A stretch of DNA of 63,898 nucleotides, counting the filler, from Blastocystis sp. subtype 4 (lineage: Eukaryota), in the NCBI RefSeq assembly GCF_000743755.1. It is 3 parts of 3 records of this genome, joined end to end, with 100 filler letters (N's around TTAATTAATTAA, not from the genome) between each part and the next. Parts side by side here need not be neighbours in the genome. Positions count along the whole stretch, not along the records: positions 1 to 24,326 come from NW_014569344.1; 2 more parts are not named here. One strand, 5' to 3'. Made by a program: the position numbers and the translations under genes. Below the pieces are notes generated by a model. The model was not told where the DNA came from. It did not search any database and saw only the letters and a program-made list of their open reading frames with translations. Below are positions 1-63,898 of the stretch, piece by piece; within the stretch, counting starts at the first letter, position 1; every line of letters begins with the position of its first letter.

Positions 1-1419
1 TGACATTCCTGAATCTTATATTAATGTGTTAGAGTTAAAGAAACGGTTAATCGAGAAGAACAAGATTGACATGAAACGGGATTTCAAATTCACATTAACC
101 GATGAATCGGGAGAGAATGGTATGTGTTTGAAATTGAAAGAGTGAGAATTGTAGAGTATCTCGATGACGCTACTGTTATGAAGAATACTTCGGTACTATA
201 CAAAATTGAACCATTGAAAGATGGGGAAATTGGTATTATGCGAAAGATCAATTCTCTTGGAAAGAGACCTCCTCGAAGAGAAATGAACCTTGTATCGGGT
301 CCTTCGAATGTCCTTTCAACAGTTAGTAGTATGAATTCTCTTCCTCAAGGTTCTTCTTCCTTACGTCCTTTACCAAAGACATCTGTTCCTACAACAATAT
401 CGTTTGTTTAGATGATAAATAGAAATGGTGAGGTTGTTCATGGGAAAGATGAGATTCCTCCTCCTGAGTATCTATGCAGTCGATGTTATGTGAAAGGTCA
501 TTTTGAAGAGAATTGTCCAACTCTAATGGATAGTGATTGGTTGACAAAGATGCGTAAATGGAATGTAGTATTGTGACTAGAGTTGAATGATAGTTTATGA
601 TGAGTCGAGGTATTCCAACAGATCGATTGGTTCGTATTGAAGATCCATTGTCTGTAGAGACTCTTTTGAGTAAATGAAGAGAAGTGAGATAATGTGTTAG
701 AGTTGGGTAAGACAATCGTGCGTCATCCAATCTACAAACATTTATGTACTGTAGAGAAGATGAAGAATAGTCAACCAACCACTACAATGAAATGGAAGGT
801 AAGTAGTAGGTGTTCAGTGATTCTTCGTTCTTCTGGTGGTGTATTGAATTATTGGTTCTTGTCTTGTTTGCATGACGTTATCACGCAATTCACATAACAA
901 TCAATAAGGTTAATGGAATGAACTAAGAAGGTGTAGATGGATACACCAACGATCTTCTATTGTTATTCAGGAAACCACTTGATTGAAGATGCAGTGATTC
1001 TTCCTTGTTGTTGTCAGGTTATTGGTTGTCGAAGTCACATTCTGGATTTGGTAACAGGCAACAATTTGCTTTGTCCTAAGTGTGGAGAGAAGGTGACATT
1101 AACTCGGATTCATTCTCTTCCTGTATTGAATGAATCGATTCAACACTTTGCAGAGCAACTCAAGACACTCGAAAGGTTAGGATCTCTTGATGATTCGAGG
1201 AGTGGAAATGATCCAATATCTGGTCCAAATGACGTATCTTCTCGTTCTGATCCATCACATCATCAGAAACAGGAGGATACACGAGAAGTGTTGAGTGAGT
1301 GAAAGAGTATCTATTGAATTCTAGGTCATTCACGACACTCTCATTCCAGATATCATAGTCGTTCTCGATCTCGTAGTCGTTCAAGACACCATCACAGCCG
1401 AAATCAAAGATACCGTTGA
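1..1419 (+). CDS. RBBP6: RBBP6/Mpe1-like cleavage and polyadenylation factor (DWNN, zinc knuckle, RING-like, RS tail); 5'-truncated, multi-exon
   Basis: Spliced translation gives DWNN-like INVLELKKRLI...DFKF...EYLDDATVMKNTSV, zinc knuckle PPPEYLCSRCYVKGHFEENCPT (~455-525), RING-like CYSGNHLIEDAVILPCC...CPKC, and an HS/RS-rich tail ending at TGA 1417-1419. Confidence 0.8.
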
Positions 1420-1499
1420 TAGTCATTTATTGAAACAAATGTTTAGTTAATAGATACAACAATTGAACATTGTATTGTTCATACAGAGATAACAAGTAT

Positions 1500-3450
1500 C
1501 TCCCTCTAAGTTGTAAGTTTCCTTTCAAACCTACTTGTTCGCTTCCCTGAAGGTAATGGATCCTCTTTCAAAACAAATTGAATAGGAATAGGAGTATCTG
1601 GAAAACAAGGAAGTCGCATCTCTAAGAGTCATTCACCAACCTCAATTGAAACGCTTCAAACTAGCATTGGATTTCAATTCTCGACCCATGCAAAATAAAC
1701 GAGCGCATGTTAATGACTTGGGATTCTCTCGAATGAACTCTTTCAACCTATCCAGTTGTTCTTCACATCCTATTCTTCATCCAATCTTTCAAAAGAAACC
1801 TTCAATATCAATTGTATCTGATTTATTAGTCTTACTTGACAGAGTTGACTTGAAGGAGAGGGAGGATTGTTTTGAATCCACACAAATAATCTCCTCAGGC
1901 TCTATCATAGATTTTGAACTTGATAGATCCGATAGACTAAGACTACTCAACTCCTTCAGAACTCGTTTCTTCAACTGTCGAATCGAATGTCGGTTGGATT
2001 CTTTCATTGTTAGAAATACTCCATCATATGTGTTGAAACTACAAGAAAGGTTCAATACTGGTGTTGTTAAGGAAGTCGCAATGTGCCCAAATTCTTCTTC
2101 AGACATCGTGGAAAATGTTTCAATTGATTGTGTGTTAGAACAATATCACTTTGGATCAAACACGCTAATCACTCCCTTTCACAGCAGCTAGAAGTTGTTG
2201 TCGCATTTCCTATTCATAATTACAATTCATACACATTTACAGCTAATAATGCTTCTTTCTGTCTCATGGCAGTTGCGAATTCCTTCTTCATTTCTTTCAT
2301 CATTTCTTCTTTCTCTCTATTCTCTCATTCTCATTTCATATTCTTACTTTGCCTCTTGACTTACTCGAGTTACACTCTCATCCAAATAGTATTTCACTTC
2401 TTTATCACTTGCCATTTGATTATAAGCTGATTGAAGATCATTCTTCACTTTCAATAGGGCTGTATCCCGTTCTTCCACTGTCTTCTTCAATTCATTGACC
2501 TCTTCTTCTAACTGTTGTTTCTGTTTGTCAACTCAATAACTACACACTCACCTCCTCTTTCAACAATCGCTCTTCACTTAGAAGCTCGGCAGCATAACTC
2601 TATACTCAACTCATCTTTCTTCTCCTACACGTTGTTTTGCAATAGTTTCATTCAAGTGAATATATGTTCCATCTACAGGAAAATGAGATGACTCTTCCCC
2701 TTGTTTCACTTCACTCAAACACTGTTGAAGTCTTGGATGAGCACTTCCGAGATACTCGACAGAAAGTGGCTGACATAAATCAGAAAGAGAAGAACCTACA
2801 TCCAGATAGGAGAAAACATGAAGGAGAATGGATCGAGAGAGTTGATGAAGGAATGAAGGAAGAAGAGGATAAGAAGGAGCCAACACACTACACTTCATCT
2901 CTTTCTACGATTCTACTTCATATAAGCATATCGCACTGTACGCATCTCTTTCCGCATCCTTTCAATTTCCTTTTCCTTCTCTTTCACTTCTTCACCGATT
3001 GCCTTATTCCTCTCTTTCAGATCCACCATTTCTGCTTTACACATCTTTACTTCATCTTCTAATCTATTCATTCAAATATCAATCTCATCAAATACGCTTT
3101 TGTTCGTCGCAATTCACTTCGAATGGAATCTAACTCTTTCTGAAATTGTTCCTGAAGATTNNNNTATTATAGAAACACACCAATTCCCACTTGTGCCTCA
3201 ACAACTTGTAAACTACTATATCGTGCATTTGCTTCTTCTAAAATATGATTCTCTTGCTTCAATTGCAAGATTTGCTTTTCTAACGACTCTCTACACAAAT
3301 CACTCTTTCTCTTTCATTTGACTACTTGATCTGATCCTTTTCGTTCAGTTCCAATTGGTTCAATATCCAATCCACACAACTCCTTGCTTCTCCTAGTAGT
3401 TGGTATTGAAGAAGCATTTTGTTGAATTCATTTGACAGAAGAGAATCCAT
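1500..3450 (-). CDS. Hypothetical coiled-coil protein, multi-exon; boundaries approximate
   Basis: E/K-rich minus-strand ORF segments (e.g. 1789-2106); candidate start MDSLLSNEFNKMLLQ at 3450; small N run at 3161-3164. Confidence 0.4.
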
Positions 3451-3536
3451 AAGGGAATAGAGTATTGAATCAAAGAATTCGAGATAGAATCAACAAAGAT
3501 CTCTAACAAACACTCTCAATTTGGATACACTTATCT

Positions 3537-4521
3537 TTACTTACGAGCAATGTCGTAGTTCTTCACAAACCAATCCACTGTTTCCTTGATACCTTGTCTC
3601 ATAGGAGTAAACTTGTACTCAGGAAGGTATTTACGCAATTTTGCATTTGAAGCAGTCTTCTTGTACTGTCCATCAGCCTTCGTATGATCATACTCAATGT
3701 TGTGATAGTCAATCGCATCAGCAATGTAGTCAACAACATCCTTAATCGCCACTTCTTCATCTTCACCAACAGAGAGAATGATTGGTTGGATCTCCTCATA
3801 ATCACGAAGGACCCAAAGGATCAACTCGCCCATATCCACATTGTAAATGAACTGACGAAGAGGCTTTCCAGAACCCCAAACACACACTGGCTCTCCTGAT
3901 TGTTTCGCCTTGTAGAACTTGTGAATTAGACCAGGAACCACATGTCCTCCATCAATCTCATAATTATCAAATGGACCATAGATATTTGAGGGAATAATTG
4001 CAGTGAAATGACAACCATACTCCTCAGCGTACAAACGATCCAAAACCTCGATCATACGCTTCGCATAAGCATATCCCTCGTTCGAGAAATGTGGAGGACC
4101 ATTGTGAAGCATAGTTTCATCAATAGGATAGCTTGTCTTGTCAGGGAAAATACAAGTGGAGAGACAAGAAATCAGCTTCTTCACCTTGAACTCACGACAA
4201 AGCTCCATCACATTCATGTTCATGATCATGTTATCATTGTAGAATTCCACCTTATGAGCCATGTTATTGAACAGACCTCCGACCTTTGCAGCCAGATGAA
4301 TTACATGGGTGGGTTGATACTTTTCGAAAACAGCACGAGTCGAATCACGATCTCTGTGAGTGAATTTGAATACGAATGGACTACAACAAATCACAATCCT
4401 TAGAACTAAGAAAGATCCACTTCTCATTTGCTTGTTTTCCATCACCCTTCGTTCTCTCCAGAGCCAGCTGGATTCCGTGACCTACAAGTCCCGTTCCTCC
4501 TGTTACAAGAATTGTTGACAT
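3537..4521 (-). CDS. GFUS: GDP-L-fucose synthase (GDP-4-keto-6-deoxymannose epimerase/reductase)
   Basis: [14 protein letters not shown]ossmann motif, [37 protein letters not shown]; one short intron near 4356-4385. Confidence 0.95.
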
Positions 4522-4647
4522 TGGTTGATCAAAAGTGAAGTCATCAGGTATCATTGAAACGGCACATGCGTTTCTACGATTCCCCTTTTCCTTAAACTGT
4601 ATTTTGACAAACACAGTAATTATTTCAAATTACCATATTTTTATTAT

Positions 4648-5564
4648 CTAGCAGGTAGAAGACAAGAGCATTTCTGTTAAACTGAGTTCATAACAGATCT
4701 TGCGTTAACGGACATCCAAATAATTACGTGACATAAACCACACGTAGTACTTGTGTTAAATGCATCTAAGGATTCGGAATTACAATCGAGGATTCCAATA
4801 GTATAGGTTCCTGTCTTCTATAGTTAAGAGTAGACCATGCTGTTAACATCGAATATGGGGATGCAGATTTGACTCATAGATAGTGGTGCTGCTTGTTGAA
4901 TATTCTACTCCTCAGTCAAGCTCAGGAGAGTACATATTGGCGTAAATCTGGGGAGTATCGGATTTTTCCATACATGGAGCTCCAGGCACAGTTGTTTATT
5001 TCGACCCAATCGAGATTGAGAGGGATGACAGGCCGTGAAACATCTCCTATATAGCTTTCCTTGACAAGTCCCCATTCTGTGGAGTCCACTCCTTGCATGA
5101 GACGAAAGAGCCCGACCCAATTGAGAGCATATAAAGATGCTAGAACTTGAAGTATCCTATGGAGTCTCCACAGTCTTTGTGTCATAGGGTGAGATCTGTA
5201 GTCCTTTGAAAATGGAATGGAACAGCGTGAATTATTTTGGGAGAAGTATCTAGATGGGAATGAATCGAAGTTCATACGCATCAGTAAGCAGGTTAAATGG
5301 CTTTGTCTTGGGGTAACCAACAACAAAGGAACCATTACTAGGGATCTCTGGCACTGGGTAGCTAGATCATTGGACAATGGCTACTCCTACATGTATAATT
5401 CATCTGCTTCGTACATCTTCAGTTTCGGTACATGCATCTGGACATAGGGAAAGATGGATGGATACTCTTCGTGAGGAAGGATTGATGGAATGGGAGCTTC
5501 AACACTCTACATCAGTTTTAGGAAATTCAAATACTCGGAGATACTTCTGAAATGAAAACTCCAT
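4648..5564 (-). CDS. Stand-alone GAF-domain protein (fRMsr/MsrC-like fold), multi-exon; 3' end approximate
   Basis: NWVGLFRL...LVKESYIGDVSRPVIPL and spliced SQICIPIFDKTGTYTIGILDCNS..DAF match the GAF pattern WxGxY...SExxVP...IGVLDxDS. Confidence 0.55.
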
Positions 5565-5648
5565 TAGAATTGAGTTAAGAGGAAAAACGAAGATGATTGA
5601 AAGAAACAATTCAACTACAAGTACAATCACGGGGAAGCTGTTAACAGC

Positions 5649-7343
5649 TTAATTCACAAAAATACGTTTCATTCGCACGACTTCCCGACCATTTTCAACA
5701 TCTATATGCTTTTCGAAGAATACAGGTCTGTACTGTTCAGGAAGCTGCATAATTGCCCAATCTTTACAGAACTTTTGCATATCGCTACGACCCTAGAATG
5801 GATGTCGTTACAAACACTTACTTGCATTCGTGCATAAAACACTTCACATACTTTGGTACTTGACGTATTTGGCCATCGTTTGTTATTCAACTAGACTCAA
5901 ACCCGCCATTAATCCTTACACATTTGTATAAGTGAAGTAGACTATCAGAACTGGTTACAGATACATATCCAAAACCCAAATTGCAATTCGTTTCAATATC
6001 TACTGGCATGTAAAAGAAATCATATTGATTGGCAATATGCGAATCTAAAATTGTAAGCATTTGCTCTTGCGTAAAACTAAAAATGAGAAAAAAGAATAAA
6101 TAACGACTCATTCGGGATATTCTTCAACATCAGAGTTAATCGAGGATCCTCTCCAGACCGAACCTTATTCAAGTCAATTCGATATTTCGAATAATCCATA
6201 TTGCGTTTCGGTTTCTGGCCTGAAAAGACACGAGGATTGACATTCTATACTTCAACCGTAACCAACATTCAAACTGGATCGATTGCGTCTGGAGACTCTA
6301 AAACAGGCGTTTCAGTAAACGAAGTTTGTTTCTTGGAATCTAACTTTGACACTCCTCGAGATCCTTTTGAGAGATTTGATAAATAATTGGACTTACGATT
6401 TGAATGAAAGGAATTTGGATGGTATGAAAAAGGACTGGATTCATGTGCCGAATAGTAATCAGCGCCATACTCACTGGAATGAACATTCGAAGATAGTGAG
6501 CGTGATCTTTCATGCAAATAATTATCACCAGAAGAATAATCCGAATACAAAGGTACAGAATACACTTCTGAAGGATCTTCGAAGAATTCTTCTCCAATGT
6601 TTTGATCAATTGCAAAACCACGGGGACGAGAGTAATTGATTGCGATTGGAAACGGTGGATCACCATAATGCATTGTATTACGATCTGAGTAGTGTATAGG
6701 AACTGCTGGTTCACTATTGATGCGTTGATTTCGAGTATTCATGGGATCCATTGAATCGTCAAAAGGAGAGTATGAATGAATGAGAGAAACATCATATGTC
6801 GCTCTTCTACCACTTGGAGTTGAGAACATTCTTGAATAACTCGAATATATGGGCATAATAGAAGTCTCAGGAAAAAAGGAATCCTCATTGAGAACTGTTC
6901 CGTATCCTAAATCTGGAATAGGTGCCGGGTTTTCATACGAGAACTGAGGAATATCAGCAACTGGTGACAAATTGTTGCATGATAAAGATAAATACGGATT
7001 AGTAGAATGAGGATACTTATTCTTATAATTGCGATTAAAAGAACGAATATATGAAGATCTATTCAAACTATTGGCATTTGAAGATCTAGGACTTCCTTAA
7101 AATGATTTACCTAACAGTTATATTACCTGGAGAATTAACACAATAATCATTGGTTAGATAATCATGTGTACAGGCTGAACCTGACGTTGTATCGTTAAAA
7201 TAACTCTGATGAGAGGCTGAAGATAGTTTACGTGTTGTTTGTGATGATACATTATTCTATAGTTAACTTACGACAAAAAGCAATACAACGCTAGAAGTAG
7301 ATTGAAATCCATACTTCTCATTACCAGAAGTAAAATTATTCAT
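5649..7343 (-). CDS. Mei2-like RNA-binding protein (C-terminal RRM3) with a long S/Y/N-rich N-terminus
   Basis: DPRLTLMLKNIPN, YDFFYMPVDIETNCNLGFGYV, RWPNTSSTKVCEVFYARMQG and YRPVFF are Mei2 RRM3 signatures. Confidence 0.85.
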
Positions 7344-7812
7344 CGACAAACAGAAAGAGATAATAGATAAGGAAAGAATGAGGATCATGCTTGTTTGTTC
7401 GTTACTTAGGATAATCCATGTGAATAGGTATGTTCTCCAAAAAGATTCTCTGCAATTATTGCCATGTTTGATTGAATGATGGTTTGACAACTCCATTCCA
7501 GCTGCACAAATAGTTATATTATTCCATTTTCCAATCATTGTGAACGGTTTCATATGTATAATGTGTATATGTTATGTTACGAATTCACTCTGTTTATCTA
7601 GCATGTAATATGAAAAGAAGATGTTAGTCCAATACATCAATGAGTTCGGTTGACTTATGTGAAGTTGAGATGCTTAACAAGATGAGTAACTAACCCATTA
7701 AAACACATGAATAGTTGCATACGATCGATTTCTAGCAAAATACACAAAAACTAAAGTCGGTACTCAGTTGCACTTTAAACTGTCATCAGTCTTATCTTGC
7801 TTAGTTCTCAAG

Positions 7813-10800
7813 ATGAGTAATAAATACCAATCAAAATGTGGTATTAACCTTGGATCTTTCATTGCAGTGTGCCACAAGTGGAATAACGTTGCAATGTCGC
7901 ATCAGGACTCTAACTACGAGATTGTAAGCAATGATCAAACTAAAAGGACATTCTCGTAATAAATTAACTGAACATGTAACAATTAGGTCTATGATCGCCT
8001 TGACGGAGAAGATCATAAATGTCGATGGTCATGTAAGGAAGCTAGTAGTGATCCTTGCTATGAATCATGTGTAGGATCGGAAAGCAGCCAATAGCACTTG
8101 TTATCTGCCTCTCAGTTTATTTAACCCCAAAACCAACCTTGAAGAGGAGGCTTTTTTCAACTTTCTGCCTATGGAAGTGAAGGAGAATCTATTACATTTC
8201 ACCTTTTCCTTAACTAAGGTCAAAGAGCAATTTTGTTATCCTGCTCTTTTGGGTTATGTTCTCTGGTTTATCTTTTACCGTATTGTACATACAGATAAAG
8301 ATCTTTACACGAATATGCATTCGATCATGCATGATCCTGATCGTAGTAAGCAAATCAAACAGTTGCAACCTGTAATAGCTGTATATTGATTTTGTGTGTC
8401 TATAAACTCTAGATCACACCGGTTCTATCATCTCAACAGATTCGTTTGCTTCGTTACACTATGAATTGTTATGGTCTTCCTTCATCATTCTTTGTTGATG
8501 AAGCTATCGCAATTGGTATATCATTTGGTTTTTTCCGAGACTTATCAGCATCTAAAGAGTATGAGCAAGTTGTCGTATTTCCAAATTGTGGAAGTGAGTT
8601 TTTGACAATAACTGTGATTCGTTTTACCAATGGTCGAATGGAGATGGTATATTCTGTTAGTAAGGATAATGTTGGTGGCCGGTACTATACAAAAGCAATG
8701 ATGAATGTTCTTCTGAAAGATATTGATGAACAGAAGAGACAAGAAGTGCTTTCGAATTCATCACTGAGAATGAGATTTTTTGATGCTGCAGAAAAGCCTA
8801 AGGCCACATTAGGATCATTAGATGTTGAACAAACTGATGTTCAAGTGATAAATCCGTTTGATTACGAAGATGAAGAAGACTTTGAAAAGGAAGTGAATCG
8901 AAGCGAATTTGAACAGGAATGTCAGAATATGAACTTAGATAGTAAGATTCGAGAGGCTCTTACTGAGACTGTTCAGGTATACTTCAATGAATCATTTGAT
9001 CCTTAGTTTCTCAATGATCATAAGCTGAAAGTTGATGATGTAGTACCTATTGGAGGGTCAATGCGTTTATCAATGCTAAAAACTCTTGTTTTGAATCAAA
9101 TGAGAAGTGTGATGAAGGAAGAGAAGCCATTGTGTATGACAGTGAACATGGATGAAGATATCAGTGCTGGAGCGTGTAGAATGAGTCATCTCTTTGTAGA
9201 CCATCGCTTAAGAATTGACAAACGTCTTCAAGATAAGGCCGTATTTCAGGATCTATCTTCAAGTGATTCTGTGTTTGTAAACGATGCTAATGATCCAGAC
9301 CCTTATGTAGATGGTTTGAATGATCAAAAGCGTTACTTCATCACATGTTCAGAGTACTATTTAGCTGGAATTGAAAAGAATCGTTGGCATTCATTAGACG
9401 ACATTACTGAAGATGAGGAGAGTCGAATGAACGAGAGTAGGATAAGCAAAGTATTTGTTATGTAGTTATTCGCAAGGATGTGGATCGACTTCTTGATCGA
9501 ACGAAAGAGAATGAATCTACAAATAGTCGAATCAGTAAGGCTCGCTCAGAAGCTGAGGGGAAACTGTATGCTATTAAAACTCAACTGACGAATTCTACTC
9601 CATCAACAGAGGTTGATGATGCACTGAAGAAAGTGCGACTGCTCTTAGCTCGGGTCAGTCGTACAAACACTTTTGCTACAGCCGAATCCACAGAATTACT
9701 GATGAAGGACATCCAATCATTGGATAGCGAAACACGTTCTCTACGTGAATCAGCTTCACCAAATCCACGTCCTTCTCCTCGTTCTTCTACGGAACTTAAG
9801 TCTAATTTGATATTCAATTCACGGTCTCAACCTATGAAAGGATATCCATTGAACACTCCTGCAGGTCGTAATTCCGTACGGTATACGCAACAGGATCATG
9901 GGTCATCTGTCATTCAAGGAAGATACTCTGGTATTGTTGATGCTAGTATATTGACTCAAATCTCTGAAAGACGGCAATCAGAGATACCGAATCAGGACGC
10001 ACCGAATATTGCTGATGTACTGGACTCATCTCAGAATCCCTTCCTTCCACCGAGTGATTTTTCAGGCACTATTCTACCAACAGGGTTCCAGAATGCTCGT
10101 ACTCCTCTTCTAGGTTCGCTGACTCCAGCATCCCAGAATATTCAACCTCCTCCAGTACCCGCAACATCTTCAGGATCTCATGCTCCTCCAGTACCTCCAG
10201 TACCTCCAGTACCTCCAGCTCCTCCAGCTCCTCCAGCTCCTCCAGTACCTCAGAATCTTTCAGGATCTCATGCTCCTCCAATTCCTCCAGTTTCCACTAT
10301 TTCTACGAATTATCTTCCATCCAAACGTGAGTCCATGGCTAAGACTATTGTTTCGGCTGAATCACATCCAACAAGTGTGGTTATGCCATCCAAGGTTGGA
10401 TCCTCTTCATCTTTTGGGATTTCAAAATCTGACTCATATGCAAGTAATCATTCTTGTCCAGGAACCCCTAAGCCTGTTAACAGTCCTTCTCTTCGTCCAA
10501 GAAGTCCTCCTCCTAGTCCTCCTATTCGTCCAAGAAGTCCTCTTAGTCTTCCTACTCGTCAAGGAAGTCCTCCTCCAAGTCTTCCTACTCGTCCAGGAAG
10601 TCCTCCTCCTAGTCCTCCTCATTCAAGAATCTCTAGGCCCAGTAATTGCTCTTCTAGTGTGTCTAATAACATAGGTCAAATAAAGAGTAGGACTGAGTCG
10701 GTAGAGGCCCTTAGTGATGGTTCGGATGATCCTAATGGAGACCCGGTAGAGTTTTGCGGTAGCATCCCTAAATCACTTCATTCTTGTGATAATCAACAAG

Positions 10801-11645
10801 AGAGTGAAGCAAGACAATACGATGCTCAGTGTAAGCAAAGTATCATTGCCTCCTGTAATCTTCAAGCCAATGGTGATGCATCTCCTATTCTTCCTCCTGC
10901 TTCTGTTTCTCTTCCTCCTGCTGTTCCTTCTCTTCCTCCTTCTGTTTCTCCTGTTTCTTCCATTCCTGCTGTTCCTGTTCCTCCTTCTATTCCTTCTGTT
11001 CCTTCTTCTGTTCCTCCTCCTGTTCCTACTTCTACTTCTACTTCTGTTCCCTCCGTTCCTGCTGTTCCTCCTTCTGTTCCTCCTTCTGTTCCTCCTTCTA
11101 CTTCTGCTTCTGTTCCTTCTGTTCCTTCTGTTCCTTCTTCTGTTCCTTCTTCTATTCCTTCTGTTCCTCCTTCTGTTCCTCCTTCTACTTCTGCTTCTGT
11201 TCCCTCTGTTCCTGCTGTTCCTGCTTCTGTTCCTTCTGTTCCTGCTTCTACTCCTGTACCTGCATCTGGTAACCAAGGGAAACCGAAATCGTTCGTGAAT
11301 GTCCTCTCATCATCAGTGGATAAGAATGCCAAATCCAATACATACAATCATGAGACGGATAAGAAGATAATAAATGAAGAGATCCAGAGTGCTGATAAAG
11401 AGATTTTGCTGCATTCAGGTGAGACTCCTTCTGGACCCAATCAGTCATCATTAGAGAATGTGACTATCGTTCCAGAGCAATCTCCAATCAAGGAACAACC
11501 ATTGGAGCAGCCTCCAGATAGTAAACTAACTATAACTACGACTCAAGAAGATATACCTCCAGAGGCTGTATATGAGGAGGACCAGAAACAGCAAAAGGAA
11601 AAAGAAGAAACTATTAGAAGGGGCTGTGGTCGTTGTAGAAGATAA
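7813..11645 (+). CDS. Atypical Hsp70/Hsp110-family protein with a long Pro/Ser-rich C-terminal extension
   Basis: GINLGS, IVSNDQTKR, VDEAIAIG, VGGRYYT, AEKPKATL, PIGGSMRL and NMDEDISAGA are degenerate Hsp70 NBD motifs; spliced into the 721-aa ORF 9480-11645. Confidence 0.7.
10170..11260 (+). repeat. Coding low-complexity repeats (CCTCCAG(T/C)A 9-mers, RPxSPPPS units, GTTCCTTCT-like units)
   Basis: Direct tandem repeats encoding PPV/PPA, RSPPPSP and VPS/VPPS. Confidence 0.9.
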
Positions 11646-11702
11646 AGATATTCTTGTGAGTGACTTCATGAATATTGTTTGTTTGAAACAAAGGATTGAT
11701 AA

Positions 11703-12880
11703 TCACCTACTCATTCCTCGGATCTCTTCTTCAATCTCTTTGAGCTGCTGGAGATGCTTATTCTCAAAATCAAAAATAGTTGTCTTCTTTTTCTCATTCA
11801 AAGCAATTCGTTGCTCTTGAAGTTTCTCTTGTACTTCTAAGGACTTCTTCACTGCTTCTTTTGCCTCTTCTAGGCTACATTCCAGTGACCAGATCTGTCG
11901 GAAACAACTATCAATCTTATGTCTTAATCTCGATACATCTTGAGCTGCAGGCTTGTCCAAATCAGCAATCTGCTGATGAAGGAGGTTGATATGTCTGATC
12001 TTGTTCATCACTGCATCCCGCTTCTCATGCACAAGTTTCAACATAATTTCTCTCTTTTCTTCTTTGAATTCTTCACTATCTTCTCCTGTCCATGCTTCTG
12101 GTGGCACTTGAAGAATGTCATCACTGTCACTATCACTTAATATTACAGGGTTCAATTCCTCTGCTGGCCTTTCAGTTGGATCTTCCACTAACTCCATCAC
12201 TTCGCTTGCCACTATCACTTCTCCTGATTTCTCTTCTCCAGAAGGTTTATCCACAGAATTTGATTCTACAAGGTCCAACGTGATTTCATCTGATTTCTTT
12301 TCTGCAACAAACTTTTCAGGCCCCATTTCATCGGAATGACTCACTTCTGGTTCCTGTTCTGGAACTATCTCTGCAGTATTCTCCTGTAAGTCCAGAATCG
12401 ACTCTTTTGGTGGCTCTTCAACTGGAAGAGTTGTTCCCTCAACTATCCCCTTCATTTCGACACGTTCTTCGTTGTTACTTTCAATGTTTTCGACATGTTC
12501 ACTGGAAACCGGCTCTGTTTTATCCAACGTCATTTGTCGACTGAAGAGTACCTCTTCTTCATTTTCATTTGATGAGTGCTCAGGTGGTGATTCCACCACA
12601 TCATCTACGAATTACAAGGTAGACAATCAATTACTTTCTATAGCCTCATTTCGAACAATAGAAAAAGATAGTTCTTCTGGAGTAGTTGGATTGGTTGTTT
12701 CCTAAAAATGGTATTAACAAGTGGAGTTATCCTACATTCATGTTTGGAATACAATAAACTATCAATAAATAATGAAAACAGAATACTGGAACAAATCAAT
12801 GATTGTTTGACACCCGAATATCTTGTTCTTTCTATTGAAAAGATCCTAAGGAATCGAATAGAATATGTTTTCAAGTGACT
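11703..12880 (-). CDS. Hypothetical acidic coiled-coil protein; start uncertain
   Basis: 298-aa ORF 11703-12599 with an E-rich region and a heptad C-terminus; short upstream exons. Confidence 0.5.
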
Positions 12881-13021
12881 CCATATAATAAGTTTATCGG
12901 TGAAATGAAACCGTTATGCTAAGGAACTTCTGTAGCATTTCAGATTCGTCTCTGTGTACTTATAATCTTCTTCCAGTCATTTTGCGTAAGTATTCTACAG
13001 CGATACTGACGGTATTAGCTC

Positions 13022-13374
13022 ATGTCTAATGAAAAACAGATCCATTCTTCAGATCCTTCCTATCTGACTGCAGGTGGTAATAAGTGCAAAGAGATAAGAC
13101 GATTCTTCAATAGGAAAACAAGAGTTACGATTGATGATGGACGAGTATTTGTTGGAGTATTTCATGTAGTGTTTGTATTGACTATATGATTTATAGTCAC
13201 TGGATTCGTCTTCAGGAGTAATCCTTCAGAATACAAAGGAATACTTTCATTACGGTAGGAAATGCTTGGATAAACTTGACACTAGGTGATAAAGAACAAG
13301 AATATTGTCGAGCTGCAGGAAGAGTCTTTATTCATGGAAAAGCAATTGTGAAATGCGAAGTGATCAGCGTTTAG
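13022..13374 (+). CDS. NAA38: Sm-like protein, NatC auxiliary subunit NAA38/LSMD1/Mak31-like; absent from the ORF track
   Basis: Splicing introns 13166-13196 and 13255-13285 gives FFNRKTRVTIDDGRVFVGVFHSLDSSSGVILQNTKEY (Sm1) and RAAGRVFIHGKAIVKCEV (Sm2). Confidence 0.7.
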
Positions 13375-13417
13375 TCTTTTTTAGTGCTTGTTGTTTTTTT
13401 ACCATACTGATGTTGTA

Positions 13418-15390
13418 ATGAATCTTCTTTTGAACATCTTGTTCATTTATTTCCTTCCACTTGTTATCTACACGATTGGAAAGAATGAATATGCAGAAAA
13501 TGCTGATGAACATCTGTTAAGTCAAAGGACTATTATTGATGAATCAGATGTGAGTATTTTCAGTATCTGAGTATTTTTGATTTCATATTGAAGATTGTTC
13601 AAGTACCATTGTCGAGATTGAGCTGTTAAGTGTATCCTGGGATTATTTCTTCGTTTTGATTCGTGGAAATGTCTTAAAAGGGCCATCAAAGCTTTATTTC
13701 CTCAAAACCTATTCAAATGTCAGTGTCGGTATTGACCTCATAGTAAGTCAAGGGAAATCTACGTTTGTTCCTTCAGGGACAGAATTTAAGATTAATGTAA
13801 GGACTCAAGGTGTCAATTCCATCTCTCTTCTTGCTGAAGATACTCTCACTCGTTGTAAATCTGCTATCATATCGATTCCCCTGTCCCAATTGTTGTCAAG
13901 TGAGGAATTGCAATCATGGGTCACATTCAGAAAGAAAAAGGAATTCACTTCATCTGTGGTCTCCTCAGTTGATAATTTCCAACTCAACCTGCTTTCTTTC
14001 CTGTTCCATTTCTGCTCCAGCTGATTTATACTTTCTGATTGAGAGAGAAACTGTTGCCCACAATTCATCTCTCGTAAAGGCTCCAGATGAAGTAAGACAG
14101 CTGGGCTTCTATGGAGGTCGTTTTGCTGATGAAGCTTCCTTCTATGTCGGTTCTCTTTCTCAGAATGGTCGTTTTCATATATGGATTACTCTACAAGCAG
14201 ATGCTGACCTAAGTGATGTTTACTTCTATGAATTCGCTATTCCTAGTTGATTTTTTTATGTCTGATTGATTGTAGAGTGCTTTTTTGACGGATCTGTGAT
14301 GCTACTCAGTAGCATGGAGAATGATCGGGGTGTGTTGGGGCTTTCTGTGGAAGTATACACAGAAACATTCCCAGCAAATCTATTCATTCTTGCAGAACCT
14401 CGAGATAAACATGGAACACGACCTTCTGCAGATGAAGTTGTTTCCCGCGGAACTCATTACACAATCGAATCATCACGGGTGGCTGATCTTACTGTATGGA
14501 TAGACTTGTGATGATAATAATAGTTTGATTCTGGACTTGAGGGGAATCAGATTCTCTGGATCGTGTTGGGTTCGATTGATAATGAATGTATCTCCAACGT
14601 ATTTCGTTTTACTCATACGACTACTGGTACTATCATCATGATTCGTTGACCGATAGCATCGACTGACGTTTTCTCTATGTCTTCCTTGCTAATTACTCCA
14701 CTCTTTCTATCTGAGTCAAATACTACAGTTCTGGATCTCTATCGAGTAGTAGGCGTGATCCAACTTGCTGGCCCTATTTCAACATCTGTTTGTGATGTTT
14801 ATTACTCCTTTTCCCGTCAGTCACCAATTCCAATTCCAGATCGTATTTCTGTTTCTACTCATGTGTATCTTGACATCCTTTCGTTCTCCTTTTTGGTGAA
14901 AGCAACAGATCTAGAAGGTGTTGATGATCCAGCTGTGATGCATGTTACAGCTGAAGCTAGTTTGGATACCCAGAGTCATCGATTTGTTGAACGGGGAGAG
15001 TTTCATTATTGTGCTCAATTTGTTATGAATTTAGAGATTGAGCCTTCGAAAGAGCTAGATTCGCACACTGTATGAAGAGAGAGTGGTTTGTTATATAGAT
15101 GGTTGTCCATGGGAATGTCACTGAAATAGCGGAAGTGATTCAGTTCTCCTCTTCAACGCTTTTAGTGAAGGAGGTAGATGCAATAACGACCCTAATGAAA
15201 GGAGAATCGTTGCTATTTGAAAAACATCAGTATTTTGTAGTCAATGTAGATGTGTGTTTTCTTGGTTTCATTTAGATTGATCGTTCTACAAACAACTATG
15301 TATACTTTTTAGCAAGAAGAGGAGATTGTCTTTCAACAGTGATATGTGTGGATGTACAGTCTTCTAGTTTTTGTAATCTATCAGCTGTTT
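13418..15390 (+). CDS. Hypothetical secreted or membrane protein, beta-rich, multi-exon; 3' end approximate
   Basis: Hydrophobic N-terminus MNLLLNILFIYFLPLVIY; chain of plus-strand ORFs separated by ~30-nt GT-AG introns. Confidence 0.5.
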
Positions 15391-15406
15391 CAATTAAACA
15401 CTTTCA

Positions 15407-16514
15407 TTATTGTTGTTTACGTCTCTTCTCTTTCATACTACAACTACAGCCTTGTCTCTTCGTACTCTTCTTCTCCTCTTCTTCTCCTTCCTGATTCTCC
15501 TCCTCTTCTTCCTCTTCTTCTTCATCCTCAGAACAAGTATCACACTCAGAACCACATTCAGAATCACAGTCTGAATGACCAAACCCTGATAATGTGTGCA
15601 TAATTGTCATAAACAGTTCTTCAAACGATATTCCATCATTCTCTACACACTATCTGTCATCTATTCAATTAATTAGTACATGATCACTAGCTTCCATGGC
15701 ATGATCCAGATAATCTACAATCATGGACACTTCTTTATCCTCCTTATTCTCACACTCCTCAATTGATTTAGTAAGTGTCTCAACGGTAGATAATAAGTGG
15801 TCGTCGTCCAATTGATTACACAACTTACTATCAACCATTTGTAACTTCGCTGCTTGACTCAATGCCAGATGCAAGAAGCCAATATAAGCCTCATGGAAGT
15901 ATTCTGCTGCCTTTGCACTTAATTCTTCACATTTCTTGCGATCACTCTCTGGGACCTTATCAGTGTCATATTCACCAGGCTCATTCTTTTCTAAAACTGT
16001 TGCAGCAATTCCAAGAGCAGCATTATGATAAGCAGTACCCAAAAAGGTTCTAGCTGCATTTATCTCTTCTTCATCATTCAGATTCTTGACCTCCTCATAG
16101 TATTTTTTGGCATATTCCAAGCTACCCTCGTAATCCTGGAGATAGGCACATAATTGATCCAATGTATCATACAGTTTAATTCCTTCCAGTCTCAACGCTT
16201 CCTTATCCTGGCAATACTTTTGAACATGTCCCACAAGAACTTTTAAGTCCTTAACCAAATCGTTGAATGACTCCGTTTCAAGCATTCCTTTGTCTTCTGT
16301 AACAGCAACAAAATATTCCACTACTTGTCGCAACATCTCAGGGCAGTTTTCATCAACATCATATTGGCTACAGTTAAAACAGTGACATATTAATACTTCT
16401 TTTGAAGATCACGGACACTATCTAAAAAGTCATCTGGCTTATTATTCTCAGCAAGCTCTAACAGGGACTCGAGTTTATCAGATAGCAGCACTATTTCTTA
16501 CTGTTAGAATCCAT
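15407..16514 (-). CDS. TPR-like helical protein with an acidic C-terminal tract (possibly NASP/SHNi-TPR histone chaperone-like)
   Basis: LYDTLDQLCAYLQDYEGSLEYAKKYY and FLGTAYHNAA helical repeats; poly-E tail followed by a basic patch (EKRRK). Confidence 0.45.
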
Positions 16515-16641
16515 TCTTACTCTAAAAGACAACAACAAAAAGAATGAATGGAATCTAAGTACCGTAGTATAAGTCTTGATTTGAAAGAGGTCGCGTGTTC
16601 AGGAATCGATGAAAACCCCGAGCAATTGAATCTACTTCATA

Positions 16642-19600
16642 ATGTTTCGAAAGGATCGTTTGTCATTGTTGCTGAGACACCAGCAAGAGAATTATAAGAG
16701 CACAACTCCCGAACCTCCACCTCGAGATGATGAACGAGTTTCTTATTCTACAACAAAGAGTATGGTAGTACTGGACCCTGATAGTATTGTATTCGAACCG
16801 TATGTGTCTTCATCGTCTTCAGCGAGCGATAATGATTCGTTATCTGAAGAAGTTGTTCCTGTAAGTGATTTCAAATTGATTGATGTTTAGATTAATGTAG
16901 ATAATCTGGAGCAACTCGACTTGGATTCTGATTTTAGTATTCAGACTTCGGGACCGATTTCTCCTCACATTTGTGACGTTTAGAAATGATATATTCTTGA
17001 TTTTTAGGAAGATATCAAGAAATACGAACACTTGCCGTATTTTCCGGTTCTAAAACAGACTATCTTCTTTGATACAATTTTCAGTAGCGATGAACGTGAT
17101 TCCATAATGCAGAATTTTGTCCAGGTGAACTATCCGAAGGATGCAATTCTGTTTTCTCAAGGAGAACTTCCTGGATATCTCTATATTGTTGTGGATGGTA
17201 CAGTAGAGTACATCCAGACAGACGTTAAGGGCAATTCGAATACACTTCAGCGATTGTATTATCTGTTTCCAATTATGATTATAGATATACAGGATCTGTG
17301 ATTGGTGAAGCTGATATCTATAACAATAATCGTTACGAATACTATTGTGTCACTTGTGAATCTGTATTCATTCTTTCCATCTCTCACATATAGGTTGTTG
17401 TATTACGTTTGACAACTGCTTTTGTAAAACAATTGATTTCAGAGAATCATCGATATGAGCTTGTATTTAAGTGATGTTCGTATAATCACTAGTATGTATG
17501 TCGCTCTCTCTGTTCGCGCAATTGGAAACAAATGATGTGGATAAATAGCATTCTCCAAGGAAAGAATGAAGAAAAGGAAATGACATTGGGAGCCGGGCAA
17601 CAGCGTAGGCCTCGGAAAAGTCCTGTTCGTCGTACATTGAATGTAGGGTTGAATGAAGAAACTGATCATTAGTTGGTCATTCGTGAAGATGAACAATTGA
17701 ATGTATGGATTAATCAATATATGCTTTTAAAAGAGATTTCTGTTGGAATCAATAGTCGTGTAGGAGTGAGAGAAGGATCTGAGATTCAGATTTACACATG
17801 CTTATCAAAATCTGATCAACAGTACTATGCACTGAAGTCTATCAACAAGCATATGAAATCCATTAAGAACAGTAGTCGATTGTATCGATTCTGGGGTAAC
17901 AATGCGATTGATGTGAGACATTTTCGTAATTCATAATTTCTAGTCCCTGCGAACTGAAGCTAATATTCTAAATGATTTAAACCATCCAAATATTGTCCAA
18001 TTGGTTGAAGTGATGGTTGACAATAAAATGAACGATTTCATCCTAGTGGAAGAATTGATTCCTGGCCGTATTGTTATGGAGGAATCACTGTAAGAATTCA
18101 TTTCATTCTTCTTATCAGAGCCCCACAACCACCGATCCCTATTATGAAAGCTATTCAGATTTTCCGTGGGATTTTGAAAGGTGTTTTTTATTTGCATTCC
18201 CGCGGGATTGTTCATGGTGACCTGAAAGTGAGTAATGTGATGGTTGAAAACACATGGGAAGAGTTACCCAACGACATTAATATAGGCTCTATCTGTGAGG
18301 CTCCAAGTACTCCATCCCTCTCAGGACCAGGATCCCCATTTCTTGATAGTTTTGGTGGAGAGTCGCCTTGGTCTCCAAAGCCTATTTATGTGATGGAGAA
18401 GAAAGATGAAGAGAAGGATCATTCCACTCTTTGTGATCACCGATTCGAGGGGTAGGAGAAGAGATAGTAATGAGATTCAGGGAGAAACCTCATGATCATC
18501 ATTTACGCCAATGCATTGCTGATATTCTGGAAGCCAATGAAAACCGGGTTCGAATTATAGATTTTGGAGTTGCTTATGATAGTACCAAGGGGTATAAATC
18601 AAAGATACAGGTGATTTATAGTGAGTCATCTATTTACGGGACTCCAATGAGTATGCCACCTGAAGTTTACAATGCAAATATTCTAACTACAGCTCGAGTC
18701 ACTCTTCGGAGACATTTGGGGCATCATGTGACACATCAAGACCTTAACAAAGCTTGTAACTTTGGAATGTGTCGTGATATTTGGTCTTTGGGTGTATTGT
18801 TGTATACAATGGTCACGGGAATTGCTCCATTTTATGGGGAGAATATAAAGAAGTTGAGTGAGAAGATTATGTTTTCAGAACCCGATTATGAGATACCAAC
18901 ATTACAACATGAATATGCGTTAAAAGACCTATTAAAACGAATGCTGTATTGAATGAATTAGAGCATATAGACTAGAGACAAGAATCCTTTAACAAGAATA
19001 TCATTAGAAGGTATCATTACTCATGAATGGGTATCTGTTGATGGATTCTATCCAATCAGTTTAAGTAATTGTAATCCAATCATTTAATCATAGCTAGTAC
19101 TTTTCAGATCCTAAAGGAAGAACAAGAAAAAACATCATCAGAACTTGATCAGTCTAATTTATCTCGGTATAAAGTCGTTTCAGATGATCGCCAAGAAGCC
19201 ATACGCAAGACAAGTGAACGACTTCAAAGTATTCTTCATGAATCTCATCATCAAATGGCTCGATCCAGTAGTTCACTTCTGAAGAATCATTCTAATTCTT
19301 CACTTGATTTGTACTCAATGGATACACGTTCTACCATTCATCCAGAACGATACACGGCTTCAGGTACTCTAACCAGCTATCTAAATGAACATGTTCTTTG
19401 TGATTCTCCTATACTGGAACCCAGTCTTGATCTTCCTGTGTCAATTGATCCTATGCCTTCTAATACTCGTCATACTCCTGATTTAACATTATTGCCCCAT
19501 CTCTTTCCTGAGAATGAGACTCCTTCTTCTCCTCGACACAGAAGTATCTTATCTCGTTCTGCTTCTCCTATTCATTCTCCTCCTAATCCACAGTCGAATC

Positions 19601-21476
19601 TTTGTCGATCATCGTGTCTCGACGAGTTGTTGAGTGCATCCAATTCAACTCATTCTCCTTCCTTTGATACCGTGTTCCCTCCTACTAGCACTGTTGATCC
19701 TTCGGTTCCTAGTGGGATTGGTCTTCAAACTGCCTTCTCTCTCTCCTCACGACCGTCTGAGACAGAGCGATATTCCAGTCCTCCCTCTCCTCGCATGAGT
19801 ATGTCACCTCATGTGTTGATAGGTCGAGGTGTTGTCTCATCATCTCTCAAAAGTGGTCTAAGCATTTTATCTCGAGGTCCAAGTGTTTCAAGTTATCTAG
19901 GTATTGAGAGTAGTCAAGACAGTTCTCCAAAAGCTCATTACGTAAAGAAGCTAACTCGATCTAGGTTGAATAAACATGTCATAATTACCATTAGGGGTTC
20001 TTTATCTCTGCCTTATTCAATGAATGGAGGATCCGCAGTTCATCAAAGATTTAATGAAACACAGGAATCTTCTCCATCTCGTTCTTCATCACAAAGTAGT
20101 TCATTTTTAAGTGATCCACCCAAACCACTTCAGATCATCTCATCACCAATTCAAGAAGGTATCAGAATAAACTTCTATTTATTTATAGACTCCAAATTAC
20201 GTCAGTTCACTGAATCTGAGTAGTAATTGTTTGTCCTGATAATTATAGTGATACGGATTATGGCGAAATGGAAGAAATCACTCATATTTTTGACAATTTG
20301 GAAACTCCTGAGGATTCTCCAGTAGCATTAGATGAAGAATTAGCTAAGGATTTTGAACCTCTCGGCCAAGGGGTATTACCTGTACGCACTGTCCAAGGGA
20401 ATATGGTTTGTTCTGAGATGCGTTTGGTATGTGCATTTGACAGTGATAAAGTTTGAATATGAGAGATGCTTGATGTTAAGAATGGTTGTGAAGCGATGGA
20501 GGATCGTATCTCGTTGTTACTCTCAACCCGAGGGATTGTGGATGACTTGTCCAATAGTGGTTCAAACAGTAGTATATTTTGTTTGTTCGATGGTAGGTTC
20601 TGGATTTCAGAGTTATCCAAAGGACATGGTGGTGATGGTTGTGTTGACTACATTAATAACAAATTTATAAGTACTTTGGTTGAAATTTGATTGTATGATT
20701 TACCATAGATATCACAGAAGACCTATTCAACAGATATTGTTACCGCGGTTGTTAACACATATGCCGAATTAGATCGTTCCTTTCTTGAAGTAGCAAGAGA
20801 GAATAAGATCTTCAGTGGGTGTACTTCAAATACTGTAATTCTGATTAAGTCGGTTTTAGGATGATTGTTCATTCATAGTACGAAATTTGAGAAAATGATA
20901 TATTGTGCCAACTGCGGTGATTCCCGTTCGGTTCTTTGTCGCAATGGGACCTGCATCGAATTGAATGTGTGTCATAATGTGAACAATGAGAAGGAAGTTC
21001 AGCGTATAAAAGATGCTGGAGGGTGTAAATCATTGGAATTTCTGAATTGTAGATACATAATGAATGATCGAGTTATGGGAATCATGCAAGTGACTCGGTC
21101 GATTGGAGATATTGAGTATAAGACAATGAAAGAATACTATTGGCATTCCGAATTCAAAGCTGATTTGATTACTTCAGTTCCAGATATTTGTAAGGAACAT
21201 CGAATGCGAGGAGTATCAAATAGATAATGATTCATTGGTAGGATGAGTTCATTATTATGGGAAGTGATGGTTTGTTTGATGTGATTCCACCTCAGGCCTG
21301 TGTGAATTTTGTTCGAAGACAACTCCATAAAGACAATAATCTGGATCGGTGTTGCCAAGGTAGGTACTTGTATCATCTTCAAACTAGAATTACTTAAACG
21401 GGCAAAGCGTTTGGGTTCTCATGACAATATCAGTGTTATTATTATCTATTTGAATTCGGGAAAACCAAACATGTAA
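16642..21476 (+). CDS. Multidomain signalling protein: cNMP-binding domain, CaMKK/GRIK-like Ser/Thr kinase, Ser/Pro linker, PP2C phosphatase; start uncertain
   Basis: cNMP: LFSQGELPGYLYIVVDGTV...GSVIGE. Kinase: INQYMLLKEI, YALK, HPNIV, HGDLKVSN, DFG, GTPMSMPPE, DIWSLGV. PP2C: MEDR, FDGHGG, ANCGDSR, TRSIGD, GSDGLFD, GSHDNISV. Domain junctions join in frame via ~30-nt introns. Confidence 0.8.
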
Positions 21477-21539
21477 TAAGGACCTATCTACTGTTTCTTA
21501 CAAACAATCTCAAATGCATCTTACTAATCAAGAACTCAT

Positions 21540-22014
21540 TTATGCCAGAATCTCATAAGGAAGAACATAAACTGTCTTGATGGGCTTGGTAGGAACCACA
21601 GTATGGCAAGCACGAGGTTGAGCAGGGATTCTCTTCAGGCACACCTTCTCTCCCTTGTTTTCACGCTTGATAGCCTCGTTCTTCTTTACACGGTTCAAGT
21701 GCTCCATTCTGCACTTAGAAGGTCTCACATGCTCAACCTTCACATGGATTCTCTTCTTGATGATGCGATTTCTCACCTGTTTGTTCACTTCCACACCCAC
21801 AGCAGTCTTAGTCACATCAAATACCACTCCAGTGCGTCCATGGTAACCCTTGAACGGCATACCCTTATGGATGGAGCCATTGGCCTTAATATCGACATAG
21901 TCTCCATACTTGTAACAACGCATGTAAGTAGAGAGAGGAATCACTCCATGATCAACGGAAGTCTCTCTTGAACATGTGGCGAGTACGAGCACGATATCCG
22001 TTAGCGTGAGGCAT
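21540..22014 (-). CDS. RPL21: 60S ribosomal protein eL21, with an apparent 1-nt insertion near codon 21
   Basis: [20 protein letters not shown], then in a shifted frame [42 protein letters not shown]. Confidence 0.95.
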
Positions 22015-22017
22015 TGT

Positions 22018-22128
22018 CTACAGGATCGTTAGTCATATCTGATTGGTATAAAGCAAACAAAACAGATGTCAATAGAATGTAGCGGAAAATATTAAAAACG
22101 ACACAAAGACACGAACAGAATCACCTAC
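22018..22128 (-). other. Candidate 5'-UTR intron of RPL21 (111 nt)
   Basis: GTAGGT donor, TGACTAAC branch point, and CTGTAG acceptor 3 nt before the ATG. Confidence 0.6.
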
Positions 22129-22288
22129 AATTCTTAGTAAGAGCAAACAATGTATATAGGTGGATAAAACGAGGACAATAACCGTGTGGGGCAAAAGAAA
22201 TCCAGGGGTAAATGCTACTCAAAAAACAACTCAAATTAGTAAAAGATTACAAATATCTGTTTCCATACGTTGCTATATCACAAATCTA

Positions 22289-23540
22289 TTATGGGAGTGG
22301 ATAACAGACGACCGAGTGATGATTCCTCTTGGGAGGTTTCATCCAAGGTAAATTACAAACCCACGAAGCAGACGTAAACACTTCATAATGACAATGGATG
22401 GTTTCTACGACTGTGTCAACACCCATGGCACCAGATGGACATACAAGATGGACATTAGTAGTTCGGTTTCTTCCAGTTGTCGCACACTCATCTCCCTACA
22501 TGTCACAAGAACGAACGAGTGCATACATTGGTATAAACCATATTTACATAGGACTCCTGAGGATCTGAAGGCGAGAATACACGAACAATTCCATAACCTT
22601 GAGCCAAAGTCGCTTCTTCATCATAGAAACCTAAATTGAACCTGAGTGTCATAAACAATACTTAGACATACGATAAATCTGCAGATATTAGTTTCTGTGT
22701 GATATTCACCTTGTGGTAGACGGAATAGAGCCAATTATCAGACTTCTAGAAGTAATGCCTCCCTTCCTATCTTACAATGGAGACCTTTTGAATATCCGCA
22801 CTTTTTGTCATTCGTCGTCGAATCTCAGTGAAGGCAGCCTCTTCCTCTTGGGTAATACAGAAGGCATCACTTTGAATAGAAAGACTTAACGATTCAGGGA
22901 GAAGAGAGTCGATTTCAAGAGAAAATGGGATAGACTCAACTACATTACAGAGGAAAAGAGGAAGTACTTGGAGTATGTGTCATTACAAGAGATCGAAAGC
23001 ATTTGTATGTTGCTATAACCTTTTGAATATTATTAACCCCACTGCTGTAAATGAAATACTCAGACATCTTGGCTGTAGTTGAAATACTATCTCCAAAACG
23101 ATTATTTCCATGATGAGATGAATCAATTAAAAAGAAGGTCTTCTATACGCTGATGTAGTAATAAAACAACAACTTCCTGTGATTTTGTTATTAGTGTAAC
23201 ATTAACGCCCGGACAAATCTGAACAGTACCATAGTCACCAGATCCCATATAACACTGGCTTTGGGTTCGATTATATGATACCATTGTTAGTGGAAGTGTT
23301 TCTTTATTTTCATCTTTCACAACACTAGTACAGTTGTACCTAATGATAGTCAAACAGCACTATGACTTACTTCACTCGTTTCTTTGTCATTAAATATGAT
23401 GGGCCAGAGCCCTCCGTTATTAGTTTTGTTGCTTCCTCTTCACTCACTGTAACAACATCAATAACATCTTGTTCGCCTAGAAATTGATACTTTGCAGTAG
23501 TACAAAAGAGAATTGATAGACAGAATACTAAGTACATCAT
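22289..23540 (-). CDS. ER lectin-like protein with an MRH (OS-9/PRKCSH-like) domain
   Basis: Signal peptide MMYLVFCLSILFCTT; last exon GDECATTGRNRTTNVHLVC...VVETIHCHYEVFTSASWVC fits the MRH Cys/Arg/Glu/Tyr pattern. Confidence 0.6.
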
Positions 23541-23970
23541 GATTGTGATTGTCGATAATCTTCAATATTATCATTCTATGTAATAGGTACAAAATAATAG
23601 AGACATTTTAGCGATACAAAGTGGAATAGTGTTGACATGGACAGTCTAGTGTCTATTGTTTTGTTGGTGCTGGTAATATCAAATACGGTAGCGACTTGAA
23701 CTCGAAGAGGTTTCATTGATGAGAATAGGATAATTTTCGATAATGCTAATATGGACCATAATAAAAATAAATGAAGTTGATAAAACTGCTATTATTGGGA
23801 CATATTGATTATAAACACCAAATCTAGAATGATTAGGGCCATAGCATTTATCTCTTTGCATTCTTATCCAGTGTTGAATATCTGGAATCTGGATTTCTAT
23901 ATTTTGAAAGGAGATTTTCTGTTTTCTCGTTCTGTTTATTGAATATAGAAAGAAGATACAAATATAAGGA

Positions 23971-24326
23971 ATGCAACAACAGTAAGGGAGTTGATTGTAA
24001 ATAATAGGTAGACAACCAGGAATGATGAATTCAACTGGAATGATGAGTATGGGTACCGGTACGACTCCGAATGGAGGAATGATGGGTCCGAGACCAAATC
24101 TACCTATGAAACCAAATAGTTTGACTCCACGTCCAATGGTACCTCCTAAGCCTACTATGCAAGGTCAAGGACCTAGACCTATGATGCCTCCTAAGCCTAT
24201 ACAAGGAACTGGAAATGATCCTTTCGCTACTACTCCTCAACAACGAATGTTCTATCAGAATCTGTTCATTCAATTGGATAAGGACAAAGATCACAAAGTG
24301 AAACATGATGAAGTGATTGCTTATCA
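23971..24326 (+). CDS. EH-domain (EF-hand) endocytic adaptor, Eps15/Pan1-like; truncated by the gap
   Basis: M/P/G-rich N-terminus, then FATTPQQRMFYQNLFIQLDKDKDHKV. Confidence 0.6.
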
Positions 24327-24426
24327 NNNNNNNNNNNNNNNNNNNNNNNNNNNNNNNNNNNNNNNNNNNNTTAATTAATTAANNNNNNNNNNNNNNNNNN
24401 NNNNNNNNNNNNNNNNNNNNNNNNNN
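24327..24426. other. Artificial contig linker (N-run, TTAATTAATTAA, N-run)
   Basis: Six-frame stop spacer flanked by Ns; identical structure at 44943-45042. Confidence 0.95.
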
Positions 24427-25136
24427 TTCATTTCTATTGACTCCAACTCATAATCATCCAGATATCTCTCTTCTGACTTCAATACACTCAATTCGATATT
24501 GTTTCCAATCATTCTATGAACAATTTATTACCCTTCATTTTAATGAAATCATAATGAATATGAGATGGAAGTGGCTTGACAGTGATTATCACTCATTCTA
24601 TCCATATTCTAATATTCTATTCATATTCATCATTCCATTCCATTCATCATATTCAATCCTCTCACAATCAATCTGTTCATCTTATCATTCATTCCCGTGA
24701 TTCTAATCAGTTTCTATCATTTCACATTACAATCAATCAAATACCATTCCTATCATCTTTCAATCAATTTAAACTCATTCAACAAATAATCAGTACCACT
24801 TATTATGTTCCTTCAGTTCCATTTGTATGAATCAACTAAGTATCAATCAAGAATTGTAGATATGGACTTGTTCTAACTAGTATTTTATGCTGACCTTCTT
24901 TTACCTTACCTAGTTCTATCTTTGTGATAATCCTGAACTGTTAATTCCTTACACCAAGTGAATCACTCTAACATGAAATACTTGCTACTAGTCAATAAGA
25001 GTCAGTAGCACGAAGAACGAATTCCCGTGGGCTCCTTATATGAGTACATGCCAATAACCAGCCTATGATTTCCACATTTCCCTTTTCCCTTTCTGTCATT
25101 GTTTCGTTTCTCTATTCTTGAGATACTTATTTGAAA

Positions 25137-25627
25137 ATGAAGTGGCTTCGACCCACTATTGTAAAACTGAATAATCTTCGCGCTTTCCCTTCTCTCTATC
25201 GTGGTTATGCAGACACTCGAGTAGTTTTCATTAGATTGGCACTAATTAGTAGATTTTGGCCCGAAATATTCCACGCCCTTCTGCTGAAACTGTGTTCCCT
25301 GGTGATCTTGTTGTGTGTTTGAATCCTTGGGAAGAGGGCAAATTGTTAGTGCGTCGTGTTAAGCAAATTACCCAGATTGGGGATTCGATTGATGCTGCTG
25401 TGGCTTGGGTATCTTCGGAAACTGTGAACGGAGGAATTGACAGTAAAGTATTTGGTCCCATTCCTGTTCAGTCGATTCTTGCGCGTGCTTGTTACTTCTA
25501 TAACGACAAACAGGTATTCTTTTAGTGTTGGTATGAGGAATAGAATCATGGTCCTATTCAGAATAACGAGCAATCACTCCCATTTGATCGCGTTTACATT
25601 TCCCATGGTGAACATTTTTTCCAATGA
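25137..25627 (+). CDS. Peptidase S26/IMP-like protein, probably non-catalytic
   Basis: VFPGDLVVCLNP...LLVRRV...WV...DSKVFGPIP...NHGPIQN; the GxSM serine is absent and the catalytic Lys position is Arg. Confidence 0.65.
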
Positions 25628-25708
25628 CTTGCGCTTATGTTCTTAGTAGTCCCGTAATTAGTTTTTCCTGTTTGTTTGAATTACGAGTATAGTTTGAAGA
25701 AACAATCA

Positions 25709-26864
25709 ATGTTTTCGTATTCGCAACCGGAAAGGAGCGATATAGATAAATAGCAATGGAGAGGTTAAAAACCGCTAAATAAAAAGCAAAAGTGAAGTAA
25801 AGGATTCATCAGAGATAGAAATAAAGGATATTTAAGATGAACATCGAAAATGACAGACGAGAGAAGCGAAGTCATGACAAGGGAAGCAGAAGAGGTGAAT
25901 GACTTGACAACAGACGATAGGAACTTCAGAATCCCCACAGTGATCAAGCCCATCATAACAGTACTAAATGAAGATTCACCCAATAGACATACTTAACAAT
26001 TGTAAGCAATGCATAACCATTGAATGTCGATAATGTCATGAAATATGGAAATTGCCTTCCATTCTCCGCAATCAAACAAATATAATTAAATATCGCTCCC
26101 CAACTATTTATCAATCCAGTTCACTAATGAAACAAGTTTAGCCACATGTTCTGTTGGAAAATGGATACATTCGTCTTTCCTTTCATCAATTTTTCAATAA
26201 TCACTCCTGCACAACCAGCTAAACCAGATGACAATACTGTAAGAAATGCAGGAAGAAAGGGAATCACGAGAATATTGGTTCCAGATTTAGCAATTTGAAT
26301 AGAAGCAACACTGGATGTCAACAGAAATAGAGAAGCCCATTGAATTCCACTCAATCTGAAGATGAAATACATCAACCAAGATTACTGTCGTTTCAGAATA
26401 AAGACATTTGCCAAACCTACGATCACAATTTCTAAGGACCCGAACACCTAGTGATGAATAAAGGAAGAAAACGATCACCTGTTGCGTGATTGGACTGTCA
26501 GAAATATTGATAACGACAAAGTAGAGATTATTAGCGATTGTATAGAGACATGCTGGAATGGCCCACAAAAAAATGTCTCTTAGTGAGTACTGATACCGAG
26601 TTGCCTTCCCTGTTGCTAATTGGATTTGAAAGGCAACAAATGAAACAGCAAGCTTCAAAGACTACGAATAATACAGATACCATAAGAATTTACCTCTGTG
26701 AGTAGAGAGGACATAAAAACAGAGAAGTCATATCCCGAACTCGATGATTTGGATAACTATTTATTAATATAACACATAACCAGTACTGCAGTGAAAATTC
26801 CTTGAAATGAATGTACAGAGATGGAAGCCAGTAGCAGGAGAGTCTTCAAGACGTACTCAATCAT
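25709..26864 (-). CDS. Nucleotide-sugar transporter, SLC35A family
   Basis: AIPACLYTIANNL, LSGIQWASL, SGLAGCAGVIIEKLMK, ILKFLSSVVKSF, IYLY; multiple TM segments; contains an AT-AC intron. Confidence 0.85.
25792..25831 (-). other. U12-type AT-AC intron (40 nt)
   Basis: ATATCCTTT...TCCTTTAC.TTCAC; removal restores the frame FDVHLNFAFYLAVFNLSIAIYLY. Confidence 0.85.
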
Positions 26865-26929
26865 TTTAACGATCCTGCTGTTCTAGAAATACAGAGTCCA
26901 ATGTTTACAAGGAAAACCTCGATAAAACA

Positions 26930-27909
26930 ATGAACAGTATTCGTTTCATGAATCCATCTACGCTCCGATTTGCATCAACATTGGTTCGAAGGTTCTCAGC
27001 GAAGGCTGCAACTCCCACTAGATACAATGTGATGACCATTCCTTGTTTAAAGGATAGTTTTAGTAGGAAATCGGATTTTAAATTACCTGAAGGTTATCTT
27101 TTGTCTACTACGGAAAAGAAGAATTGCTTGGTTATCGATCCATCGAATCCCAAGTATATTGAGGATGCTGTATCAATTACGGGGTCTAACTTGAAAGGTA
27201 TTCTTGTTACTCACCATCATAGGTTCCAATGGAGAGGGGAGATAATGCGTAGAAGGCACGTAGTGGGGCTGGGGGAAGTGTTGAATAATCACCAAGACTG
27301 TCCTGTATATGCCGGTGAATTTCCAGATGTATTTCGTTCATTTCTTGGTTTAGGGAATAGAGCAATCCCAAAGTGGAAAAAACGCTTCATGATGGCGATT
27401 CAGTCACTTTAGATGATATCGAATTCAAGGTTGTTGCTGCTCCTTTTCATTCGCCTGATAGTCTCATTTTCGAGTTTAAAGAAGAGAACGGATATCCCTT
27501 CCTTTTTACAGGTGATACTGTTTGTTTAGGAGGGATTGGATACTGTCCTGAAGATCAAGTGGATTCTCTGTATTCTTTAATCTATGATCGTCTTTTGAAT
27601 TATCCAGACGAGACGTGTATTTTCCATGGTCATGAAAACGGAGAGCAGATGCTCCAATTTGCCTTAACAATTGAGCCAAACAATCATACGGCGAAAGATC
27701 TAAGGTGGGGATTGCGTAGAACCCTGCTGAAGGCACGGAACAAGCCTGGAACTCCAACGTGTATTCATGATGAAAAGATGGTGAATCCATTCTTTCGTTG
27801 TAATGAGGCCAGTGTGAAGGAAGCAACTGGAGAACAAGACCCAAAACGAGTCTTTGCAGAACTGGTGAGACGACGAAATGCTTATTTTTCGAAGAGATGG
27901 ATGAAATAG
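26930..27909 (+). CDS. Glyoxalase II (hydroxyacylglutathione hydrolase)-like metallo-beta-lactamase protein with a mitochondrial-type presequence
   Basis: IDPS, LVTHHH, LFTGDT, HGHE, DEKMVNPFFRC, FAELVRRRN; N-terminus MNSIRFMNPSTLRFASTLVRRFS. Confidence 0.8.
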
Positions 27910-27981
27910 AATGTTTGTTTCAGAAACTGTATGTCATTCTTTGTTTTCATTCTTGGATTCTTTGTTCTTTTCACTGTATTT

Positions 27982-28660
27982 ATGAATGACGATAAGGAAA
28001 CAACTGTTGGATTCATTTTAACAACTTAGTTGTAGGTCATTAGCAATCCGTTGCTAAAAGAGGATCGAGTTGATGAATGTCATATGAGCAAGGTACTGGA
28101 TACTGAGGGTTAGTCTCTTTTCCTCTTGTCAAATACAGATAAACAACAATTGGGTCGAACACCGAGTTCGGAACTTCTTTCCAACATAAAATCACTTCAT
28201 GTAACAAATGCATTAGTTTCTGCAGGCAAACGATACAAAGTTGCTTATCGAAAAGTGGCCAAACTAGGTATTAAGTAATTCTTCTGGAATTCTTTTAGTT
28301 GTAGGTCACGAATGGTTGAATGTCCTTATTGTCATGAAGTGGGTTATACAATTGTTCGTCGTAGTTATACTAGTTGGATGTACGGAATGGTGAGGTGGAG
28401 TTGACAGTAGTCTTCCTTTTGTAATATGTGTTATTGGAATCTCGATCCTTGTTTTTGTTCTTCTGGATTTGAATAAGTATTTTATCGTATACTATGGAAT
28501 TGGAGCGGTGATCGTTGTTGCTGTTATGAATATTCTCTCCCATGTCTTTTCAGGTCAAAAGTAACAATGGATTAATGGGATTATAAGTAGTCGGCATTTC
28601 TGTTCAAAATGTAATAATTTTATTGGTATTGAGAATGAACTAGTTCTTTTATACATCGCT
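27982..28660 (+). CDS. LITAF-domain membrane protein; absent from the ORF track; 3' end approximate
   Basis: MVECPYCHEVGYT, a hydrophobic stretch, then RHFCSKCNNFIG. Confidence 0.7.
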
Positions 28661-28689
28661 TTGTTCCAACAAATGCGTAAGTAATCACA

Positions 28690-29442
28690 AATAACATTAT
28701 TCTGCGAATGCGAAAAAGGAACATGTCTTTGAAATCTCGTTTCCAGTTCCAGGAGATTGCATCGTTACGATAACATCGACAGAACACTATTCTTATGCCC
28801 ATCATTTTCAACATACCTTAGCTTCTCCAATTACACATATATCAATAACATGAGATTCATCCTGTTGCAACTCAAAAGATTTGGATGTTACACTCTGAGA
28901 TCTATATTTCAGTTATAATTTCGCATTTCAACGGTTCTGAATCTGATATCTGAAAGAGAGGATGCTCAGAATTGGTGCTACTCGATTCAAAATGAAGAGA
29001 AACATCTTGAAGAGGAAGTCTCGATGCATTATGAACGCAAACTTTGAAGCAACAAGAGGTACTACTAGTAGACTCAAGGGATGGAGCTACAATAAAAACC
29101 CAACAAGATACCATTCCTACTCACTTCAATGTGCTTAAGAATGTACGACTCCATCACAGAGTTCATTTTAGCGACAGTATGCATTTGTTCTTCTAATTTG
29201 GTTTGCAAAGTCATACACATTTGATTTAGGTTATCCGTCATCATGTCAAGACTCTTGTGCAGCTCCGAAATGGAACCATTACTACGAATTATGTGATTGT
29301 AGAGAAAGTGGACAATGGTGGCACTAATGTTCAAAATAACCATACTAAATGTACAGTGAGGATCGAAACTCTCTTCAGGTGATTTCTTGTCGTTATCCAT
29401 AAGGTGATTGTGATCAGAACCACAATTGAGTGATGATGCCAT
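28690..29442 (-). CDS. Hypothetical protein, multi-exon
   Basis: Linked minus-strand ORFs 29074-29463 and 28902-29114 with short introns. Confidence 0.4.
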
Positions 29443-29724
29443 GAAGAAAGTGGAATCAATCAATAGGAAAGAAATGATAATTGAAGAGTCTTAGAAGAAT
29501 AGTTATTCACTGCAGAATCTGATGTAAATTGCTAATTCTCCCTCATTATCATAGAATCAGGTAGAAATTGAGTCTGTGTCTAGAAATAGAGGTTCCATCC
29601 ATACTAAAGAAGGGGTACCGTCCACGAAGAGTTTGGGTTCTCGAATCAAATTCTGCTTATTGATTGGTCAATGCCTTTCCTATTTCCAGACCATTCTTTT
29701 TCCAATTGCTTATTGACAAACTAA

Positions 29725-30906
29725 ATGCTGAAGGAATCGGACTTTGTTCGTCGTGTATTCCAATTTTGGATCCTTTCTTATGGACTAGAGTGTAATTGCA
29801 ATTTCACTGTCACTTTTTGCTGGTCTGGCTACTGCTTTCGGAGGATGCATTGTATACTTTAAAAGGCTAGTGAAATTGGCCAATAAGACGTTCCTTTCTG
29901 CTGCACTTGGATTCTCTGCAGGTACTTCATAGACCATCATGTAATCATTTAGGTGTAATGCTTTTCTTATCCTTCGCTGAGATCTTCATTGAGTCTAAGG
30001 AACACTTCTCTGCAACAACAACCAATGAACATTTAGCGTTCCTATCATCTTATTTGATTTATCCATAGAATGCTTTATGCTTGTCTTAGTTTATTCTCAG
30101 GAATTGGCATGGCCTTTCTCCTCGAAGCCGTTCTTCATCGCGGCAGCAATGTTGAGTTTGAGATTCCAGAGGGAGATGAGAATCATATCAACAATCATGT
30201 GCATGGTGGTCACGAGCTTCGCAAAGTCCAAGGAGTGAAGACTTCAAATCGAAAAAAGGAACGTCGCAACACTGAGGGAGAGATCTTTCGTAATCCCATT
30301 GTCATGGACTCATCCAAACGTCTTATTGGAAATGATTCTCCTCATGAATCATTATATGTCGAGATTCCGAAGAGTGGTTACGAAATCGAGACGATTTCTG
30401 GTAATACGCGTGACTTGTCAAAGACTGATTTCTACATTGACAGCAATGTGCAGAATCAGCTAAAAGCTGTGGGTGTAATGTCCGCAGTTGCTATCACTTT
30501 ACACAACATCCCCGAAGGTATTGTAACCTACATCGGCTATATTGACAATCCTATTGTGGGTATATCCCTTGCTATCGGTATTGCTACTCATAATATTCCA
30601 GAAGGACTCTCTGTTGCTCTTCCTGTGTATTATGCAACCAAATCCCGCCATCAAGCTTTTCTATGGTCTTTACTTTCGGGATTGGCAGAACCGTTGGGAG
30701 CACTCCTGTGTATGCTAGTTTTGCAGCGTTTTATTAATGATGCTGTGTTTGGCTTTTTGTTTGGGTTTACAGGAGGAATTATGACTCATATTTGCGTATT
30801 TGAGTTGATTCCTACTGGCATTCAACTAGATTGTGAGAAGAATTATACAACAATCGCTTTTATTGTTGGTATGGGGTTCATTATGATATCATTGATTCTA
30901 TTATAG
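29725..30906 (+). CDS. ZIP-family metal transporter, ZupT/GufA-like
   Basis: AGLATAFGG, ALGFSAG, AITLHNIPEG, IATHNIPEGLSVALP, SGLAEPLGA. Confidence 0.9.
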
Positions 30907-30939
30907 TGTTTTGTGTTTGTTTTACCTCTTTCTGTATGT

Positions 30940-31995
30940 ATGAAACTCCCATCAGATCATAGCAATCTTTATTCTATGGTGGTCACCTCTCCAATTCCAT
31001 CACAAGATGTCATAAAGTACCCGTATCGGGGTATTTGGTATTGGATTAGTGTGTGGCTGGTGATTCTCTCATTAAACATCCTTTCTTATTGTCTTTATCG
31101 CTTTGTAGCCCTATATCTGAAATGGAGGAGAGATGAAAAGTCAATTCTACAGATGTTTCAGGAATTGGTGGAATTGACAATCCTCACATGTCTATATATG
31201 CTTGCAGGTAATTACTTTGCAATGTTTGATTGTCGTCCGGACCGAATTGTGTTGGAATATGTCATTCCGTTTCTCATCGCTCTATTCCTAATTGGATTCT
31301 GTTGTGAAGTTTCGTATATGCGAGTGAGACTTGTGGATATAAGAAATTGGGAGCTGAAGACATGGATCGTCTTTGTATTCATTCTCGCTGTAACAGTCAC
31401 TTTAATCGTTACAACCTTCCATTTTTGTAGTAGCAAGGAATACTACTTTGTTTATGTCGTTCCTTGTCTCGTCTACTTTGCTGCTGGTTTCATTCTCTCC
31501 CTATGTCGTCTTCATCCTCGTCTTCGTTTCCATCCTCGTTCGTATCAAGTGATATTTGCTCTCTGTCTTCTTCGAAAGGATAATAACTTCTACAGTCGAG
31601 TTTTTGCCGGAATTTGTTCTGGTGCATTTGTACGTTCTGTTGCAGCCAATCCATTGCTTTCACTTCTCGAACCGCTTGATACAGAATCTGTTCGGATGAC
31701 GGCTTCGCGTCAGACATTAACAGATTCACTCATTCCTGCAGAGGTGCCCGTTTCAATCCCAGAGGTTTCTCCTGATATTGATGACGGAATGTTGAACCGG
31801 TCAACTGTGAATGAAGAAGATGAGAATCGATTGTTAGAAACGATTGAGAAGTACAATCAAGAGAATCAGTTAGATCGGAATCAGCAGATCTTAGAATTGG
31901 ACGAACGGGATGACTATCTTTACAGCAGTCGGGCGAGTGATTATGCGGATTGGAATGAAAAGCAGAAGCAAGAATTGTTGGGGGATCCGAAATGA
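30940..31995 (+). CDS. Multi-pass membrane protein of unknown function
   Basis: Intronless ~350-aa ORF with 5-6 hydrophobic segments and an acidic tail; TGTTTGTT downstream. Confidence 0.6.
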   Translation: MKLPSDHSNLYSMVVTSPIPSQDVIKYPYRGIWYWISVWLVILSLNILSYCLYRFVALYLKWRRDEKSILQMFQELVELTILTCLYMLAGNYFAMFDCRPDRIVLEYVIPFLIALFLIGFCCEVSYMRVRLVDIRNWELKTWIVFVFILAVTVTLIVTTFHFCSSKEYYFVYVVPCLVYFAAGFILSLCRLHPRLRFHPRSYQVIFALCLLRKDNNFYSRVFAGICSGAFVRSVAANPLLSLLEPLDTESVRMTASRQTLTDSLIPAEVPVSIPEVSPDIDDGMLNRSTVNEEDENRLLETIEKYNQENQLDRNQQILELDERDDYLYSSRASDYADWNEKQKQELLGDPK

Positions 31996-32009
31996 TTATT
32001 TGTACTCTA

Positions 32010-32800
32010 TTGTGTTTGTTACAAACAAGGCACAAGGAAAAGTCTTTCGGGAGTGTTGCTGTCATCCTTTTGTAAGTATCCACTGGAGGAGACAAGGATG
32101 AGTGCGTTGTCGAATGAGCTGAAGAGGATGCTGAATGAGTTGTTGTAGAAGGGGAGGGCACAGGTTGAGTAGAAGATGGTACAGGATTTGAAGCAATACG
32201 ATTCTCCATTTCTGTTGAGGCTTGTTGAAGATAGTTACGTATCGAAACGAGATGTTGTTGACTCACAAATGGAGAACAAATGGCAACTGTATAATAAAGA
32301 GCAGTATTCGAAAGACTAAAGGTGAAATGGAGATTGAAACTATACGAAAGAATGTGAGGCGCTACATGACAATCGAATGAACTAAATAAAGGTTCTGAAA
32401 TCTTTGTGTGAAGGTATGACGGATTCTAAGAATGAACGAATCAATTCATTCGAACAGAATAAGAAATGATCGTTACAAATAAGAGCAATAGGATCTTTAG
32501 TTCATAATACAAGGGAAGCCTACATGAAATGAACACCAAACAATTACCAGGAAACAAATGGTTCAATTGTTGATTCCAAAAGTGTTAGCAACCCTAGAAA
32601 AACACTAGAAATGAAGAATGTAGGATGTAACTACAAGTACGATAACAAATTTTGCCGATTTATGGATATCTGACCATGGAGACTCTCGTGAAATGACTTA
32701 TAAGCATAGAACGCAGCAACAGTAGTTGCGAAGGATCTAACAAGATAAGGAACCACTCCAAGAATCACTTTAAGCACGAATACAGAATATAGGATGACAT
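32010..32800 (-). CDS. REEP/DP1/HVA22-family protein; 3' end approximate
   Basis: Spliced AFYAYKSF...LLTLLESTIEPFVSWLPLYYELKILLLLF. Confidence 0.65.
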
Positions 32801-32864
32801 TAATGATTAATGATTCTTTGGAAGAAGGTTACAGTTGGTGTTATGGTATGACTGTAGAGTCAAA

Positions 32865-33987
32865 ATGCAGATCAAAGGACTTTGGGGATCTGTAGTTGTG
32901 TGGATTCTATTTCTGTGTCTCAAACAACTAACTATTAAGGAGGATTGTTGGCATTATCGACAGGGAATCACTTGCAATGGATGGTATTCTTGGTTTCTAT
33001 CCGATGAAGCAAGAGAGTGTTCTCAAGGATCTTTATCTATTTCTTCATCCCCAAACTACTGGAGCTATGGTCCAAAGGACTTTTTGAACTATATGAATAG
33101 TCTCTACATTCCCATTCACACTGGTCTTATTCCCATTGTTTATGGAAAAATGGGAACAACAGGATTAGCTGGACAAATGAAGGGTGTATGTGATTGTCTG
33201 TTACTGGCCTTAGTCCAAAACAAATCAATTCAAAGTAGGTTATTAGTTCTAGTATTGATGTTAGTGATAGCCCCTGCAATATCGCCTCGATTCTTTGATA
33301 CAACGCTTTCTACGATTCGTTTTGTATCCAATTTAACTCCTTTAGTTGAACTATATCATATTCAGCAACGTATCCCTTGTGTTGATTGGAAATGTGATTG
33401 GCAGAAAGAGTTTGGTAATGCCACTGTACTTATTCGTTCACGTAATATCTTTGCGCACAAACTGCAGAAGCTGTATTCATTAGATGGAATTGGTTTGAAA
33501 GGAATTCGAGATTGGTATGATGTGTGTATTCCGAATCTATTTATCCCTTCTACATATCTGAACAAGTTAGTCTCTCATTATGAATCAGTCTTTGAACATC
33601 ATCACGTAATTGGTGTTCATGTTCGTATGGCGGGTTCAGCAGTCAAATGGAAAGATCGTAAGGAATACTTATCGTTAAAAGATGTTGATTCAATGATTCA
33701 TTTTGTTCAATGGAGGTTGAAAAGAACGAATCTCGTATTTCTGGCTACAGATACAGAAATTGTGGTTAATCGATTCCAAAATGTCTTTTCAAATCAAATT
33801 CTTGTCGTAGAGGGTTACTCGATTGAACATGTTGGAATGAACCAGACTGAGATTGGGTTGGAAAAAACTTCTTTGGATTTATTACTACTGTCTCGTTGCG
33901 ATGAATTGGTTTTAACTCGGCAGAGTCACTTTAGTCTTCTAGCGAAACATTTTTCCAAACGAAATGTTCCTGTTCATTTCTTCCCTT
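32865..33987 (+). CDS. Fucosyltransferase-like glycosyltransferase (GT-B, NodZ/FUT8/O-FucT superfamily)
   Basis: Type II anchor; GLAGQM, IGVHVRM, VFLATD, DLLLLSRCD...SHFS motifs; predicted poly(A)-made stop after ..HFFP. Confidence 0.7.
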
Positions 33988-34042
33988 CTTTTGTTTGTTA
34001 TTTTCTCAAAACAACTCATTCTTTATTCGAATCAAACTATGT

Positions 34043-36025
34043 TATGATAACCGTGGTTCTGAATAATTGTATTCTGATGAAGAGAAAAAGGTACACAAGC
34101 CATGAAATCTTTCGTAGTCGCAAGTATTTTTCTTATGACTTTGGTGTCTACAAAGAAACGTATTATCTCTTGATTTGAAGTGATGGAAATAGTTGAGGCA
34201 TCCGTTCATTTGGTGGATGGAAAATGGGAATTTGTGGATTATATTGATAAGTCTTTTGTTGCTTTTGGGTTTTTGAATCGTGCAATTAATGTGACTGGTA
34301 CTTGATTCAATAAGGGTTGTGAGCCAAATAGGTTGGAATATCTTGCGCGTTGAAACAAACTCGGATTATTCGAATGAAGACCAATCGTATGGTGCTGGTC
34401 TTTTGGAAGGATATTTGACCGAGAATGAAATTTGGATTCATTCACAGAACATTTACGGTGAGAAGAAACCATCCAAATTCGTAGGAATTGATTTCACTTC
34501 TCACAGTCAGATCCAGAGTATTCTTGATGAGAATATGGAGTGGGAGAAGGAGGAATCCAAAAGAGGAGATGAAAAGTATTGGCGTCACCGCAAGTATCTC
34601 GATCTTCAAGTAGATGGTGTCTATGATGGTTACATGTATGCTAATCGTTTCAAACCGGAACGTGTATAAGACTGAGAATCGTCTTACTCGTAGGCATTGA
34701 CAAAATGGCAGATTCAGTATGCTAATTATGATGGTGATGTTGGTGACTGGAACAGTCTTCCTCATAATGATACTAATTGGGAGATTGATCGATTGGACCA
34801 TTGTTCGGCATTGATTCGGTTAACAGGTAGGAGAATGATTATGAATTGATTGGAAGAGGATAAATCAGATATTCTGATTGGGCAATCTACTTGGAGTGCT
34901 CTTCATACTATGTTCAAAATCTATAAGATTTATGACATTCCATTAAAAGAAGGTTCTTCAATAATTCCAGGTCATTTACAAGGATTCAGTTCATATCCGG
35001 CTCGTATCAGTAGTGGTGATGATTACTATACAATTGGTAACCACGTGGTTGTTCAGGAAACCACTATTGGGAATTTCAATAAGGATTTGGAGAAGTATAT
35101 GAATGGAAGAGCTGTGATGCAGTGGGCAAGAAATCTGATTGCAAATCGATTGGCTGAGTAGGTGAATGAATGAGTGTATCTGCTTGAGTGAAAACTGATT
35201 TGCTGATTGAGATTGATTGATTGACATAACTCGTTCTAACCATCCTTTCAGTTCTCCTTCATCATGGTGTCATTACTACGCTCGTTACAACAACGGTTGT
35301 TATGCTAATCAGTGGATGGTGCTAGATTACAACTATTTCATTCCTGGATATGGTTTACGTCAAGATGGACTCTGGCTTCTGGAGCAGTTACCTGGATATG
35401 TTCATATGGAAGATATATCAAAATATCTAAATTCCCGCGGATATTTCGCTTCTTACAATGTTGCATTTTTCGAGGATGTTTATGACCTTGGTGGAACGCG
35501 TAAGAAATATGAGGAATTTGGAAAGGATTATAGCTATACAGAATGTCCTCGTGCTCAAATCTTTGCTCGTGATGTGCACACTGTGACAGGACTGTCTCCA
35601 ATGAGAGCTATTCTTCGATACAATGATTTCAAGCATGATCCTTTATCAAGATGTGACGGTTATCCTGGGTATACTGGCTCATATGCAATTGGAGCAAGAA
35701 ATGATCTGAATTTGAAAAATGGAACATATCCCAGACCTGGATTAGGACTTCGGAATCATGCAGCAACAGATGGTAAAATTACTAGTTATAAGGTAAGAAG
35801 AGTTAGAAGAATATTATTCTATAGTTATTGAAGGAAACCCAGGGATCTCAGATTATTGCTGGTCCTCCTTATAAAAATGTTGGACCTTTTGAATGGGCTA
35901 CTTCTGCTTTTATGGAAGTTCCACATTGGTGTTTACCTGAGAAATATGAGTTCCCGTGGATTGAAGTACGGGGAGATGGTTCTATCCAGGGAATTGGATG
36001 GGAATATGATGATTCATATGTTTGA
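34043..36025 (+). CDS. Phospholipase B-like Ntn hydrolase (PLBD2-like)
   Basis: YGAGLLEGYLT, DHCSALIRL, FSSYPARISSGDDYY, QETT, YNNGCYANQWMVLDY, YFASYN, LRYNDFKHDPLS, ATDGK. Confidence 0.9.
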
Positions 36026-36045
36026 TAACAAAGAAAGTAACTAAA

Positions 36046-37333
36046 TCACATTTGAAGACTCAATCGTTTCATCTTCTTATCTTCACCTCCTATCCATCAG
36101 TCTTTCATCAATTTTGTACCTGTCAATAATTCATTCTCATTCTTCCAACATTCACAGAAAGCTTTGCCATGATGTACTCCTGCTACTGAATGAAGAGGGA
36201 ATGTGGATCGAATATCATATACACTGACTCCCCCTTCATAACTACAACTTATGAGAGTATTGGTATTGGTTGGGTGCCATAGTACATCACTCACCCAATC
36301 ACGTAATCCAGAAAAAGTCAAAATATTGGGCTTCTCTTCTATCTCATAAATCACATTAATTCTATCCTACGACGCGAATCCCAGAGACGAATACCGTCAG
36401 GATGACAAGAAACAATAAGATTATTGCCAGGACAGAAATCAACTTGATTCACAACTTTGTTTCCTTTCTATACATTATTGGAACTCCTCAATCTCAACCA
36501 AATCTGTCAACATTCCCTCACTCTCCAAATCCCAGATTCGGATGTGATGATCCCAACCTCCTGTGATCACATTCAAGTCCTTCCATGCTACGGCACTCAC
36601 TCCTTGCATGGTTTCACTCAAGGTGTGAACAGGTTCAACTTCAGTAACATCCGAAAACTTCGATGTGTCCCAGATCAAAATACTTCCATTCCACGCACTA
36701 CTAACCAAATAGTGTGCATCGGATGAGAATTGGCAATCGAGGACATGACTATCGTGTCCTGTTAAAGTGGCAACATGCAGAATGGACTTATTTTGAATTT
36801 GATTCACTTGGACGGTATTATCGAGAGAAGCCGTAGCAATCATCGAATTCTTACAGGCTACTGCTTTGATGGGTTTCTTATGGATTGTCTTTTCGCACAA
36901 CAGTTGGTCATTCATATCATAAACATGAACAGTACCATCATAACAACCAGCTACATATACTGTCCCATCGGATGCGATTCCACTCACCCAATCTGGCAGA
37001 TCTGAAGATGATTTCTCCTCTGGACGACTAATGATGGGGACATATTCCAGATTCACAACAGTTTCCGATGAAATACCATGCTCACTCATATACTCGCTGA
37101 GAGAAACTCGAAGCAGTTTTCCATCCACAATGAAATCAAACGGAATAGGGTTTTCCAGTCCAAGAGCTTCATTCACCAGTTTCGACAACTCATAACGTGA
37201 GAAACGGATAGGAAGAGAAATTGTATTCGTTCCCATTTGATATCGCTCGTACTTGGTGAAAAGCTTCACACTCACCTACAAGACTCATTTTGCCTCCAAA
37301 GGATTGTACAAGTGTCTCATTTTCCAAATCCAT
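36046..37333 (-). CDS. WDR12: Ribosome biogenesis protein WDR12/Ytm1 (NLE domain plus WD40)
   Basis: LSKLVN..L....PFDFIVDGKLLRVSL...SETVVNLEY, PDWVS, and WD repeats. Confidence 0.9.
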
Positions 37334-37446
37334 TTTCCGTTCCTGTTTAGGATGGTAGAGTGAGCAAAATGTACCAAGAATAACTTTTTGCATATGCGAT
37401 TTGTCCACTCTCTTTAGTCTAGAAATAAACTGTTCTGACCTGTAGA

Positions 37447-39905
37447 ATGAGTGATTGTAACTCTGTTATTGTGAAGAATCTTCCCATGTCGATAACGGAA
37501 GTTGGATTATGGAGTGAACTTGAGTATAGCCTTCCCTGTTATCTGGATTTGGATCTTTTGGCTCAATCATCCGTATTCAGTTTTTTCTGGCCTCTGAAGT
37601 AGTTTATTCTATCTAGTTTCTATATAGGAATATGTTACTGCTCGCATTATCTTCAGCGATCCATCGTATGGTATGTAGATTTGGTGAATAGTAATTCTAT
37701 TAGCTTCTTCTGCTCACCAAGCTATGAATGGAAGATATGTTGGTGGGTGTAAATGTGCTACCTCGTTAGAATATTGTGAGATTGATTCCATTCACCTGAA
37801 TCCTATGACAACGATTGTTATTGATTATCTGCCTGCTACCATGACTATTCATTATTTATGTAGTTTCTTTTCCACTTTTGGTTCTATTGTTGGAGGGTAT
37901 ATGGAATCCAAATTCTTTTCTTCAGGTCATCGTATTTGTGGATACCTTCAAATGGCTACTTCTCAATCTGCTTTAGAAGCAGTAGAAGCCACCAATGGAC
38001 GTGATTTTGAAGATTTCCATGTGATTTCGTCGATCATGGCGAAAATAGCTCCAGGGTCTATATCAGTTCCTAAGGATTCTGCAGCGACTAAAAAACATAC
38101 TGGATATTTGGTATATGTTGCTGGCTATCCAGAGTACTGGAAAGCACAGGATCTGGGAAAACTCTTCCGACAATCATGTTCACTGTTATCTGTTGCTATG
38201 ATGGATGGCTATTGTAAGGTGTATGTGGCTGATGAGGTTTCATTGCACACACTCTGTGAGATATGTGCTGGAAGTTCATTTGTGGACCCTCGCACAAAGG
38301 AGCATGTTACATTAGTAGCTCAACCTGAAGTTACGTTGAGTGTGGATGTGCCAATTACTAGTCCCTCATACTTGGAATCATTATCAATTGTTCAAGGGGA
38401 TGATTCTCAGTTGTCACAGGAAGTAGTTCCAGCAAAGACAACGATTAAGATGCCGGGAATGGAGAAGAAAGTACATGAATCGCGGGAGAATAGTGGAAGT
38501 TCAAATCGTACTCCCAATCGTGTAGACAATAAGAATGAACCAAATAAGAATGGAAATAAGAAGAAGGGGAATAAGAGGTTGACAAAGAAGGAGAATTCTA
38601 TGTCGTATCAGCAACCCTCGAATGAGCATTCATTGTTAAATGAGCATAAGTCCTCATATGAACGTCAACTGTCAAGTGACCATCAATCGTCGAATGAACG
38701 TAAACCCTCAAATGAACGTAAACCCTCAAATGAACGCAGACCCTCAAATGAGCACAGGCCCTCAAATGAGCCATCAGCAAAGAGTATGCCTAATGAGACA
38801 TATCAACAGTCTCAGCTTCCTTCACAGCAGTCGTATCTATTGTATTCCCAACAACAGGCCTATATGCAACAACCCCAGCCTTATCCGTTACAAGCGTATC
38901 CCCAACAACCTTATCAGCCTCAAGTCTATGCCCAGCAACCTTATCAGCAATCTCCCTTCCCTCAACCCTATCAACAACCACAGCCTTCAGCAGTCTATCA
39001 ACCTCTTTCTTACATCCCATTCCCTTCTCAATCCTTCCAACCATCACCAAACCCTACTTCCATCAAAGCTAGTGATTCAGGTCTTCTTATTGAAAGATTC
39101 AACCATCAGTTTAGTGAATACGTAGTGAAACGCCTCTTCAGAGGGTTTGGTCATGTTATCCAAATCATTTTTCTGGATCCTTTCACAGCGTGAGTTATCA
39201 GAAATACTCTCATCGTTAGAGCCGTCTATTTTGATATGGCTACCAGTGCTGATGCTGCAATGCGAGCATTACGGGGAAAAGAGATTAATGGCAACAATAT
39301 TATGATATGCAAATTGGTGCGCAATGTAGGAATAGAACATGAGTGTCATTGTAGGGAGGACTGGTGATCAACGTGAACTCATCTGGTGACTTGTAAGAGA
39401 TCTTTCTGGAATGTCATGAATAGTGCTGATTTTGCTCGTAATGCGGTTCAACAGGCTCAAATCGCGCGTGTGAATGCTATTCTTGGTCTGGAACCCGAAG
39501 CTCTTCCTGTTGCGATGTCTTCTGCTTCCAAACCAGAGACTCAGAATAAGCGCAATCATCGTCATCATCATGCTCCTCCTCCAAAGTCACAACCGGCACA
39601 ATCACAGCCAACGAGTTCAGAGGCATCTGAAGTATCCAAGGAACAGGTTCTAAAGGTATTGGAAGAACAGATGGCAGCAATTGGAACTGTCACTGTGGAA
39701 GATGTGGAGGAAATGGAGGAAAAGGATAAGAACTCGTATCTGAGAGAATTTGTAGCTCCTATTGTTGGTGCTGTGGAGAAGAATCAGGTTTCGGAGGTAA
39801 TTAACGAGGTTCTGAGGATGGATGTCGAGTACATTGTACAGGCGATAAATGATCCGAAATTCATGTATGAGGCGATCACCAAAGCAGAAAAGCAATTAGG
39901 TATGT
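37447..39905 (+). CDS. Multi-RRM protein, divergent PABP-like, with a Q/P-rich insert and a possible C-terminal MLLE/PABC-like domain
   Basis: Several degenerate RRMs (VIVKNLP, FSTFGSI, GYLQM, FRGFGHV); C-terminus EVLRMDVEYIVQAINDPKFMYEAITKA. Confidence 0.55.
38690..38770 (+). repeat. 18-nt coding tandem repeat (SNERKP-like, 4-5 copies)
   Basis: CCCTCAAATGA(A/G)C units. Confidence 0.85.
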
Positions 39906-39953
39906 GGTTTGTTTGTTTACAGTCCTTTTCCCTCCAAGTGACGATGAACCATC

Positions 39954-41184
39954 ATGGGATCGCTTATGGGTCAACCGAGACCTTCCTATTCAGAAATACT
40001 TGCAGAAGTGGGGAAAGCATGGGATTTGGAGAACAATGACGCTGGAATGGCTATAACACTTTTGGATCAGCTAAAATCAACAATTCAAGGTAATTCCATG
40101 GATTTTGAGAAGAAAGACATCCTTCTTGAACTCATCGATGTATCTACACAGTTTATTGCCAAAGATGAAGGAACAGAAACTGTCCTAACGCCGTCAAGTA
40201 CAAGGAGGCGGCTTTCAGGGAGTCCATCTAGTGAGTTTGGTTGTATCTCTTTCATTTAGATTCACTCTCCAAACGAAGACAATATGCAGAACAAGATTCT
40301 GTTAGTTGGCAGGATGTTATCGGTCAAGATGAAGCAAAGCGGGCTCTATATGAGAGTTGCATGCTTCCATCAATTCTCCCAACATCATTATTTGTCGGAT
40401 GTCGTCAGTTATGCACATCGATTCTCCTCTTCGGACCTCCAGGAACAGGAAAAACTTCACTCGTTCGTGCAGTTGCAAATGAATCTCGTATTGAACTAAT
40501 TTGTTGGTGATAGAAAGATCATTATCTATTGGAGCTTCCACCATCTTCGTTCCTATCGAAATGGGCAGGAGAAGCAGAAAGAAAGTTACGAGATGCATTC
40601 ACGATGGTGCGAAGAAGGTCTCCTAGCATACTGTTTCTTGATGAGTTTGATGCTTTGGCAATGCGGCGAGAGACAGCAGAAGACCCCGGAGCACGACGAG
40701 TGTTAAGTGAACTGTTGATTCAAATGAGTTCTGTTTGTCTAGGTGATGGAATTACAATTATTGCAGCCACAAATCGATTACTTGATTTAGACCCGGCTAT
40801 TGTTCGTAGATTCCATAAGGTCATTGAAGTGAATCTACCCACCCGGGAGGAACGACAACAGATCATCGTTCATCACCTCACTCCTATCGATCATCAGCTA
40901 TCAGAAGAAGAAATAGGGTATTTGGGAGAAAGTACAGATGGGTGGTCTGGAGCGTTGCTCTATGTGATAGTGTGATCGACGAATGATTAGTAGAATTTGT
41001 GTCGAGAAGCATGCATGGTTCCAATTCTGGAAATGTCTCAATCCTTACTGTCGTTTTCTGACTCGACATCATTCAAAACTTCACCAAGTCCTGGAGAAGA
41101 AGGCATTCGGATTCGACCTGTTGTATTCAATGATTTTGTGGATGCTCTTGGTACGTTGCAAGGTCGGTCGAGACTTGAAACATG
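39954..41184 (+). CDS. Meiotic-clade AAA+ ATPase (spastin/fidgetin/katanin/VPS4 group)
   Basis: WQDVIG, GPPGTGKT, SKWAGE, LFLDEFD, AATNR..DLDPAIVRRF, GWSG. Confidence 0.85.
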
Positions 41185-41487
41185 CTTTTGTTTGTTGTGA
41201 ATCACTCACAATGAGTTTCACTGCACTATGTAAGTTGTGTTTTGCGCTTCTAATCTCTCTTAATAGTCATGCTGACAATAGAGAGTCGCATGAAGTGAAT
41301 GGGAGAGGAGATTAAGTGGAAAGGCTCAAATGATATCTTCATGATTATCATTAGTTTGTCTGATGTCGCTATGACATGTGATGATGGTTTTGTGTTGAGA
41401 AACTTCAAATGAGAGGTTCATTGGAAGTGACGAATAATACACTAACATTCTGTAGATCAATCATTCAGAACAAACAAGAGACACAAA

Positions 41488-42324
41488 TTACTTCAGTTTG
41501 GGATAAACAACCTCGGCAAAGAATATACCGAGTGCAACCATGCAGATTGACCAAACAATAAATAATAAAACATACAAGATAGACTTCTTTGGAATGGGAG
41601 TATCCGTTTCTTTCATCGTCTGTGCGTCATCCATCATAACTAATCCTACCTCGACAGGAGCATCCTCGATAACATCAGAAACTTCACAAGGTGTAGCATT
41701 CACATCAGGAGAATCACCCTCCGTTTTGTACACGATAATGAGTCGCTTCTTGAATATCTCTTCGGGTTCCTGTAACTTATCCTCAGTCACATTCTCTCCG
41801 TAGTTGTCACAAGACTTAAAAGAACGGAGCTCATCATTGGTCTTGAAACGTTTGCGAATTACATCCTTCGATTCATCTGGGTTCTTCTCCAAAACATCTG
41901 CAAAAATGGTAGAGACACGCATAGCATTGATTTCAATCTTGTCTCTGGAAATGAATATTCAAACTCTCATCTACCGTTTAGGAATCTCATCGCGAAGCAT
42001 AAGAATCTCTCTGGCCTTCTTTAATGTCACTATACATGGTCTTCTCTTTATTGTTTCGTACGTCGAATTTCAATGCTTTCTTTGGGCTTCAATAGGAATT
42101 TAGTTGGCTTTACCGAGAAAACAATCTTGGCATTTGTCTTAATAGAGTAGATCATCTACTTGTGACCAAAATGCACCAAACACGTACGTTCGAGTTGGTA
42201 TTGTTTGTGATCCCTATAGATGTCTCACTGTCTCTTTCTGTTGTAACTATTTACTCAGTAGCCTAAACTACTACGTACCATTAAAGACAACAGATTCCTT
42301 ATTGCTCAGCAAGAGTGGATCCAT
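41488..42324 (-). CDS. VAP-like MSP-domain tail-anchored membrane protein
   Basis: IYSIKTNAKIVFSVKPTKFLLKPKESIEI resembles the MSP motif FKVKTT..Y.V.P; C-terminal TM helix. Confidence 0.6.
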
Positions 42325-42487
42325 AACTTGGTTCTAAATAATTAGAGTGTTGCGAGATTTGATGAATGTACAAAATAGTTAGTAATTTGGTCATGAACAA
42401 GCAATAGGCCAAATCTGACACTTCCAAGATTCCTATTGATTTCTTCACATCAATTTATTTGTTATCTACGCAAGTAACACTATCCAA

Positions 42488-44191
42488 ATGGATTGATTGA
42501 GTAGAGGGAAAGATTTTTTGATGATTCAGTTTCTTTTGTCTTTCCTGATGTGAGGTCCTATTTGTTTGATAACTCCTAGATGTTCCACTGTCTTTGGATA
42601 TGTGGAAGAAGCTTATCGAGGTGAACCGAACAATCGTGTAGGAATGACAAGGGTGTGTGAGAATAGGACTGGTTCACAGGAGAGACGGAACGAAATGGAA
42701 AACCCTTGTTCGTTCCAGGTGATGTGGTCGATTCTCCTCTACTCCAGAAGCGAACAGCTTCTTATGCTGTCCAGTCTCTGGTAATGGGTGTTCCAGCTGG
42801 TGGAAAGGTGTACAACGGAGCTCGATACTCAGTTGACATTCCGAAGAAAGAGGACAATAAGAATCGTGGAATTCCAGTGGATTCGATCTCTATAAGAAAA
42901 ATGGAGCAGAAGGAGATAACAGAATCCTTCGATTCCCAGGGAGTTGGTTGCGACCCCATGCATTTGTTATATATGGTTGATTTTCAACGAAATAGAAAAG
43001 AAATAGTAGATTTAAACTCTGGAGATGTGATTGCAACAGTCGATTCCATTTCAAGTGAAACCACAAGTCAGTATTTTGGTAAATTGAGTGCACATCAATT
43101 TGATGTGACTCTAACACTTCAAACAACGTTATTCTCTTTTTAGACCTTAATCATAGATCTGTTCGATTAAGTTATCTTGCCATGTTTTTAGATCGTTGGA
43201 AAGGACCTATTTCAGTTGTAATATATACTCCTCCAGAAGGAGTATCCAAAATTATGAAGTTTTTACGGAATTCCCATTTTCCCTCCCGATTATTGGTTAC
43301 TTTGATTTCAGATTCAGGTACCGATTATCCAATCAATGCTCTCCGGAACTATGCCATCAAAGCTGCTTCAACAACTCATTTCTATTTGAGTGATATGGAT
43401 GTGTGGCCCACGAGTATCATTCCTGAGTCTACTTAAGCACTAGCAACACTGTATAGCTCATTTGTTGAAGTGTTGGGATCCCAAACAATTGAAGGTTCAG
43501 TCTTACGAAATGATAACACGGCTGTTATTGTTCCAGTATACGAGTACGTACTTCCATGTTCAAGTTTTCAACGATGTGTCAGGGAGTAAACACTGTGATG
43601 ATGATGTGATTGATAGAAGACAAACAAGGATTCCTAATACCAAAGCTACTCTACGCAAGTGTTTATCACGACGGAGATGTAGGGAGTTCCGTGCTGGTCA
43701 GAATCTTCACAACTATTACTTCGAAGAGTGGTTGCATGATAACTGGACTCAATGGATCACTCCTGTCACTTGTTTTGTGAAAGATAAACAGGAACCGTAA
43801 GTATGATAGGAGTGATTGAGGATCAGGTACATGATTCTGAAGAAGTCATCAAACCTGCCTTATTTTGATGAACGCTTTGTGAACTATGGTTATAATAAGG
43901 TTCAGTGGGTTGCAAATCTTCGTTTCATGGGATATCGTTTCTATGTTTTTGGGCCTGAATTTGGAATTGATGTTGCACATCCACGGTTATTCATGGTTAT
44001 TTTGATATGATGAGATAGAGGTGACTTGCAGAAGGCTTTCTTAAGCAAAATGAAGAATGAACATGTGATCATGAATCAGGCTTTGTATGGTCAGTTCTTA
44101 CAAGAACTCCTTCGAAAGAAGACTTATAGTGTTACAAAGACGTGTAAAAAGAACCAGAGAGAGATTTGTCTGGATTGTCCTTTGGAAGAGT
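42488..44191 (+). CDS. GT49 (LARGE/B4GAT1-like) glycosyltransferase
   Basis: DVTLTLQ, RWKGPISV, YPINALRN, DMDVWP, EPY, FDERFVNYGYNK. Confidence 0.85.
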
Positions 44192-44209
44192 TGTATGTTT
44201 GTTTGAGTA

Positions 44210-44942
44210 ATGAATAGTTACCAGCAGCAATTGAATAATCATTTGAGAATACTTGTTGTGTTGATTCAATGTTGATATTGGTTCTGATAGAGATTGTATC
44301 TGTTAGATGTACAAAGTTCTCTGTACTATTGAATGTGTAGTTGGTTGTTCCATCACAGTATCGAACACCCTTTCTACAAACACGTTGATAGTACACTTCA
44401 AATCTGTGTACAGATGTGTTTACAACCTTATATCCAATATCATGAGACCATGTCACATTCACTCTTGGTACATCATTGTTTCTAGCAATCAGATTTCCAT
44501 TACGAACTAACCATTTGTATCCAGTTGTATTGATCAGATTACATATTGTGTTCAAAATGTCAATTGGCTTGTGATATCCCTTTGAAACAGTTCCAGAATA
44601 GCTTTCATCAGATTCATTGAGTATTTGAATAGTGAATGTAGTATCTTGTGGTATATCTTTTGTACACATGAATCGAAGTATTGATTGAAGTCATTGAACC
44701 AACCATTGAGATTGGATTGATCACGAACAAACTTGATGTATTGTGAAAAGTTGAACTGAACATATTTGTCAGATCGTTGATCAATAGATATAGGTGGTGT
44801 TGATAGTCTCAATTTGGATTCAAGCATTGATAGATAATCATCAAAACTGTAGTTTCCATTTGGTATAACCACATTGCTAATTGCACTATCACCATCACTC
44901 ACTACTACCTTGTTATTCGTATCATTGACTGGATATTGTTTG
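44210..44942 (-). pseudogene. Intronless, frameshifted fragment resembling Polinton/virophage/NCLDV minor capsid (penton)-type proteins
   Basis: QYPVNDTNNKVVVSDG...VVIPNGNYSFDDY, repeated as SIAAGNYS; frame switch near 44670; cut by the contig end. Confidence 0.45.
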
Positions 44943-45042
44943 NNNNNNNNNNNNNNNNNNNNNNNNNNNNNNNNNNNNNNNNNNNNTTAATTAATTAANN
45001 NNNNNNNNNNNNNNNNNNNNNNNNNNNNNNNNNNNNNNNNNN
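44943..45042. other. Artificial contig linker
   Basis: N-run, TTAATTAATTAA, N-run. Confidence 0.95.
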
Positions 45043-46330
45043 TGAAAGAACTATCGATTTCAATTCTTTCATTTCTTATCAATCTGGCATTTCTACTGAT
45101 AATCCTTGTTCTGTTTATCCTCATGACATCTCTGCTTCTGGAACATTCAATTATCGTTCAGAAGCATTTGATTACAAGTGGAATAATCGTGCAGCGATAT
45201 CTCCTTCTTCTCTTCCTGCCTATGTGATTGGTTCATTTGAAACTATCATTCCTTATATCAATTCTATTCGATTATATACTGACGATTATCCAGAATACTC
45301 TCCTTCTTCATTCATTGTATCAGGAAGTGATTCTGGTTCTTCTTGGACTACTCTATTGACTCAATATGGTCAGACTTATAATGCGAATTCATGGAAACAA
45401 TAGTCATTGAATTCTCCTTCACAATTCAAATCAATCAAGTTCACTGTCAATTCTGTTCAATCATCTCCTTAAGCTCATATTACTGAACTTCAATTCATGA
45501 CCTGTAATCGACCTGAACTCTTGTATTCTCCAAGAGTTGTCATTCTAAGTATTGGTATTGGCAGCGTTCTCATTCAACCTATGAGCAGTATGTTGTATTC
45601 TTCTTGGGCAATCACTCCTGCTCTTCCAGATAGTATGACTCTTAATCCAAACAATGGTGTTATCTCTGGCTGCTCAGACTAAAAGAAATCCATCTCCTAT
45701 TGATATGTACTTCTATTCTGATTACAAGATTGTGAGATATGTTGATGCTACTCTTGCTATTCCTCTAATCTCTCTTTCTGAATTCACTTATCCTTCTCGA
45801 ATTGTATTTGGAGATGATTCTTTCAAGATGAAAAAATTGAACACACTGATTCAGTGGATGATTGATAATCGTGATAAGGGATACTTCATGAATCTTGAGT
45901 ACTTCCAAGTGACTGGCCATAAGGCTGCTACTCATGAGGCTTCAACAGATGCTACTGGAATGATTGCAACTATTGTTTCAAATCCTCATACAATGTGTAC
46001 TGATAAGGAGAATTTCCCTAAATTGACTATGATGAACTTCAATACCAATGGATACAACGAGTTCAATGATGGATTCGATGCTGCCTTGAGAGGTACTTGT
46101 AATCGTGCTGAAACAGGAGTGAGAGTCAATGCTATGCAGAGGCAGTTACGTATCCTCCAATTTGTTCTGCTTCAAGTGGTGTCAACTTCTGGTATTACGA
46201 TATGGTTGATGAAAAGGATACTAAGCAATGTCATTTCACCTGGAATTGGGATATGGGTGGCACGTTGAACACCTATGCTCCTGGTCCTTATCCTAATGCT
46301 AATACTGAACATTGTGATAATCAATAACAG
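45043..46330 (+). pseudogene. Decayed surface-protein gene: discoidin/F5-8C-like and He_PIG Ig-like segments followed by a second family fragment
   Basis: PSSFIVSGS..WTTL..ITELQFMTC and ITPALPDSMTLNPNNGVISG; in-frame TAG 45401 and TAA 45470; apparent frameshifts near 45680 and 46140. Confidence 0.65.
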
Positions 46331-46630
46331 AGTAAATGATCGTATTTGAGATCGTATTTGTTTAATTGGTACAATCGTTGCAAAGACAGATCTACTAGAA
46401 GTAGCCCATATAATTGCAGATTCTCTACTGCTGGTTTGAAACTGAACACAGAATCAGTTTGTTTTTCGGAATTCCAATTCCCAGTTTCATTCCATTATCC
46501 TTTACTCATTAAGGTTAGGCACATACAGTGCTTTATTCCTTCGGTTAAGGGACATTTGATAGATCGGAAGAGTTGGATTTGGATTTGTGTGTTTCCATTC
46601 TTCGCTTGTTGTTGTAACTCATATTACGGA

Positions 46631-47694
46631 ATGGAGGCCTATAACATAACAGATATTTCACACATATATGTTTACTTTATCAATTCTCTTTTGGAAGAGA
46701 GTGAAAAGGTATGGTTACAACTTGTAAATTATATATAGAATCGGAGATATATTGATCAGTCCCTGTTCAGCAATTATAACGATGTCCAGTTATCGTTAAC
46801 CGATTTCTTCAAGCGGTACAGTGAATCTTATTTGATTAACCTTAGGCTCTTTGGAAGAATGTGTTGTTCACTTGAATGTTTCTTCATTTCTCTAATCTAC
46901 ATTCGACGCTTTCATGAATCCAATCGTGGTGTTATTTGTAGTACATCGATCAAGAATGTGATAACTGCATCGTATTTATTTTTGTTAGAGTTCATTATAG
47001 AATTGTTTTGGCTCAGAAGTTTTTCGATGAGATTTGTTACAAGTCCGAATTCTATGGTAGTTTTGCCAATCTGAAAGTGAACGAGATGAATAACCTTGAA
47101 GTTGATTTCCTTTGTCGGATTCACTTTTCTCTTATGGTGTATCCAGCACAGTACGAATCTTTTTATAATGAAATGTGCAACCTATGTTGTTTGCCATGTC
47201 TTCAGAGGAGTATCTGATGGTTGAATCTATCATTCTTAGATGGTGTTTCATTACCCCAATTGGTAGATGTGAGTGGATGTCCCGAATGTCCATTGTTGAA
47301 ATATGTGCTTACTCCGCAAGAACAACAGCGGAAGGCAATGTACTATCAGCAACACCCTGCCGCTATTGTTGCCCCTCCTCCGATCATTTACAAGCCAAAA
47401 CAAATGGTCCGTACTTTTCCTCCCAAGCAGCCAGCCTTTTCCATGGTTCCGCAGCAGCCATCAGCTGTTTCGGTACCTCCTCCTTTTGTTCAATCCTCTG
47501 TCCCTGTTCAGGTTCCGCAGCAGGCATATTATCGGGCACCAGTGCAAGTGTGCGTCAACCAGTCACAGTCTATAGGTAATTATCCGAATCCTATTTACCC
47601 TCCTTCTCAGCCAGGATTATCTAGTCACACTGTTCATTACACTTATCAGGTCCCTTCAAATACGGGAAGTGTTTGGTCTCCTTATCGGTCATAA
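46631..47694 (+). CDS. PHO80/U-type cyclin with a Pro/Gln-rich tail
   Basis: CSLECFFISLIYIRR, LAQKFFDE..Y...YG, EMNNLEVDFL..IHFSL. Confidence 0.85.
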
Positions 47695-47758
47695 TTTCTA
47701 AGTTTAGTTTTCTGTTGTTGTAATTTGTTTCTTTTCCGTATTTTGATTCTGTTGGAGT

Positions 47759-49935
47759 ATGAGAGGGTGTGTGAATGAGGTCCTTTTCGGACTTCTTCTG
47801 TTTTTGTACTTTTTCGAAACGACAGCTTCTAGAGAATGGTTCTATTATATTCAATCGTGTTTTTCTGCTTATGATATAGTGTTGAACGAAGAAGATGAAA
47901 GAAATGTACAGAAGAATAGGTCTATTGGAATTGTGGAATTCAATATTGATAATAGAGGGAATCCAGTCCATGGGGAGATACCCAAGTCTATGGGATTGAA
48001 TTCGGGTATTAGTAGTCTTTTACTATCAAAGAACGCCTCAAGTTGTAATGGAAACACTGATGAAGATTTCTCGAAAGTGTCTATATCGGAAGCTATGGAT
48101 TTGATTATACCATCTTCTGTTGTTTCGAATATATCACAAGTATCGCTAGTTACCTCAACTGAATCTGTTGTTGCTCTTAATGTGTCTCAGACTGTTGCTA
48201 GTAGTTCATATGTATCTCAAGTGTCGACAGTTTCCTGGAATGAAGCAACCTCATCTTTGATTACTTCCAGTATGCCTCAATCGACTTCTGTTCCTATTAA
48301 TGAGACGCGCACATCGACAGGTATTTCCTGTAATTCGGTAGTGTCGGTGGCTTCGAACACCTCCATGGAATGTCTTCGTAACTCAGATACAATTCAAAAA
48401 GCTGCTGTCGTTTCCTCTATGGTTCCACAATCTTTTATCGTTGCAAACAAATCACTAGTGTCTACAATAAGTACTTCACTTCTCTCAAGCGATTCTCCAA
48501 ATTCATCTAACCCTTTCTCATCGTCGAATATACGCCTACATTCTACCGTATCATCTGTTTTCAGTAACCGGTATCAAACAGAAACCTTAACTCGTCTTTG
48601 GTCAGAAGCTCAGTCTTTCGATTTGCCTCTTCGTAATCTCTTCAATATGACCTATCTTCTCAAGAAATTTCTGCCACTCACAGTTTCATCCCATGTACTT
48701 GCTCCAGACTCTGAATCCCTTCTGTCCATTGTGAAGAACCATAAGAGGCATCTAGTCCAGAAGTGTCACGGTCATGACATCTATAGTTTTTGTCAAGGGC
48801 ATTCTCTCCTCTCTTGGGACTCAGATTCTCGTTATTTCTATACCTTTTCACCGCAGCCACTACCACAGAATCATTCTTCTTCTCAGCTTACATTTGTAGC
48901 CCATACTTCGTAGGAATTCAATTCTTATTTCACTGTAGTGTGGATCGATTAAACTATTTACCACATTTGTTGAGAAGATGGAAAGGATATATCTCATTGG
49001 CTGTGATTGCTGATACTTCGGAGTTGCCTGCAGTTCAGAAGGTTCTTCGAAGTCTTCGCTATCGCAAGCACGTGCGTATCTCTTTATACATTCCAGGAAA
49101 GCAGAATTATGTTTGGATTCATCCAGAAAAGAAGATTGTCAAATCAAATCGGATCTATCCCATCAATTTGCTACGGGATATAGCCATTTTGAACTGTATT
49201 ACGACACATTATGTGAATCTTGATATGGATCTATGGCCATCGGATTCCCTTCTCACTACATTTCAGTCCTTGCCTTTTTCTCTTACGCAGTTGCACAAAG
49301 CAGCATTGATCCTACCAGCATTCCAATTCACTCCTTCGCTGCGCAGTCTGTATGGTTCGCAGAATAAACTCACTGATGAGTAGGATTTCTAGATTTGTTT
49401 GAAATAGACTTGTTGCACGTATTCCTCATACAAAGAAGGATTTGCTCATATATGTCAATCAAAAGGCGGCTAATCTTGCTAATCCAAATATGAATAAGCA
49501 TGTATTTGTCTATTAGATTGTCAATTATAGCAATATCTTGGGGATTATTGGTATCATTCTGGAGATGAAGCGATTCAGCCAATGATGTGTATGAACTATT
49601 CGACTATGGAACCATATGTAATCCTTCGTCGATCACAAAGGACTCCTCTCTTCCATCCTTATTACATTGATTATGGATTCAATAAGGTACAATTCATCCA
49701 GCGATTACGGTTTGAAGGATTCCGATTCTTTATGTTGATGAATGAGTTTGGGTTCGATGTTCCGCATAAAACGTACGTGTTGATGTCTTTCTCGTGAATA
49801 GATCGACGTATTCACTAGTTTTATCGAAGGAATTGAAGTCAGGGACGTCTTCAGTTTCTGCTCTACATCGGAGGTTAATGAAAGCAATGCATGACGATGA
49901 TCTTTCCTTTCCTGTATGCCCTAGAAGTCCAGTAT
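47759..49935 (+). CDS. GT49 (LARGE/B4GAT1-like) glycosyltransferase with a Ser/Thr-rich stem
   Basis: RWKGYISLAV, YPINLLRD, DMDLWPS, EPYVIL, YGFNKVQ. Confidence 0.85.
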
Positions 49936-49985
49936 CGATTGTTTGTTAGGAACAAAAATCATTGCGATACTGATAATGTCATTTC

Positions 49986-52118
49986 CTAAAGTACTTTGAC
50001 AGGATCGTTGTGGTTCCATCATGAATAGTATTGTCCTTCTGTCTTTCGTCTTCTGATCTGGGAGACTTCTCTTTTGCATATTTCAATATCCGATCCAGCA
50101 ACCGTACTGGCTCCTTTTTCGTTTCTTTTGGAGTTTCATATGTCTACTCTTAACGACAATTCATTGCACTACTTTCCATAGGAGTTGAGAGACTTTCCAC
50201 ACGAACTTCACACTAATATTCCTCCTGCCTTCTTGAAGAAGAGTAAGAGCATCCTGGATGCCTTGGCAAGCATATATAGAATCTCGAAGAGTGAGAAGTA
50301 AAGAAGCAGCAATATAATCCAGAAGAGGAAGAGCAGGTTCAGTCCAGATGAATAAACGGTCCCATAGAAAGAAAACAGCTTCGATTGACACTTCTCGAGA
50401 GAGAAGTAACCGGATCCATCTTAGGAGAAACATGGATGGTAGAATTCCAAGTTCATTGAGATAGGTAAGAAGGTGTTGGTTCATTTTGGGGTTCTCTTGT
50501 TGCTGGGCAGTATTCTGCTGTAGAAGTGGTTTCACATTACCCAAATTCTCAATTCTGTGCTTTGTATCCCTCTGATTGGTAATGCGTTTTGAATCTATCG
50601 TATTCGTTACTGTCTCTGCAGTTCTATTAGCTCCCTCTCCACTCCTCTCCACTCCCTCTCTATTCATTTCCAGGGTCTCGCACTGCTCAACTAACCACAT
50701 GACATGATCAATCCGATGGGTCAAATTCCATGTATCACCATCAACATAACATCCTCGAAGTAATGTCATCAAACGCTCAAGCAACATGTAACAATCATGT
50801 TCCAAATATCGTTCATCTGTTAAAGAGGTCAGTACATCATACACCACTTGTTGATCCTTATTCCTATATATCATTTCACATCCTCAAATCAACAGTTGAT
50901 GCACAGCAGTTTCATTGTCCTTCTCCAATCGTTCCTTCTGGTATTTCAAATGAGAGTCCAGTAGTTCCCATGTGTGATTGTTTCCTTCACCGGATCTATG
51001 TCGATTCCGCTCACAAAACAAGCACAGAAGCAGTACTGCTAGAATATCCGTCATTCCCTGTTTATATCCCATTTCAGAATGCTCCACAGAATACACTAAC
51101 ACTAGACGTACTACCAAATCCTGGATTAAAGAACTCTTGAAGAATAGGTAGTCACTAAAAGTACGAGTACAATCTTTACGGATCACTTGTTCCAATTCCC
51201 GCAATTCTCGATAGGCTGTAGATCCGCGAGCTTCTACGGCCTCCTGACAGCCGATACGCTGCGCTTTTGCGATAATATCCATGTGCTTAGAACGGATCGA
51301 TTCATAATACTCGCGTTGCTTTGAAACTTGAATTGGCCATGTATTCAAAGAACCTTATATGATATTCATCCACCATCCATACAGTTTCCATCAATGCAAC
51401 CCAAACATAATCTCCAAAATACACTTCGAATACCTGTTTCAGAGAGATCACACTACTTATAAATGAAATGAGAAGAAACTACGTGATTTACATAGTCCAT
51501 ACGATCTTCTGGTGGAATAGCTGCTACTGTTTGAAGAGATTCAATCTTCACAAGGAGAGAAGTATTCACAATCGAGGTCAGTGAAACGAGAGAGTCAGGG
51601 TACTTTTGAATAAAATGGGACTTGTTGAAAAACAACGATGAAAGTGTCATTTCCTTCGGTCGTGTGGGTCTCTTTCGCAAATTCAGTATATAACACACCC
51701 AATCTTCTGCCCTTTCATCGGAGATACAGGAAAAGGAAAAAAGAATGCTACCTTGAAGATCACGCATGGAAACAGTATTCTACATTGTATCTCATTGACT
51801 GAACCCTACTCCAATCACTTCCGGTAATAAATCCCTAAGTGAAAAAGCGCAGATTGGATTCTCCATATTTCCTCGTTTATAAAAGGAAATTCTATACTTT
51901 GTCACAATAAATCCTTGAGTACTTGTTCAATCCAACATCAAGCCAACAAAGACATCGTTTGAAGCTATATCCATTCTATTTGTAATAAACGACCCTTTTG
52001 GATTTGTACACTGGTAACAGAGACCACTTCTTCCTTCTTCTCATTTTCATCCTGCTTTTCGATTATACGTCTCTCACCTACCTAATAGTAAGTTTCGAAT
52101 AACAATTTGATATACCAT
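49986..52118 (-). CDS. Rab-GAP TBC-domain protein, TBC1D5-like, with a possible N-terminal PH-like region
   Basis: IRKDCTRT (R finger), YKQGM (Q finger), LEHDCY, LRWIRLLLSRE, LWD. Confidence 0.85.
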
Positions 52119-52327
52119 GTAATAGATTGAAAAGCTTTGTGAGAGTGTTTCTAAGTGTCAGTCTGTTTCGTTATTTGCGAGCAGGCAAAAGGAAATCGGA
52201 TCTTATCCAATCCTCGATGACTCGGAACACAATAGTACAGCAATAGGTATCATTGCTGTATTTCAGAAAAAACCGTTAGTGCGTCCTCGGTTCACGAAAT
52301 GGAATTGTATTATTATTCAAAGACAGA

Positions 52328-53327
52328 ATGTTTCGTGAGCTTGTAGAATTGGCAGAGAGTCGTTCAGCATCGCTGTGGTTGATTATCTTGCTGTGTGTAT
52401 TGCTGTTCCTCTGGACCGAGTTTATGTGTTATCTTCCTCTTTGGTTGCGTGTAGGAAAGCTTGGACTCTCGTTTATCAGTGCCTTGGGTGCTGGATTGAT
52501 GGTGGGAGCGGCATTCTGTGTGGTTATTCCAGAGTCCATTTCAGACGCATTGGAGCACTCGCATGCGGAAGGGTCTGAGGAGGCGGAGATGGCTGTGTAT
52601 CGTCTGATTGGTATTTGTATTACCAGTGGTTTCTCTCTTATGATGATGGTGGATGCTTTGACTCATCGGATGTGTGGTCATAGTCACAGTCATGGTGATC
52701 ATGAGCATGGAGAAGGTGAGTGTGGTCATGAGCACGGTGAGTGCGATCACAGTCATGAAGGAGGTGAATGCAATCACGACCATGATCAGGAAGGCCATAA
52801 TGAAGAGATCAATCGTGTAGAAGAAGTCAATCATAGACATCCCTACCAAGCTACTGTATGGGGTCTTTGTTTCCACTCTATCTTTGATGGCGTGGCAATT
52901 GGTGCAACGATGCTCGATTCCCACCCTAAGGTTCTTTGGATTATCTTCTTTGCCATTGTCCTTCATAAGTCTGCCGCTTCTTTTGGTCTTGGAGCTTATT
53001 TCAAGAAGTTGCAGTTAACAGTCAAGCAGTGTTTGTGATTCTTGAATCTTTTGACTTCTAGCTTTACCTCATATCAGTATCTTTGCTGCAACCACTCCAG
53101 TAGCTACATTCTGTACAGCATTAGCCACTCTTTGGGTCTCCCATATTAATGAGACGGCAATGCCTGTGGCCTTTGCTTTTTCTGCTGGAACCTTCCTTTA
53201 TGTGTCCATTACTCATATCGTTCCTGAAATTGGTAGCAATCTCAAGGCGTGGCATCTTATCTTCATGGTTATTGGTATTATGCTTCCCTATTTCCTCTTT
53301 ATTGATGCAGATCATGCTGGCAATTAA
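52328..53327 (+). CDS. ZIP9-like zinc transporter with a His/Cys/Glu-rich loop
   Basis: ALGAGLMVGAA..VVIPE, GLCFHSIFDGVAIGA, AIVLHKSAASFGL, FSAGTFLYV. Confidence 0.9.
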
Positions 53328-53377
53328 GAAATTGTTTTGTATTCTGTTTGTTCTATCGAAACAATTCAGATTCAATG

Positions 53378-53436
53378 CCAAAAGTTCAGAAATGTAAGTC
53401 TCAAAGAGTTTCCCTACACCCCATCATAGAATTTGG
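53378..53436 (-). promoter_or_regulatory. Type II SECIS element in the thioredoxin reductase 3' UTR
   Basis: CCAAA ttct ATGAT GGGGTGTAGG GAAA CTC TTT GAG A CTTACATTTC TGAA ct TTTGG: helix I, AUGA/GA core, 10-bp helix II, AAA and apical mini-helix. Confidence 0.85.
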
Positions 53437-53608
53437 ATCTCCTCTAATCCAACCAGTAATGCAATACAGACGACAAGGTCGGTGATAGTTGTGTAGTATA
53501 GTAAGAAAGTGTTGTAGTGTCCTGAAGCCAAGAGACTGTGATGTTTCTAATGACTTTTATACTGTGACGTTGTTTCATAAGTTACAGCAATGTAATGTCA
53601 TATCACCC

Positions 53609-53756
53609 TAGTTAACTGTGTACAACATCACAAAACCTTTAGTTAACTGTGTGCAACATCACAGCATCTTTAGTTAACTGCGTACACCACACAACACCCT
53701 CAACTGCACACAATATCGCAACACCTTTAATCTACTGCACATATCGCAGAACCACC
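53609..53756. repeat. Degenerate ~30-nt tandem repeat, about 5 copies, in the TrxR 3' UTR
   Basis: AGTTAACTGTGT(A/G)CAACATCACA...CTTT units that diverge progressively. Confidence 0.8.
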
Positions 53757-53796
53757 ATAGATGGAAACCAACATTGTCGCGGTACCCGTATTGCAT

Positions 53797-55475
<1,679 letters not shown>

Positions 55476-55531
55476 ACCCAAATCCTCAGAAATAGAATTG
55501 ACAGACTTCTCTTTTTGTCAATTGCCACCAA

Positions 55532-56603
55532 ATGATCAACAGTTCCACTGTGAAAGAGTGCGAGGACTTCCTAAACTCGATAGAACTATCGGTCCCTCCT
55601 AGCTTGAGTCTATTATATCTAGATTCCCGAAGTAGTTCAAGAAAGTGTTCAAGAACTCGTTGGAATTGCCCAGAGTAACCACAAGCCACTCGTTATTATC
55701 ACTTCTGGTGGAACCACAATTCCTTTGGAAAAGAACACCGTTCGTTTCATCGATAACTTTTCTACCGGATCTAGAGGTGCGACAAGTGCAGAGTGAGTAT
55801 CAATAGCGAAGATCATGGATAGGTATTTTCTTCGTCAAGACTATGTAGTCCTTTTCCTTTATCGTGAATCTTCGAAAAGACCGTTTCGATCTTATATCGA
55901 ATCTCAACTTTCTGATGCATTACTAGATGGAGTTGCTTCCGATCACTCTCTCTTGTGTATTCGTTGGTCTTGGCTTTAAACATAGTTTCATCGCTTCCTG
56001 AATGTGTCCTTTCCATATACAAACAGTGGAAAGAAGTGCAGGCAGCGAAGTCTCTGTTGGAGATCCCGTTCACTACTGTATTTGAATACATGGTCCTTTT
56101 TCGTCATGTGTGTCTGGCATGTTCTTGTCTTGGTTCACAACTCATGGTATATTCTGCAGCTGCTGTATCGGATTTCTATGTGCCACTCCGTGATATGAAT
56201 ACACATAAGATTCAGTCGTCTGATGGAAAGCCATATTTGGCTCTAACGAATACACCCAAGATGCTCTACATGGTATCGAATATATGGGCTCCTGAAGCCT
56301 ATCTAGTATCGTTCAAGTTAGAGACAGATACAACTATTCTTCTGGATAAAGCCACTTCTGCTATTACAAGGTGGGGGTACCAAAAAACGATAATGAATAG
56401 ATATAATGTGGACTGTGTCGTAGCCAACATTTTAATGACACGATATAACGAAGTCCGATTAGTGTTCAATGGAGCTAGTTATAAGAATCGACATCTGTCA
56501 TTCGATCGTTCATCGCCTATTTCCGTAGAAGTAGTCATTAAGAACTCTGAAGAACCGTTGGAAGCTATCTTTGTTCCACGATTAGTTCAAGCTCATCTCC
56601 ATT
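55532..56603 (+). CDS. PPCS: Phosphopantothenate-cysteine ligase
   Basis: [52 protein letters not shown]. Confidence 0.95.
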
Positions 56604-56688
56604 GTTGTGTTTGTTCCTTTAAAATTACAGATGAGTAATTATCGTCGCCGTGATATGGGTTTCTGGTTAAGATTTGTGTTCTTTGTTG

Positions 56689-57697
56689 ATGAGCAGGTAT
56701 CATCAGGAATATGATCCTATTCGAAATGGAAGTATGGATGGAACAGATATCCATCCTCATGATCATGGTTTAGTGCGTGCTTATCACAATCATTGTTGAC
56801 GTATGTAATTCTGGTTATTTGTAGATGACAGCCGAAAGGACTGTAATAATAAGTGTGATCCGTATAGAACACTTTTTGTTGGTCGATTAAAGTTGTAGTT
56901 GGAATCTTTTGTAATTAGTAGTGAAACGACGACTGAAGATACTCTTATACAGACATTTTCACGTTATGGAAAGCTGAAATCACTCAGATTGGTTCGTGAT
57001 ATTGTTACTGGATGTTCGATGAAATATGCATTTGTGGAATATTACTATGATGAGGATTTTTCTTCGGCATTCTTTGGAGCCCATCGAATGCAACTTGATG
57101 ATGCTCAGATTCTAGTTGATTTTATGCGAGAGCAGACTGTTCCTGGTTGGATCCCTCGTCGCTTAGGAGGAGGTGTAGGTGGAAAGAAACCAAGTGGGCA
57201 GATGCGTTTTGGTGGTCGTGACTGTCCTTTTCGTGCACCTTTTGATATTAACATATACCGGAGGAAGCAAAATGCTGGGAACCGAATGAGGCAAGAGGAG
57301 TGGAACAGGCAAGGGGAATCTGGAGACCAAAGAAAACGAGATACAGAGAGGCGGGATGAGTTGAGAAAGGATTCTGTGGAATTGCACAGAAGGGAGGATT
57401 ATGTAGGCCGTTCGAGTTATCGTGAGTCTTCAAGAACCAGAAGTAGATCAAGAGCACGAAGTCGATCAAAGCATAACCACTCAACAACTCGGGACCGAAG
57501 TAAGTCAAGAGCTGGAAGTCGATCAAAGCACAACCACTCAACAACTCGTGATCGAAGTCGGTCAAGGACCCATACTAGTAACTATTCTACTCATCATCCC
57601 AGTCCATCACGGACTCATGACCATAACCACTCACCATCTCATTATTGCAGCCATGCCCACTCCAGAAGCCATAAACATATCCACTCTCATAAATCAT
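56689..57697 (+). CDS. SNRNP35: U11/U12 snRNP 35-kDa protein
   Basis: EYDPIRNGSMDGTDIHPHD, DPYRTLFVGRL, LVRDIVTG.S..YAFVEY, GWIPRRLGGGVGGKK.SGQMRFGGRD.PF, RS tail. Confidence 0.92.
57445..57565 (+). repeat. 60-nt coding duplication (RSRSKHNHSTTRDRS, 2 copies)
   Basis: Two near-identical units. Confidence 0.85.
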
Positions 57698-57720
57698 TTC
57701 CTGTTTGCAATAATAAAGAA

Positions 57721-57794
57721 TGCTCAAACGGGGGATCGAACCCCAGACCTTCGCGTTATTAGCACGACGCTCTAACCAGCTGAGCTATTCGAGC
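57721..57794 (-). tRNA. tRNA-Ile(AAU)
   Basis: GCTCGAA TAGCTCAGCTGGTTAGAGC GTCGTG CT AAT AA CGCGA AGGTC TGGGG TTCGATC CCCCG TTTGAGC A forms a cloverleaf. Confidence 0.95.
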
Positions 57795-57855
57795 ACACTT
57801 ATTTCTTCTCACTTACTCCCTATAAACAAGAACAATTAGTCAATTGTCACTATTC

Positions 57856-59170
57856 ATGAGTCCTGAAGTGTCAAGACATCATAAACATAAACATCGAGGC
57901 AGAGGACATCATCATCATCATTCACGGTCCAAGAATGAATCATCATCTCCAAGTCCGTTGAAAGAGACGCAGGAACAACAGAAAGAGATTATAGATAATG
58001 ATACTATCAAGTATCTCTCTAGCTGCATCTCACATCTAGAAAATGCCAACAAATCCTTCGTGACTTCAAAAAAACAAATCCAGAAGATACTGCTAATCTG
58101 AAGACCCAATTAGATATTCTAGATCATGGTTATGCTGTAGACGTATCCAAAGTATCAAATTCCATGATTCAAGGAACACTCCGCATTATTTTTGACCTTC
58201 TTGCTCTTCCTCAGACCAATCGTGGCTATTTCTGGGACGAGGAGGCTTTTGACGGAAAACGGATATGCGATCTCTTTTATGACTGCCTTACAGATTCTAT
58301 GCCTCCTATTGAACAATTTCAAGTCGATGGTGATTTGAATGCGATTGACCTAGAGGATGAAGAGGAGGACGAAGTACAAATGGGTCCTGTGCGACCTCCT
58401 GCTCCTGTTCTCTTATCAACAAAAGACGAACTATTGATTGGACCTTCAATTCCTAAAGAGATTCTGGAAATGATGCAGCACGATATCCCCGTGCAAATTG
58501 AAGAGGATGGAGAGGATGTTGGTCCGGCTCTACCTGGTCAAGAAGAACGTAAACCGACAGAACAACCCTTCCTACAATCCCAACCGGAGCAACCAACTCC
58601 AAAGCGACTAGTGGATTTGTTCATGAAGGATGATACTTAGAAGCGGGATGAATGGATGACCATGATGCCTGATGCAGGCTTCTCGTCCGCCTTTGCGGAA
58701 GTTCGGTCGAGACGGTTTGCAAACGTACCTAGTGGTTGCACTGTATTGTTTCATCTCTATACTAACTAGATTGATCCATCATGGGCAGAAACCCCTGAAG
58801 AACGAAAGAAGAAGCTTCGAGAGTATCTAGCCAAAACACAAGTTGGAGGAGTGGAGGAAGAGATAAGTTCAAGCAACCAATCCAATGATGATAAACAAAA
58901 GCGAGTGAAAGAGTATCTGGAAGAGTATGATCAACAGTACCGACCAGAGTCACTTGCATCCATCTATAAACGAGTGTCAATTCATTCCAATAGTAACTTA
59001 TAGATGAAGTCTGAAGGGACATTATCCAAACCACGAGATGACTATTCCAGAGAGGCAATCTTCCGGAATTCGAAGAGAAAACGATCGTTCGCTGGAGACA
59101 TGACAAATTCGATGGGAAGTCTTAAGAGTCGGTTTGGTGATGTCAAGTATTCGGGTGGATCCATGTTTTA
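57856..59170 (+). CDS. GPALPP1: GPALPP1/DUF3752-like protein
   Basis: IGPSIP, VGPALPG, RDEWMTMMP, WAETPEERKKK, RPESL, LKSRF. Confidence 0.8.
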
Positions 59171-59359
59171 TTTCTGTTTCTTGAACTGCTTATATATTTA
59201 ATTTTTGTAAAACCTTGTATCTGTCAATTTGGTACCGTTTCTTTGCTTCTCTTATTAGGATACTCCTTTGCATCTATTCACTTGGATACACTACCTTTGC
59301 TCTGACCTACATGAATATACCATCTTCATTACCACTCTCTTCAACAAACATATATTACT

Positions 59360-60139
59360 TTACAAATTGTTAAGACGGTTGACAAGATCATTAGGATTGG
59401 CTTGGGCAGTAGCTGGTAATTGAGCAGCAGTAGCGGGAACAGTTCCCTCCAAAGTACCCTTTTCAGCGGCCACTTCCAACTGCGCCTGAGCCAATAGGGC
59501 ATCTGCACTCTCCTACAGTCTCATTCTATAATGGAACCTACAGAACTAGCAACAGACTGAGAACCCATAGCATCTGTAAAACCAGCCATCCTACACTTTA
59601 ATAAACCACTCAAGGCATACATGACATTGCTGTCCTCACATGCCTGCTTAAAACCATCCATAGCAGCATACATCTAAACTCAAAACCCAAACACATCGCC
59701 TACACGATTAATATCCATGGATGTTGAAGCAGCTTTAATGGCACTAACACACGAAGACATAGATTTAGAAATCTAGACATTACTCAAGAACTTTGAGCCT
59801 ACTCCAGACATAGAAGAAACGCTCTGCATTGTCATAGCAGCTGCTTCGACTCGGCTAGAAAGAACCATAAACTGCTTTGCCTGATTACGCATACGAATCG
59901 AACTCTACCTCTCACCAAAGCAACTCAACACTACTTCAGCGTAGATTTTAGCACCTTCTTGATTACCTTTAACAACCTCCTAAACGTTAAGTCTAGAACA
60001 CAACCTGTACTGCCTTCATCTTCTTTTCATAATTCTTTGCTTCCTGCTCAGCCTTCTTGTACTGAGCATTCAAAGACCGTGACGTCATCTTCAATTCAAT
60101 AACTTGATCCTCGAGCGAAGGCTTTTTCCAGAATGGCAT
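59360..60139 (-). CDS. CHMP1: ESCRT-III CHMP1/Did2/Vps46; absent from the ORF track
   Basis: IELKMTSRSL...KGNQEGAKIYAESSIR.RNQA...LSSRVEA...DLVNRLNNL (MIM1-like end); about 6 short introns. Confidence 0.88.
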
Positions 60140-60473
60140 TGCAAATAATAATTAGAAGAATATGAATTAACTGTTCACAGAGGTAATTTTTCGTTCTAGT
60201 TTCTTATTGGGAAATCCAGTGCGACTTGCTCTTTGGTTTTTTTCTTAAGATAGAGAGTTATATTGATGCACTTCATCGAATTTCGCTACTATGTACAATT
60301 TGAACAAAGATTGGAGCGTTCTGAGATAAGGATCTTGAAAGGTATAGTTCACACAAATTGATGCCAATGGTGTTATTCTGTCAGTTTGCAAGATTCATAG
60401 ACTTTCCCACTTGCCCATTGTTTCCTTCACAATCATCTTCGCCTTAAACCAGATTCTTTTGATAGTCGTTGAA

Positions 60474-61181
60474 ATGGATCCATTGAATTCCAATCCTGTT
60501 GACAAGCAGGTTGTGAATGGAAGTTACGGACTCAAAGGGATTCTACATGAAGTCTCCAATGTGGACAAGAAATTCAGTGGGAAATTGCACCAGTAATCCA
60601 TAAACTTTTCCGTCGATTCCTAGAATGCGTCTGAAAAAGCCTTTGGAATGGATCGTTCTTTTTCCTGCCCTTCTCTTTGGTCGCCACCTCTTGCCCGTTA
60701 TTGTCATTTCTATTTCTTTGTTTATCAATGTTCGGATCGGTCTTTACATGGGTTTGTGCTGGTATTCCTTCTGGCCATATTTGAATTATAGTGTTATTAC
60801 GGTCTTGTTCACAGAACCGTTGAAATATCTATTCGGTCGGGCTCGTCCTGCTGAAGATGAGATCCAAAATCGGATCATTCCTTTGAGAAAAGACGTCACA
60901 AATCCAGCTTTTCCATCGGGAGATAGTGCCCAGGTACTGTTTTGATTCTTTTGTGACTCTAGGCTGCAGTAATTGGAGGTGTTCTCTATTCCCTTACTAC
61001 CAACCCTCTTGCCTTGTTAATCCCTTTGCCAACAATGTTCGCTCGTGTGTATTTCGGAGCACATTGGATAGGTGATACTCTGGGTGGTTATGCTATCGGT
61101 GTCGCAATGGGAGTGTATGTAGTTCCATATCTTGTCAAATTGCTAATATCATTCCTTGGAAGTAGTATGGAGTTTTTGTGA
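60474..61181 (+). CDS. PAP2-family lipid phosphate phosphatase-like protein
   Basis: KYLFGRARP, FPSGDS, ARVYFGAHWIGD. Confidence 0.8.
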
Positions 61182-61224
61182 CATAGGTCTTTTAGTGTCT
61201 GTCCATTGTTTCTTGTCATACACT

Positions 61225-62493
61225 ATGAATCGATCTCTTGGCCATATTTTGTTTCATTCTATTTTCTCTCGACTCCTTGTTCTCGGTATTTCGGTCTTCT
61301 CCACCACATTCGCTCCTTCCTTTGACAACAGTACAGCAATCTATCTAGTATGTATTGGAGCACTGTTTTGAATCGCAGGGTCATTATCATAGTGATTCTA
61401 GTAAGCTCTTGTCAATCATAATACCGTTTCTCAATTGGGATGGGTTGTATTTCTTGCTCCTCTTCCTTACATATAGACATTTCCTTGGTAATGGAGACTT
61501 TGGTTATCGTTACGACTTGAATTGTGCCTTCTTTCCCCTTCTCCCTTTTCTTATTCATTGTATTTCCTCATTGTCCTTGTTCTTCCTAATAAAGTAGTAT
61601 GAGTCGATATATTTGATCCCTAGTAATGTTGTATTTGTTGGTTCAGCCATTCTCTTTTACAGGATATCATATCTCGTCTTGGGAAATCCAAAACAATCCT
61701 ATGAGGCTACTCTTCTCTTCATCTATAATCCTGCTTCGATTCACTTTTCTTCCTTCTACTCCGAGTCCTTGTATTCATTTCTATCGAATTTCATTATTCT
61801 TCAATATGTTCGTTCCATGCAAGGACAACATCCTCAACCTCTTTTATTGATAGTTTCAGTAGCTCTTTCAACACTCCTTCGATCAAATAGTATCATTCTT
61901 ATCCCTTTGTTCTATTTGCCGACACTCCTTCAAGCTTCCCAGTCTCCCCTTCTCCTTTCGTTATCGATCGTTATTAGTATCCTTCCTATTTTTCTCTACC
62001 TCTACTACAACACGATCCGTTTCTGTCCATCGGATTCATGGTTTCCTCTGTTCACTTGTAATGGATCCACTGTTTATTCGTATGTGGAACAGAAGTATTG
62101 GAACGTTGGTCTTTTGGGGTACTATTCTTGGGAACATGTAGTTTGATTCGGTTGACTGTGATATAGGTTCCGGACTTTCTTATTGCTTCTCCAACAATTC
62201 TCCTAGCTGGAAGAGTGATCTATTCATCTCTTGGTTTTCTTACCAAAACTAAGGAATGGCGATTGTTGCCTTTTCTTCTTCATCTTGGGCTTCTCTTTTG
62301 CATTTGTCTCTTCTCTGCAAATATACAAATTATCACGCGAATGCTCATTTCTGCTTCTCCCTTGTTTCTTTGGGGAGTTTATACGATTATCAAGCAATCT
62401 CCTTTCATTGGAAAGTGTTTCATTCTAGGGTATTGGCTCTTGTATTTAGTTATTGGAACTGCAATGTTTAGTATGTATCTCCCATGGACATGA
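61225..62493 (+). CDS. PIGV: GPI mannosyltransferase II
   Basis: NWDG.HF, AFFPLLP, NPASIHFSSFYSESLY, RSN, YSYVEQKYWNVG, QIITR, LPWT. Confidence 0.92.
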
Positions 62494-62513
62494 AGTGTTT
62501 GAGAAAACAGTCA

Positions 62514-63450
62514 AATCAATTTCACTAGCTCTAGATGGATCATGTTGTTCGTACATCGGATGGATCGGTTCAGAAACGTGTATTGGTTGCAGAGTATTGG
62601 AAGAGGTTTGCAGAGGAACACTGGGAGCCGCTGACAAAGGAACATCAGTAGACGTAACAGCTGGACTAGCAGAATCACCAGCAGGCATATCATCCACTGG
62701 AGCTTCCGAGGATGCATTCACAGGAGAAGCAATTGGCAAAGTAGCATACACTTCATCACTTACAGGTCCATTAGTCTCCCCAACAACACTCATTGAAGGG
62801 AAAATTGAGTCAAACACATGCTGAGTCACTTGAGCCACCGACTCCAAAGCAGCTGAAATCTTCTCCGAAACATGATTTTCTTCATTCCAACGACGAATCG
62901 AATCGTTCATAGCGTTTGCACGTTGCTCCCACTACACATCACCAACACAAACCGCATGTACTTCAGGATTTGATATAACTTCAGCTGTTTTAGATGTCAC
63001 CTCCTTTGCAGTGTTCACTGCAGTCTCAGTAATCTTATACTTTTCATCAAAACTCCGAACTTCCCTCCCAATTCCCATAAACATTCTCCCAATATCACTC
63101 AACAAATCCGAGGGAGGCGTCTGCAAAGGGATCCTCTGCTGAGAGGGTGAAGAATAAGATACTGGAATGGAGGAAGACTCTTGAACAGGGTTCACTTCAG
63201 TTGTAGAATTCATCAGTCCTTTTATACAATCCGCTTCTTCCAAATACATGTTGATCTGATTCTGCATTTTCTCCCGCTCTTCACCATTCGCATTTACCAT
63301 TTGGTCTGCTACATGATTTACAGCATGTTGGTATCTAGCGATCAACTAAAAACACTAGAACCACATATCAATAGCTTCTTTATGTTTTCCTTGAAAAGAA
63401 AGCATCCGCGCATCATGAATTAACTCGTCGATTGATTTGCTACGATCCAT
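62514..63450 (-). CDS. MIT-domain protein
   Basis: Spliced IHDARMLSFQGKHKEAIDIYQHAV...EKMQNQINMYLEEADCIK three-helix MIT pattern. Confidence 0.6.
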
Positions 63451-63812
63451 TTTTAATTGTATAATACACTTTTCTCCTTCCTAGTTGAAAACGAATCTCG
63501 ATTCTTCAAATCTATTGCATCTGCAATGTTCTCTTTAGAAATAGATTCTTCGATCTTCTTCTCACTACGCGGATCGTTACTTTGGTTGGCCTCTTGACAA
63601 AATCCTAGAGACTCTTCTCTCAGAAGAAATGACTTCATCAATAGTTAGATATCCTGAGTTCAGAAAGAAGTCTCTTCATCATCCGTCTCATCAACACTTG
63701 AAGTCAAACACCAAATATTTATTTCACTCATACTTGTTCCATATGGAGGTGATATACGTTGTGACTGGCAAATCAGAAACAGGATAAAGGATTGTTTCCT
63801 TTCTTTCAATGA

Positions 63813-63894
63813 GCAAGCGTGACCGAGTGGTCCAAGGTGCTACGTTCAGGTCGTAGTGTGTTCGCACGCGTGGGTTCGAGTCCCACCGCTTGCA
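63813..63894 (+). tRNA. tRNA-Leu(CAG)
   Basis: GCAAGCG/CGCTTGC acceptor stem, CTACG TT CAG GT CGTAG anticodon arm, long variable arm, GTTCGAG T-loop, followed by TTTT. Confidence 0.95.
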
Positions 63895-63898
63895 TTTT

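What the first reader, a model, noticed from the sequence alone, without database searches (positions are those of the whole stretch)
16642..21476. Single gene fusing a cyclic-nucleotide-binding domain, a CaMKK-like kinase and a PP2C phosphatase
Seen: the domain junctions splice in frame through ~30-nt GT-AG introns with no stop: cNMP ..HRYEL|YVCRS..RTLN|LVIRED..INQY kinase ..RML|DKNP..HEWV..|Ser/Pro linker..|DSDK|NGCEAMEDR PP2C. Kinase K, HGD..N and DFG and the PP2C metal-binding Asp motifs are all present. Known: plants have a PP2C-cNMP-cNMP-kinase protein. This gene has a different order (cNMP-kinase-PP2C) and a CaMKK/GRIK-type kinase, the class that activates AMPK/SnRK1. Inference: a self-contained sensor-writer-eraser switch, possibly acting on the AMPK activation loop, which PP2Cs are known to dephosphorylate. 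I do not recognise this architecture.
Basis: partly seen in the sequence, partly recalled or inferred. Interest (0 to 1): 0.75.

Follow-up and report, generated by a model that had tools for sequence, protein, structure and literature searches.

The report
Kinase-phosphatase fusion with rewired nucleotide sensor
A gene of the gut protist Blastocystis joins a sensor-type domain, a kinase and a phosphatase in one reading frame, a layout already listed in water moulds but untested, and here the sensor has lost the residues that grip cAMP/cGMP, so it likely responds to something else, possibly a nucleoside.

Summary
The fusion is real. 16642-21476(+) splices through 22 GT-AG introns of 28-31 nt into one 1393-aa frame: cNMP domain, CaMKK-like kinase, Ser/Pro linker, PP2C. 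The organism is Blastocystis. Two other subtypes have the same frame, and 21 of 22 intron positions are shared. RNA contigs confirm only 2 introns and none at the kinase-PP2C junction.

The architecture is not new. It recurs across stramenopiles and is tabulated for Phytophthora infestans (PITG_17359) and P. sojae (Ps568223), without functional tests in the papers I found. This scan also noted it earlier on another genome.

The sensor is what differs. In all three subtypes the pocket has Asp at the PKA Ala202 position (acidic in 0 of 140 other family domains). It has Tyr at the Arg209 position (Arg in 77 of 77 equivalent domains). It is still strongly conserved. Blastocystis is reported to have no cyclases or phosphodiesterases. 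The same two positions turned trypanosome PKA into a nucleoside sensor.

So it is probably a cAMP/cGMP-independent kinase-phosphatase switch. Its ligand and the AMPK target are untested.

The parts
16642..21476 (+). Whole gene, 23 exons and 22 introns, 1393 aa. Introns: 16861-16890, 16978-17007, 17256-17284, 17364-17393, 17463-17492, 17643-17672, 17760-17789, 17913-17943, 18090-18118, 18452-18480, 18592-18621, 18946-18975, 19065-19093, 20159-20188, 20220-20248, 20451-20480, 20593-20622, 20679-20708, 20849-20878, 21023-21052, 21213-21241, 21360-21387
   Evidence: ST1 orthologue P0001 aligns end to end
17071..17540 (+). Single cyclic-nucleotide-binding (CNB) domain, aa 124-250
   Evidence: Pfam PF00027; local HMM; CNB-type strand/helix pattern at mostly pLDDT 86-96 in the model of the ST1 orthologue
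17304..17339 (+). Remodelled phosphate-binding cassette: Gly-Glu kept, Asp at the PKA-RIalpha Ala202 position, Tyr at the Arg209 position
   Evidence: stretch aa 186-210 is 72% identical in all three subtypes; position numbering from PMC10959531
17718..19033 (+). CaMKK-like kinase, aa 300-678. Gly loop with one Gly (17739-17756), Lys 17829-17840 region, HGD..N 18213-18236, about 85-aa insert, DFG 18560-18568, short activation segment
19094..20158 (+). Ser/Pro-rich, poorly conserved linker exon (14% identical in all three subtypes; 13 S/T-P sites)
20212..20300 (+). Acidic motif before the PP2C (DY[S/G][D/E]...F.DL), shared with oomycete relatives; it begins in the 31-nt exon 20189-20219 and continues after intron 20220-20248
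   Evidence: 50 of 119 family linkers score above the best reversed decoy after iteration
20220..20248 (+). Junction intron; unspliced it has an in-frame TAG followed 4 nt later by TGTTTGTC, one mismatch from the Blastocystis poly(A) motif (window subtype only)
   Evidence: motif rule from PMC4159000
20418..21458 (+). PP2C (PPM) phosphatase, aa 1111-1388; all metal-binding Asp motifs present; RxxxxD Arg replaced by Cys at 20487-20489
   Evidence: same codon in an independent contig (X2 record 11)
20580..20587 (+). Perfect TGTTTGTT inside a PP2C exon, at the same codons in all three subtypes; role unknown
21492..21499 (+). Candidate 3'-end poly(A) motif (TGTTTCTT, one mismatch); the ST1 locus has the perfect motif 4 nt after its stop

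Best explanation
This is one spliced Blastocystis reading frame, likely one transcript, for a divergent member of a stramenopile-wide sensor-CaMKK-PP2C family, predicted to work as a self-contained on/off phosphorylation switch whose sensor domain likely no longer reads cAMP or cGMP. Shown: the frame, the domain order, intact catalytic Lys/Glu/Asp/DFG and PP2C metal ligands, family membership by domain order and a shared linker motif, and the changed pocket. Inferred: (1) the kinase phosphorylates activation loops of AMPK/SNF1-type or related kinases, as CaMKK, GRIK and Sak1 do (established knowledge, recalled). As a non-RD kinase (HGD) it would not need its own loop phosphorylated. (2) The tethered PP2C removes the same or linked phosphates. 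(3) The CNB domain, about 50 residues before the kinase, sets the balance allosterically. After Blastocystis lost cyclases and phosphodiesterases the domain was kept and remodelled (Ala202 to Asp, Arg209 to Tyr). It most likely now binds a ligand without a cyclic phosphate, with a purine nucleoside as the leading candidate by analogy with trypanosomatid PKA-R. My odds: single gene 0.9; family member 0.85; not cAMP/cGMP-gated 0.8; a different small ligand rather than none about 0.45 (nucleoside about 0.2); AMPK-type substrate about 0.4.
For: Gene: one open frame in three subtypes, 21 of 22 introns shared, including both junction introns and the 31-nt exon between them. The 80 aa before the PP2C are 55% identical in all three, against 14% for the linker. 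The acidic motif that straddles the junction intron is shared with oomycete proteins. Three full-length ST1 database models exist, and a fourth, truncated one still runs from kinase into PP2C. Relatives come from transcriptome assemblies with complete ORFs (P0230, P0243). The Fig. S2 legend of PMC10925823 states single mRNAs for the P. sojae genes. Family: 28 of 30 long hits scanned have kinase before PP2C, 13 of 30 with cNMP in front. 69 of 120 hits listed for the P. infestans query are cNMP-kinase-PP2C. In the second kinase-only tree Blastocystis joins the cNMP-bearing members (SH-aLRT 93). Kinase class: CaMKK2 382 bits against 275 (MARK2) and 249 (STK11) for the family profile; fold Z 31.9, rmsd 2.4 over 277 residues to CaMKK2, against 29.0 for DAPK. 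Sensor: Asp at the Ala202 position in 3 of 3 Blastocystis and no acidic residue in 140 other family domains; Arg209 position Arg in 77 of 77 kinase-proximal domains, Tyr in 3 of 3 (143 of 148 domains scorable). Cyclase, phosphodiesterase and PKA-R dimerisation domains are 0 in 8 of 8 Blastocystis genomes, while 2-7 CNB proteins and an AMPK beta (ASC) domain remain (PMC12129017 Table S5). Ala202 to Glu with loss of Arg209 explains nucleoside binding and cAMP exclusion in trypanosome PKA-R (PMC10959531).
Against: No RNA read or contig across the linker-PP2C junction in this subtype. PMC12129017 warns that merging adjacent genes is a common annotation error in Blastocystis. A second alignment register with a one-residue deletion keeps an Arg; the profile alignment prefers the ungapped register, but with posterior only 5-8 there. 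Asp is shorter than the trypanosome Glu, and the next position is Glu here but Val in trypanosomes, so the analogy is partial. Blastocystis sits on a long branch. It falls outside the cNMP-bearing clade in the first kinase tree, the PP2C tree and the concatenated tree, although joining is not rejected (AU p 0.36 concatenated, 0.19 PP2C). The Gly loop lacks GxGxx[GAS], present in 76 of 80 cNMP-bearing relatives, so kinase activity may be low. The PP2C Arg is Cys here but Arg in 74 of 80 relatives and in the other two subtypes. No substrate evidence at all.
Confidence: 0.55

Rival explanations
1. The CNB domain binds no ligand. It is kept as a structural clamp or protein-binding surface (as in EAG-channel CNB-homology domains, recalled), and the enzyme is regulated by phosphorylation of the Ser/Pro linker or by partners.
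For: Arg209 position lost, with bulky Tyr/Glu/Tyr in the cassette. No cyclases. The linker has 13 S/T-P sites. An earlier, unchecked scan note reports loss of the same residues in a marine protist copy.
Against: Gly-Glu, the ribose-binding pair, is kept. The cassette stretch is more conserved across subtypes (72%) than the domain as a whole (58%). The acidic substitution falls at the position that confers nucleoside binding in trypanosomes.
Confidence: 0.3
2. It is still a cAMP/cGMP sensor, reading cyclic nucleotides taken up from gut bacteria or the host.
For: An Arg lies one residue earlier and can be aligned to Arg209 with a one-residue deletion. Relatives are canonical. Trypanosome mutant 4 (Glu kept, Arg added) responded weakly to cIMP.
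Against: [quoted passage not shown] The profile alignment is ungapped. No phosphodiesterase to end a signal.
Confidence: 0.1
3. Part of the output is a kinase-only transcript, by polyadenylation inside intron 20220-20248 or at the exonic motif 20580, or the locus is two genes merged by the model.
For: In-frame TAG plus 4 nt plus TGTTTGTC matches the published geometry of Blastocystis 3' ends. A perfect motif in the PP2C exon is shared by three subtypes. No junction-spanning RNA.
Against: The intronic motif is absent in the other two subtypes. Seven internal sites within one mismatch occur in the gene, and two intronic hits are expected by chance (P 0.17). The intron position, phase and flanking coding motif are conserved. 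Cleavage at the exonic motif would give a stop-less mRNA. 5 of 291 comparably rare codon pairs are also identical in all three subtypes, at least three of them near splice sites.
Confidence: 0.08
4. The kinase is weak or inactive and serves to present substrates to an active PP2C, as proposed for the PP2C-cNMP-cNMP-kinase proteins.
For: Degenerate Gly loop, HGD, two inserts and a long branch. PMC3019232 suggests this role for the other architecture.
Against: Lys, alphaC Glu, catalytic Asp-x-Lys-x-x-Asn and DFG are invariant in three subtypes. The N-terminal kinase part is 76% identical in all three, as conserved as the PP2C (74%). HGD also occurs in 22 of 118 other family members.
Confidence: 0.1

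Closest known systems
Oomycete cNMPx2-CaMKK-like kinase-PP2C proteins: P. infestans PITG_17359 (XP_002896858.1; PMC3019232 Table S1) and P. sojae Ps568223 (PMC10925823 Table S3)
   Same: Same order (CNB, kinase, long linker, PPM). CaMKK2 is the best kinase match. Shared acidic motif before the PP2C. No functional test found; PITG_17359 is reported as constitutively expressed.
   Different: Two CNB domains with canonical Ala/Ser202 and Arg209, HRD or HFD, and an intact Gly loop. Blastocystis has one remodelled CNB, HGD and kinase inserts.
Cafeteria roenbergensis FNF29_05360 (P0250) and unnamed single-CNB relatives
   Same: Identical domain count and order: one CNB, kinase, PP2C.
   Different: Canonical pocket, in a genus that has cyclases and phosphodiesterases.
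Plant/oomycete PP2C-cNMP-cNMP-kinase proteins (PITG_08304, PITG_09375; plant At2g20050 type, name recalled)
   Same: Same three domain types; top hits of the feature search.
   Different: Reverse order and a PKG-like kinase rated inactive. A separate family.
Trypanosomatid PKA regulatory subunit (nucleoside-binding CNB; PMC10959531)
   Same: Acidic residue at the Ala202 position and loss of Arg209, with Gly-Glu retained.
   Different: A separate PKA-R subunit, Glu rather than Asp, Thr/Asn-Val rather than Tyr-Glu, and an organism that keeps cyclases. Binding is proven there and only hypothesised here. Any likeness would be convergent.
CaMKK1/2, plant GRIK/SnAK, yeast Sak1 (AMPK/SNF1-activating kinases)
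   Same: Closest kinase domains by sequence and fold for CaMKK1/2; GRIK and Sak1 are named from recall.
   Different: No recognisable conserved post-kinase regulatory segment in Blastocystis (by eye); fused CNB and PP2C; substrates unknown.

Membership tests
Stramenopile CNB-CaMKK-PP2C fusion family | Order CNB, kinase, linker, PP2C in one frame | tested here: met
Stramenopile CNB-CaMKK-PP2C fusion family | Acidic DY..F.DL motif before the PP2C | tested here: met
Stramenopile CNB-CaMKK-PP2C fusion family | One clade with the cNMP-bearing members in kinase and PP2C trees | tested here: inconclusive
   kinase: unresolved, joined at SH-aLRT 93; PP2C and concatenate: outside but not rejected (AU 0.19, 0.36)
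Stramenopile CNB-CaMKK-PP2C fusion family | Single mRNA across all domains | tested here: inconclusive
   2 of 22 introns seen spliced; junction not covered by RNA contigs
Canonical cAMP/cGMP-binding CNB | CNB fold and Gly-Glu of the cassette | tested here: met
Canonical cAMP/cGMP-binding CNB | Small residue at the Ala202 position and Arg at 209 | tested here: not met
   Asp and Tyr in 3 of 3 subtypes; an alternative register keeps the Arg but not the Ala
Canonical cAMP/cGMP-binding CNB | Measured cNMP binding | not testable with these tools
   needs a binding assay
Nucleoside-binding CNB (trypanosomatid PKA-R type) | Acidic residue at 202 and no Arg at 209 | tested here: met
   (Asp, not Glu)
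Nucleoside-binding CNB (trypanosomatid PKA-R type) | Val at 210, capping Tyr, nucleoside binding | tested here: inconclusive
   position 210 is Glu; capping residue and binding not tested
CaMKK/GRIK/Sak1 kinase group | Kinase domain closest to CaMKK | tested here: met
   (against solved structures only)
CaMKK/GRIK/Sak1 kinase group | Phosphorylates the AMPK/SNF1 activation loop | not testable with these tools
   AMPK beta domain present in 8 of 8 Blastocystis genomes; no assay
Active PPM/PP2C | Four metal-binding Asp motifs | tested here: met
Active PPM/PP2C | Phosphate-binding Arg of RxxxxD | tested here: not met
   Cys in the window, Arg in the other two subtypes; this Arg is present in only 14 of 29 P. 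sojae PPMs, so its loss does not show inactivity
Plant/oomycete PP2C-cNMP-cNMP-kinase proteins | PP2C first, inactive PKG-like kinase last | tested here: not met

The most novel reading that the evidence does not exclude
After losing all cyclases and phosphodiesterases, Blastocystis rewired the cyclic-nucleotide pocket of its CaMKK-PP2C fusion into a nucleoside sensor, by the same two positions as trypanosome PKA but independently. It thereby couples gut or cellular purine nucleosides directly to writing and erasing an AMPK-type phosphorylation within one protein.
Probability: 0.2. Interest if true: 0.82.

Novelty: new variant of a known kind. Interest (0 to 1): 0.5.

Why it matters
The family puts a kinase of the AMPK-activating class and its likely eraser on one chain across stramenopiles, and I found no functional study of it. 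The Blastocystis copy is a natural experiment. The commonest human gut eukaryote has no machinery to make or destroy cAMP/cGMP, yet it keeps this sensor under strong selection with a changed pocket. Finding its ligand would show what replaced cyclic-nucleotide signalling in this lineage. It would also test whether the nucleoside-sensing CNB, so far known from trypanosomes, arose twice. The first experiment is a cheap binding assay on a 130-residue domain.

Tried and rejected
- No whole genome is held for this window, so cyclase loss, AMPK and other CNB proteins rest on PMC12129017 and PMC13466520, not on my own search.
- RNA test of the junction: 7 of the 9 listed runs were laid (X1-X7). All are low-depth contigs. 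X2 and X5-X7 gave only unspliced pieces across introns, X1 covered only the downstream ribosomal-protein gene, and no RNA contig reached 20159-20248. Lack of cover is no evidence either way.
- A complex prediction of CNB-kinase with the PP2C part was not available, so whether the two halves touch is open.
- The ESM Atlas returned only clusters with the same domain types, led by plant and oomycete clusters. It shows no domain order and does not separate the families.
- The fold searches were filled by the kinase or by whole PKG chains with high rmsd. The CNB pocket was not compared structurally.
- A weak-CNB search in 9 scored N-termini of kinase-PP2C members found none.
- The intronic poly(A)-like motif is rejected as a main mechanism (chance level, one subtype).
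- 'New architecture' is rejected. Identity with the plant protein is rejected (order, kinase class).
- Neighbours show conserved synteny in three subtypes but no signalling link; only ribosomal protein L21e was identified.
- Literature searches that found no functional study of this family or of the Blastocystis gene: 0 papers; one expression mention. The library lacks most subscription journals.
Full report
1. Observation. The region 16642-21476(+) splices through 22 GT-AG introns of 28-31 nt into one open frame of 1393 aa. Pfam on unspliced exon stretches gave cNMP_binding, Pkinase and PP2C in that order; 6 of 12 stretches hit these families. The only strong hit of a search with the kinase C-lobe exon was a 1417-aa protein of Blastocystis sp. 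JDR with the same three domains (1 of 5 hits, E 7e-47). It aligns end to end with the window model. The window is therefore Blastocystis, a low-GC subtype other than ST1 (subtype not determined).

2. One gene? A metagenome scan gave 10 loci. They form three groups: ST1-like (L001-L005, L008), a second subtype (L006, L007) and the window's own (L009, L010). Spliced alignment of one full locus from each of the two other groups gave open frames of 1424 and 1453 aa with 24 introns each. 21 of the window's 22 introns have the same position and phase in both, including the two between linker and PP2C and the 31-nt exon between them. Synonymous sites are near saturation between the window and the others (28-30% identical codons against 25-27% expected). 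The 80 aa before the PP2C are 55% identical in all three subtypes and the linker 14%. An acidic motif there straddles intron 20220-20248 and recurs in oomycete relatives. Database models: three of the four named ST1 members are full length. The fourth (844 aa) starts inside the kinase and still continues into the PP2C. RNA: contigs show splicing of introns 16861-16890 and 18090-18118, and suggest 19065-19093; none covers the junction. Against a single gene: PMC12129017 (gene-annotation section) notes that merging neighbours is a common error in this genus. Intron 20220-20248 also holds an in-frame stop with a one-mismatch poly(A) motif 4 nt later, the geometry described in PMC4159000 (passages). 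That motif is absent in the other subtypes, and such hits are at chance level (2 observed, 0.74 expected, P 0.17). I put a single gene at about 0.9.

3. Is the architecture new? No. A search of 1.84 billion representatives with the 844-aa ST1 protein returned 150 listed hits. By local HMMs seeded from those hits, 20 of 150 are cNMP-kinase-PP2C and 33 kinase-PP2C, some of them fragments. Pfam on the 30 best long ones confirmed 28 with kinase before PP2C, 13 with cNMP in front. Names came from look-ups of 20 of them and from a search with the P. infestans member, where 69 of 120 listed hits have the full order. They include Phytophthora, Peronospora, Pythium, Albugo, Aphanomyces, Saprolegnia, Cafeteria (single CNB) and Chrysoparadoxa. 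In print: PMC3019232 Table S1 lists PITG_17359 (1859 aa, cNMP x2, kinase 618-883 rated ok, PP2C, best match CaMKK2), though the passages I read discuss only the reverse-order proteins. PMC10925823 section 2.5 and Table S3 list Ps568223 as CAP, CAP, STKc 493-751, PPM 1389-1744, with high zoospore/cyst mRNA; the Fig. S2 legend (figure not seen) claims single transcripts. PMC5322657 (one passage) calls PITG_17359 constitutively expressed. This scan noted the family before on another genome. Trees leave strict orthology open: Blastocystis is on a long branch, unresolved in the first kinase tree, joined to the cNMP-bearing members in the second (SH-aLRT 93), and outside them in PP2C and concatenated trees without rejection of joining. 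All trees were quick searches on subsets of 36-50 rows.

4. Enzymes. The kinase is CaMKK-like: the best solved relative is CaMKK2 for the ST1 protein (E 1e-30), and the best kinase-only relative for the family profile (382 bits against 275 for MARK2). By fold of an AlphaFold model of ST1 aa 107-700 (mean pLDDT 73.5), the top match is also CaMKK2 (Z 31.9, rmsd 2.4, 277 aligned). Catalytic residues are intact. It has HGD where 74 of 80 cNMP-bearing relatives have HRD, and it lacks the GxGxx[GAS] loop found in 76 of 80. The PP2C keeps all four motifs. Its RxxxxD Arg is Cys in the window but Arg in the other two subtypes and in 74 of 80 relatives; an independent contig shows the same codon. That Arg is missing in 15 of 29 P. 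sojae PPMs, so activity is not excluded.

5. The sensor is the distinctive part. Of 148 CNB domains from 83 family members, 143 could be anchored at the Gly-Glu. At the position of PKA-RIalpha Ala202, the three Blastocystis domains have Asp, and none of the 140 others has an acidic residue. At Arg209, 77 of 77 kinase-proximal domains have Arg (52 of 63 distal ones) and Blastocystis has Tyr. A profile built without Blastocystis aligns it ungapped there, with moderate posteriors; MAFFT and a regex allowed a one-residue deletion that keeps an Arg. The stretch is not decaying: 72% identity in all three subtypes, against 58% for the domain and 74% for the PP2C. PMC12129017 (passages and Table S5 rows) reports 0 cyclase, 0 phosphodiesterase and 0 PKA-R dimerisation domains in 8 of 8 Blastocystis genomes, against 10-16 cyclase and phosphodiesterase counts in Cafeteria and Proteromonas. 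It also reports 2-7 CNB proteins and an AMPK beta domain retained. PMC13466520 (passages) also found no cyclases. PMC10959531 (passages) shows that Ala202 to Glu with loss of Arg209 excludes cAMP and confers nucleoside binding in trypanosome PKA-R, the Glu being worth about 1500-fold for inosine. The Blastocystis change hits the same two positions, but with Asp and Tyr and with Glu where trypanosomes have Val. This is an analogy, not a test.

6. Mechanism. Shown: one frame, domain order, catalytic residues, altered pocket. Inferred: a tethered writer and eraser acting on an AMPK/SNF1-type or related activation loop (from recalled CaMKK and PP2C biology; no substrate evidence here), balanced by a CNB domain that no longer reads cyclic nucleotides and most likely reads another small ligand, with a nucleoside as the leading candidate. 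Rivals: ligand-free clamp (0.3), imported cNMP (0.1), pseudokinase scaffold (0.1), truncated isoform or split gene (0.08).

7. Verdict. This is a new variant of a catalogued family for which I found no functional study (searches listed under Tried and rejected). Interest 0.5, carried by the rewired sensor in a cyclase-less lineage rather than by the fusion itself.

Noticed in passing
window 20580-20587; L001 10096; L007 10188: A perfect Blastocystis poly(A) motif lies inside a PP2C exon at the Cys-Leu-Phe codons, just before a 5' splice site, in all three subtypes despite GC3 of 0.31, 0.83 and 0.77. Independent expectation is 5.5e-4, but empirically 5 of 291 similarly rare codon pairs are shared by all three. 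If used it would give a stop-less mRNA lacking the PP2C core.
   Followed up: partly
whole window: Perfect TGTTTGTT motifs are strand-biased: 16 on +, 3 on -. Gene orientation across the window was not checked.
   Followed up: no
window 20679-20708: The only intron of 22 not shared with the other two subtypes; those share three introns (P0001 aa 623, 1001, 1331) that the window lacks.
   Followed up: partly
window 21543-22028 (-): Ribosomal protein L21e gene lies tail to tail with the fusion gene, syntenic in all three subtypes. Run X1 covers it at very high depth but not the fusion gene.
   Followed up: partly
window about 15440-16520 (-) and about 13000-15400 (+): Two upstream genes conserved in order in all three subtypes with no convincing Pfam match in the stretches tested; the minus-strand one is helical-looking with an acidic, Cys-containing tail.
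   Followed up: partly
proteins P0244, P0246, P0288: Related CaMKK-PP2C fusions carry a response-regulator receiver domain (PF00072) instead of CNB, two with two kinase domains: the same writer-eraser core with another sensor.
   Followed up: no
proteins P0133, P0117, P0254; P. sojae Ps480075: Oomycetes have a second, CNB-less CaMKK-PP2C paralogue, mostly with HGD, forming its own well-supported kinase clade.
   Followed up: partly
protein P0225: A family member is filed under Batrachochytrium salamandrivorans but groups with unnamed protist sequences; possibly assembly contamination.
   Followed up: no
protein P0217: Aphanomyces astaci 'variant 1' of the family protein has only a short piece of the PP2C, which may be an isoform lacking the phosphatase.
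   Followed up: no
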